Shown: piece after piece, positions 1 through 49,951 of the stretch
Position numbering within the stretch: the first letter of the stretch is position 1
Layout: each line of letters begins with the position of its first letter
Assembly: GCA_017986195.1 (NCBI GenBank)
Contig: JAGNWC010000001.1
Location: 1-49,951, forward strand
DNA from: Hydromonas sp.
GTDB lineage: Bacteria > Pseudomonadota > Gammaproteobacteria > Burkholderiales > Burkholderiaceae
Reading direction: 5' to 3'
Length of the DNA: 49,951 bases
The notes under the pieces: model-generated
What the model saw: only the letters and a program-made list of their open reading frames with translations
Database searches by the model: none
Told to the model about the DNA's origin: nothing
Position numbers and translations under genes: made by a program

Positions 1-118
1 GCTCGCAATGACGATGTTCATATCAATCAAGGACGGGCTGATTGTACACCATCCACACATCCGACATGGCTGCTCGCGCAGTGCTACAATACGCCATTCA
101 AAAATCCAAGTAGCTACC

Positions 119-1039
119 ATGAACCCATCCAAGCAACCCAACTACCCCACCATCGATCAATTCATCGGCAACACACCTTTGGTACGCATTCAGCGCATGG
201 ATGCAAACCTACTCACCGAGCGCAACAATGTTTTACTCGCCAAATTAGAGGGCAATAATCCTGCAGGTTCGGTCAAAGACCGCCCTGCTTTGTCGATGAT
301 TTTACAAGCCGAGGCGCGGGGTGACATCCAACCCGGTGACACTTTGATTGAGGCGACCAGTGGCAACACGGGCATTGCACTGGCGATGGTCGCCGCCATG
401 CGGGGCTATAAAATGATTTTGATTATGCCCGACAATCTGTCGGTCGAGCGACGTGTGTCGATGACAGTGTACGGTGCACAACTCATCCTTACCGAAACCG
501 CAAAGGGGCATGGCATGGAGTATGCGCGCGATTTGGCTTTTCAAATGCAAGCCGAAGGCAAGGGCAAGGTGCTCAATCAATTTGGCAATACCGACAATCC
601 GCTGGCACACATCCGCACCACGGGACCTGAAATTTGGCGCGACACACATGGACAGGTGACGCATTTCGTCAGCGCCATGGGCACAACGGGAACCATCACG
701 GGTACGTCCAGCTACCTCAAATCACAAAATCCGAACATTCAAGTCATCGGCGTGCAACCGTCCGAAGGCTCGTCGATTGCGGGCATTCGCAAATGGCCGA
801 TTGAATATTTACCAACCATTTTTAAACCCGAATTGGTGGATAGAGAAATCATGGTCACGCAAGCCGATGCCGAAGAATACGCACGCCAACTCGCACGTCA
901 AGAAGGCATTTTTGCAGGAATTTCATCGGGTGGTGCATTGTGGGCGGCTCTTCAATTGGCGCGCGAGGTGCGCGATGCAACCATCGTTTTTATTGTCTGT
1001 GACCGTGGCGATCGTTATTTGTCGCAAGGGGTTTTTTAA
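119..1039 (+). CDS. cysM: Cysteine synthase B (O-acetylserine sulfhydrylase B), PLP-dependent
   Basis: ORF 8..1039 carries CysM-type motifs along its whole length (GNTPLV, LEGNNPAGSVKDRPALSMI, SGNTGIALAM, GTTGTITG, CDRGDRYLS). I moved the start to ATG 119 (MNPSKQ...) because the 37 upstream codons have no CysM counterpart. Confidence 0.85.
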   Translation: MNPSKQPNYPTIDQFIGNTPLVRIQRMDANLLTERNNVLLAKLEGNNPAGSVKDRPALSMILQAEARGDIQPGDTLIEATSGNTGIALAMVAAMRGYKMILIMPDNLSVERRVSMTVYGAQLILTETAKGHGMEYARDLAFQMQAEGKGKVLNQFGNTDNPLAHIRTTGPEIWRDTHGQVTHFVSAMGTTGTITGTSSYLKSQNPNIQVIGVQPSEGSSIAGIRKWPIEYLPTIFKPELVDREIMVTQADAEEYARQLARQEGIFAGISSGGALWAALQLAREVRDATIVFIVCDRGDRYLSQGVF

Positions 1040-1254
1040 GCATTGAGCCAATAAGACCCATACCACACCCAAAGCATCTGTTGACACACTTTTAATTTAG
1101 AAAACCGCAAAAATCGAAAACCTGAGTACCACCGCCAACATTTGGGGCTACAATGGTCATGTCAACCAAATATTGACGCAAAGCCTTAAGCACCACACAA
1201 AAACAGAAGCACGTTGGACTTTATTTTTCTGTTATTTTTAAAAAGGATTCAATC

Positions 1255-1917
1255 ATGAAAAAAACCCTCTTAATTTCGACACTCGTCGGTGTATTGGCAC
1301 TCCAAGGTTGTGCGACAGGCACAATGACTCAACCCCAAGGCGCAGGTAAATCAACTGCCATTGGCGCAGTGATTGGCGCGGCGGCTGGCGCGATTATCGG
1401 TAGCACCACGGGCAGCGATCACGTTGGGCGCGATGCTGCTATTGGGGCAGCCGTCGGTGGGCTCGGTGGTTATGTGTGGAACAACCAAATGGCCAAACAA
1501 CAAGCGGCTTTGGAACAAGCCACCGCAGGCACAGGCATTGACGTTCAACGCACAGCGGACAACCGCATTAAAATGGACATCCCAGCAGACGCGGGCTTTG
1601 CCACCAATCAAGCGACCATTCAGCCCCGCCTGCAATCGGTATTGAACACCGTTGCCAGCACATTGAATGCCAATAACACCACTGTGGTGTATGTGGTCGG
1701 TCACACCGACAATACAGGCTCTGATGCCATCAACTACCCACTGTCACAACGTCGTGCCGAATCAACGCGCAACTACTTGGTGAATAGAGGGGTTGCCAGC
1801 AGTCGCTTTACCACCGAAGGCAAAGGCTCAACCCAACCGATTGCCACCAATGCTACGGTGGCAGGTCGTGCTGAAAATCGCCGTGTTGAGGTGTTTGTGG
1901 GTCAACCTGCCTCTTGA
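1255..1917 (+). CDS. OmpA-family lipoprotein with glycine-zipper region
   Basis: Lipobox signal peptide (LALQGC). Gly-zipper stretch (AIGAVIGAAAGAIIG...GAAVGGLGG). C-terminal OmpA/peptidoglycan-binding domain (GHTDNTGS..NYPLSQRRAESTRNYL..NRRVEV). AAGGA RBS upstream. Confidence 0.8.
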   Translation: MKKTLLISTLVGVLALQGCATGTMTQPQGAGKSTAIGAVIGAAAGAIIGSTTGSDHVGRDAAIGAAVGGLGGYVWNNQMAKQQAALEQATAGTGIDVQRTADNRIKMDIPADAGFATNQATIQPRLQSVLNTVASTLNANNTTVVYVVGHTDNTGSDAINYPLSQRRAESTRNYLVNRGVASSRFTTEGKGSTQPIATNATVAGRAENRRVEVFVGQPAS

Positions 1918-1943
1918 TTATAGACACACGCATCACGAACAAA

Positions 1944-1968
1944 AGCCCCTCACATTAGGGGCTTTTTT
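1944..1968 (+). terminator. Rho-independent terminator after the OmpA-family lipoprotein gene
   Basis: 7-bp stem agcccct/aggggct with a 6-nt loop, followed by a T6 run. Confidence 0.7.
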
Positions 1969-2198
1969 GTATCTTGTGCTTGGCGTGTAGCGACGTAGGA
2001 ACGATTGATGACAGCGTCATGCTCGATGGTGCGCGCTGACAAACGGCCCATTAAAAACCTTAGCCATTGCGAGCGAGGTTTTACCCGCGAAGCAATCCAC
2101 ATACATTTATCTAACTCATGGCTTTTTCAGAATCGGGCGATTACGTTGAAAAATACCAATCGCCGCTACACGCTCGTGGTCGATTTACCTTAAAAACA

Positions 2199-2525
2199 TT
2201 AAAACGGCAATTTCATGCCCGCAGGTAGATTCATGCCTGATGTGAGTTTGCCCATATGCGCTGCGCTGGCTTCTTCGGCACGGCGCACCGCATCATTGAC
2301 TGCAGCCGCGACCAAATCCTCTATCATGTCCTTGTCGTCTTCCATCAGTGACGGATCGATTTGCACGCGTTTCACGCCAAATTTGCAGTTCATGGTCACT
2401 TTGACCAAGCCCGCGCCCGACTGCCCTTCAACCTCGATATTGACCAGTTCGTCTTGGGCTTTTTTCATGTCTTCTTGCATTTTTTGCGCTTGCTTCATTA
2501 AGCCCGCTAATTGGTTTTTCATCAT
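2199..2525 (-). CDS. ybaB: Nucleoid-associated protein YbaB/EbfC
   Basis: 108 aa with the typical YbaB sequence ([27 protein letters not shown]...[30 protein letters not shown]). Lies directly downstream of dnaX, as in most bacteria. Confidence 0.9.
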
Positions 2526-2558
2526 AATCAGTTCCTTTTAATTCATGCTCTTAAAAAA

Positions 2559-3131
2559 TTATTCGGGTTGTATCGAATTGGGCAAAATCATACCATCAAA
2601 CTCGCGCACAATGGCGGCAATGGTGGGGTGTTGTTGCACTGCTTGCTTGGCACTGGCGAGCGAATCGTCGCGTTGCTTGGCACTGGTTTTTTGCGGACTG
2701 TTGCGCACTTGTCCCAATTCGGCAATCTCGACTTTGAGCGTTGGCATCGGCTGTCCCAGCTCGGTAAAATAGGTTTTTAATGCCGAACGCAGACCGCTTA
2801 AAGCATTGTCATCGGTTGCTAAACTGAGTTTCTCACAACGCAACACCATGGCTGTCTCTGTCAACAACACCAATTCGCTTTGACGCGCCAGTTGTCCCGC
2901 AAATGCTTTCAAACCCATGTGCACCACCATATCGGCCCATGTTTGCGCAAGCGCAGCGGCATCACTCGCATCCTCAGACCCTGATGACGTGAGGGATGCT
3001 GTTGGCAGTTCGGATGCTGCGCGTTGTGAGGGTGTGTGTGGCGCAACTTCTGCGGGCTTTATCGACACAGGCATCATCGGTGACGCAAATGTGTGCTGTG
3101 TGGATACAGGCTTGGAAGTTGCGCTGATTAC
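2559..3131 (-). CDS. dnaX: DNA polymerase III tau-specific C-terminal part, in the -1 frame relative to the dnaX N-terminal ORF
   Basis: The frame of ORF 2559..3077 stays open upstream to nt 3131, reading VISATSKPVSTQHTFASP before MMPVS. The sequence resembles the tau C-terminal domain (W.DMV..MGLKAFAGQLARQSELV....AMVLRCEKL......L..L...F.ELG....L.VEI). It has no RBS or plausible independent start. It is joined to 3128..4240 only by a -1 shift at 3131..3137. Confidence 0.7.
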   Translation of the reverse strand, partial: VISATSKPVSTQHTFASPMMPVSIKPAEVAPHTPSQRAASELPTASLTSSGSEDASDAAALAQTWADMVVHMGLKAFAGQLARQSELVLLTETAMVLRCEKLSLATDDNALSGLRSALKTYFTELGQPMPTLKVEIAELGQVRNSPQKTSAKQRDDSLASAKQAVQQHPTIAAIVREFDGMILPNSIQPE

Positions 3132-3151
3132 TTTTTTGCGCTGTCTGCCTT
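3041..3151 (-). promoter_or_regulatory. dnaX: Candidate programmed -1 ribosomal frameshift cassette in dnaX (SD-like element, slippery heptamer, adjacent stop, stem-loop)
   Basis: Read on the minus strand: UAAGG (3152..3148), a 10-nt spacer, A-AAA-AAG (3137..3131), UAA stop (3130..3128), a 6-nt gap from heptamer to stem, then GCGCAACUUC (3124..3115). That stem arm pairs perfectly with GAAGUUGCGC (3050..3041). The 64-nt interior contains a further ACACAG/CUGUGU helix. The spacings equal those of the E. coli dnaX frameshift signal. Confidence 0.6.
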
Positions 3152-4240
3152 AAAGTGTTCGGGGGCAAAAGCCAACAGCCGCAACAGCATCATGGTAAAG
3201 CCTGCCTGCGCATCGGGTGCCAAATGCAGTTGCTCACGCGCTTGGGTGACGATGCTGTAGTACAACTGCACCTCGTCCGCGCCCATTTCAGGTGCGAGTT
3301 CGCGCACGATTTTTGCCAAGGTAAAGTCATCGGGCACGGCATCGGGCACAATTTGCGCCAAACTGATGCGGTACAGCACCTGCGCCAATTCAATCGTTGC
3401 GTCTAAAAACGAGGTCGATTGGCTCGCCATTTGCTCGGCAATATTCACCAGAGCCTTGCCATCGCGCGCAATCAAGGCACGCAATATCGCTTCGATTTGC
3501 GCACTGTCGGTCGCGCCGAGCATATCTTTGACCGCACTGGTGCTGACGTTGGATGCCGAGAACGCAATCGCCTGATCGGTCAGTGACAGCGCGTCGCGCA
3601 TACTGCCGCGCGCGCCTTTGGCAATCAAATGCAGAGCTTCTTCTTCAAAATCAACCTGTTCTGCCGTAAGGATTTTTGACAAATGTGTGACGATGTCTGC
3701 GGGCGGCATTTGCTTTAAATTAAATTGCAAGCAGCGCGAGAGCACCGTGGGCAAGACTTTTTGTGGGTCGGTCGTTGCGAGGATGAACAGCACATGTGCG
3801 GGTGGCTCTTCAAGCGTTTTGAGCAGCGCATTAAACGCATTTTGCGAGAGCATGTGCACCTCGTCAATCAGATACACTTTGTAACGCCCCGCAGTCGGCA
3901 TGTATTCGGCATTCTCAATCAGTTGGCGCATGTCGCCCACGCCCGTATTGCTGGCCGCATCGATTTCGAGCAAGTCGACAAACCGCCCAGCGTCGATTTC
4001 TTGACAGGTGGCACAGACACCACAAGGCGTTGCTGAAATGCCCTGCTCACAGTTTAAAGACTTTGCCAAAATCCGCGCAATCGTGGTTTTACCCACGCCA
4101 CGCGTGCCTGTAAACAGATACGCATGATGCAGACGTTGTTCGGTCAGCGCATGGCTCAGAGCTTTGACCACGTGGTCTTGACCGACCAGTTCGGTAAAGT
4201 TTTTGGGTCGCCATTTACGCGCAAGGACTTGTGAACTCAT
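3128..4240 (-). CDS. dnaX: DNA polymerase III subunit gamma-like product (zero-frame product of dnaX, domains I-III)
   Basis: 370 aa with the clamp-loader AAA+ Walker A (GTRGVGKTT), the Zn module (CEQGISATPCGVCATCQEI), DEVHML and SRC motifs. Ends ...LLAFAPEHFKADSAKK-TAA, with the stop immediately after the A-AAA-AAG heptamer. Confidence 0.9.
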   Translation of the reverse strand: MSSQVLARKWRPKNFTELVGQDHVVKALSHALTEQRLHHAYLFTGTRGVGKTTIARILAKSLNCEQGISATPCGVCATCQEIDAGRFVDLLEIDAASNTGVGDMRQLIENAEYMPTAGRYKVYLIDEVHMLSQNAFNALLKTLEEPPAHVLFILATTDPQKVLPTVLSRCLQFNLKQMPPADIVTHLSKILTAEQVDFEEEALHLIAKGARGSMRDALSLTDQAIAFSASNVSTSAVKDMLGATDSAQIEAILRALIARDGKALVNIAEQMASQSTSFLDATIELAQVLYRISLAQIVPDAVPDDFTLAKIVRELAPEMGADEVQLYYSIVTQAREQLHLAPDAQAGFTMMLLRLLAFAPEHFKADSAKK

Positions 4241-4267
4241 GGTGTTCTTTCAAACAAACTTACTATA

Positions 4268-4300
4268 GAAAATGGGCGATGGACATCATCCATCGCCCAT
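4268..4300 (-). terminator. Hairpin terminator between ffs and dnaX
   Basis: 12-bp perfect stem atgggcgatgga/tccatcgcccat with a 5-nt loop, followed on the minus strand by UUUCU. The A-run on the other side makes it potentially bidirectional. Confidence 0.6.
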
Positions 4301-4311
4301 TTGGGAATTTA

Positions 4312-4408
4312 GAGGCGAGCCTGACTTCGGCACTTGAGTAAAATAGCTGTGGCTGCTTGCTTCCGCACCTGACCCGATTCACCATCGCCCAATGCGAAGG
4401 GACCCGCC
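4312..4408 (-). ncRNA. ffs: Signal recognition particle RNA (4.5S, small bacterial SRP RNA)
   Basis: The minus strand reads GGGUCAGGUGCGGAAGCAAGCAGCC, matching the conserved SRP domain IV core (E. coli CCAGGUCAGGUCCGGAAGGAAGCAGCC with a GGAA tetraloop). The 5' GGCGGG.. and 3' ..CUCGCC ends can pair. ffs upstream of dnaX is a common arrangement. Ends are approximate (+/-5 nt). Confidence 0.8.
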
Positions 4409-4415
4409 AGTGCGA

Positions 4416-4424
4416 ATTATAACA
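4416..4424 (-). promoter_or_regulatory. Extended -10 promoter (TGT-TATAAT) for ffs
   Basis: The minus strand reads TGTTATAAT, ending 7 nt before the predicted first G of the SRP RNA. There is no good -35, consistent with an extended -10 promoter. Confidence 0.5.
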
Positions 4425-4513
4425 CGGCAGAAAAATCCGCACCTCAATAAACTTTGAAAATATGTTCTGTGCTACATTGTTTTTTATCAAAAACCAGCCG
4501 CCCAAACAACCCC

Positions 4514-5164
4514 ATGTATTTCAAAAACACCCCCATCAAATTAATCAACTCGCGCACGCACGGCGCAGGTACCGAACTGTTCATCGTCGAGGGCGATTCT
4601 GCTGCGAGCACGGTGGCGCATTTGCGTGACGGGGTGTTTCAAGCGGTTTTACCCATGCAGGGCAAACCTTTGAACGCCATCAAAGCCAGACCTGAAAAAG
4701 TAGCAAACTATCCTTTGTTTAAAGCGGTGATGGACAGTTTGGGCGCGGGATTTGGTACCGATTTTGACATCGACAAACTGCAATTTGAACGTGTGGTGTT
4801 GCTGTTTGACCCCGATGCCGATGGCATCCACAGCGGCGCGTTGATGTTGCTGTTTTTTTATCAATTCATGCGACCGCTACTCGAAGCAGGCAAAATCGAA
4901 ATGGTGCACGCGCCGTGGATGCAAGTATCCATCAAAGGTGAGTCGCCAATGTACGCGTTCTCAGAACCACAAAGCACCTCGCTCATCAGCCAACTGCGCG
5001 CACAAGACCACGAGCCCATCACTGTGCGCTATCGCGGCTTGGCGGGGATAGACCATGCGATTTTAACCAAAACTTGCATTGAGCCATCCACCCGCAATGC
5101 GCGGGTAATGACCGTGGCGGATGCACTGATGGCGATGGAGGTTTTTGGTGGCAGCGCGGCGTAA
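4514..5164 (+). CDS. Stand-alone Toprim-domain protein resembling the C-terminal half of GyrB/ParE (no GHKL ATPase or transducer domain)
   Basis: ELFIVEGDSAA (catalytic Glu motif), LPMQGKPLNA (PLxGKxLN), LLFDPDADGIHSGALMLLFFYQFM (DxDxD plus the following helix) and the tail RYRGLAGI...M are collinear with GyrB ~415-end. The start is uncertain: ATG 4514 is preferred over 4454, and neither has a clear RBS. Confidence 0.7.
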   Translation: MYFKNTPIKLINSRTHGAGTELFIVEGDSAASTVAHLRDGVFQAVLPMQGKPLNAIKARPEKVANYPLFKAVMDSLGAGFGTDFDIDKLQFERVVLLFDPDADGIHSGALMLLFFYQFMRPLLEAGKIEMVHAPWMQVSIKGESPMYAFSEPQSTSLISQLRAQDHEPITVRYRGLAGIDHAILTKTCIEPSTRNARVMTVADALMAMEVFGGSAA

Positions 5165-5174
5165 GTACGCTGAC

Positions 5175-6629
5175 CTACGTCCCCAATTCAGTGGTGTTTG
5201 GGTTGACGATTTCAGCGCGTTTAAATACCACATGCACGATGAGCCCAGGCTTTAGGTATGAGTTGGTCAGCTCGACATTCTCAGTGATTTTCAATTCCGC
5301 ATCGTGCAGACGTGCAATTTCTTTGACAATCGCCAACCCCAAACCACTGCCGCCTTTGTGCTCGCCCAATACGCTGTAAAATGGCTCAAACACTTGCTCG
5401 CGCTCGTGCATCGGAATCCCTGGGCCGTTGTCAAGCACGTATAAATGCGCCGCGAGGTGGTCTTGGGTCACGCGCACGGTCACATCTGACTCGGTGTAAT
5501 GACAGGCGTTATCGATGAGGTTTTTAATCAACTCGCCGAGCATCACGGGTTGCGCATGGATGGGCACTTCACATTCAGGTGCTTCAAAAGCAATCAGCAA
5601 GCCCGCTTGCATCGCGTGATCGGCCGCGTTAACCAATTGATTGCGTGCCGCTTGTACCAAATCAATGGTTTTCCAATCCGTGCCCTGTGTGCTGATGTGT
5701 TCGGTACGTGCCAAGGCAATCAATTGCGAAACCAGACGCGCCGCGCGGTCGGCTGAACTGCTGATGTGCTCCAAACTTTCGCGCCGTTGCAGCGCGTCTT
5801 TGGTATGCAATGCGAGTTCGGCTTGCGCTTTCAAGCCCGCCAATGGGGTTTTGATTTGATGCGCGGTATCCGCCAAGAAGCGTTTTTGCAAGCCCACATT
5901 GCGCCGCAATCGACTGAGGATATTGTTAAAACTGCGCACTAGGGGTTGCACTTCTTCAGGGGCTTCGTCCAATGATAAGTTGCTCAAATCCTGCTCGTTG
6001 CGTTGCAACACGCTCATTTGCAAACGATTGAGCGACATAATCCCGCGCGTCAAGCCAAACCAAATCAACATCACTGCAATCGGTAAAAACATCAATTGCG
6101 GCAAGGTAACCCCTTGCAAAATTTCACGCGCCAGCGCGCGGCGTTTGTTCAAGGTTTCACCCACTTGCAGCAACAAAATGGTTTCGGGCATCAAATGTTC
6201 CGCAATGGCGATTTTTGAATCGACCTGCAGCCACACATACGCCATGCGGTAGGGTTCACCATCAATTTTGGTGTTGTAAAACTGAATACGATTGAGTTCA
6301 ATCGATTCAAGCATCGGCGGCTGCGGCAGTGTTGCTTGACCGTCAATCGGTGTGCCGTCGGCAGTGATAAGTTGAAACACCTGTTTGTCACGCCCATCAC
6401 TGGCCTTAATTTGCCAAGCTTGATGATGCGGCTCGGTGCTCAAACGCTGCTGTAACAATTGCACTTGGTTGCTCAAGCCCTGATCAAAAGGCGAATCCGC
6501 GATGCTGCGCCCAATCGGGTAGGAAATCAGCATCGACAGCGGCCATAGCACAATCAATGGAAACAACATCCACAACATGATTTGCCCAAACAGTGATTTG
6601 GGACGGGAGGTTTTAAGCGCGTGCCACAT
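5175..6629 (-). CDS. Two-component sensor histidine kinase (QseC/TctE-like architecture)
   Basis: Two TM segments flank a periplasmic domain. H-box FLADTAHQIKTPLAGL, N-box LIKNLIDNACHYT, G-boxes DNGPGIP and GGSGLGLAIV. Confidence 0.85.
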   Translation of the reverse strand: MWHALKTSRPKSLFGQIMLWMLFPLIVLWPLSMLISYPIGRSIADSPFDQGLSNQVQLLQQRLSTEPHHQAWQIKASDGRDKQVFQLITADGTPIDGQATLPQPPMLESIELNRIQFYNTKIDGEPYRMAYVWLQVDSKIAIAEHLMPETILLLQVGETLNKRRALAREILQGVTLPQLMFLPIAVMLIWFGLTRGIMSLNRLQMSVLQRNEQDLSNLSLDEAPEEVQPLVRSFNNILSRLRRNVGLQKRFLADTAHQIKTPLAGLKAQAELALHTKDALQRRESLEHISSSADRAARLVSQLIALARTEHISTQGTDWKTIDLVQAARNQLVNAADHAMQAGLLIAFEAPECEVPIHAQPVMLGELIKNLIDNACHYTESDVTVRVTQDHLAAHLYVLDNGPGIPMHEREQVFEPFYSVLGEHKGGSGLGLAIVKEIARLHDAELKITENVELTNSYLKPGLIVHVVFKRAEIVNPNTTELGT

Positions 6630-6644
6630 AAACTTGTCGCTCGA

Positions 6645-7349
6645 TTATTCATCCGACGCGTCAGTGTTGTCTGCTACGCCATCCTTGGGCTTTTCCAGAC
6701 AATAGCCCAAACCACGAATGGTGGTGATGCTTAAACCCGATGGCTCTAATTTTTTACGCAGACGATGCACATAGACCTCAATCGCATTGTGGCTGACTTC
6801 TTCGCCCCATTCGCACAGATGATCCAAAATCTGCTCTTTGGAGACCAATCGCCCCGTACGGTTGAGTAATATTTCAAGCACACCCAACTCACGCGCAGAC
6901 AAATCAATCAATTGCTCATTGACTTGCGCGCTGCGCGAGACCAAGTCAAAACTCAAATTGCCCAATTGAATGCGACTTTGCCCAAAACCCGCTTGACGGC
7001 GAGTCAGTGCACGCACACGAGCGAGCAACTCATTGAGCGAAAAGGGTTTTGCCATATAGTCATCCGCGCCCAAATCCAAACCCTGCACGCGTTGCTCAAC
7101 CGAATCGGCCGCCGTCAAAATCAATACGGGCGTGTACATATGGCGTGCACGTGCGCGACGCAAGACCTCAAGCCCTGACATTTTTGGCAAACCCAAGTCC
7201 AAAATCAGCAAATCGCATTCTTGGGTCGAGAGTGCTGCGTCGGCTTGTTGTCCATCATTGACCACATCCACCGCATAGCCTGTTTCACGCAATGCACGCG
7301 ACAGTCCATCGGCCAGTACTTCGTCATCTTCTGCCAATAATATGCGCAT
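6645..7349 (-). CDS. OmpR/PhoB-family response regulator
   Basis: Receiver domain (MRILLAEDD...DLLILDLGLP...KPF) plus a winged-helix output domain (LSARELGVLEILL...VEVYVHRLRKKL...IRGLGYCL). Lies 15 nt upstream of the kinase gene, so probably in one operon with it. Confidence 0.9.
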   Translation of the reverse strand: MRILLAEDDEVLADGLSRALRETGYAVDVVNDGQQADAALSTQECDLLILDLGLPKMSGLEVLRRARARHMYTPVLILTAADSVEQRVQGLDLGADDYMAKPFSLNELLARVRALTRRQAGFGQSRIQLGNLSFDLVSRSAQVNEQLIDLSARELGVLEILLNRTGRLVSKEQILDHLCEWGEEVSHNAIEVYVHRLRKKLEPSGLSITTIRGLGYCLEKPKDGVADNTDASDE

Positions 7350-7422
7350 CGCTCATCTCCGTTTGTGTCGTATCTTTGTGTGATGGTTGGATGTTCTCAC
7401 AAAACCAACCAATAGAATCATT

Positions 7423-8133
7423 CTAACTTAACTTTTCATTTAACTGAGCCAATTGTAAGGGCGTACCAACATTTTCCCACACACCATCAAAATAACTGCC
7501 TGTGGCCAAGCCGCGCTCAATGGACGTGCGATAATACGGGCTCATCGCCACTTTTTCACCAACCACAATGTCCTCAAATTGGCGCATGTCGTATAAACCA
7601 ATATTGCCAAAGGTCAAAGCACGTCCATGGGTGTCGTCTCGCGGATAAAGAACACCATCCTCATGCAAAACAAAATCACCTTGTGGATGAAACTCTGGAT
7701 TGTCTACCATAATCAAATGCATGTGCGGTTCAGACGCTCGCGCCAATTCATCGGCAACCGAGTGCAGTTGCTCATAATCGTAATCGGTGTACACATCGCC
7801 ACTGACGGCTAAAAATATCGGGCTATCACTGAGCAATTGCAACATTCTCAAGGCGTTGGCAATGCCCCCTGCTGTTTCCAAAGCGGTCTGTTCTGCCGAA
7901 TAATACAACTGCACGCCAAACTCATCGCCGTCTCCGAGATGCTCAGAAATTTGCTCACCCAGCCACGCGTGGTTAATCACAATTTGACGAATACCCGCAC
8001 GCGCAAGTGCTTCGATTTGCCAGACAATCAGTGGTTTACCCGCCACTTTGAGCAAAGGTTTGGGGGTCACATCGGTCAACGGTCGCATCCGCTCACCACG
8101 CCCTGCGGCAAAAATCATGGCCACTTGTATCAT
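7423..8133 (-). CDS. murU: N-acetylmuramate alpha-1-phosphate uridylyltransferase (nucleotidyltransferase family)
   Basis: N-terminal AAGRGERMRPLTD..PKPLL nucleotidyltransferase motif. Size and position downstream of the amgK-like kinase and divergent from lptD match the Pseudomonas amgK-murU-lptD arrangement. Confidence 0.7.
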   Translation of the reverse strand: MIQVAMIFAAGRGERMRPLTDVTPKPLLKVAGKPLIVWQIEALARAGIRQIVINHAWLGEQISEHLGDGDEFGVQLYYSAEQTALETAGGIANALRMLQLLSDSPIFLAVSGDVYTDYDYEQLHSVADELARASEPHMHLIMVDNPEFHPQGDFVLHEDGVLYPRDDTHGRALTFGNIGLYDMRQFEDIVVGEKVAMSPYYRTSIERGLATGSYFDGVWENVGTPLQLAQLNEKLS

Positions 8134-8150
8134 TTAATTTTCCTTTGCGC

Positions 8151-9212
8151 TTAGAACGTGTAACCAACCTGAGTGGTTTGTCCCGCTTCGCCTGCTTGCT
8201 CTGCCACTTGATCCAACAAGAGCAATAAATGCCCAAATTCACGATAGCGCGCTGCAACTTGACGCGTATATTTGAGCACCAAAGGCAAATCTTTTAGATA
8301 ACCTGATTTACCATCGCGGTGGTACAAGCGCGCGAATATGCCCAAGATTTTCAAATGACGTTGCAAGCCCATGTATTCAAAGTCACGGTAAAACACATCA
8401 AACTGCGCGGGCACAGACAAACCCGCCGCCCGCGCCATTTCCCAATAACGCACCAACCAATCAATCTGCTGCTGCTCATCCCACTCAATATACGCATCGC
8501 GCAACAGCGATACCGCATCATAAGTTATCGGACCATACACCGCGTCTTGAAAATCCAAAATCCCAGGGTTGTGGGCGACGTCATTTTGCACCATTAAATT
8601 GCGGCTGTGAAAATCGCGATGCACCCACACTTGAGCCTGCGCAGTGTTGTTATCCAATAAAATATTAAATACCTTGGTCAGCTCAGCCGTTTGCACATCA
8701 CTCATGCTGTATTGGTGATGCACACCGAGATACCACTGCGGAAACAACATCATTTCATTGAGCAAACGTTCACGGTCATACAGCGGTAAATCATCGGGCG
8801 TGCTGATTTTTTGCAGTTGCACCAATGCAGTAAACGCCTGTCGGTACAGCGCATTCGCTTGCGATAGATCGGCATTTAAAGCCGCCAAATACGTGGTATC
8901 ACCCAAATCGCTAAGCAATAAAAACCCTTGGATTAAATCCTGCGCCAAAATTTTGGGGACATTCACCCCACTTTGAGCAAATAATTGCGCGACGTGAATA
9001 AACGGTTTGCAGTTTTCGTGCGCAGGTGGCGCGTCCATGACAATCATGCTCAGATGTTGTGGATGTGTTGATTCAACTCTAAAATATCGGCGAAAACTTG
9101 CGTCGGCTGAGGCGACTGATAAAGTTTCGGGTTGAATCGCCCAGTCATTGGGCAAGGATTTTAACCACGTGGTGAGTAAAGTGACGCGCTCATCAAAGGA
9201 CAGAGAAGGCAT
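8151..9212 (-). CDS. amgK: Anomeric MurNAc/GlcNAc kinase (aminoglycoside phosphotransferase family)
   Basis: APH-fold motifs (ASFRRYFRV, HRDFHSRNLM, ILDFQDA). Conserved pairing with murU next to lptD. Confidence 0.7.
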   Translation of the reverse strand: MPSLSFDERVTLLTTWLKSLPNDWAIQPETLSVASADASFRRYFRVESTHPQHLSMIVMDAPPAHENCKPFIHVAQLFAQSGVNVPKILAQDLIQGFLLLSDLGDTTYLAALNADLSQANALYRQAFTALVQLQKISTPDDLPLYDRERLLNEMMLFPQWYLGVHHQYSMSDVQTAELTKVFNILLDNNTAQAQVWVHRDFHSRNLMVQNDVAHNPGILDFQDAVYGPITYDAVSLLRDAYIEWDEQQQIDWLVRYWEMARAAGLSVPAQFDVFYRDFEYMGLQRHLKILGIFARLYHRDGKSGYLKDLPLVLKYTRQVAARYREFGHLLLLLDQVAEQAGEAGQTTQVGYTF

Positions 9213-9383
9213 TGAGATTGGTCCAAAATATGAAAAGAAATTGAATTATCAGGTACAATTTCCGAGTTGAGTAAAATTCGTTTAGAATCCACGCATTTTA
9301 CAAGATAATTACAAAAACTCAAAAGAAGCCTTCCATAAATCAACACAGTGTTACAACAAACCTGTCAACCGACTCGATATTCG

Positions 9384-11744
9384 ATGAATTTTGCCGTTTC
9401 AAAACCTTCTTTTAGTCTCAAACCGATGACGGCACATGTGCTCAGCACGCTGGTTTTTTTAATGGCAGGCAGTAGTGCATTTGGTATTGCGTCTGCGCAA
9501 ACCACCTCAGAAGATTTATGGGTGGTGCCCCCAGTCAGCACTCAAGGCAGTAAACCACAGCCTGACACACTGCCCTACTGCGAAGATTTGCAACAACCTG
9601 CGACCATCCCCAATGGCAGCACCGTCGGCGTTGGCAATACACTCACAGCGATTGCCAACCAAGATTTGATTTTAAAAGGTCGCGCCTGCATTGCTCGGGA
9701 TGCCACACAACTACAAGGCGACAGCATCCAATACGACTATGCCAGTGAGCAGGTCACCGTCAAAGGCAACGCGCGAGTCAATAATCCCGATGGAGACACG
9801 CTATCAGGCGAGCGCATTCAGTACAACTTAGCCAGTCAGACTGGGCGTGTGACGCCCGCCAACTTCACTGTCAAAGCCTCCGACGGACATGGAAAAGCGG
9901 AATCACTAACGATTTTATCTGGGCGACGCGCCCTGCTCTCGCAAGCGCGTTATACCACATGCCAAGCCGATGACCCTGATTGGTATATCAAAACCGATAG
10001 CCTCATACTCGATCAAGACAGTGATTCTGCCACAGGGCGAAACGGCGTACTGGTATTTAAAAACATCCCCGTGCTCGCGACCCCCTATTTCAAAGCTCCC
10101 TTAGGAAACCGTCGTCAATCAGGGTTTTTAACGCCAACTTACGGCTATTCAACACTCAATGGCGCGTCCATCAGCGCGCCCTATTACTTCAACATTGCGC
10201 CGAACTATGATTTCACCGTGAACCCTCAGTGGCTCACTGAACGCGGTGCACGATTTGGCGGCGAGTACCGTTACCTTACGCGCTGGGGGCAAGGTAGCCT
10301 ATATGGTGATTACCTACCCCATGACAAAAAAACCAAAACCAAACGCTATTATTGGCACGGCCAACATTTATCACAAGGTACCTTGGGTGAAGGGGTTTGG
10401 CAAGCCAACATCAATGCGCGCAGAATGTCTGACAATGGTTTCATTGATGATTTTAGTGTCCAAGACTGGGATGGTGGTGCTCGAACCATGCCTTCTGAAT
10501 ACAGCCTGCGCTACAAACAGGATGGTTTGAGCCTGCGTTTGCGCCAAAAATCCTATCAAACCTTACAAACCAAAAACAACCAAGTGGATGCGCCCTATGA
10601 TTTCAAACCCCAGTTTGAAATGCGCTACCACAAACGTTGGGGTAATTGGCTGTTAAACACCCAGTTAGAATCAACCCGTTTTGCGCACGATGACATACAG
10701 AACAAGGCGCAAGGTTGGCGGCATCTGATGTACCCAAGCATTGCCTATGAGTGGCGCACGCCAGGGGCATTCATCGTGCCTAAATTGGGTTTGCACATCA
10801 CCCAATACGCTTTGAGCCGCGTACCTCTACCAGCCAATGCAAATGGCATTACCTACGACAAATCCGCTTCACGCACCCTACCAATTTTTAGTCTTGATAG
10901 TGGTGTGATTTTAGAACGTCAAGGCAAATGGCTCAAACAAAACATCACTCAAACTTTAGAGCCGCGTATTTACTACGCTCATATTCCGTATAAAAATCAA
11001 GCCAATATTTGGAACTTTGACAGTGCCTTGGCAGATTTGGATTTCTCACGTATTTATTCTGAAAACCTATTCACAGGTAATGACCGCGTCGCCCAAGCCA
11101 ACCAAGTCACTGCGGGCGTAACCTCGCGTATTTTAGAGCGAGATACGGGAGAGGAGTTGTTTCAGGCATCGTTGGCACAGCGTCATTATTTTTCCAAACA
11201 AACAGTCAATCTGTCTGGCGCATTAGAAAACAGCAATGCCTATCGAAAATCAGATGTATTGGCAGCGATGTCAGGAAAAGTATTCAATCAACTATGGACA
11301 CAAGGGTTTGCTCAATACAACTCAGATTCTGGTAAATTATTGCGCACAGACGCAGCAATTCGTTGGCAGCCTGCCTATCGAAAAGTCATCAACCTCGGTT
11401 ATCACAAAAACAAAATCCTCACTGAACCTTCGAAAACCGCCTATGTTTCCGCGCAATGGCCTGTGTCACTGGTGTCAAACAACCTATATGCGGTTTCAAG
11501 GTTAAACTATGATTTAAACAACAAACGCCTCACAGATGCTTGGATGGGGGTTGAATACGTCAAAGATTGTTGGATATTCCGTTTTGTGGGACAACGCACG
11601 GTGAACAGCAACAACCGAGTGGACAACACCTTTTACATACAGTTGGAGTTAAAAGGCTTAGGCAATGTGGGCAATCGCGCCAATCGAGAATTAAATGCCC
11701 AAGTGGATGGCTACCATTCTATCGGTTTTGGTGATCAAAATTAA
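9384..11744 (+). CDS. lptD: LPS-assembly outer-membrane protein LptD
   Basis: ~790 aa with a signal peptide (..LMAGSSAFGIASA), an N-terminal OstA-like region (L.GDSIQYD......V.GNARV) and a large beta-barrel with aromatic-rich strands. The start is ambiguous (GTG 9348, ATG 9384 or ATG 9426). The stop codon lies inside the left repeat of the element at 11741. Confidence 0.85.
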   Translation: MNFAVSKPSFSLKPMTAHVLSTLVFLMAGSSAFGIASAQTTSEDLWVVPPVSTQGSKPQPDTLPYCEDLQQPATIPNGSTVGVGNTLTAIANQDLILKGRACIARDATQLQGDSIQYDYASEQVTVKGNARVNNPDGDTLSGERIQYNLASQTGRVTPANFTVKASDGHGKAESLTILSGRRALLSQARYTTCQADDPDWYIKTDSLILDQDSDSATGRNGVLVFKNIPVLATPYFKAPLGNRRQSGFLTPTYGYSTLNGASISAPYYFNIAPNYDFTVNPQWLTERGARFGGEYRYLTRWGQGSLYGDYLPHDKKTKTKRYYWHGQHLSQGTLGEGVWQANINARRMSDNGFIDDFSVQDWDGGARTMPSEYSLRYKQDGLSLRLRQKSYQTLQTKNNQVDAPYDFKPQFEMRYHKRWGNWLLNTQLESTRFAHDDIQNKAQGWRHLMYPSIAYEWRTPGAFIVPKLGLHITQYALSRVPLPANANGITYDKSASRTLPIFSLDSGVILERQGKWLKQNITQTLEPRIYYAHIPYKNQANIWNFDSALADLDFSRIYSENLFTGNDRVAQANQVTAGVTSRILERDTGEELFQASLAQRHYFSKQTVNLSGALENSNAYRKSDVLAAMSGKVFNQLWTQGFAQYNSDSGKLLRTDAAIRWQPAYRKVINLGYHKNKILTEPSKTAYVSAQWPVSLVSNNLYAVSRLNYDLNNKRLTDAWMGVEYVKDCWIFRFVGQRTVNSNNRVDNTFYIQLELKGLGNVGNRANRELNAQVDGYHSIGFGDQN

Positions 11745-12018
11745 GGGAACACGGAACAACCCATGCCAATTGCGCTGGGTGCTTGTGGCATGAGACGCGA
11801 GGCGCAAGGTTTGTGAATGGTTATTCCCTTCGCAAACCTTGTAACGAAACGCATCGTGTCGCAAATGCCCAGCCCATAGGGTTCGGATAAAAACAGCCCT
11901 GCACTTTGTCGAAATAAGTGGGCTGTCGTAGAATGGCGATGACCCACTCATTTCTCCGCGTTCAAAACTGTTTTTATCTCGAACGCAGATTGGATTGGGT
12001 TGCTCCGTGTTTCCTTAA
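11741..12018. mobile_element. 278-bp non-coding element bounded by 23-bp imperfect terminal inverted repeats (MITE-like or structured RNA)
   Basis: Left end TTAAGGGAACACGGAACAACCCA (11741..11763) versus the reverse complement of 11996..12018, TTAAGGAAACACGGAGCAACCCA: 21/23 identical. Nested internal inverted repeats at 11882..11896/11968..11983 and 11911..11922/11943..11954, plus a 9-bp stem 11805..11813/11833..11841. No credible ORF. A related 65-bp element sits at 18035..18099. Confidence 0.45.
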
Positions 12019-12106
12019 TGCGAATGCTTACACTCAGCCCAGTGATACACGCTCTCTAAATCTACAGCGTGTTGATTCGATGAACAATTAAAAAGATTAT
12101 AAATGG

Positions 12107-12143
12107 CAAAAAAGCGGCGAACCCAATGGATTCGTCGCTTTTT
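12107..12143. terminator. Bidirectional rho-independent terminator downstream of acnB
   Basis: 8-bp stem gcggcgaa/ttcgtcgc (one G-U pair) with a 9-nt loop, an A7 run upstream and a T5 run downstream. Confidence 0.7.
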
Positions 12144-12165
12144 GCACATCAGTACAAGGGCTAAA

Positions 12166-14766
12166 TTACGCCTTCACTTCATCGGCAATCTTGGTGTAAT
12201 CGGAGATTTGATCAAAGTTGAGGTATTTGTAAATCGACGCGCTGGCAGGAGCCAGTACCCCCGTCTCAGCCATATACTCTTCTTTGGTCGGGATTTTACC
12301 GAGTTTGGCACAGACCGCCGCCAACTCTGCTGAACCCAAATACACAAAGGTATTTTTACCCAAACGGTTCGGGAAGTTACGGGTTGAAGTCGACATTACA
12401 GTTGCACCCTCGCGCACTTGCGCTTGGTTACCCATGCACAGTGAACAACCCGGCATTTCCATACGCGCGCCCGCTGAACCAAGTACGCCGTAGTGACCTT
12501 CTTCGTTCAATTGTTTCGCATCCATTTTGGTCGGCGGTGCCATCCACAATTTCACAGGAATGTCACGGTTGCCTTCCAAAATTTTTGACGCTGCGCGGAA
12601 ATGTCCGATATTGGTCATGCAAGAACCGACAAACACTTCATCGATTTTCGCGCCAGCCACATCGGCCAAGGTTTTCACATCATCAGGATCGTTCGGGCAA
12701 GCCACAATCGGCTCGTGAATGTCTGCCAAATCGATTTCAATCACTGCCGCGTATTCTGCATCTGGGTCCGCTTTGAGCAATTCTGGTTTAGCCAACCAAT
12801 CTTCCATTGCCTTGATGCGACGTGCCAAAGTACGTGCGTCTTGATAACCTTCAGCAATCATCCATTTCATCATGGTGATGTTTGAAGTCATGTATTCGAT
12901 AATTGGTTCTTTGTCCAAATGCACTGAGCAAGCCGCTGCAGAGCGTTCTGCTGCCGAGTCAGACAATTCAAACGCTTGTTCGACTTTCAAGTTTGGCAAA
13001 CCTTCGATTTCGAGGATGCGGCCTGAGAAAATATTTTTCTTGCCTTGTTTTTCAACCGTCAACAAACCTGCTTTAATCGCGTACAGCGGAATTGCGTTGA
13101 CCAAATCACGCAAGGTCACACCAGGATTCATTTTTTCGCCTTTAAAACGCACGAGTACAGACTCAGGCATATCGAGTGGCATCACGCCCGTTGCCGCCGC
13201 AAAGGCCACCAAGCCTGAACCCGCTGGGAACGAAATACCAATTGGGAAACGGGTGTGCGAGTCACCGCCCGTACCGACCGTATCAGGCAACAACAAACGG
13301 TTCAACCATGAGTGAATCACGCCATCGCCTGGGCGCAAAGCCACGCCGCCACGGGTGCTGATGAAGTCTGGCAGTTCGTGATGCATTTTGACATCCACTG
13401 GTTTTGGATAGGCTGCGGTGTGACAGAATGATTGCATCACCATATCGGCTGAAAAGCCCAAGCACGCCAAATCTTTCAATTCATCACGGGTCATTGGACC
13501 TGTGGTGTCTTGTGAGCCCACAGTGGTCATTTTCGGCTCACAGTAGGTACCTGGGCGAATGCCTTGCTGTTGTCCATTCACTTCTGGCAAACCACACGCA
13601 CGACCGACCATTTTTTGTGCCAATGAGAAACCTTTACCATTGTCGGCAGGATTGGTTGGCAAACGGAATAAAGTCGATACGGGCAAGCCCAATGCTTCAC
13701 GCGCTTTCGCCGTCAAACCACGACCGATAATCAATGGAATACGACCACCTGCACGAACCTCATCGAACAACACGTCTGATTTCACTTTAAACTCAGCGAT
13801 CACTTCACCATTTTTGAGGGCTTTGCCTTCGTATGGACGCAATTCAACCACATCGCCCATATTCATTTTTGACACATCCAATTCAATCGGCAACGCGCCT
13901 GCGTCTTCCATGGTGTTGTAAAAAATTGGCGCAATTTTTGAGCCCAAACACACACCACCGAAACGTTTGTTGGGCACGAATGGCACGTCTTCGCCTGTGA
14001 ACCACAACACCGAATTGGTTGCAGACTTACGTGAAGAACCTGTACCGACCACGTCGCCCACATACGCTACCAAGTTACCTTTAGCGCGTAAGTCCTCAAG
14101 GAATTTCACTGGGCCACGTTTGCCGTCTTCTTCAGGTTCGATGCCATCGCGCTTATTTTTTAACATCGCCAATGCGTGCAAAGGAATATCAGGACGACTC
14201 CAAGCGTCTGGCGCAGGTGACAAATCATCGGTATTGGTCTCGCCCGTGACTTTGAAAATACTCACAGTAATCGATTCGGGGACTTCAGGACGTGACGTGA
14301 ACCACTCAGCATCCGCCCAACTTTGCAACACGGCTTTTGCGTTGGCATTACCTTTATCGGCTTTCTCTTTGACATCGTGGAATTGATCAAACACCAACAA
14401 AGTTTTTTTCAAACCTTCAGCCGCAATCGCACCGACAGAGGCGTTGTCTAACAAATCAACCAATGGGGCAACGTTATAACCACCGAGCATCGTGCCGAGC
14501 AATTCAGTTGCACGTTCAACAGTAATCAAAGCGCATTTTTCATCACCATGCGCCACAGCCGATAAATAACTCGCTTTCACACGAGCTGCATCATCGACAC
14601 CCGCAGGAACGCGGTGGGTCAACAAGTCCACCAAAAAGGCTTCTTCACCCGCTGGTGGGTTTTTGAGTAATTCAATTAAGTCAGCGGTTTGCTGTGCTGA
14701 CAATGGCAAGGGAGGAATACCCAACGCGGCGCGTTCGGCTACGTGTTCACGATATGCTTGTAACAT
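12166..14766 (-). CDS. acnB: Aconitate hydratase B (bifunctional aconitase 2 / 2-methylisocitrate dehydratase)
   Basis: 866 aa with the characteristic AcnB N-terminus ([22 protein letters not shown]...LLKNPP) and Fe-S ligand regions ([17 protein letters not shown]). Confidence 0.95.
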
Positions 14767-14990
14767 GGTGGTGTCCTTTTAAAAAGGGTTAATATCAAAA
14801 AGAAACATTCAAAACGGATGGTGTCCGATAGTTTATCTGAATTTTGAATTCTTGTGTCTTATATATGACATGAGAGTAAATATATTTTATTTCAGTACAA
14901 AGTAGAACATTGTCGTCCAAGGAGCAAATGCGGTAAACTACCACTTGTTTCGCTTGATTGATCCATTTTTGCAACTTAACTGAGTTTATT

Positions 14991-15917
14991 ATGAACCACA
15001 AAAACAAAAACCTCTTGTCTGACATTCCAAAAGCCGCCCAAGTCGTTGGTGCAGGCGTGACCGCGTTTTTGGTGTACTTATTGTTGCAAGGTGGTGCAAC
15101 CTTCAACCACACCATTCCCGTACCCAAACCTGTGGTTAAAGTGCAAACCAACACCAAAATGACCTTATCGCCCTTAACACTGACTGCGGTCAATACGCAA
15201 AACCATTTCACTTTGAATGGCAACGTGCCCTCTGAGGCGGTTAAACTGTCGATTGACAATGAACTGCGCGCCTCATTTGGTGAGAGCCATTTCACCAATA
15301 ATTTAACAGTCAGCGACCAAGTCAAACCCGCCAAGTGGCTGGATCACCTCAAAGGATTTTTTGATTTCTTTAAGATCCCGGGTGCAGAGTTGACTGCCCA
15401 TGGTGATGTTTTGACTTTGTCGGGCACAGCCATTTCGCTCAAAGAGCCATTGACGGCGTTTGTTGGCGAGGGCACGACCGTCAAAGCATTGGACATTGCC
15501 AGCAATGTCAACACCGCCAATACCAATGCCCTGTCGGCATTGGACGGTCTGTCTGTTAATTCAGACACACAATCAATATTGGATGCGATGAATATGCAAA
15601 TCATCAATTTTGCCAGTGGCTCAGCGCAAATTCCCGCCATCAACCAAACGGTTTTGAAAAAAGCGGCTATTTTGCTGCAAGGCAAAACCAATGGATTTGA
15701 AATTGCAGGGCATGCAGACAATATTGGTAACGAAGCAAACAACATCAAACTGTCCGAAGCACGCGCCAAAGCCGTACGTGATTTTTTAATCAAGCAACAA
15801 GTACCTGCAAGCAATATGACCGCCAAAGGCTATGGATCGTCTGTACCTGTTGCCAGCAATGACACCGAAACAGGTCGATTGAAAAACCGCCGCATCGAAT
15901 ACAAATTAAATCAATAA
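14991..15917 (+). CDS. Membrane-anchored OmpA-like (peptidoglycan-binding) domain protein
   Basis: N-terminal TM helix (VVGAGVTAFLVYLLL) and a C-terminal OmpA domain (INFASGSAQI...IAGHADNIGNEANNIKLSEARAKAVRDFL...NRRIEY). Start placed at ATG 14991. Confidence 0.75.
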   Translation: MNHKNKNLLSDIPKAAQVVGAGVTAFLVYLLLQGGATFNHTIPVPKPVVKVQTNTKMTLSPLTLTAVNTQNHFTLNGNVPSEAVKLSIDNELRASFGESHFTNNLTVSDQVKPAKWLDHLKGFFDFFKIPGAELTAHGDVLTLSGTAISLKEPLTAFVGEGTTVKALDIASNVNTANTNALSALDGLSVNSDTQSILDAMNMQIINFASGSAQIPAINQTVLKKAAILLQGKTNGFEIAGHADNIGNEANNIKLSEARAKAVRDFLIKQQVPASNMTAKGYGSSVPVASNDTETGRLKNRRIEYKLNQ

Positions 15918-16087
15918 GCTTGCACCTCGTTTCGACAACATCTTTAAAAAAGGGTTAGAATAGTCACCTTGGTGTAAGTAAAGTATTTTAAATACTTGAA
16001 ATAAACAATCAATCCCCCATATTCAAATCATCGTTTTAATATTTGTTTAAGATTAAATCATTCAGTTAACTTTTAAAGGATAAACCC

Positions 16088-16411
16088 ATGAGCTCACTCA
16101 AACACGTCACCGACGCTACTTTTGAAGCCGACGTTTTAAACTCTTCTGTACCTGTATTGGTCGATTTTTGGGCGGCATGGTGTGGCCCTTGCAAAATGAT
16201 TGCCCCAATCTTAGACGAATTGTCTGCTGACTACGCGGGTAAAGTCTCGATTGTTAAAGTCAATGTCGATGAGAACCAAGAAGCACCCGCTAAATTTGGC
16301 ATCCGTGGCATCCCTACTTTGCTATTGTTCAAAAATGGCACATTGATGGGCACTAAAGTCGGCGCGGCCAGTAAGTCACAATTGGCAGCCTTCATCGACA
16401 GTCACATTTAA
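16088..16411 (+). CDS. trxA: Thioredoxin 1
   Basis: 107 aa with the WCGPCK active site, near-collinear with E. coli TrxA, and directly upstream of rho. Confidence 0.95.
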
Positions 16412-16430
16412 TTTGTATTCACATGCCGAT

Positions 16431-16459
16431 TTGACAAATACCTGTTAAATCGGCATAAT
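16431..16459 (+). promoter_or_regulatory. Candidate sigma70 promoter for rho (TTGACA-17-CATAAT)
   Basis: TTGACA at 16431..16436, a 17-nt spacer and CATAAT at 16454..16459, about 145 nt upstream of the rho ATG. A long leader is expected for autoregulated rho. The promoter sits inside a 10-bp inverted repeat (atgccgattt/aaatcggcat). Confidence 0.5.
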
Positions 16460-16602
16460 GCGCCAAATTCTACTGACGCATTGATTCCTATCCCCGTCGC
16501 GTTATCTATACAACCCCCACCCAAACTCAAAAAACCCTGATTGATTCCAATCGCTCATTCGTGGCATTTCACCCACGCCCATACTTTATCAATTAAAACA
16601 CC

Positions 16603-17868
16603 ATGCATCTAAACGAACTTAAATCTCTCCCCATCAAAGCCCTTGTAGACAACGCACTCGAAATGGGCATCGAAAATGCCAGCCGTCTGCGTAAACAAGA
16701 GTTGATGTTTGCGATTCTCAAACGCCACGCCAAAGCAGGTGAGTCCGTGTTTGGCGACGGTACACTCGAAGTGCTCCCTGATGGGTTTGGCTTTTTGCGT
16801 TCGCCCGATACCTCTTACCTTGCCAGTACCGATGACATTTACATCTCGCCTGCGCAAATCCGCCGTTTCAATTTACACACGGGCGACACCATTGAGGGCG
16901 AGGTTCGCACTCCGAAAGACAATGAGCGTTATTTCGCCTTGGTTAAAGTTGAAAAAGTCAATGGCTTGCCGCCTGAGCACACCAAGCACCGCATCATGTT
17001 TGAGAATTTGACTGCCATTCATCCAAACACATTATTGCCATTGGAGCGCGACATCCGCGCTGAAGAAAACATCACTGGACGCATCATTGACCTGATTGCA
17101 CCGATTGGTTTGGGTCAACGTGGTTTGATCGTGGCGCAACCCAAATCGGGTAAAACCGTGATGTTGCAAAACATCGCCCATGCGATTTCGGCAAACCGCC
17201 CCGATGTCGAACTATTCGTATTGCTGATTGACGAGCGTCCTGAGGAAGTAACTGAAATGCAACGTTCGGTGCGCGGTGAAGTCATCGCTTCGACCTTTGA
17301 TGAGCCTGCCACGCGCCACGTACAAGCCGCCGAAATGGTGATTGAGAAAGCCAAACGTTTGACCGAAACGGGTAAAGACGTGGTTATTTTGCTCGACTCC
17401 ATCACGCGTCTGGCGCGTGCCTACAACAACGTCATTCCATCGTCAGGCAAAGTTTTAACAGGTGGGGTCGATGCCAATGCCCTACAACGCCCCAAACGCT
17501 TTTTCGGTGCGGCACGCAATATCGAAGAAGGCGGCTCACTGACCATCATCGCCACGGCTTTGATTGATACGGGCTCGCGTATGGACGATGTGATTTTTGA
17601 GGAATTCAAAGGGACGGGCAATATGGAACTCTCGCTCGATCGCAAGATGTCTGAAAAACGCGTTTATCCGAGTATTTCACTGAACAAATCAGGTACGCGT
17701 CGTGAAGAATTGCTCCTCAAGCCCGATGTGCTGCAAAAAATCTGGATTTTGCGCAAATTCCTCTACGATATGGACGACATTGCGGCGATGGAATTTATTT
17801 TGGACAAAATGAAACAAACCAAAAACAACGCAGAATTTTTTGACATGATGTTGCGTGGTGGCAAATAA
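16603..17868 (+). CDS. rho: Transcription termination factor Rho
   Basis: 421 aa. MHLNELK...N-terminal domain, Walker A (PKSGKT), the [13 protein letters not shown] and [13 protein letters not shown] motifs. Confidence 0.97.
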
Positions 17869-18034
17869 ACCTCAAAGCGGCATTGAGACTTGTTATGGCA
17901 GCCTACAGATACATTTTTGAATCAACGCAGTGACAGCCGCATCGGGTGCCGAGGTAAAAAAACTACGAAATCAAGTCATTATTGTTTATAATTGACAACC
18001 CAAAGTTTGGTTAAAACAGTTTGACCAAACGACA

Positions 18035-18099
18035 TTAAGGAAACACACGACCATACTGCGTCTATGCTGGTTGGCTTGAATTGCGCCATGTTTCCTTAA
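18035..18099. repeat. 65-bp element with TTAAGGAAACA / TGTTTCCTTAA termini, a short relative of the 11741..12018 element
   Basis: Perfect 11-bp terminal inverted repeats (18035..18045 and 18089..18099). The right end, read as TTAAGGAAACATGGCGC, matches the consensus end of the larger element (TTAAGGAAACACGGAGC) at 15/17 positions. Confidence 0.45.
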
Positions 18100-18102
18100 A
18101 TA

Positions 18103-18138
18103 CAGCAAACCCATTTTTGCGTTTGCTGATATTTTTGT
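18103..18138 (+). terminator. Possible terminator downstream of rho
   Basis: 8-bp stem cagcaaac/gtttgctg with a 10-nt loop, followed by atattttt. The T-run is separated from the stem, so this is a weak call. Confidence 0.35.
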
Positions 18139-18153
18139 GTTAATAGGAAACCT

Positions 18154-19014
18154 ATGAATAAACCCAAACGTTCAACGGTGCTCATTGTTGAGCCAGAACA
18201 AACGAAATCAATTGAGGTCAACACGCATCTGTTGCGCTACCTAAAACCCACTTTGATTGGTTTGGGCATTGCAACTGCGGTATTGACCATCAGCGTTGTG
18301 TCTCTGGCAATTCGTAACCATACAACCACAAAAGACAACCAAGCATTGCGCCAAAAAGTCGGTGATTTAGAAGGCTACACCTCTGCTGAGGTCAATGCCA
18401 AAATCAACGAGTTGCGCAAATCTGAAAAAGCGGTTTTAGAGTTGCAAAATTATTTACAAGAGCGCGGTGCAGATATTGTCCCCCCTGTGAAAAACGAGTT
18501 CGAAAAGGGCAAAAACAACGCCGCTGGTGGATCTGCATTAAAAATATCCGCATCCATTCCATTTATGGGCACGTTTGCCCAAAACACGCAAAAAATTCTT
18601 TTGGCGGCGCAAAAAATGCCTTTGGGCGCGCCTGTTCCCACAGAAATATCTTCTCGATTTGGCGGTCGTGCCAACCCCTTTTCAGGCTATGGTGGAGAGA
18701 TTCACCTTGGTTTGGATTTTCGTGGCGAAGTCGGCGATCCTGTTAAGGCAACGGCTTCTGGCGTTGTCAATTATGCAAGCATGCAAAATGGTTACGGCAA
18801 CATCGTGCGCATCACACACGAAAACGGCTACGAAACATTATTTGCACACTTGTCTGAAATTGATGTCCAAATAGGACAAACCATTAAAGCGGGCGATGTT
18901 GTTGGAAAACTTGGCTCCACAGGACGCTCAACAGGACCGCATTTGCATTATGAAATCCGCAAAGATGGCACACCAATTGATCCAGAACGTTTTTTAACTT
19001 TATCTTCTCGATAA
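18154..19014 (+). CDS. Bitopic M23 (LytM-type) peptidoglycan metalloendopeptidase with coiled-coil linker
   Basis: Short cytoplasmic N-terminus, one TM helix (LIGLGIATAVLTISVVSLAI), a coiled-coil segment and an M23 domain (HLGLDF.., GYGN.V.I.H..GYETLFAHL, STGPHLHYEIR). Confidence 0.85.
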   Translation: MNKPKRSTVLIVEPEQTKSIEVNTHLLRYLKPTLIGLGIATAVLTISVVSLAIRNHTTTKDNQALRQKVGDLEGYTSAEVNAKINELRKSEKAVLELQNYLQERGADIVPPVKNEFEKGKNNAAGGSALKISASIPFMGTFAQNTQKILLAAQKMPLGAPVPTEISSRFGGRANPFSGYGGEIHLGLDFRGEVGDPVKATASGVVNYASMQNGYGNIVRITHENGYETLFAHLSEIDVQIGQTIKAGDVVGKLGSTGRSTGPHLHYEIRKDGTPIDPERFLTLSSR

Positions 19015-19036
19015 CTCTTGAAAATCAATACCAACC

Positions 19037-19435
19037 ATGTTCAACAAAAAAACCAATGGTACTTCAGTGAATATCAATACCGCCAATATCAGTACCCTCG
19101 TCGGCGAAGGCTGTCAAATCAAAGGCGATGTATCTGCTAAAAACTCAATTAAAATCGAAGGCCATATTCAAGGCAACCTCGCGATTGACGGCAGTGTGAT
19201 TATTGGCGAAAAAGGTACGGTACAAGGTGATGTTCGCTGCGCAGATTTGGTCATATTTGGTCGTTTAGAAGGCAACATCAGTGCGCGTCAACTGCAACTC
19301 AAACAAAGCGCGCACATTCAAGGCAATATCGAAGCGCAAACGCTCCAAATTGACCCTGGTGCCATTTATCAAGGGAGTGTAACCATGAAGTCTGGCTCAG
19401 ACCCCAGCCTCAAAAGCCCTCCAGAGAAAGCATAA
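19037..19435 (+). CDS. Bactofilin (polymer-forming cytoskeletal protein, DUF583)
   Basis: Repetitive beta-helical pattern (G..I.G.V......I.G.I.GN......V.IGE.G.V.GDV....L.I.G...G) of typical length. The start is 22 nt after the M23 gene stop. Confidence 0.85.
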   Translation: MFNKKTNGTSVNINTANISTLVGEGCQIKGDVSAKNSIKIEGHIQGNLAIDGSVIIGEKGTVQGDVRCADLVIFGRLEGNISARQLQLKQSAHIQGNIEAQTLQIDPGAIYQGSVTMKSGSDPSLKSPPEKA

Positions 19436-19455
19436 CGCCTATAGGCGCACCCAAT

Positions 19456-19489
19456 AGGCTTGACATTGATTGTCAAGCCTTTGTTTTTT
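19456..19489 (+). terminator. Rho-independent terminator after the bactofilin gene
   Basis: 10-bp perfect stem aggcttgaca/tgtcaagcct with a 5-nt loop, followed by ttgtttttt. Confidence 0.8.
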
Positions 19490-19566
19490 CACGTATAATA
19501 TGCCCTGTTTTGCCACATCGGTTCGCACCAAACGATGTGGTGTTTGCTTTATGGAGTTTAGAAATA

Positions 19567-19839
19567 ATGCCAATTTACGCTTACCGTTGCAATGAATGCG
19601 GTCACAGCCAAGATGTATTGCAAAAAATCAGCGACGCGCCACTCACGACTTGCCCTGCGTGCACGCAGGAATCATTGGGTAAACAAGTGACCGCCGCGGG
19701 TTTTGCCCTCAAAGGCACAGGCTGGTATACCACTGATTTCAAAGGTGGCGCATCTTCATCCTCGTGCCCCGCTGTGCAAGAGGCGGTTGCCAATGACGCG
19801 CCGTCGCCCGCGTGTGCAGGCACTTGCACCGCTCAATAA
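19567..19839 (+). CDS. FmdB/CxxC_CxxC_SSSS family zinc-ribbon protein
   Basis: MPIYAYRCNECGH....L.K.SD.PL..CPACT... is the signature of this family. GGAG RBS upstream of ATG 19567. The longer ORF from 19510 has no support. Confidence 0.8.
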   Translation: MPIYAYRCNECGHSQDVLQKISDAPLTTCPACTQESLGKQVTAAGFALKGTGWYTTDFKGGASSSSCPAVQEAVANDAPSPACAGTCTAQ

Positions 19840-19857
19840 TTTTTAGAATCGACACAT

Positions 19858-20532
19858 ATGTTCAATCATTTAACCAGCGCGAAAATCCGCAAATACTTGG
19901 TCACAGGGGTATTGGTATGGGTTCCTGTGATCATTACGATTTCGGTCATTGCTTGGGGTATGGGCATTTTGCAGGGAATTTTCACCAGCGTGGTGGATGC
20001 GGTGGTGGCATTTTTACCCGCACCTTTGGCTGCCGATGTGGAGAAAGTTAAGGACATACCAGGTTTGGGGGTGATTTTGGTGGTCTTGGTCTTGTTTACC
20101 ACAGGTATGATGGCGGCGAATTTTTTGGGACAATGGTTTTTGCGCGTCATGGATTCATTGCTCTCAAACATACCAATCATCAAAACCGTATATAACAGCG
20201 TCAAACAAGTCTCTGACACCCTGTTTTCCAGCAGCGGGCAAGCTTTTCGCAAGGCACTTTTGGTACAATACCCGCGCGCGGGCGTGTGGACAGTGGCGTT
20301 TCAGACGGGCACACCGTCTGGGCAAATCGCAAAAAATATTCCGCATGATTGCGTCAGCGTGTATGTCCCCACAACCCCCAATCCGACCTCGGGTTTTTTT
20401 CTGATTATGGCAAAAACCGATGTGGTTGAACTGAATATGAGCGTGGATGAAGCACTCAAATACATTATTTCTATGGGCGTGGTTGACCTTGAAACGCTTG
20501 AAAAAAAGCCCTTAAAACAATCAAAACCTTAA
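19858..20532 (+). CDS. DUF502-family inner-membrane protein
   Basis: Two N-terminal TM helices and the conserved [14 protein letters not shown] and YPR.G.W...F motifs. The FmdB-DUF502-aspS order recurs in Betaproteobacteria. Confidence 0.7.
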
Positions 20533-20575
20533 TTTTAATATTTGCACCTTTACATTTAACAGCGAAAGTAAACAC

Positions 20576-22375
20576 ATGAGTATGCGCAGTCATTTTTGTG
20601 GTCTTGTGACCAAAGAGTCCGTTGAACAAACCGTCACCTTGTGTGGCTGGGTCAATCGTCGCCGTGACCACGGCGGTGTGATTTTCTTGGATGTGCGCGA
20701 CAAAGAAGGTTTGGTACAGGTGGTCTGCAACCCCGACGATGCAGCGATGTTTGAACTGGCTTCATCGTTGCGCAACGAGTTTTGCGTGAAAATCACGGGT
20801 CGCGTGGTCTTGCGCGATGCGGCTTTGGTCAACCCAAAATTACCGACAGGCGAAATCGAAGTGGTCTGTAAAGAGTTGGAAATCCTCAACCCATCGGTCA
20901 CGCCACCGTTCCAGTTGGACGAGGACAACCTGTCTGAAACCATCCGCCTAACCCACCGTGTGCTCGATTTGCGCCGTCCGCAAATGCAACACAACATGAA
21001 ACTGCGCTACCGTGCGGCAATGGCGATGCGCAAATTTTTGGACGCGAACGACTTCATTGACATCGAAACACCGATGCTGACCAAATCCACACCCGAAGGC
21101 GCACGCGACTACCTCGTGCCCTCACGCGTACACGATGGTCAGTTTTTTGCCTTGCCTCAGTCACCGCAATTATTCAAACAAATGTTGATGGTTGCTGGCT
21201 TTGATCGCTATTATCAAATCGTCAAGTGCTTCCGCGATGAAGATTTACGCGCCGACCGCCAACCTGAATTCACCCAAGTGGATATTGAAACCTCATTTAT
21301 GACTGAAGAAGACATTCGTGAGACCTTCGAGGGCATGATTCGAGGTGTATTTAAAGAAGTATTGAACGTCGAACTGCCCAATCCATTCCCCGTGATGAGT
21401 TATGCCAATGCGATGCATCTATACGGCTCGGACAAACCCGATATGCGCATTCCATTACAATTCACTGAGTTGACCGACGTGATGAAAAACGTCGAGTTCA
21501 AAGTATTCAACTCGGCGGCGAACTTGCCTGACGGTCGCGTAGTCGCATTGCGCGTACCAAACGGCTCAGACATTTCACGCTCAGAAATTGATGCCTACAC
21601 GCAATTTGTCGGCATCTACGGTGCACGTGGTTTGGCGTACATCAAGGTCAACGACATCACTGCGGGGCGCGATGGTTTGCAATCGCCGATTGTCAAAAAC
21701 ATTGACGATGCCTCATTGACTGAAATTTTGAAGCGCACGGGTGCGCAAACGGGTGACATTATATTTTTCGGCGCAGACCGCGCCAAAGTGGTCAACGATG
21801 CGATTGGCGCATTGCGCCTTAAAATCGGTCACGAAAAAGGACACGCATCCAAAGACTGGCAACCGTTGTGGGTGGTGGACTTCCCGATGTTTGAGTATGA
21901 CGACGAAGCCAAACGCTACGTTGCCTGTCATCATCCGTTCACCGCGCCCAAAGACGGTCACGAAGACTTTTTGAGTTCAGACCCAGGCAAATGCATTGCC
22001 AAAGCCTACGACATGGTGCTCAATGGTTGGGAAATCGGCGGCGGCTCGGTGCGGATTCATCGCGAAGAAGTGCAATCCAAAGTATTCCGCGCTTTGAACA
22101 TTGGCGCAGAAGAAGCGCAAGAAAAATTCGGCTTTTTGCTCGACGCATTGCAATACGGCGCGCCGCCACACGGCGGGATTGCCTTTGGTTTGGATCGCAT
22201 CGTCACCATGATGACAGGCGCGGAATCCATTCGCGATGTGATTGCCTTCCCGAAAACCCAGCGCGCGCAGTGTCTGCTCACGCAAGCACCGTCACCAGTG
22301 GACGAGAAACAATTGCGTGAACTACACATCCGCTTGCGCAACACCCAAGCAACCATCGAAGTCAAAAAAGACTGA
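20576..22375 (+). CDS. aspS: Aspartate--tRNA ligase (possibly non-discriminating)
   Basis: ~597 aa, collinear with E. coli AspS ([61 protein letters not shown]). The start could also be ATG 20582. Confidence 0.95.
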
Positions 22376-22391
22376 TGACGCACACAACTGC

Positions 22392-22433
22392 GGCGCATGG
22401 GTTCATCCGATACCTATGCGCCGTTTTGTTATT
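22392..22433 (+). terminator. Probable terminator after aspS
   Basis: 7-bp stem ggcgcat/atgcgcc with a 17-nt loop, followed by gttttgttattt. Confidence 0.45.
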
Positions 22434-22445
22434 TGGAGAATCCCC

Positions 22446-22775
22446 ATGAACTTATTTGACCAACTTAAAGCCCAAATGCGCGGCACACCGAGCGAGGCAC
22501 TGCCAGAGAACGCCCTCATCATCGATGTACGCTCAGCGGGCGAATTTGCCATGGGGCATGTCGAAGGCGCGCTAAACATTCCTGTGGAGTCCATTTCCCC
22601 ACACAACCTCGCATCTTTGCAAGACAAAACACAAACCCTTGTGGTGTATTGTGCCTCAGGCATGCGCTCAGGTTATGCGCGCACAATGCTCATGCAAATG
22701 GGCTACACCAACGTCATCAATGCGGGCACACCCTATGAAACCGCGCAAATGACCCACAAACCTTTGGTTCGTTAA
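22446..22775 (+). CDS. Single-domain rhodanese-like sulfurtransferase
   Basis: IIDVRS..EF..GH..GA.NIP and the active-site loop VYCASGMRSG. GGAGA RBS before ATG 22446. The upstream part of ORF 22242.. overlaps aspS and is not credible. Confidence 0.8.
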   Translation: MNLFDQLKAQMRGTPSEALPENALIIDVRSAGEFAMGHVEGALNIPVESISPHNLASLQDKTQTLVVYCASGMRSGYARTMLMQMGYTNVINAGTPYETAQMTHKPLVR

Positions 22776-22788
22776 GGAATCATGCGCC

Positions 22789-23130
22789 ATGGAAAAACTG
22801 TTTTCATACGGCACATTGCAACAATCCGACGTTCAAATGGCGACTTTTGGACGTGTATTGGCGGGTGTTGCCGATACTTTATTGGGTTATCGTGTCACCA
22901 CTGTCAAAATTGCAGATGCCCAAGCCATTGCCCTCAGTGGCAAAGAATACCACCCCATGCTGGTGTACACAGGTTATCCATCAGACAAAATTTCTGGCAT
23001 GGTATTTGAATTGACGTCTGAAGAATTGATTCAGGCAGACGCCTACGAAGATGCCGCTTACGTGCGTAAACTTGGGCGGATGCTATCGGGTGGACAGGCT
23101 TGGATTTATGCGGATGTGAATGATTTGTGA
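22789..23130 (+). CDS. Gamma-glutamylcyclotransferase (AIG2/GGACT)-like family protein
   Basis: The N-terminal LFSYGTLQ motif and ~110 aa size are typical of the family. The functional assignment is generic. Confidence 0.6.
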   Translation: MEKLFSYGTLQQSDVQMATFGRVLAGVADTLLGYRVTTVKIADAQAIALSGKEYHPMLVYTGYPSDKISGMVFELTSEELIQADAYEDAAYVRKLGRMLSGGQAWIYADVNDL

Positions 23131-23150
23131 ATCACTTGACAGCCGCCCAT

Positions 23151-23179
23151 AAAAAACGCCATCGAATTCGATGGCGTTT
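23151..23179. terminator. Bidirectional terminator between the GGCT-like gene and htpX
   Basis: Perfect palindrome aaacgccatcg-aatt-cgatggcgttt with A6 upstream and TTT downstream, between convergent genes. Confidence 0.75.
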
Positions 23180-23198
23180 CATAATCCAAAATTAATTA

Positions 23199-24095
23199 TT
23201 AACCCTGAGTGACCGATGCTTCCAAACGCGCAATGCGCTCTTCCAAAGGTGGGTGGGTCATAAACAAACTCATCATGCCGCCACGTTTGCCCGAAATACC
23301 CAAAGCTGCCACTTTCTCAGGCATGTGCTCAGGCTCATGCGCAGATTGCAAACGTTTTAACGCATTAATCATATTTTGACGACCCGATAAATTCGCGCCC
23401 CCCGCATCGGCACGGAACTCACGTTGACGTGAGAACCACATCACAATAATCGTTGCCAAGAAGCCCAAGAATATTTGTGCCACCAAACTGCTGACAAAAA
23501 AACCAATGCCTGGACCATCATCTTCATTTTTCAAAATCACACGGTCAACGAAATTACCAATAATCCGTGAAAAGAAGAATACAAAAGTATTGACCACACC
23601 TTGAATCAAAGTCAAAGTCACCATGTCACCATTGGCCACGTGTGAGATTTCATGTGCCAGCACGGCTTCAGCTTCGGATTTGCTCATACTGCGCAACAAA
23701 CCTGTGGACACAGCGACCAAGGCGTTGTTTTTGTTCGCACCCGTCGCAAAAGCATTCACATCGGGCGAATCGTAAATCGCCACCTCTGGCATACCGATGT
23801 TCGCTTGATTTGCCTGACGACGGACGGTTTCAACCAACCAATGCTCAACGTCACCTTGTGGTTGTGTGATGATTTGCGCACCGACCGACATTGCCGCCAT
23901 TTTTTTAGACATCAACAGCGAGATAATTGAACCCGCAAAGCCAATAACTGCCGATGCTGCCAACAACCCAGCCATACTGCCTTGGCCACCGAGATGCTGA
24001 TTCAGGCCTGTGACCTGCAACACAATTGTTATCACTGCCATAACGGCAATATTGGTCAATAAAAATAAGAAAATTCGTTTCACTGTTATCTCCAA
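23199..24095 (-). CDS. htpX: Zinc metalloprotease HtpX (M48 family)
   Basis: 298 aa with four TM segments, the [11 protein letters not shown] zinc motif and a conserved [10 protein letters not shown]-terminus. Confidence 0.93.
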
Positions 24096-24180
24096 AAAAG
24101 TGAATTAACACCGACGGATAAAGCACCGCCCTCTGCTTTTACAACCTCATTATGCAATAAATTTCCCACCCTTGCAGAGC

Positions 24181-24207
24181 ATGTGGGGATTAACACATGG
24201 AATTCAA
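24181..24207 (-). promoter_or_regulatory. Candidate sigma32 (heat-shock) promoter for htpX
   Basis: The minus strand reads TTGAA-14 nt-CCCCACAT, against the consensus CTTGAA-13/14-CCCCATnT, ~90-110 nt upstream of the htpX ATG. htpX is a heat-shock gene in E. coli. Confidence 0.45.
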
Positions 24208-24240
24208 TATGGACATACACGAAACCTCAAATCCATAGGA

Positions 24241-24270
24241 AAAAAACCCGCAATGCGAACACTGCGGGTT
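24241..24270 (-). terminator. Rho-independent terminator after tRNA-Phe
   Basis: On the minus strand: AACCCGCA, a 10-nt loop, TGCGGGTT, then TTTT, starting 10 nt after the tRNA 3' end. Confidence 0.7.
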
Positions 24271-24279
24271 TCCATATTT

Positions 24280-24355
24280 TGGTGGCTTGGGGCGGAATCG
24301 AACCGCCGACACGCGGATTTTCAATCCGCTGCTCTACCAACTGAGCTACCTAGCC
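24280..24355 (-). tRNA. tRNA-Phe (anticodon GAA), CCA encoded
   Basis: The minus strand reads GGCTAGGTAGCTCAGTTGGTAGAGCAGCGGATTGAAAATCCGCGTGTCGGCGGTTCGATTCCGCCCCAAGCCACCA. It folds as a cloverleaf with a TTGAAAA anticodon loop, very close to E. coli tRNA-Phe in the D, anticodon and T arms. There is one A-A mismatch at acceptor pair 5-68. Confidence 0.9.
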
Positions 24356-24387
24356 ATTTCTCAATCTTGCATCAATCAAGAAGCGAA

Positions 24388-24416
24388 ATTATAGGTGATT
24401 TTAGCCAAGCGGTCAA
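24388..24416 (-). promoter_or_regulatory. Near-consensus sigma70 promoter for tRNA-Phe (TTGACC-17-TATAAT)
   Basis: On the minus strand: TTGACC (24416..24411), a 17-nt spacer and TATAAT (24393..24388), ~33 nt upstream of the mature tRNA 5' end. Confidence 0.6.
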
Positions 24417-24458
24417 TTCATTTACCAAAAATACCTCAAAAAAAAATACGCTTGCTTC

Positions 24459-26171
24459 TTAAGCATTCAACGCGCCATTACGATTCATCGCCGCGACAAA
24501 TGCCAAGAACGACGCGGTCACAATGTTCGAATGCAAACCGACACCGTAGGTGGGTGCTTGGTCGGCATGCGCGACTTGCACATAGCACACGGCTTCTTGC
24601 GCGGTATCGCCAACTTCAGGGTGGATGTCGTGTTGCGAGTACTGCGTTACCGAGAACTTCGTGCCAACCGCTTGATTCAAAGCTGAAGCGAACGCCGACA
24701 ATGGTCCATTGCCTGTACCTGTGATGACTTTTTCTTCGCCGTTCACTTGTATCGTCGCTGTGACGGTTTCCACGCCATCTTCGTGCTCAATTTTGTGTTT
24801 CACATAACGCACTTTACCTTCAGGTGTGACAAACGTTTGGTTAAATACGTCATAGATTTGCTCACTGGTCAATTCTTTGCCCGTCTCATCGGCGAGCACT
24901 TGCACCGCACGCGCGACTTCAACTTGCAACAGACGTGGCAGTTCCAAACCATAATCGCGTTCGAGCAAATACGCCATGCCGCCTTTGCCCGACTGCGCGT
25001 TCACGCGAATCACTGCGTCATAACCACGTCCCAAATCGGCTGGGTCTATCGGTAAATACGGCACTTCCCACTTCACAGTCTCACCGCCTGCCGCCATTTG
25101 TCGCTCTTTTTGACGGGTCAGACCTTTTTTAATCGCGTCTTGGTGCGAGCCTGAGAACGCCGTGAACACCAATTCGCCCGCCCAAGGATGACGTGGGCTA
25201 ACGGGCAACTGCGTGCATTCTTCAACAATTTGCACCACTTCCATGATGTTTGAAAAATCAATCCCAGGATGAATGCCTTGCGACCACATATTCACAGCAA
25301 GGTTCGCCAAACACACATTGCCCGTGCGCTCGCCATTGCCAAATAAACACCCTTCCACACGATCCGCACCCGCGAGCATACCGAGTTCGGCACACGCCGT
25401 ACCCGTACCGCGGTCATTGTGCGGGTGCAAACTGATAATCACGCTATCGCGGTTTGGAATGTTTTTGTGGAAATATTCGACTTGGTCGGCATACACATTG
25501 GGTGTTGAAACCTCAATGGTTGCAGGCAGATTGAAAATCAATTTATTGCTCGGACTCGCACCCCAACGCTCCATCACTGCCGTGCAGATTTCCACCGCAA
25601 AATCCGCCTCGGTCATGCTGAAGGTTTCAGGTGAATATTCCAACACCCATTTGGTTTGCGGGTATTGGGCAATGGCCGCTTTGATGTCGTCAATCGCTTT
25701 CAAAGCCAAATCAATGGTTTGCTGGCGGTTCTTTTGAAACACCACTTCTCGGAATAACGGGCTGGTCGCATTGTACACGTGCATAATCGCAATCTCAGCA
25801 CCCGCCATCGCCTCAGCGGTGCGGTTGATTAAATCCGTGCGTCCCTGCATCAATGCCTGAATCGCCACGCCTTTCGGAATGCGTCCACCATCAATCAGTT
25901 TGCGCACAAAATCAAACTCAATTTGCGAGGCCGAAGGAAAACCAATTTCAATTTCTTTATAACCCAAACTGACCAACAAATCCCACAATTTCAACTTTTT
26001 ATCAATGTCCATTGGGTCGATCAACGCCTGATTGCCATCGCGCAAATCGGTTGACAACCAAATCGGGGGTTGGGTCAAGGTTTTATCTGGCCATTGACGG
26101 TTTTCCAATTTGATTTGCGGATATGCGGTGTATTTTTTCGCAGGGTCTAAAGTTCGAAATGTGTCGTTCAT
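24459..26171 (-). CDS. leuA: 2-isopropylmalate synthase (long, ~570-aa LeuA type)
   Basis: LRDGNQA, the HPHNDRGTG.A metal site, the catalytic TIM barrel and a C-terminal LeuA dimerisation/regulatory domain. Confidence 0.93.
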   Translation of the reverse strand: MNDTFRTLDPAKKYTAYPQIKLENRQWPDKTLTQPPIWLSTDLRDGNQALIDPMDIDKKLKLWDLLVSLGYKEIEIGFPSASQIEFDFVRKLIDGGRIPKGVAIQALMQGRTDLINRTAEAMAGAEIAIMHVYNATSPLFREVVFQKNRQQTIDLALKAIDDIKAAIAQYPQTKWVLEYSPETFSMTEADFAVEICTAVMERWGASPSNKLIFNLPATIEVSTPNVYADQVEYFHKNIPNRDSVIISLHPHNDRGTGTACAELGMLAGADRVEGCLFGNGERTGNVCLANLAVNMWSQGIHPGIDFSNIMEVVQIVEECTQLPVSPRHPWAGELVFTAFSGSHQDAIKKGLTRQKERQMAAGGETVKWEVPYLPIDPADLGRGYDAVIRVNAQSGKGGMAYLLERDYGLELPRLLQVEVARAVQVLADETGKELTSEQIYDVFNQTFVTPEGKVRYVKHKIEHEDGVETVTATIQVNGEEKVITGTGNGPLSAFASALNQAVGTKFSVTQYSQHDIHPEVGDTAQEAVCYVQVAHADQAPTYGVGLHSNIVTASFLAFVAAMNRNGALNA

Positions 26172-26220
26172 TGTGCACCTATGTGGGTTAGATTAAAACT
26201 TGGGTTTGCAAACACCATAA

Positions 26221-26264
26221 CAAAAAACCTCGGCACAGCGTTTGCTGAAAAGATGCCGAGGTTT
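26221..26264 (-). terminator. Rho-independent terminator in the leuA leader (attenuator candidate)
   Basis: On the minus strand: AACCUCGGCA, an 18-nt loop, UGCCGAGGUU, then UUUU. It lies 50 nt upstream of the leuA ATG, in the same orientation as leuA and 37 nt after the leader-ORF stop. Confidence 0.65.
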
Positions 26265-26300
26265 GAAAATTCTTGGATACTGACTAAACGGTTAAACTTT

Positions 26301-26399
26301 TTAGCATCCTCGATTCGCGTACGCAAACAACGGCTGGCATCTTAGCAAAGAAGCCAGCAATCGCAACGAAGCAAGAGGTTTAAAAAATTGAGTAGTCAT
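26301..26399 (-). CDS. Candidate Leu-rich leader peptide (32 aa) for leuA attenuation
   Basis: The hand-translated minus strand gives MTTQFFKPLASLRLLASLLRCQPLFAYANRGC-TAA. Seven of 32 residues are Leu, five of them within LRLLASLL. It sits between a promoter and the terminator at 26221..26264. It has no SD, and the ATG lies ~7 nt after the -10 element. Confidence 0.45.
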   Translation of the reverse strand: MTTQFFKPLASLRLLASLLRCQPLFAYANRGC

Positions 26400-26406
26400 G
26401 CGTTGA

Positions 26407-26435
26407 ACTATAACCGAAAAAAATAAAATCGTCAA
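26407..26435 (-). promoter_or_regulatory. Candidate sigma70 promoter of the leuA leader (TTGACG-17-TATAGT)
   Basis: On the minus strand: TTGACG (26435..26430), a 17-nt spacer and TATAGT (26412..26407). The leader ATG begins 8 nt after the -10 hexamer. Confidence 0.5.
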
Positions 26436-26442
26436 ATATACT

Positions 26443-27009
26443 TTACGAATGCTCGCGTAAAGTCGGATACGCGCCTTTGAGATACACCGCCATTGAAATC
26501 ACGGTCAGTGCAGCAGCCACATAAATCAACCATGTGCCGACCACTCGAGTATTGATGCCGACGATGACGCCGTTGAACAACAGCATCGGCAACGCGATCA
26601 TCTGCACCGCGGTTTTCCATTTGCCCAATTCATTGACCGCCACAGCCGCACGCGCACCGATGCTCGCCATCCATTCGCGCAGAGCCGAGATGGTGATTTC
26701 GCGCCCGATGATAATCAGTGCAATCAATCCGTGCACGCGTTGGTCATGCACCAATACGATGAGACACGCCGCCACGAGGAGTTTGTCGGCAACGGGATCG
26801 AGAAACGCCCCAAACTTGCTGGTTTGATTCCATTTGCGCGCCAAATAGCCATCCAACCAATCGGTAACCGCCGCCCCGACAAACAACACGGTCGCCAAAA
26901 CATCGCGCACCATGGCGTAGTTGTCAAATGGGGCGTAGTAAATCGCAACCAACAAGGGTATGGCGATGACCCTGCCCCAAGTCAGGAGGATGGGGATGTT
27001 AAATGGCAT
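26443..27009 (-). CDS. pgsA: CDP-diacylglycerol--glycerol-3-phosphate 3-phosphatidyltransferase
   Basis: 188 aa with the CDP-alcohol phosphotransferase motif DGYLAR....S.FGAFLDPVADK. Lies downstream of uvrC, as in E. coli. Confidence 0.92.
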   Translation of the reverse strand: MPFNIPILLTWGRVIAIPLLVAIYYAPFDNYAMVRDVLATVLFVGAAVTDWLDGYLARKWNQTSKFGAFLDPVADKLLVAACLIVLVHDQRVHGLIALIIIGREITISALREWMASIGARAAVAVNELGKWKTAVQMIALPMLLFNGVIVGINTRVVGTWLIYVAAALTVISMAVYLKGAYPTLREHS

Positions 27010-27066
27010 ACTGAACTTTCTATGAAAAATGCTGTGCGCTTCATCGGCGGTATTCTAACCCAACAT

Positions 27067-28968
27067 TTATTCGACTCGCCCATCATCGTGCAATTGTTTG
27101 TAAATTTCCTGTGCGATTTTTTCAGAAATGCCTTCCACCTGCGCCAAATCCTGCACGCTGGCGTTTTTCACACCTGCCACGCCACCAAAACGTTTGAGCA
27201 ATGCGGCGCGACGTTTCGCACCCACGCCTTCGATTTCTTCGAGTCGCGAAACATTGCGGGTTTTCGCCCTCGCCGCACGCATCCCTGTAATTGCGAAACG
27301 GTGCGCCTCATCGCGTATCTGCGCAATCAGCATCAGCGCGGGTGAGAGTTTGCCGAGTTTCACAGACGCGCGTCCATCGGCGAAGACCAAAGTCTCTAAA
27401 CCCACGCGCCGCCCTTCGCCTTTGGACACGCCGACCAGCACCGAGATGTCCAAGCCCAATCCTTCAAACACCTCGCGCGCAATCGACAATTGACCTTTGC
27501 CACCATCAACCAGCACCATATCGGGCATGTGTTTGGCAAAATCCTCGTGTTGCTCATTTTGCACGCTTGATAACAACTCGGCAATTTTTTCATAACGGCG
27601 TTGCAACACTTGGCGCATCGCCGCGTAGTCATCGCCCGCGGTGATGCCTTTGATGTTGTAGCGGCGGTACTCGTTGTTCTGCATCGCGTGGTGTTGATAC
27701 ACCACGCAGGATGCTTGCGCCGCCTCGCCTGCGGTGTGGCTGATGTCAAAACATTCAACGCGAAAGTCGGATTTTTCGTCATCGGTTTCAATCTCACTGT
27801 GCAATACTTTGAGCAAATCTTCGGTACGCAACTTGGCACTCGCCGATTGTTGCATACGGCGCGAAAGTGCGAGCTGGGCGTTGTTCAATGCCATCTCGAG
27901 CCAAATTTTGCGCTGACCGCGCGGTTGTTTGACCCATTGCAAAGACCGTCCCACGGCATCGTTGAGCAATTCTGCAACCGCTTTGGATGGCATAAGCGCG
28001 CTAATCATCACACGTGGCGGCTCGCTGTCCAAATAGTGCTGAATCACAAAAGCATCCAACACAACCTGCGCGCTGCAATCCTGCGTGTGCTGTGGGAAAA
28101 ATGCTTTGTCACCCAAATGCCGCCCACCGCGCACCATCGCTAAATTCACACAGTAGCGCGCATCCGAATGCGTCACCGCAATGATGTCGGCATCGGTATC
28201 GTCGCCTGTGGATTCAACCGCTTGTTGGCTCATCATGTTCGAGAGCGCGGCGATTTTGTCACGGTACAGCGCGGCTTGCTCAAATTGCAATTGCTCGGCA
28301 GCAGTGTGCATTTTGCCTTGCAATTCATGCAACACCGCGTCCGACTCGCCGCGCAAGAACTTCACGCTTGCGACCACATCTGCAGCGTAGTCGGATTTGG
28401 AAATCAGTCCCACACAAGGCGCGGAGCAACGCTCAATTTGATGCAATATACACGGACGCGAGCGATTGCGAAACACAGTCTCATCACACGTGCGCAACAT
28501 AAAGACTTTTTGCAGTAATTTAATCGATTCTTTGACCGCGTAGCCGTTGGGAAACGGGCCAAAATACTGATGCACCTTGTCCACCGCACCTCGGTAATAC
28601 ACCATGCGTGGAAAATCATGGCGCGTCATTTTCAAAAATGGATAAGATTTATCATCACGAAACAAGATGTTGTAACGCGGTGCAAGTTGCTTGATTAAAT
28701 TATTTTCCAGCAACAACGCTTCGGTTTCGGTGCGCGTAATTGTCACATCCACGCGCACAATTTTTTGTACCATCAGCGCAATGCGTGGCGAATGACTGAG
28801 ATTTTTTTGAAAATAACTCGTCACCCGCTTTTTCAAATCTTTGGCTTTACCGACGTACAAAACCTCGTCATTGACACCGATATGACGATAAACCCCCGGT
28901 AAATGTTGCAAAGAAGCCAGCAACTCAGTGGGGTCAAACGCAGTGGAAGGGGTGTTTGTATCGGTCAT
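27067..28968 (-). CDS. uvrC: Excinuclease ABC subunit C
   Basis: GIY-YIG domain (PGVYRH...[17 protein letters not shown]), a UVR domain, an endonuclease V-like domain and C-terminal (HhH)2. Start placed at ATG 28968 (MTDTNTP...); the 25 further upstream codons have no support. Confidence 0.9.
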
Positions 28969-29102
28969 GTGTGAATTGTAACTGAAAATATAGGCTTCAA
29001 ATTGGCAAACACGCTGCAAAGCAAACATTGCTGTGATTGACAAAAAATACCCAATATATTCTGCGATTTCCCCACCCCCTTAGGTGGCTCATCGGGTAAA
29101 AT

Positions 29103-29126
29103 GTGACAGTTTTATGACGCTGTCAT
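29103..29126. promoter_or_regulatory. Pho-box-like sequence upstream of the DUF47-PiT operon
   Basis: The reverse complement of 29103..29120 is GCGTCATAAAACTGTCAC, 15/18 identical to the E. coli Pho box consensus CTGTCATAAAACTGTCAT. A further CTGTCAT half-site lies on the plus strand at 29120..29126, overlapping a TAGAAT -10-like hexamer. The orientation relative to the plus-strand operon is atypical. Confidence 0.3.
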
Positions 29127-29191
29127 AGAATATTGAGTGCACTGATGCAATCAACGTCCCCTACACGTTTATCCAACGAAAAAGGTTCATT

Positions 29192-29818
29192 ATGTTTAAT
29201 CGTTTTATGCCCAAAGAAGGCAAGTTCTTCACTTTATTTAACCAACACGCCGCATTGCTCACCGTATCGGCTCAAGAAATGGTGGCTTTGTTCAACGACA
29301 TTGACAACGCGGACAAGTACATACAAGTGATTCGCGACAATGAGAAAAAAGCCGACCGCTTAACTTATGAAACCGTTGATTTACTGCACAAAACCTTTAT
29401 CACACCGCTGGATCGTGATGTGATTTTGAAATTGGTGACCAATTTAGACGACATCATCGACATGATGGAAGACGTGGCCGAAACCATTTCACTATACGAC
29501 GTGCGTAAATCCTCGGCAAGTGCCCAAAAACTTTGTACGATTATTTTGGCATGCTGCGAGCGTTTAGAAAAAGCCGTCAATTACTTAGAAAACATGAAAA
29601 ACACCGCCGAAGTATTGCGTTTGGCGTCCGAAATCGAACGTTTGGAATCCGATGCTGACCGCGTTCTGCGCGACGCCATGTCTGGCTTGTTCCGCGAAGA
29701 GGAAAACGTCAAAGACCTCATCAAATACAAAGCCTTATACGAACTGCTCGAGTCCATCACCGATAAATGCAAAGACGTGGGCAATATCATTCAAGGCATT
29801 ATGGTTGAAAACACTTGA
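29192..29818 (+). CDS. DUF47 (PhoU-like, YkaA/TIGR00153) phosphate-transport accessory protein
   Basis: 208-aa helical protein with the typical MFNRFMPKEGKFF..F N-terminus, always paired with a PiT transporter gene. Confidence 0.8.
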   Translation: MFNRFMPKEGKFFTLFNQHAALLTVSAQEMVALFNDIDNADKYIQVIRDNEKKADRLTYETVDLLHKTFITPLDRDVILKLVTNLDDIIDMMEDVAETISLYDVRKSSASAQKLCTIILACCERLEKAVNYLENMKNTAEVLRLASEIERLESDADRVLRDAMSGLFREEENVKDLIKYKALYELLESITDKCKDVGNIIQGIMVENT

Positions 29819-29874
29819 TTTGTTTGAACGTCATCGTCACATTTTAACCATCGCATTTGAATTAAAGGCACATC

Positions 29875-30885
29875 ATGTCAAACTCTTTACACATCGGAAT
29901 GGGTATGATGCTATTTCTCGTAGCACTGGCTCTGATATTCGATTTTATGAATGGATTTCATGATTCAGCGAACTCCATTGCCACTGTGGTTTCCACGGGG
30001 GTACTCAAACCCCACCATGCCGTCTTAATGGCAGCGAGTTTCAACTTCATCGCTTTTTATGTTTTGCCACACAAAGTCGCCGCCACCATTGGTAAAGGCA
30101 TTATTCAAGGTTCGGTGGTTGATCAATACGTGATTTTTGGTGCCTTGATGGGGGCGATTATCTGGAATGTGATTACGTGGTACTACGGCATTCCATCCTC
30201 CTCGTCACACGCCTTGATGGGCGGACTCATCGGTGCTGCAGTGGCCAAAAGTGGTTTTGCTGTGCTCATCGCCGACAAAATTTTACAAACCATCATGTTT
30301 ATCTTCATCTCGCCTGCTTTGGGCTTTTTGTTGGGCTCAACCATCATGCTGCTTGTCGGTTGGGTTTTTTACCGAACGGCCCCCGCAAGGGTTGATCGAT
30401 GGTTTCGTCGATTACAATTGTTTTCAGCCGCCATGTACAGCTTGGGACACGGCGGTAACGATGCACAAAAAACCATGGGGATTATCTGGTTGATTCTGCT
30501 CGCAGGGGGGGTGATCGGCGCAAATGATGAATTACCACTTTGGGTCGGTTATGCTTGTTTTGGTGCGATTGCATTTGGAACGCTGTTTGGCGGCTGGCGG
30601 ATTGTCAAAACCATGGGGCAAAAACTCTGCAAACTCAAACCTGTTAGTGGCTTTGCCGCTGAAACGGGGGGTGCAATCACCCTGTTCACAGCAACCGCTA
30701 TGGGCATCCCGGTATCAACCACGCACACCATCACGGGTGCCATCATGGGCGCAGGCTCAACCATGAAAGCATCCTCGGTACACTGGGGTTTGGCGGGTAA
30801 TATCGTTTGGGCTTGGATATTCACCATCCCCGCATCGGCATTGATTGCCGCTGTATCATGGTGGGTGGCTTCGAAATTGTTTTAA
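29875..30885 (+). CDS. Inorganic phosphate transporter, PiT family
   Basis: 336 aa, polytopic. Carries the duplicated PiT signature (FDFMNGFHDSANSIAT and GHGGNDAQKTMG). Confidence 0.9.
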   Translation: MSNSLHIGMGMMLFLVALALIFDFMNGFHDSANSIATVVSTGVLKPHHAVLMAASFNFIAFYVLPHKVAATIGKGIIQGSVVDQYVIFGALMGAIIWNVITWYYGIPSSSSHALMGGLIGAAVAKSGFAVLIADKILQTIMFIFISPALGFLLGSTIMLLVGWVFYRTAPARVDRWFRRLQLFSAAMYSLGHGGNDAQKTMGIIWLILLAGGVIGANDELPLWVGYACFGAIAFGTLFGGWRIVKTMGQKLCKLKPVSGFAAETGGAITLFTATAMGIPVSTTHTITGAIMGAGSTMKASSVHWGLAGNIVWAWIFTIPASALIAAVSWWVASKLF

Positions 30886-30906
30886 TAAATTCATAACCGC
30901 ACACGT

Positions 30907-30939
30907 AAAAAATCCCGAACAATTATTCGGGATTTTTTT
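30907..30939. terminator. Bidirectional terminator between the PiT gene and the TrmH-family gene
   Basis: 9-bp perfect stem aatcccgaa/ttcgggatt with a 6-nt loop, an A-run upstream and T5+ downstream. Confidence 0.8.
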
Positions 30940-30946
30940 ATGGTGG

Positions 30947-31750
30947 TTATTTCTGTGCTTGCTGCTGTCGCAGCATTTCAAACAGACACACCGCCGTTGC
31001 TGAAGCGACATTGAGCGATTCTCCCACGTGCATTGGGATGGTCAGTGCAGCATCGGCTTGCGCGAGCAACTCGGCACTCAAACCCGCACCTTCATTGCCC
31101 ATCAGCCAAGCAGTTGGGCGACTCAAATCCTGTTGGTAGATGCTGTGCGTGCCGTGCGAAGTGGTGGCACAGACGGTAATTTGATTGTGTTTGAGTGCTT
31201 GTATCGCCGCGTTTAAATCAACATTCTCGCAGATGCGAATACCAAAATGCGCGCCCACACCCGCACGGATGACTTTCGCGCTGTACGGGTTGACGCATTG
31301 CGCATTGAGCCAAACTTCAGACATACCCGCCGCCGCACAAGTACGCAAAATCGAACCCATATTGCCAGGGTCTTGAATACCATCCAAAAGCACCACATTG
31401 CCTGAGATGTTCTCAAAATTCATCGGCCCAATTGCGGGGCGTTGCACTTCAAACACCACCGAAATCCCCTGTTCTAAAACTGACAATTCACGAAATAAAC
31501 CACCATCCAACTCCATCACTGGGATGTGTTGACTTTGCGCGTTGAGCAACAATGCCTGAATCTCTCGGTCATTCAATGCCGATGCGCCGACCCAAGCTTT
31601 CTCGATGCGCAGTTGGTGTACCGCTTGATGCTTGAGCAATAATTGACAGGCGTGCACACCCTCGACCGCCATCATCCCATCGCTGCGCTTGGGTTGATGG
31701 ATGAGTTTTTTCAGGGCTTTAAATTGCGGATTGTCTTTGGAGGTAATCAT
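30947..31750 (-). CDS. TrmH/SpoU-family RNA 2'-O-methyltransferase
   Basis: SpoU methylase motifs (LDGIQDPGNMGSILRT, LMGNEGAGLS, IPM....ESLNVASA). Confidence 0.8.
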   Translation of the reverse strand: MITSKDNPQFKALKKLIHQPKRSDGMMAVEGVHACQLLLKHQAVHQLRIEKAWVGASALNDREIQALLLNAQSQHIPVMELDGGLFRELSVLEQGISVVFEVQRPAIGPMNFENISGNVVLLDGIQDPGNMGSILRTCAAAGMSEVWLNAQCVNPYSAKVIRAGVGAHFGIRICENVDLNAAIQALKHNQITVCATTSHGTHSIYQQDLSRPTAWLMGNEGAGLSAELLAQADAALTIPMHVGESLNVASATAVCLFEMLRQQQAQK

Positions 31751-31772
31751 GCTGGCTCATTTATTTTTTCAG

Positions 31773-32408
31773 TTATTTTTTTGATTTAAATTGCAAACTC
31801 TTCACAGGCGCGAAACTCATGCGATGCTCGGGTGTTGCGCCGTATTGTTGTAATGCTTCTAAGTGCGCCGCTGTTGGATAGCCTTTGTGTTGCGCAAAAC
31901 CGTATTCTGGATACAAATTATGCAAACGCAGACAATCGGCATCGCGCGCGACTTTTGCCAAAATCGATGCGGCCGAAATCGCAGGTTCTTTGGCATCACC
32001 TTGAACCATCGCACCGCCCGCATACTGCGCCACCATCAAACCTTTGGGGAAATGGTTGCCATCGACCCACACCCAATCAGGGCGAATGCTCAAGCCCTGC
32101 ACCGCGCGCGTCATCGCCAGCATACTCGCTTGCAGGATATTGAACTCATCTATTTCCGCCACGCTCGCACTGGCGATACACCATGCGCGTGCTTCATTTT
32201 TGATTTGCTCAGACAATCGCTCGCGGGTTTTTGCGGACAGTTTTTTGGAGTCTGCCAATCCAGTGATGGGTTTGTCCAATATCACCGCCGCGGCAAACAC
32301 CGCACCCGCCAATGGCCCGCGTCCTGCTTCATCCGCACCGCATAGGTGTTTGGCTTGCTCAGGCGAAGTCGTGTCATCGCTGAATAAATCGAACTTAACT
32401 GCGCGCAT
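31773..32408 (-). CDS. rnhB: Ribonuclease HII
   Basis: [24 protein letters not shown] and the HKGY C-terminal region. Follows lpxB, as in E. coli. Confidence 0.92.
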
Positions 32409-33593
32409 TTAGTTCACCCGGGTTCGAACTTGCTCAATCGCTTGGACACATAAATTTGGCGTGTCGGCGATTAAACTCTCGTGCATCTGCGTGAGTTGCT
32501 CATGCACGCTGGCATCTTTGGCATAACGCTCAATTTCGTTGGTCAGTGCGTCTGCCAAACCTTGCGTCGTTGCCTCATTTTGTAAAATCTCGGGGATAAA
32601 ATGCTGGCGCATGAGGATATTTGGCAAACCTATCCACGGTTGCAATGCCACGTGAGGGTAGATTTTGGCCGACAACCATGAGGTTTGATACGAAATAATA
32701 CTGGGTTTTTTGTACAACGCCACTTCCAAACTCGCTGTACCGCTGGCAACGATGGTCGCATCGGCCGCCTCCATAATCGTGCGCGCTTGTCCATCAAACC
32801 AATGAATGGACAAATTAGGCGCATGTTCTTGTTGAATGTTGAGCAGCTGCACGCGCAAATTGGCATGGGCAATCGGCACCAAGCACACCAGTTTGACCGA
32901 TGCACCCATGCGTTGCGCCATCAATTGCGCGGCTTTAAAAAAATTCGGCGCGTTGTACTGAATTTCTGAAGCGCGTGAGCCAGGCAACAATGCCAAAGCA
33001 AACGCATCTTTATCAATCCCCAATATCTGTTTTGCCTGTTCTGGTTGAGCAATCAAGGGAATTTGCTGGGCAAACGGATGCCCCACATAGGTCGCGGGTA
33101 TGCCCGCATCATCATAAATTTTTTGCTCGAACGGAAAAATCAGCAGCATATGGTCAACCGCTCGGCGGATTTTTTCGATGCGCCCCGCTCGCCAAGCCCA
33201 AATCGACGGACTGACATAATGCATGGTCGGCACACCCTGCGCACGCAGTTGGGTTTCAACCCCCAAATTAAAATCAGGCGCGTCAATTCCAACGAACACA
33301 TCGGGGCGCATCGCTATCGTGCGCTGTATCAATTCGCTGCGCATTTTTAAAATACGCGGCAGATGTTTGATGGGCTCAAAGTAACCACGCACCGCCAAAG
33401 ATTGCGATGACCACCATGCTTGCGCGCCTTGCGCCACCATCGCATCACCGACGATGCCTGCACTGGTGGTTTGTGCGTAGTGCGCATGCGCGCCTTGTAA
33501 TAGCACTGCCGCCAATTGGTCGCCCGAGGACTCACCTGCCACCATCACCAAGCGCACGGATTCAGTATTTGTCATATGTGTCATAGGTGTCAT
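32409..33593 (-). CDS. lpxB: Lipid-A-disaccharide synthase
   Basis: VAGESSGD N-terminal motif and GT19 family length. Three in-frame ATGs (33593, 33584, 33575) arise from a 9-bp triplication, so the exact start is uncertain. Confidence 0.9.
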   Translation of the reverse strand: MTPMTHMTNTESVRLVMVAGESSGDQLAAVLLQGAHAHYAQTTSAGIVGDAMVAQGAQAWWSSQSLAVRGYFEPIKHLPRILKMRSELIQRTIAMRPDVFVGIDAPDFNLGVETQLRAQGVPTMHYVSPSIWAWRAGRIEKIRRAVDHMLLIFPFEQKIYDDAGIPATYVGHPFAQQIPLIAQPEQAKQILGIDKDAFALALLPGSRASEIQYNAPNFFKAAQLMAQRMGASVKLVCLVPIAHANLRVQLLNIQQEHAPNLSIHWFDGQARTIMEAADATIVASGTASLEVALYKKPSIISYQTSWLSAKIYPHVALQPWIGLPNILMRQHFIPEILQNEATTQGLADALTNEIERYAKDASVHEQLTQMHESLIADTPNLCVQAIEQVRTRVN

Positions 33594-33598
33594 TTATT

Positions 33599-33626
33599 GT
33601 AAAAAATGCCTGTGATCACAGGCATT
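33599..33626 (-). terminator. Terminator-like hairpin between lpxA and lpxB
   Basis: Perfect 22-nt palindrome aatgcctgtgatcacaggcatt (33605..33626), followed on the minus strand by T6, with the T-run ending 7 nt before the lpxB ATG. Confidence 0.45.
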
Positions 33627-33656
33627 CATCATACGGTTGTAGGATTGCAGTCGCGC

Positions 33657-34448
33657 TCATCGAACAATGCCACGCTCAGCCGTGCGTAAAAAATCCGCCA
33701 TCAAACGCATCGCCGAAGCGTTGGCGGCATCGGCTTGCATGGCTTGCTCAATCGCTTCAATCGCCTGCTCAATGGTTAAATCCTGACGGAACACCATTTT
33801 ATAGGCTCGTTTGATTGACATGATTTGCTCGGGTGAAAAACCACGGCGTTTCAATCCTTCAGAGTTGATGCCATAAACAGCACTCGGATTACCCGAAATC
33901 ATCACATAGGGTAAAACATCTTTATGCAAGGCACTACCGCCACCAACCATTGCATGTGCGCCAATTTTAATAAACTGGTGCACCCCAGTCATACCGCCAA
34001 CAATCGCCCAATCCTGTACGTGCACATGACCTGCCAGTTGCGCATTGCTGGCTAAAATGGTTTTATTACCGATTTGACAATCATGCGCAATGTGCACATA
34101 ACCCATAATCCAATTGTCGTCGCCAATCCGCGTGATGCCTTCATCCTGAGCCGTGCCTGTATGTACACTGGTGAATTCGCGAATGGTATTCCTATCCCCA
34201 ATCAGCAGCTGGGTGGGCTCACCCGCGTATTTTTTGTCCTGCGGTGCGCCACCCAAGAGCACATGATGACCAATTTTATTTTCGACCCCAATACTCGTAT
34301 GACCCTCAATCACACTGTGCGAACCAATTTCGGTGCGCGCACCAATCACCACATTAGCACCAATCACGCTGTACGCGCCGACTTTCACATCGTCCGCCAA
34401 TTGCGCTTGCGGGTCAATAATTGCGGTGGGATGAATATTTAAACTCAT
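33657..34448 (-). CDS. lpxA: Acyl-ACP--UDP-N-acetylglucosamine O-acyltransferase
   Basis: Left-handed beta-helix hexapeptide repeats with MSLNIHPTAIIDP at the start and a C-terminal helical domain. Start placed at ATG 34448, avoiding overlap with fabZ. Confidence 0.92.
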   Translation of the reverse strand: MSLNIHPTAIIDPQAQLADDVKVGAYSVIGANVVIGARTEIGSHSVIEGHTSIGVENKIGHHVLLGGAPQDKKYAGEPTQLLIGDRNTIREFTSVHTGTAQDEGITRIGDDNWIMGYVHIAHDCQIGNKTILASNAQLAGHVHVQDWAIVGGMTGVHQFIKIGAHAMVGGGSALHKDVLPYVMISGNPSAVYGINSEGLKRRGFSPEQIMSIKRAYKMVFRQDLTIEQAIEAIEQAMQADAANASAMRLMADFLRTAERGIVR

Positions 34449-34470
34449 ATGTTCACTTTGTATTTTATAT

Positions 34471-34947
34471 TTATTTGGGTTTGATGATTTCATCACCTGT
34501 TTCAATACGATAGGTGCAAATCAACTCCGCTTGTGCCGCTACTTGCCCATCGACTTTGGCGACGGTCGAAAAATACGCAAAACCTCGATGCACTTTAGTG
34601 AGTACGGCCTCTAAAACCAATTGATCCCCTGGTTCCACTTGGCGTTTGAAACGCACTTTCTCCATGCCCACAAAAAAATACATCGCATCAGGATGCATAT
34701 CCGTCACCCACAACAAAGCCGAGGCCTGCGCCAGTGCTTCCATAATCAACACACCTGGCATCACAGGGCGTTTGGGGAAATGTCCTGTGAAAAACTGCTC
34801 GTTCATCGTGACATTTTTAATCGCAATCAACTTGGTTTGCGGTATCACCTCAATCACACGATCAATCAATAAAAAAGGGTAACGATGCGGCAAACGCTTC
34901 ATTACCTCATTAATATCGTAACCCGTGTCTGTTATCGTTAAAGCCAT
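34471..34947 (-). CDS. fabZ: 3-hydroxyacyl-ACP dehydratase FabZ
   Basis: [13 protein letters not shown] and FF.GHFP..PVMPGVL..EA.AQ motifs. GAGGG RBS before ATG 34947. The listed start at 34965 is a TTG. Confidence 0.92.
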
Positions 34948-34961
34948 TTTGCCCTCTAATC

Positions 34962-36071
34962 TCAATCCTTGCCTTGCTGATTGGTATCAGCATTTTTTTG
35001 TAAACCCCGAATCCGCTTGCGTAAATCCGCCAAATGCCGCATCAGCGGCGCGTTTCGTTCCCATTCGCGATGTGTGCTTGCTGGGTAAATACCCGTATAT
35101 TGACCTGCTGTTTTTATATCTGAAATAATCGCTGTGCCACCTGACACGATGGTGTTATCGGCGATGCGCAAATGACCGCCCAATAATGCACCGCCGCCGA
35201 TCATGCACGATTCACCAATCTCGGTACTGCCCGCCATCGCCGCGCAACCTGCAATCGCCGTGCGTGCACCAATCACGCAATTGTGCGCGATGTGAACCAA
35301 ATTATCAATCTTAACGCCGTTGTGAATCACCGTATCGGTCAACGCACCTCTGTCGATGGTGGTGTTTGCACCAATTTCGACATCATCGCCCACCAAAACG
35401 CGACCCACTTGTGGGATTTTGTGCCAACCCTTAGGTGTGGGCGCAAAGCCAAAACCATCCGAACCAATCACCGCACCTGAGTGAATGATGCAACGCGCAC
35501 CAATTTCACAATCATGGTACAACGCAACATTTGGATACACGTGTGAATTCGCGCCAATTTTCACGTGCCGACCAACCACCACGCCCGCCGCCAAAGTCAC
35601 ATTATCGCCAATCTGCGCGTATTCGTCCACCGTTACCTGCGCGCCAATACAAACATTTTTGCCAATCTGAGCCGTTGGTGCAATCACGGCACTGGCATGG
35701 ATGCTGGTTTTCTCAGGGGCTGCGGGCGAATACAAACGCTGCGCGACCATCGCAAACAATGCATACGGCTGAGCACAAATGGCAAAGGTACTTCGTGTGG
35801 TATCGATGTTTTGTGACTGCAGCCACTCAAAATCGGTTGCCGTTAAAGCAATCACCCTCGCTTGACACCGAAGCAACTGCTCGCGAAACTTTGGATTACT
35901 CAAAAAAGCGAATGCATTTTCACGCGCCAAATCAAGCGGCGCGATGTGGGTCACGGACACATCACGAGCGTCTTCAGTAGCAGCCCAGCGCACATCCGCC
36001 TGCACCATCAGAAACAAATCAGCCAGTGTTCGTGGTTCAACCAACACTGGCTTATAAGACACTTCACTCAT
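34962..36071 (-). CDS. lpxD: UDP-3-O-acylglucosamine N-acyltransferase
   Basis: Hexapeptide-repeat beta-helix with an LpxD N-terminal uridine-binding domain. GAGGAAAAC RBS before ATG 36071. Confidence 0.9.
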
Positions 36072-36172
36072 GTTTTCCTCTACAAATCTTTGGCTTGACC
36101 CGCACGAAAGTACAGCGATGCTGACGCATCCCACCTCAGAAAAATGGGGGTTAGAACGCGCCGCACATGAAA

Positions 36173-36688
36173 TTATTTCAACTGGTCAATAACTCGCTGC
36201 GTCATATCGTATTCTGGCTTGATATAAACCGCTTCTTGCACCACCAAGTCGTAACCATCTTTCTCGGCAATTTGCCGAATCACGTTATTGGCATTCCTCA
36301 ATAAATCTTGCAGTAATTTATTTTGCGCATTGGATAAATCCGTTTCAAACGAAGCGCGCTCCATCTCGAAAGCCTCAATACTCTTGCCAATTGCTGACTC
36401 ACGCGCCGCACGCTGTTCATCCGTTAAATTTGGGAAGTCTTTTTCATACTTTTGCTGCGCATCTCGCAAATTGGTCGCGTTTTTTTCCAAGGCTTTTTCA
36501 CGCGATTTAAACTCTTTGTCTAAACTCATACGAGCCTTTTTCGCAGGGGTCGATTCAGCAATCAAACGGTCTAAACTCACATACCCAACCTTAAACCCAC
36601 CGTCTGCATGCACTGTATTTAAAGCCAAAGCGCCGATGACTGCCACACAACAAATGGCAGCCTTATTGAATAATTTTGTTGCTTGCAT
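36173..36688 (-). CDS. skp: Periplasmic chaperone Skp (OmpH family)
   Basis: 171 aa with a signal peptide and a Lys/Glu-rich coiled-coil body. Sits between bamA and lpxD. Confidence 0.85.
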   Translation of the reverse strand: MQATKLFNKAAICCVAVIGALALNTVHADGGFKVGYVSLDRLIAESTPAKKARMSLDKEFKSREKALEKNATNLRDAQQKYEKDFPNLTDEQRAARESAIGKSIEAFEMERASFETDLSNAQNKLLQDLLRNANNVIRQIAEKDGYDLVVQEAVYIKPEYDMTQRVIDQLK

Positions 36689-36724
36689 TGATTAATTACC
36701 TTTCAAAATTGTAACGCCGTCATA

Positions 36725-39181
36725 TTAGAAGGAAGTTCCCATTTGGAATTGGAACTTCTGTAGAATGTCATTCGGTTTTTTCTTAATCGGCAAGCCATAA
36801 CTGAATTTAAGCGGTCCAATAGGAGAATTCCAAACCAAACCCATACCGTAAGAATAGCGCATGCCTTGGCTGCCACTGATGACATATGGATTATTATCAG
36901 CCCACAAACCCGCCGCATCGGTAAATAAGAATAATCTGGCTTGCTTGCTTTTGGTCATCCCTGGAATCGGGAATTGAAACTCCAAATTGGCAATCACACG
37001 TTTATTGCCACCCGTGTACACATCGCCAGTATTAGAGCCGTTATTGGGGTTGGCAAGTTCGCGAGGTCCTACTTTGCCACTTTCATAACCGCGCACCGAG
37101 CCCAAACCACCCGCATACAAGTTACTATAGAACGGATACACAGAACCAGATAAGCCCTTGCCATAATCCAGTTCGGTATTCAAAGCCAAAGTAAATCGTT
37201 TGCCCAATGGAATGAATTGCTGATATTGATATGATAAATGATAGTACTTTAAATCCCCAAAGGGAACCACATCACCTAACACACGATGAAATTGACCACG
37301 ACTCGGCATTAAACGTGAATCACGGGTATCATAACTCCAACCCAAATTCAGACCATAGGTCATGAAACTGTTTTTACCTTTACCATAGGTGTCCATAAAT
37401 TTTAAGAAACTCACTGGGCTGGCGTTTTTATCTAAAGTAATCTTGTTATGTTCAGGATTGATACCCACATAAACGCGATGACGCTCTGACACAGGGATAC
37501 CGTACATTAATTTCAAACCCATGGTTTTATAGATAGTGTTCGATAAATCCAATTCGGAATAATCGGTTTTGCGATAGTAGGCGGACACGTCTTGACTGAT
37601 GCCGTTTTTGGTAAAATACGGGTTCCCTGTGGCAATACTCAGGTTTTGAGTGGCTTTGCTGGTATCCACCGCAACCGACAAGGAGTTACCCGTTCCCAAG
37701 AAGTTATTTTCAGTGATTGAGCCAGCCAGTGTCACGCTGTTGCTTGTGTTATAGCCGACTGAGAATTTCAAATCCCCAGTAGGTACTTCGTTCACAGCAT
37801 AGTTGACATCCACTTGATTGTTCGTACCTTCTACGGGTACGACTTCAGCCGCCACATCATCAAAAAACCCGAGTCGGTCAATGCGATCGCGCGAAAGTTG
37901 AACTTTTTGAGCATCAAACAAAGCACTTTCCATCTGTCTCACTTCACGACGGATGACTTCATCTTTGGTGCGCCCATTGCCACTGATATTGACGTTGCGC
38001 ACGTACACCCGCTCGCCTGGATTGACGGCAATTTGAACATCAACGGTGTGGTCGCTCGGATTAAGTTTGGGTTGAACTTCAACTTGACCCAGTGCATAAC
38101 CATCTTCGCCCAAACGTGTTTGCACTTTTCCAATGATTTTACTGATTTTGTCACGTGAATACACACTACCCAAGCGGTATTTAACCAGTTTATCTAAATC
38201 CGCTTTGGGTGTGCCCTTGGTATCGCCAACCAACGCAATGCTGCTGACACGGTATTGCTCACCTTCTTTAACCGTCAGTGCAATATCCACTCCACCATTC
38301 TTTGATTCCGATGGCTTAACCTGAACATCCGTAAAATCAAATTCCAAATAACCACGGTCATAATAATATGCACGGATGCTTTCAATATCAAATTTCAACC
38401 GCTCTTCAGAGTACAAGCTGTCTTTGGTATACCAAGAAAGAATCCCATTGGTATCCAAACTCATTGCTGTTCGCAAAGCATAATCAGACACGCGCGTGTT
38501 GCCATCAATCGAAATTTTACGGACTTTAACTGCCTTACCTTCTTCGACTTTAATGACCACACCCACTTGATTGCGATCCTGTTTGGTCACCTCTGTAGTG
38601 ATCTTCGCGGACAGCAAACCAGCCTCTTGATACATTCGGGCAAACTCACTTTTCACTTGCTCAACTTTGGCGGCATCAAAAGGCAATCCTTGCGCCAAAC
38701 CATTGGATTTCAAGCCAGCCAATATGGCTTTTTTATCAAACTGCTTCATGCCTTGAATACTTAACTCCGAGATGACGGGGCGCTCATTCAGTTTGATTTT
38801 AAGTACTGTGTCACTCAACGACAAATCCACATTTTCGTACAAACCAGATCCATATAAGGCTTTGCTAACTTGCTGCGCCGTATCCGCTGAAAATCTATCG
38901 CCAATTTTGACAGGTATCAAGTTAAATACAGTCGCGGGATCGCTTCTTTGCACACCCTCAACCACAACGTCTGACAAAATTACAAATGATGTTGCTTCGC
39001 TCTTTGCCACGGCTTTTGCGGCAGAAGACTTTTTAACTGTGGTCGGTTGCGTGGCGTTTTGTTCAGCGGTTTGCGTACTTGTTTGCGCAAACACTGGATT
39101 TGCCATCACAGCACCAACCATCAGCACAGCCAAGTAACCTGGCGCAAAGCGTAAAAAAATCGGTTTGTCAGACATATTCAT
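36725..39181 (-). CDS. bamA: Outer-membrane protein assembly factor BamA
   Basis: 818 aa with a signal peptide, five POTRA-like repeats and a C-terminal 16-strand barrel ending ..FQFQMGTSF. Confidence 0.95.
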   Translation of the reverse strand: MNMSDKPIFLRFAPGYLAVLMVGAVMANPVFAQTSTQTAEQNATQPTTVKKSSAAKAVAKSEATSFVILSDVVVEGVQRSDPATVFNLIPVKIGDRFSADTAQQVSKALYGSGLYENVDLSLSDTVLKIKLNERPVISELSIQGMKQFDKKAILAGLKSNGLAQGLPFDAAKVEQVKSEFARMYQEAGLLSAKITTEVTKQDRNQVGVVIKVEEGKAVKVRKISIDGNTRVSDYALRTAMSLDTNGILSWYTKDSLYSEERLKFDIESIRAYYYDRGYLEFDFTDVQVKPSESKNGGVDIALTVKEGEQYRVSSIALVGDTKGTPKADLDKLVKYRLGSVYSRDKISKIIGKVQTRLGEDGYALGQVEVQPKLNPSDHTVDVQIAVNPGERVYVRNVNISGNGRTKDEVIRREVRQMESALFDAQKVQLSRDRIDRLGFFDDVAAEVVPVEGTNNQVDVNYAVNEVPTGDLKFSVGYNTSNSVTLAGSITENNFLGTGNSLSVAVDTSKATQNLSIATGNPYFTKNGISQDVSAYYRKTDYSELDLSNTIYKTMGLKLMYGIPVSERHRVYVGINPEHNKITLDKNASPVSFLKFMDTYGKGKNSFMTYGLNLGWSYDTRDSRLMPSRGQFHRVLGDVVPFGDLKYYHLSYQYQQFIPLGKRFTLALNTELDYGKGLSGSVYPFYSNLYAGGLGSVRGYESGKVGPRELANPNNGSNTGDVYTGGNKRVIANLEFQFPIPGMTKSKQARLFLFTDAAGLWADNNPYVISGSQGMRYSYGMGLVWNSPIGPLKFSYGLPIKKKPNDILQKFQFQMGTSF

Positions 39182-39235
39182 CCTATTTCGTTTTATGTTT
39201 TCAATTATGTGAACATGGGTTATCTCAAGATAAAC

Positions 39236-40618
39236 TTAAGTAAACCAGCGCATATCGTTCAACAATGCAGTCCCCATCAAAATCAACAGCAAGATGAGTC
39301 CTATTTTTTGCCCAATAACGAGCATTTTTTCGGGCAGTGGCTTACCTCTGACCACTTCTGCCGCGTAGTATACCAAATGACCACCGTCTAATACAGGTAT
39401 TGGCAATAAATTTAATGTACCCAAACTGACCGATAATATCGCCAAAAACCCGAGAAATTGTGTGAATCCATTCTGCGCGCTGTTGCCTGCATGTTTGGCG
39501 ATGGTCACAGGACCACCAATATTTTTAACACTCAAATGCCCTGTGAGCACCTTGTACAAACCTTTTAGATTCAAACCAATCTGCTCAACCGTGGTATCCA
39601 CTCCCAAATACGCCGCCCGCAAAAACCCTCGCTGCTCACTCACCATTTGAAAGTTTGCCGCCACCTGCACACCAATCCGACCAATCACGATTGGCTCTTG
39701 CCCCGCTTGCACCACGGGTAAAGTCTCTGCCTGCGGCACCAGTTCCAAGGTAGACACTTGGTTATCACGACGCACCATCAGGCGCACAGGTTTATTAGGG
39801 CTGGCGTGTATGGTGTCTAAAATTTGATTGCCCGATGCGAGCGCGCCGTTGATACCGATGAGTTCATCATTGGCTTTGATGCCTGCTTTTTCTGCGGCTG
39901 AATTTGGAACCACTTGCGCAATGCGCGCGGTTTTTTGATACAACGCCATGCCCAAACGCTCTTGCCAATTGACTTGATCCAAACTGATGCTGTCCAAATT
40001 CAAAGCGTCGCTTGTGTGGATGTTTCCCTGCGCATCGCGCCATTGCAACCGCATCGTTTCTTGCCCCAACAAGGCTTTAATCACCACGCGTTGTGCTTGT
40101 GGGTAATTCTCAATCGACGTTTGATTGATGGCAAGCAAGGTGTCGCCATCTTTGATACCCACACTCGCTAACGCAGAATTTGCAGACGGCGCGGCCAGCA
40201 CCGCGGCGGGCATCTGCGCCGTGCCGTATTGCAAACCTGCGAACACAATGGCGGCAAACAATAAATTCACCACAGGCCCTGCCGCGACAATCGCCATGCG
40301 TTGCCACACCGAGCAAGCCGCAAAACTGCCTTTTTCAGCTTCGGTTTGCGCCTCTGAGGTAGCAATCGTGTATTCACCGCGCATTTTGACATAGCCGCCC
40401 AAAGGAATCATCGCCAAGCAAAATTCTGTACCTTCAGCATTTTTCCACGTAAACAAGGGCTTGCCAAAACCAATCGAGAATTTTTCAATCGCCACACCAC
40501 AACGTTTGGCGACCCAATAGTGCCCCCACTCATGGATGGTGACCAACACCAAAATGGCGACTAAAAACGAGAGAAAATAGACCAAAATTAAACCTTCCGT
40601 ATGTATTCTGTTGCCCAA
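39236..40618 (-). CDS. rseP: RIP zinc metalloprotease RseP
   Basis: HEWGHYWVAKR (HExxH), two PDZ domains and NLLPIPVLDGGH. The ATG at 40618 overlaps dxr by 31 nt. An alternative TTG at 40585, preceded by GGAAGG, would abut the dxr stop. Confidence 0.9.
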   Translation of the reverse strand: MGNRIHTEGLILVYFLSFLVAILVLVTIHEWGHYWVAKRCGVAIEKFSIGFGKPLFTWKNAEGTEFCLAMIPLGGYVKMRGEYTIATSEAQTEAEKGSFAACSVWQRMAIVAAGPVVNLLFAAIVFAGLQYGTAQMPAAVLAAPSANSALASVGIKDGDTLLAINQTSIENYPQAQRVVIKALLGQETMRLQWRDAQGNIHTSDALNLDSISLDQVNWQERLGMALYQKTARIAQVVPNSAAEKAGIKANDELIGINGALASGNQILDTIHASPNKPVRLMVRRDNQVSTLELVPQAETLPVVQAGQEPIVIGRIGVQVAANFQMVSEQRGFLRAAYLGVDTTVEQIGLNLKGLYKVLTGHLSVKNIGGPVTIAKHAGNSAQNGFTQFLGFLAILSVSLGTLNLLPIPVLDGGHLVYYAAEVVRGKPLPEKMLVIGQKIGLILLLILMGTALLNDMRWFT

Positions 40619-41796
40619 GCACGGGCTTGCGCATCAACCGCGCAAATATCGTCCAAATTATTCGGCGTGCCCAAAAGCAAGGTATTGAGTGCCTGCTCGT
40701 TGACACGGGCAATGTCCAAAAACCGTATGCGCTGATTTAAAAACGCATCCACGGCGATTTCATTGGCGGCATTCAACACAATCGAAGCCGAACCACCGCC
40801 TGCGTCGGCGCGCAGGGCATCAAATGCCAAACGCAAATTCACAAACTTACTCAAATCAGGCTCAAAAAAGGTCAGCGAGCCCGTTTGTGCCAAACCCATC
40901 ACATCTACCCCAGAGGCAAACCGCTCAGCGGGTGTGAAACAATGTGCCAACGCGTGCGCAATCGGGATGCGCATATCGGCATGACCCAATTGCGCCAAAC
41001 TCGAGCCATCGACATAATTGACCACTGAGTGAATCACGCTTTGCGGATGAATCACCACATTGATGGACTCAGGTGGCACATGGAACAACCAATGCGCCTC
41101 GATGACCTCCAAACCTTTGTTCATCATCGTCGCCGAATCGACCGAAATCTTGCGCCCCATACTCCAGCGCGGATGCGCGCAGGCTTCATCAGGCGTGATG
41201 TTTTGTAATTGCTCGATTGGCGTGTGTAAAAACGGCCCACCCGAGGCGGTCAAGGTCAAACTCGCCACGCCGCGCGTGTTCACACCCGTCACTGTGTCTG
41301 GACTGGCTGGCAAACATTGGTACAAGGCGTTGTGCTCGCTGTCAATCGGCAACAAACTCGCGCCATGATTGGCAATCGTGCTTGTCATCAACGCGCCCGC
41401 CATCACCAGGGATTCTTTATTGGCAAGCAATATTTTTTTACCTGCACGCGCCGCCGCCATCGTGGGCAACAAACCCGCCGCGCCAACAATCGCCGCCATC
41501 ACCGTAGTGACTTCAGGTGCGCGCGACACCTCGCACAAAGCCTCTACGCCGACCAAAACCTCGGTCATACACGATTGTTCATGCAAACGGGCGCGCAAAG
41601 TGGTCGCCACGTTCTCATCCAATACCACTGCAAATTTGGGCTGAAACTGTACACATTGCGCCGCCAACACATCCACTTGAGTGTGTCCTGTCAATGCAAA
41701 CACTGAGAATTTCTCGGGGTGTCGCGCCACCACGTCTAAGGTCGAGCAGCCAATAGAGCCTGTCGCGCCGAGTACTATTAAGATTTGTTGGGTCAT
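40588..41796 (-). CDS. dxr: 1-deoxy-D-xylulose-5-phosphate reductoisomerase
   Basis: LGATGSIGCSTLDV NADPH-binding motif, LANKESLV and DSEHNA motifs. Confidence 0.95.
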   Translation of the reverse strand: MTQQILIVLGATGSIGCSTLDVVARHPEKFSVFALTGHTQVDVLAAQCVQFQPKFAVVLDENVATTLRARLHEQSCMTEVLVGVEALCEVSRAPEVTTVMAAIVGAAGLLPTMAAARAGKKILLANKESLVMAGALMTSTIANHGASLLPIDSEHNALYQCLPASPDTVTGVNTRGVASLTLTASGGPFLHTPIEQLQNITPDEACAHPRWSMGRKISVDSATMMNKGLEVIEAHWLFHVPPESINVVIHPQSVIHSVVNYVDGSSLAQLGHADMRIPIAHALAHCFTPAERFASGVDVMGLAQTGSLTFFEPDLSKFVNLRLAFDALRADAGGGSASIVLNAANEIAVDAFLNQRIRFLDIARVNEQALNTLLLGTPNNLDDICAVDAQARAWATEYIRKV

Positions 41797-41825
41797 AAAT
41801 TATCCGTGCTTGTCCTCATGCGTGC

Positions 41826-42656
41826 TTATCCATGCGATAACCAACTGAGCAAAATAATTTGCAATGGCAGCACCGGCAAAATCGCATCAATGCGGTCTAA
41901 AATGCCGCCATGTCCAGGTAAGGATGCGCCGCTGTCTTTAACCCCTGCGCAACGCTTGAGCCACGATTCATACAAATCGCCCATAATGCTTTGATACGTA
42001 AGGAAAAAAGCAATGAACAACACTTGCCAAACCGATACGTTTAAATTTGCAAAACCATCGGGTTTGAGCCACAGCACAAACACCGCCACATACACCGTCA
42101 CCGCAAGCCATGCGCCAAGCGCACCTTCACGGGTTTTACCAGGGCTAATCGATGGTGCCAATTTATGTTTACCAAACGCGCGCCCTGTAAAATAAGCAGC
42201 CGTATCGGCAATCCAAACCACAAATAATAAACCCAACAAAAACCAGCCCTCAGCAGGCGATTGGCGTATGTACAAGAAACACACCCCAGCGGGCAGCAGC
42301 ACCAAAAGACCGCACAACCCCAAAACCCAACGATTGGACACACGCCAATTCATAAACAACCATGTAGGTACGACCAGCAACCAAAACGCCAGCGACATCA
42401 ACATGACAACCGAAAACACCCACGGATTGTTTTGGCGAGCAAAGGTAATCCACAGCAGTGCCAACAATATCGGCATGACCATCACATACAGCACCTTGCT
42501 CCATTGGCTGAACTTCGCCAAATTCGCCCACTCAGCTGCTGCCCAAGCCATCAGCAAAGCAATGCCAGCAAACCACACGCGCTCAGGCGCAAAAAACACC
42601 ATGCCCACAAACACGAAAAACATGATTAAGGCTGTAATGACGCGCTGTTTTAACAT
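41826..42656 (-). CDS. cdsA: Phosphatidate cytidylyltransferase
   Basis: Polytopic. C-terminal signature SWLKRCAGVKDSGASLPGHGGILDRID. Confidence 0.92.
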   Translation of the reverse strand: MLKQRVITALIMFFVFVGMVFFAPERVWFAGIALLMAWAAAEWANLAKFSQWSKVLYVMVMPILLALLWITFARQNNPWVFSVVMLMSLAFWLLVVPTWLFMNWRVSNRWVLGLCGLLVLLPAGVCFLYIRQSPAEGWFLLGLLFVVWIADTAAYFTGRAFGKHKLAPSISPGKTREGALGAWLAVTVYVAVFVLWLKPDGFANLNVSVWQVLFIAFFLTYQSIMGDLYESWLKRCAGVKDSGASLPGHGGILDRIDAILPVLPLQIILLSWLSHG

Positions 42657-42676
42657 CTTGTCCCCGAATGATTTTA

Positions 42677-43447
42677 TTATTTGGTAGGTTGCAATTGCGC
42701 ACTGGTGCGACCAAAGCGTCGTTCGCGCGTTTGATACGAATTGATCGCCTCAAAAAAAGCTTCGCGGTCAAATTCGGGCCAATATACAGGGGTGAAATAC
42801 AATTCGGTATAGGCCAGTTGCCACAGTAAGAAATTTGAAATACGCGCTTCGCCGCCCGTGCGGATAAATAAATCAGGCTCCGGTAAATCAGCCAGTTGTA
42901 GATAGGGACGCAACTCATCCTCATCCACATACGCGTCCACCGCGACACCATCACGTGCACGTGCCGCGAGCATTTGATTCATCGCATTCAAAATATCCCA
43001 ACGCCCACCATAATTCGCGCAAATCGTCAGCGTCATAACTTCACCATCAATTGTGGTGCTATGCGCCTGCGCAATTAAATCTTGAATGGTTTTGTCAAAC
43101 GCTTCCAGTGCCCCAATCACCTGCAAACGCACTCCATTGTCCGCCAAGGCTTTGATTTCACGGCGCAAACTGCGCATGAACAGCTTCATCAAAAACGAGA
43201 CCTCGGTCGGCGGACGACGCCAGTTTTCTGAACTGAACGCAAACAAGGTCAAATGACGCACCTTTAAATCCACACAGGCGCGCACCACTTCGCGCACCAT
43301 TTGCACCCCGCGTTTGTGTCCCCACACGCGCGGATAGCCGCGTGCTTGCGCCCAACGACCATTGCCATCCATGATGATGGCAACATGTTGAGGGATTTGA
43401 CCGACTTCTGGAACGGCTTGGGTACTGCTGATGGTGGTAGTATTCAT
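42677..43447 (-). CDS. uppS: Ditrans,polycis-undecaprenyl-diphosphate synthase
   Basis: [23 protein letters not shown] and IRTGGE.R.SNFLLWQ.AY.E motifs. Start at ATG 43447; the listed start at 43483 is a TTG. Confidence 0.92.
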
Positions 43448-43525
43448 ATCAATCAATATTAGTGGAAGCCTCGTCTGCGGCAAACATTCAGTGTGTTTGC
43501 CCGCACGACAATACCCCTTAAAATT

Positions 43526-44092
43526 TTAAACCTTCAAAATTTCCGCTTCTTTTTCGGTAATCATTTTATCGATTTCCGCAACAAATTTATCGGTCATTTT
43601 TTGTACATCGTCCTGCGCACGACGTTCCTCATCCTCGGTCACAGCTTTGTCTTTCAACAATTTTTTGAGCTGCTCATTGGCATCGCGGCGAATATTGCGC
43701 ACAGCGATTTTCGCGCCTTCGGCTTCTTGCTTGACCACTTTAACCAACTCTTTACGACGCTCCTCAGTCAAGGCAGGCATGGGCACACGAATGATGTCCC
43801 CCATAGACGCAGGGTTCAAACCCAAGTCTGACTCGCGAATCGCTTTCTCAACAGGGTTAAACATATTTTTTTCCCACGGCTGCACACCAATGGTGCGCGC
43901 ATCGATGAGGGTCAAGTTTGCCACTTGTGATAAAGGCGTGGGCGAACCGTAGTAATCCACATGGATTTGGTCGAGCAAACTCGGATGCGCGCGCCCCGTG
44001 CGCACTTTTGCTAAATCGTGTTGCAACGACTCAATCGATTTTTTCATTTTTTGGTCAGCGTTTTGCTTGACTTCGGATACAGACATATTCAC
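43526..44092 (-). CDS. frr: Ribosome recycling factor
   Basis: 188 aa with the typical RRF sequence (..L..V.TGRA.PSLLD.I.V.YYGS.TPL.QVA......ART..). Confidence 0.95.
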
Positions 44093-44257
44093 TCCTTACT
44101 TATTTTTTTATTAACCCAACCCACACCACATGCGGTATGGAAAAACCTTGTCATTTTACTTCTTTTTTGATTTAAAAATTCAAACTTTCACAGCCTGTGC
44201 CATTATAATATAAGTCCTTGCAACACCCCCATACACAATCACATCCACGAGGTCTCT

Positions 44258-45442
44258 ATGAAATTACGCCAAACCGCTTATAAAACCGTATTCATTCTTG
44301 GCTTGAGTGTCAGTTTGTTTGGCTGTGCCACCCCTGAAATTCAAAAAATGTCTGCGATTGATGCGGTCAAATTTGGCAATACACAATTTTTTGAAATGCC
44401 CAATTATCGTTTTGATATGGATGCCAAATTACTCGATTTGCGCGTGACTGATAAAGCCAGTGATCCAAAATCCATCCGCTTTAATAAGTATATGAACTAT
44501 TTTGGCAAACACTTAACCTTTGGCAGTTCAGGCGTGATTGATACTGAAAACCAGCAATTCCAAATGATTCCGAGTTATGGCTTTGAATCAAAAAACGCCA
44601 AAGGCAGCATTCGCTTTCCAATCGTATATGACCATAAGCAAAAAATACTGTTTGCAGACTTATCGGCTTTGTCGGGTTTAATTACCGACGTAGAAAACGA
44701 AGGGAAATATTCAAAATTCAGCACCGCAAACCTGCCGATTCCCGCAGACGCCGATGTCAAATTGGTTCAACTGATGCGCAAATACGCCACGGTGTTTTAT
44801 GATGATTTAAAACCAGAAGCCTTTGTTGACCAGCCACTGACCGATACAGACCGCGCACAAAAAGCGGTACGCAAAATTCAAGTCACCATAAAACCGCAAG
44901 AAGCCTTGGAAAAACTCCCCATGATGTTACAAGACATTGCGGGGGTGTTTACCCCAGAAGGTCAAAAGCCCTCGACCTCATTACCAGATGCTGTCATCTC
45001 ACAAATGAAAGAAGAGATGAGTAAAGTGTTGGGCGAAAATTCCAAAGATGTGTACTCAATCGCCTTTAACCGCGCGGGACAAATCGTGTCGATGAACGCC
45101 GATTCGGTGTATGAAATGGATTTATCAAAAGCAGGCAAAACCGATGCTTCTGCCCCAGTGATGAACATGCGTTTTAACGTGAATATGAACGTCTCAGACA
45201 TCGGCACAGCCAAATTGATTGATCCACCCACAGTTGAGAACACTGTGGATGGTAAAGAAAATTTTAAAGGTGGGCTTTTAGGCGGTTTGTTTGCGGGGAA
45301 AAGCGATGAGGAACAAACTTCGAATGAAGTCACGGCAGATGCCATCGAAATAGATGCTGCGAGCGCAGTCAGCGCGGCAGCAGAAGACGCTACCCAAGCA
45401 ACCAACAAACCCACTCGAAAGAAAAAAACACGTCGAAAATAA
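44258..45442 (+). CDS. Hypothetical lipoprotein (394 aa) with an acidic low-complexity region and a polybasic C-terminal tail
   Basis: Lipobox (SLFGC). No domain recognised by eye. The C-terminus reads EEQTSNEVTADAIEIDAASAVSAAAEDATQATNKPTRKKKTRRK. Looks somewhat more AT-rich than its neighbours, by eye only. Confidence 0.6.
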   Translation: MKLRQTAYKTVFILGLSVSLFGCATPEIQKMSAIDAVKFGNTQFFEMPNYRFDMDAKLLDLRVTDKASDPKSIRFNKYMNYFGKHLTFGSSGVIDTENQQFQMIPSYGFESKNAKGSIRFPIVYDHKQKILFADLSALSGLITDVENEGKYSKFSTANLPIPADADVKLVQLMRKYATVFYDDLKPEAFVDQPLTDTDRAQKAVRKIQVTIKPQEALEKLPMMLQDIAGVFTPEGQKPSTSLPDAVISQMKEEMSKVLGENSKDVYSIAFNRAGQIVSMNADSVYEMDLSKAGKTDASAPVMNMRFNVNMNVSDIGTAKLIDPPTVENTVDGKENFKGGLLGGLFAGKSDEEQTSNEVTADAIEIDAASAVSAAAEDATQATNKPTRKKKTRRK

Positions 45443-45490
45443 CGATTTGTGAAAAATCCATCATGCGCTGTGTTCAGCGAATTCAGCATA

Positions 45491-45521
45491 CGAAAAGGGC
45501 AGAATCAATCTGCCCTTTTCG
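45491..45521. terminator. Hairpin between convergent genes (possible bidirectional terminator)
   Basis: 13-bp perfect stem cgaaaagggcaga/tctgcccttttcg with a 5-nt loop. There is no separate U-tract beyond the T-run within the stem. Confidence 0.45.
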
Positions 45522-45552
45522 ATGTGTTCACATTTTTTCTCGTGGCTTAATT

Positions 45553-45954
45553 TTATTGCCAATAATATTTGGCACTACAAGTCAAAGCAGTCTGTTTCAC
45601 CTCAGGGCGCGCAAATATTTTTTCGCCCACCGCCCGCAGGTTTTGTCGTTGACGCATTTGTTGCAACAAATGGTCGCGCTCAGCGCGCGATAAGTTTTGA
45701 TACACATCGCGCACCACACATTGACAGGTGTATTGCAAATGCGCGACAGGCATATTCAATTTTGAAATATAAGGATTGCTCGGTGCTTGTGCCACGCAGG
45801 TCTGCGTGGCAAGGTTTTGCCATGTGCGGGCATTGCTCATGGATGTGCGCACAGCCGCTTCATCCGCTTGTGCCATCATAGAAGCGCACAGCATGACACT
45901 CGCCAGACAACATCTGCGCACAACCGTCGCAACAACTACAACAGCCATCACCAA
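45553..45954 (-). CDS. Hypothetical small secreted Cys-containing protein
   Basis: Hydrophobic N-terminus ending ..SMMAQA. The mature part contains 4 Cys. No family recognised. Overlaps the upstream gene stop by 7 nt, suggesting an operon with it. The start is uncertain. Confidence 0.45.
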   Translation of the reverse strand: MVMAVVVVATVVRRCCLASVMLCASMMAQADEAAVRTSMSNARTWQNLATQTCVAQAPSNPYISKLNMPVAHLQYTCQCVVRDVYQNLSRAERDHLLQQMRQRQNLRAVGEKIFARPEVKQTALTCSAKYYWQ

Positions 45955-46472
45955 CCGCCGCGCACAAACCCACGAAAATGTGGATGGCGATTGTAATAAC
46001 GACCACCCCAGAATGGGTCAAAAAACGGATTGTAGAAGAAATGGTAACGCGGATAATCGTAATAATATGAATCACGACGTGGATGTGCGTCATTGTATTG
46101 CTTGAGCGCGTAGAGATATTCTTTAAGGAATGGGGCTTCACTTTCTTTTGGACAAACGCCCAAATACGTTTCACCCAACAAACCCACACGCTCACCATTG
46201 GCAGGGGTACAGTATTCAGCCAAACCTTCTTGATAAGCTTTGAGATAAGCGTTTTTAAACGCACCCACATCGCTCAAACTGCCATTGGATTGACAGGTCG
46301 TGATGATGTTGTTGGCGTTTTCAGTGGTGCGTCCCGAACGCCCATCCAACAAACCTTGGCTTTGTGGATTGACAGTTTTACACTGCTCAGGTGTGAGTGT
46401 CGCACACCCAGTGACCAATAATAGCAATGCGCCACCCAATAGCAGCCCCAATGATTTTTTGATAGTGTTCAT
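45948..46472 (-). CDS. Lipoprotein, DUF2799-like (assignment tentative)
   Basis: Strong GGAGG RBS before ATG 46472. Lipobox LLVTGC. Paired Cys and G..DG..G / Y..GL.EYCTP..G...G......GVCP pattern that I recall from DUF2799. Aromatic, Pro/Tyr/Phe-rich C-terminal tail. The longer ORF up to 46724 overlaps ftsK and was rejected. Confidence 0.6.
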   Translation of the reverse strand: MNTIKKSLGLLLGGALLLLVTGCATLTPEQCKTVNPQSQGLLDGRSGRTTENANNIITTCQSNGSLSDVGAFKNAYLKAYQEGLAEYCTPANGERVGLLGETYLGVCPKESEAPFLKEYLYALKQYNDAHPRRDSYYYDYPRYHFFYNPFFDPFWGGRYYNRHPHFRGFVRGGW

Positions 46473-46488
46473 CCCAACCTCCAACAGA

Positions 46489-48801
46489 TTATTCCGAATG
46501 CTTGGGCGCGAGGATTTCGCGTGAGCCATTGCTCTGCATCGGTGAGACCACGCCCGAACGCTCCATCTGCTCCAGCAATCGCGCCGAGCGGTTATAACCA
46601 ATGCGAAACTCACGTTGCACCGATGAAATCGAAGCTTTTTGTGTGCGCACAATAAACGCGACTGCTTGATCGTACAAAGGATCGGCTTCGCCATCTGCGT
46701 CTTCGCCACCTTCGCCGTTTTCACCCGCTCCGCCTGTTAAAACGTCTTCGATGTAATTCGGTTGACTGTGGGCTTTTAAGAATTCTGCCACGCGGATGAC
46801 CTCTTCGTCGGATGCAAACGCGCCGTGCACGCGCACAGGCAAGCCCGAACCCGGTGGCAAATACAGCATGTCGCCCTGCCCCAACAAGGCTTCTGCACCC
46901 TGTTGATCTAAAATCGTGCGCGAATCAATTTTGCTCGAGACTTGGAAAGCAATGCGTGTCGGCACATTGGCTTTAATCAAGCCTGTAATCACATCCACGC
47001 TCGGACGTTGGGTGGCAAGGATGAGGTGAATCCCTGCGGCGCGGGCTTTTTGCGCAATCCGCGCAATCAATTCTTCGATTTTTTTACCGACCACCATCAT
47101 AAGGTCAGCCAACTCATCAATCACCACCACGATGAGCGGCATTTTTTCGAGTGGTTCGGGCGCATCGGGGGTCAAGCTAAACGGGTTGGCAATATGTTCG
47201 CCTTTGGCGTGGGCTTCATCAATTTTTTTATTAAATCCTGCCACGCCACGCGCGCCGAGCACACTCATCAATTTATAGCGTCGCTCCATCTCGCCAACCA
47301 CCCAATTGAGCGCGTGCCCCGCTTGACGCATATCGGTCACCACAGGACACAACAGATGCGCAATATCGGCATACACGCTCATTTCCAACATTTTGGGGTC
47401 AATCAAGATTAAACGCACTTGCTCGGGTGTGGCGCGATACAACAAGGACAAAATCATGGTGTTAATCCCCACCGATTTCCCCGAGCCCGTGGTACCTGCG
47501 ACCAATAAATGCGGCATTTTTGCCAAGTCCGCGACCACAGGGTTGCCACCAATGTCTTTCCCAAGTGCGACGGTGAGCAAAGAGCTCGCATCGTGATAGA
47601 CCTGCGAGCCAATGATTTCAGACAGGCGTACAATTTGACGTTTTGGATTGGGCAATTCCAAGGCCATGTAGTTTTTGCCAGGGATGGTTTCCACCACGCG
47701 AATCGATACCAAGGCGAGCGAGCGCGCCAAATCCTTGGACAAATTGACAATCTGACTGCCTTTAACCCCCGTCGCAGGCTCGATTTCATAGCGCGTGACC
47801 ACGGGACCTGGGTAGGCGGCAACCACTTGAACTTCAACCCCAAAATCACGGAGTTTTTTCTCAATCAAGCGTGAGTTAAATTCAAGCGTCTCATGCGCCA
47901 CGCTTTCTTGATTGCGCTCCGCCACATCCAATAGAGCCAACTCAGGCAAAGACGAATTGCTCAACTCCGCAAACAAAGGCGTTTGTTTTTCTTTCTGACT
48001 GCGTGTGGATTGCACAACAGGCGGCGCAGGTGGTTCAATGTGAACAGGAAAAGTTTTTTCAGCGCGAATTTTTTCTTGCGCCAATTCGCGCTCACGCACA
48101 GCGACCTGTTCAACACCGACTTTCACGTCTTGCTTTTTATCAAAATACGACCACGCGCCAAGCACGATTTTTTCAATCGCTTCACCAATGCGCTCGCTCA
48201 CACTCAACCACGAAAAATTAAACAACCAACTCAAGCCCGCTGCGAACAACACAGCAAGAAACAGCGTCGCGAAAATCTGTCCAATCACCAGCGTCAAACC
48301 CTTGGCAATCGCTTCACCCAGCACACCGCCGTGCTCATACGGCAACGCCACATTCCAACCGACCGTGTGCATATATTCCAAGCCCACGCTGGTAAGCAAC
48401 ACCACGATAAAACCCAAACGATACAACAGTGCGTCTTTGGACTCGTACTGCTGTTTAAACACAGCACGCTCCTGTACCGTCAACAAACTCATTTGCGAGG
48501 TGCGACGCATCCCGCGATAAATCGCCCAAGCGCACAACAAGACCCACCAATACGCTGACAAACCAAACACATACAGTAAAATTGCTGAGACCCACGCGCC
48601 AAGACTGCCGACCCAATTTTGAATCCCTACTTGCCCAGAACTGGCCTGAAAAAATGAGGGGTCATGCACATCAAAACTCACCAACATCGCCAGCAAAGTC
48701 ACGCCGAGCAAAGCCAGCACAATCCATTTGACCTCGCGCAACAGTTGATTGGCGCGATCGGACATGGTCGGGGCTTTGAAAATTTCGGGTTTGCTGCTCA
48801 T
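46489..48801 (-). CDS. ftsK: DNA translocase FtsK
   Basis: 770 aa with an N-terminal 4-TM domain, a linker, an ATPase motor (Walker [18 protein letters not shown]) and a C-terminal gamma winged helix ([23 protein letters not shown]). Confidence 0.95.
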
Positions 48802-48896
48802 GAAAAATACCTGTACGCGGTGAAATGACTTGTATTCTAACGTGATACGATAAAAACCGCAGGGAAATCGATGATTTTATTCGATTTTAATCACAC

Positions 48897-48926
48897 GTAA
48901 AAAACCCAAACCGAATGGTTTGGGTT
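48897..48926 (-). terminator. Rho-independent terminator after lysA
   Basis: On the minus strand: AACCCAAACC, a 4-nt loop, GGTTTGGGTT, then T6. Confidence 0.8.
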
Positions 48927-48943
48927 GGCGTGCAATCCTATTT

Positions 48944-49951
48944 TTACAACTCCAAAGCCCACACATCCGCCAAGGTTTCACGCCGACGAATCACACGGAC
49001 GCTCGCACCATCGACCAGTACCTCAGCCGCACGTGCGCGCGTGTTGTAATTCGATGCCATGCTAAAACCATACGCACCCGCCGAGAGCACTGCGAGCACA
49101 TCGCCCTGCGCCACTGCCAGTGTGCGCTCGCGCGCCAGCCAATCGCCTGTTTCGCACACAGGGCCGACCACATCGTACACCTGCGCTATGCTCGCATCAC
49201 GCACCGTGCAGTTCGCCACGCCCATCCATGCCTCGTACAGCGATGGACGCAATAAATCATTCATCCCTGCATCAACGATGCAGAAGTTTTTTTCTTCAGT
49301 CGGTTTGAGGTATTCAACCTGGGTCAAAAGCACACAGGCATTCGCCACCAGCGAACGCCCTGGTTCAAACATCAAATCTTGCGTCAATCCCGCCTCACGC
49401 AGCCCGCGCAAAGATTGTTCAATCAAAGCACTCGGCAACGGTGGGGTTTCGTCTTGATAGCGCACCCCCAAACCACCGCCCAAATCAATGTGTTTGAGTG
49501 CGATACCCACATGCGCCAATTGTTTGACCAAATCGAATAAACGGTTTTGCGCATCAAGAAACGGTGACAACTCTGTGATTTGCGAACCAATGTGGTAATC
49601 AATCCCGACAATCTCCAAGCCCGATAACTGCGCGGCTTGTTGATACACCGCCAACGCATCGGTGTGCGCAATACCGAATTTATTGGCTTTCAGACCCGTA
49701 GAAATATACGGATGGGTTTTGGCATCGACATCAGGATTGACGCGCAATGAAATCGGCGCACGCTTGCCCAAGCGTGTGGCAATCGCATGAATGCGCTGTA
49801 ATTCAGGCACGGATTCAACGTTAAAGCAAAAAATCCCTTGCGTGAGTGCGAACTCAATTTCACGTTCAGACTTGGCCACGCCCGAAAAAACAATGCGATT
49901 GGCAGACACACCAACCGCCAAAACGCGGGCAATTTCGCCCTCAGAAACCGT
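48944..49951 (-). CDS. lysA: Diaminopimelate decarboxylase (C-terminal ~335 aa; the gene continues beyond the window)
   Basis: PLP-dependent group IV decarboxylase motifs (HIGSQ, DLGGGLG, GPVCETGD, GAYGFSMASNYNTRARAAEVLV). The frame stays open to nt 49951. Confidence 0.9.
   Translation of the reverse strand, partial: TVSEGEIARVLAVGVSANRIVFSGVAKSEREIEFALTQGIFCFNVESVPELQRIHAIATRLGKRAPISLRVNPDVDAKTHPYISTGLKANKFGIAHTDALAVYQQAAQLSGLEIVGIDYHIGSQITELSPFLDAQNRLFDLVKQLAHVGIALKHIDLGGGLGVRYQDETPPLPSALIEQSLRGLREAGLTQDLMFEPGRSLVANACVLLTQVEYLKPTEEKNFCIVDAGMNDLLRPSLYEAWMGVANCTVRDASIAQVYDVVGPVCETGDWLARERTLAVAQGDVLAVLSAGAYGFSMASNYNTRARAAEVLVDGASVRVIRRRETLADVWALEL

Follow-up and report, generated by a model that had tools for sequence, protein, structure and literature searches.

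Reversed dnaX logic in the Hydromonas clade, in which tau is probably made by a programmed −1 ribosomal frameshift and a gamma-like protein is the likely default product

The tau product of dnaX tethers the clamp loader (domains I–III) to the Pol III alpha subunit and to DnaB via its C-terminus, and dnaX tau is essential in the bacteria studied. In the stretch of Hydromonas sp. DNA analysed here (49,951 nucleotides in full, hereafter the window), the dnaX reading frame ends after domain III, and a sequence resembling the missing tether continues in another frame. How would a bacterium with this gene obtain tau?

The zero-frame dnaX ORF (ORF1) lies on the minus strand (3128..4240) and, according to the ORF list and Pfam, encodes a gamma-like clamp-loader subunit of 370 aa with domains I–III. 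The Pfam models DNA_pol3_delta2, DNAX_ATPase_lid and DNA_pol3_gamma3 span residues 20–359 of the product. Read on the minus strand, the 3' end of ORF1 is ...GCA AAA AAG TAA. It carries the slippery heptamer A_AAA_AAG (3131..3137, minus strand) in the shifty frame, i.e. with the first A as the third base of a codon, and the zero-frame stop codon UAA (3128..3130, minus strand) directly 3' of the heptamer, where the gamma-like product ends. Translation in all frames found the −1 frame to be free of stops from 3149 to 2559. The nearest upstream stop of this frame is a UAA at 3152..3150, within UUUAAGG; as the last −1-frame stop, it confines a productive shift to seven codons, including the heptamer. 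After a slip, the −1 frame reads GUA AUC AGC... (translated as VISATSKPVSTQHTFASPMMPV...) and reaches its stop at 2559.

This −1 extension (2559..3131, minus strand) has 190 codons and a stop, and its translation suggests a tau linker followed by the Pol III alpha-binding domain V. Fusion of ORF1 with the extension gives a protein of 560 aa with the predicted junction peptide ...ADSAKKVISATSK... In the fused product, the Pfam model DNA_pol3_tau_5 is matched at residues 428–556 with 28.3 bits, slightly below its cutoff of 28.8, and the same domain is precomputed for most homologues of the −1 ORF. The original prediction, made from the letters of this locus, had given the end of ORF1, the heptamer, their coordinates and a hand translation of the −1 frame, and all of these proved correct upon minus-strand reading and translation.

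Relatives were collected by scanning one genome per GTDB species for ORF1, which yielded 80 Burkholderiales-type loci. In 66 of these loci, the sequence extends as far as the dnaX stop codon, and all 66 have an uninterrupted gene of 506–1006 aa without an in-frame heptamer at this site; their identity to the window is only 61–65%. The one close match in the species scan, an uncultured Hydromonas MAG (L001), is 91% identical and also split. When the −1 ORF was used as a protein query, 19 clusters were found, all of them short stand-alone calls of 123–252 aa with 53–97% identity, and a metagenome scan added five further split loci. The species scan, the cluster contigs and the metagenome scan together provided 15 distinct lineages, which stem from independent assemblies (NCBI, ENA, JGI and Logan). 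For the gamma part, identity amounts to 90–98% in 11 related lineages; in lineage L088 it is 83.5%. No intermediate, E. coli-like arrangement was found among the close relatives or the metagenome loci scanned.

Gene callers split these genes into a 370-aa DnaX and a separate C-terminal ORF, which bears a name in only 2 of the 19 clusters, in both cases "hypothetical protein". Automatic annotation had been expected to report either a pseudogene or two genes; the latter is what was found, with separately called ORFs in all 19 clusters.

The separately called ORF has the properties of a tau C-terminus. Over 2712 codons from 13 lineages, the −1 frame contains no stop, versus 138 and 166 stops in the other two frames. 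For the last 126 codons of the −1 ORF, dN/dS ranges from 0.06 to 0.26 at dS values of 0.4–2.8, and this substitution pattern shows the ORF to be under purifying selection. The −1 frame is open over 185–263 codons in all lineages except L100, in which the −1 ORF is shortened to 111 codons, and it is closed only 3–19 codons upstream of the heptamer, depending on the lineage; the stretch from this stop to the zero-frame stop is likewise limited to 3–19 codons. The last ~125 residues encoded by the −1 ORF align over their whole length with the very end of 50 uninterrupted tau proteins of Burkholderiales (best E-value, 1.6e-12). This collinearity and the 560-aa length bear out the earlier claim that the −1 frame runs open into the ORF at 2559 and yields a product of about 560 aa with a tau-like C-terminus.

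An alignment of the dnaX genes of relatives had been proposed as a check, and it turned out in favour of the cassette, with the heptamer retained in 15 of 15 lineages, the adjacent stop in 14 of 15, a conserved stem and one compensatory change. In every lineage, A_AAA_AAG is in frame and invariant, always with six A followed by G, and it fits the X_XXY_YYZ frame requirement of the E. coli-type dnaX cassette. The stem and an AGG-containing SD-like element are likewise kept by the 15 lineages. The adjoining stop is either UAA or UAG. In the exceptional lineage, L088, the zero-frame stop is found three codons downstream (AAG CCC AGC GCG UAA).

The heptamer is not enriched in the window, where 18 copies of AAAAAAG were observed and 17.5 were expected. 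Because this frequency corresponds to chance, the motif alone is without weight, and its significance derives from its position and its conservation over the 15 lineages. Eight heptamers occur at coding sites of the window's genes, and two of them are in the shifty frame, a sample too small to reveal avoidance of that frame; the second of these, at 20502..20508, leads nowhere. Lys codons in the window's ORFs number 565 AAA versus 101 AAG, and this preference for AAA is compatible with, though no proof of, an E. coli-like decoding of Lys. The tRNA genes within the window are limited to tRNA-Phe, so tRNA-Lys is not represented there. A tRNA-Lys(CUU), if the organism has one, would reduce the shiftiness of the heptamer.

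Upstream of the heptamer, at a distance of 10 nt, direct reading confirms the position of the Shine–Dalgarno (SD)-like UAAGG that the original prediction had placed there (3152..3148 in reading direction; 3148..3152, minus strand). Its AGG is invariant in 13 lineages, 10–12 nt upstream of the heptamer (alignment A2, columns 12–14), and the L088 version is extended to AAGGAG despite a different local protein sequence. In most lineages, the SD-like element is just 3–5 nt long, and its conservation may be protein-driven because it overlaps conserved Lys/Gln-Ala (K/Q-A) codons. We infer from position and conservation that UAAGG may serve as a frameshift stimulator.

Downstream of the heptamer, after 6 nt, begins the 5' arm of an inverted repeat, GCGCAACUUC (3115..3124, minus strand). 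Its 3' arm, GAAGUUGCGC (3041..3050, minus strand), forms a conserved island within an otherwise diverged linker (alignment A1). The two arms are perfectly complementary over 10 bp and lie 64 nt apart. The insert that they enclose (3051..3114, minus strand) was followed through alignments A1 and A2 and through per-lineage folds; it varies from 45 to 64 nt among lineages and is variable in sequence. An internal hairpin is predicted inside the insert of each lineage, but these hairpins differ in sequence and are non-homologous. In L001, the junction reads GUA AAA AAG UAG UCA GCGCAACUUC and the 3' arm is intact, although the intervening sequence is diverged and shorter by 9 nt. The stem is a long-range structure that closes a structured insert and not a compact, E. 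coli-like hairpin. The earlier description of a perfect 10-bp stem starting 6 nt downstream thus holds for the arms and the spacing but not for the likeness to E. coli, since the pairing spans a 64-nt insert.

Inverted repeats of this kind are not rare, as 61 pairs with 10 bp and a distance of up to 90 nt were counted in the window (10-nt exact seeds). Folding of the minus-strand region, another check suggested at the outset, recovered the 10-bp stem in the MFE fold of the window (−33.6 kcal/mol, z = −5.09). The MFE fold of L001 contains the stem as well, with 11 bp (−30.3 kcal/mol, z = −3.81), and the stem is present in the folds of 10 of 11 other lineages folded, the remaining one (L093) showing it only partially. 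In alignment A2, which comprises 13 sequences, 97.2% of the stem positions pair, versus 30–40% when the partner is slid by 1–3 columns. The RNAalifold consensus consists of exactly the ten stem pairs and contains no other structure. L088 carries one compensatory change, from U-A to C-G, and three one-sided compatible changes in the stem, and in L099 a G-C pair is changed to G.U. In a shuffle control, this covariation is not significant (113/500), and it comes down to a single compensatory event in one lineage. As the covariation is thin, the support for the stem comes mostly from conservation, including that of synonymous sites.

These sites were considered in the tau ORF of 11 lineages. Among its four-fold degenerate columns, 28 encode an amino acid that does not vary, and the third base is invariant in 6 of these 28. 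Five of the six frozen third bases fall within the cassette, one overlapping the stop codon and two in each arm, and outside the cassette the third base is invariant in only 1 of 22 four-fold columns. This clustering (hypergeometric p ~3.5e-4) shows the stem to be under constraint at the RNA level. A search of Rfam over 2900..3300 at E <= 10 gave no match to a dnaX element, including RF00382, which we take to be the curated dnaX frameshift element family; it returned two chance-level matches to unrelated families.

Sequence comparison confirms the reversed dnaX as real here and in at least 14 related assemblies. The central claim of the original prediction, that the zero frame is gamma-like and that a −1 shift is needed for tau, is supported by the cassette in 15 lineages, by selection on the −1 ORF and by the lack of an independent start. 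Most probably, the dnaX genes of the Hydromonas clade depend on a programmed −1 ribosomal frameshift for tau, with the gamma-like protein as the default; the 370-aa protein is best explained as the default translation product. Ribosomes remaining in frame would read ...GCA AAA AAG and then terminate at the adjoining UAA, thereby releasing the 370-aa gamma-like subunit, and a fraction of ribosomes would slip one base back at the heptamer. Such a slip could involve both the P-site and the A-site tRNA-Lys on A_AAA_AAG. Alternatively, it could follow a "shifty stop" route, in which peptidyl-tRNA-Lys alone would move from AAG to AAA with a slowly decoded stop in the A site. The L088 stop, three codons off, implies that adjacency of the stop is not strictly required. 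Shifted ribosomes would continue with GUA AUC AGC... and translate 190 more codons to give a 560-aa tau with domain V. Stimulation of the slip probably follows the pattern of E. coli dnaX, with UAAGG, 10 nt upstream, pairing with 16S rRNA. The second stimulator is probably the GC-based 10-bp stem 6 nt downstream, which would be positioned at the mRNA entrance during decoding of the heptamer. We infer that it is the ribosome rather than RNA polymerase that shifts, and that the SD-like element and the adjacent stop have roles in the process.

RNA polymerase could produce the same protein. If it stuttered on the six A residues and inserted one extra A into some transcripts, exactly the same tau frame and tau protein would result. 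The published reversed dnaX genes are mostly read as such programmed transcriptional realignment (PMC3711429), and both mechanisms are known among dnaX orthologues (PMC3711429, PMC5009743). However, the run here has only six A, whereas productive slippage needs about 8 or more (PMC3711429) or 9 (PMC5009743). In each of the 15 lineages, the run consists of exactly six A with a G behind them, which is the canonical heptamer of ribosomal frameshifting, placed in the shifty frame; the conserved stem at 6 nt and the SD-like element at 10 nt are likewise typical of the ribosomal mechanism. Transcriptional realignment at this site is therefore considered improbable.

A split gene is another way to account for the two ORFs, and one that we rate lower still, as very improbable. 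The C-terminal ORF would be translated separately, either by internal initiation or by termination–reinitiation, and a free domain V would act in trans. Gene callers do propose a separate protein of 123–252 aa, and the window offers an ATG ATG 18 codons past the shift site. However, no start codon of its own is conserved for the −1 ORF. The position of its first ATG ranges from codon 6 to codon 253, and no SD-like sequence precedes this ATG in any of the lineages checked, which makes independent translation unlikely. In every lineage, the −1 frame is free of stops from the heptamer onwards. Moreover, the function of tau is that of a physical tether, so a detached domain V could not connect the clamp loader, and separate translation would leave the conservation of the heptamer and the stem unexplained. 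The stop might also be an artefact or a sign of decay, either a homopolymer error that hides a true run of seven A and a continuous ORF, or a recent pseudogene. One added A would indeed make the ORF continuous, and homopolymer indels are frequent in assemblies, which is why the original prediction had raised this concern. Yet six A and a stop recur in 15 lineages that were sampled and assembled independently, with synonymous divergence up to saturation, and this excludes a sequencing error. The stop varies between UAA and UAG but is always there, and the dN/dS of 0.06–0.26 in the downstream ORF leads us to reject a pseudogene. Taken together, artefact or decay has practically no probability left.

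The reading that we prefer, a ribosomal frameshift that yields tau, invites comparison with E. coli. The cassette of E. coli K-12, read directly, consists of AGGGAG, 10 nt, A AAA AAG, 6 nt (AGUGAA) and the stem, so that both distances, 10 nt and 6 nt, equal those in the window. The A_AAA_AAG motif in the same frame is shared with the dnaX genes of E. coli, Salmonella, Neisseria and Vibrio, and in all of them, as here, both products have domains I–III. The products are swapped relative to E. coli, where tau comes from the zero frame and gamma from the −1 frame, which stops after a single codon. RefSeq lists the E. coli tau as a simple CDS and gamma as a joined one. The difference in logic is which of the frames has a stop within the 6-nt spacer. 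The shift site also differs; in the window it follows domain III immediately, at codon 370, and in E. coli it is found at about codon 430. The stem sequence is unrelated to that of E. coli, and its arms enclose an insert of 45–64 nt instead of a small loop. The zero-frame stop had been counted as a third known stimulator of the E. coli signal, which was a mistake, since that signal has two stimulators only, the SD and the hairpin (PMC3711429).

The original prediction had left it open whether a reversed configuration was already catalogued, and the literature answers this in the affirmative. Reversed two-ORF dnaX genes have been published by Antonov et al. 2013 (NAR 41:6514; PMC3711429) and Atkins et al. 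2016 (NAR 44:7007; PMC5009743). Antonov et al. described 17 such genes in 12 genera, 12 of the 17 with runs of A7–A10 that were read as sites of transcriptional realignment, and the 12 named poly-A cases all belong to Chlorobi, Bacteroidetes or Verrucomicrobia (PMC3711429). Atkins et al. mention an unpublished candidate from Chlorobium phaeobacteroides with E. coli-like stimulators (PMC5009743). Like the published genes, the one studied here is spread over two neighbouring ORFs that are offset by −1, with a short gamma-like product of the zero frame, a tau that would need a change of frame, and a conserved slip-prone motif exactly at the ORF junction. Unlike the published poly-A cases, it is betaproteobacterial (Hydromonas clade, Burkholderiaceae) and has a canonical six-A heptamer, with an SD-like element on one side and a conserved long-range stem on the other, both spaced as in E. 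coli. In Thermus thermophilus, an A-run likewise generates a tau/gamma pair (PMC3711429, PMC5009743); there, the run is A9, tau is the single-ORF product and gamma comes from slipped transcripts, whereas here the run is A6 and tau would be the recoded product. The A/T run of about 8–9 or more that characterises the Thermus type is found in none of the lineages, all of which have six A and then G. No paper was found on Hydromonas together with dnaX or frameshifting. With the reversed logic already published, the Hydromonas case represents a betaproteobacterial addition to a known arrangement and not a new category.

A more far-reaching interpretation would see a distinct architecture in this locus, namely an independently evolved, obligatory high-efficiency signal made of a shifty stop and a long-range GC-based stem around a coding insert that evolves freely. 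Tau would then be obtained solely by recoding, and the tau:gamma ratio, hence replisome assembly, would respond to translation. We regard this as speculative and rather unlikely. If true, the tau:gamma ratio would follow Lys-tRNA supply, termination efficiency and ribosome traffic, thereby coupling replication capacity to translation.

If confirmed, the frameshift proposed here would call for a correction of annotation, since tau is currently missing from the annotations of this clade. It would provide a proteobacterial example of a reversed dnaX, probably ribosomal rather than transcriptional in nature, and would support the view that, at an efficiency of roughly 50%, a small change can exchange the roles of the default and the recoded product. 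The stem with its large and variable insert would be available for mechanistic comparison with the much-studied E. coli dnaX hairpin. For the Hydromonas clade itself, dnaX would be a natural case of an essential protein that depends on frameshifting.

Directly upstream of dnaX, and on the same strand (-), lies the gene of the small SRP RNA (4311..4408, -; Rfam RF00169, 71.4 bits). It is followed by a hairpin (4270..4302), consisting of a perfect 14-bp stem and a 5-nt loop and succeeded by a U-run, which is located about 30 nt ahead of the dnaX start codon. Hairpin and U-run together probably represent the terminator of the small SRP RNA. Also upstream of dnaX, in divergent orientation, is a GyrB/ParE-like gene (4454..5164, +), the product of which matched GyrB C-terminal fragments with E = 2.5e-36 in a phmmer search of PDB. 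This stand-alone protein of ~216–236 aa comprises the C-terminal Toprim-plus-tail module alone, without the ATPase domain, and might serve gyrase as a partner or act as a decoy. The gene holds the same position in most of the related split-dnaX loci with a recovered flank (L081–L087, L092 and L093); among these loci, L088 does not keep it there.

On the downstream side, ybaB (2199..2525, -) is not followed by recR in the window; an OmpA-like gene (1255..1917, +) is found there instead. One lineage, a Burkholderiaceae MAG (GCA_018261955.1), carries a DUF2238 gene between dnaX and ybaB (L081/L082:3071-3664).

Lysine codons are strongly biased in the 35 long ORFs of the window (AAA 565 versus AAG 101). 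Such a bias would be in keeping with a predominance of tRNA-Lys(UUU) in decoding and bears on the shiftiness of the heptamer, but is not decisive. Besides the dnaX site, a shifty-frame A_AAA_AAG occurs at 20502..20508 (+), 8 codons ahead of the stop codon of ORF 19858..20532. A -1 shift at this site gains only 23 codons and fails to connect the ORF with the next gene, and the heptamer is probably incidental.

In L100 (OBID01001057.1), the junction is identical to that of the window, but the -1 ORF, followed past position 1495, ends after 111 codons, and its best segment is only 72% identical. This locus may represent a chimera created during assembly, or else a variant that has been disrupted. 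No other member of the clade diverges as far as L088, the cassette of which is located at L088:2453-2579 on a Logan contig (SRR23967301). Here, the zero-frame stop is shifted by 3 codons, to a place within the 5' stem arm (GCG UAA), the SD-like element is complete (AAGGAG), and the stem is retained via a U-A to C-G change and three G.U changes. An outer helix may extend this stem. L088 is a useful case for working out which elements of the cassette are essential.
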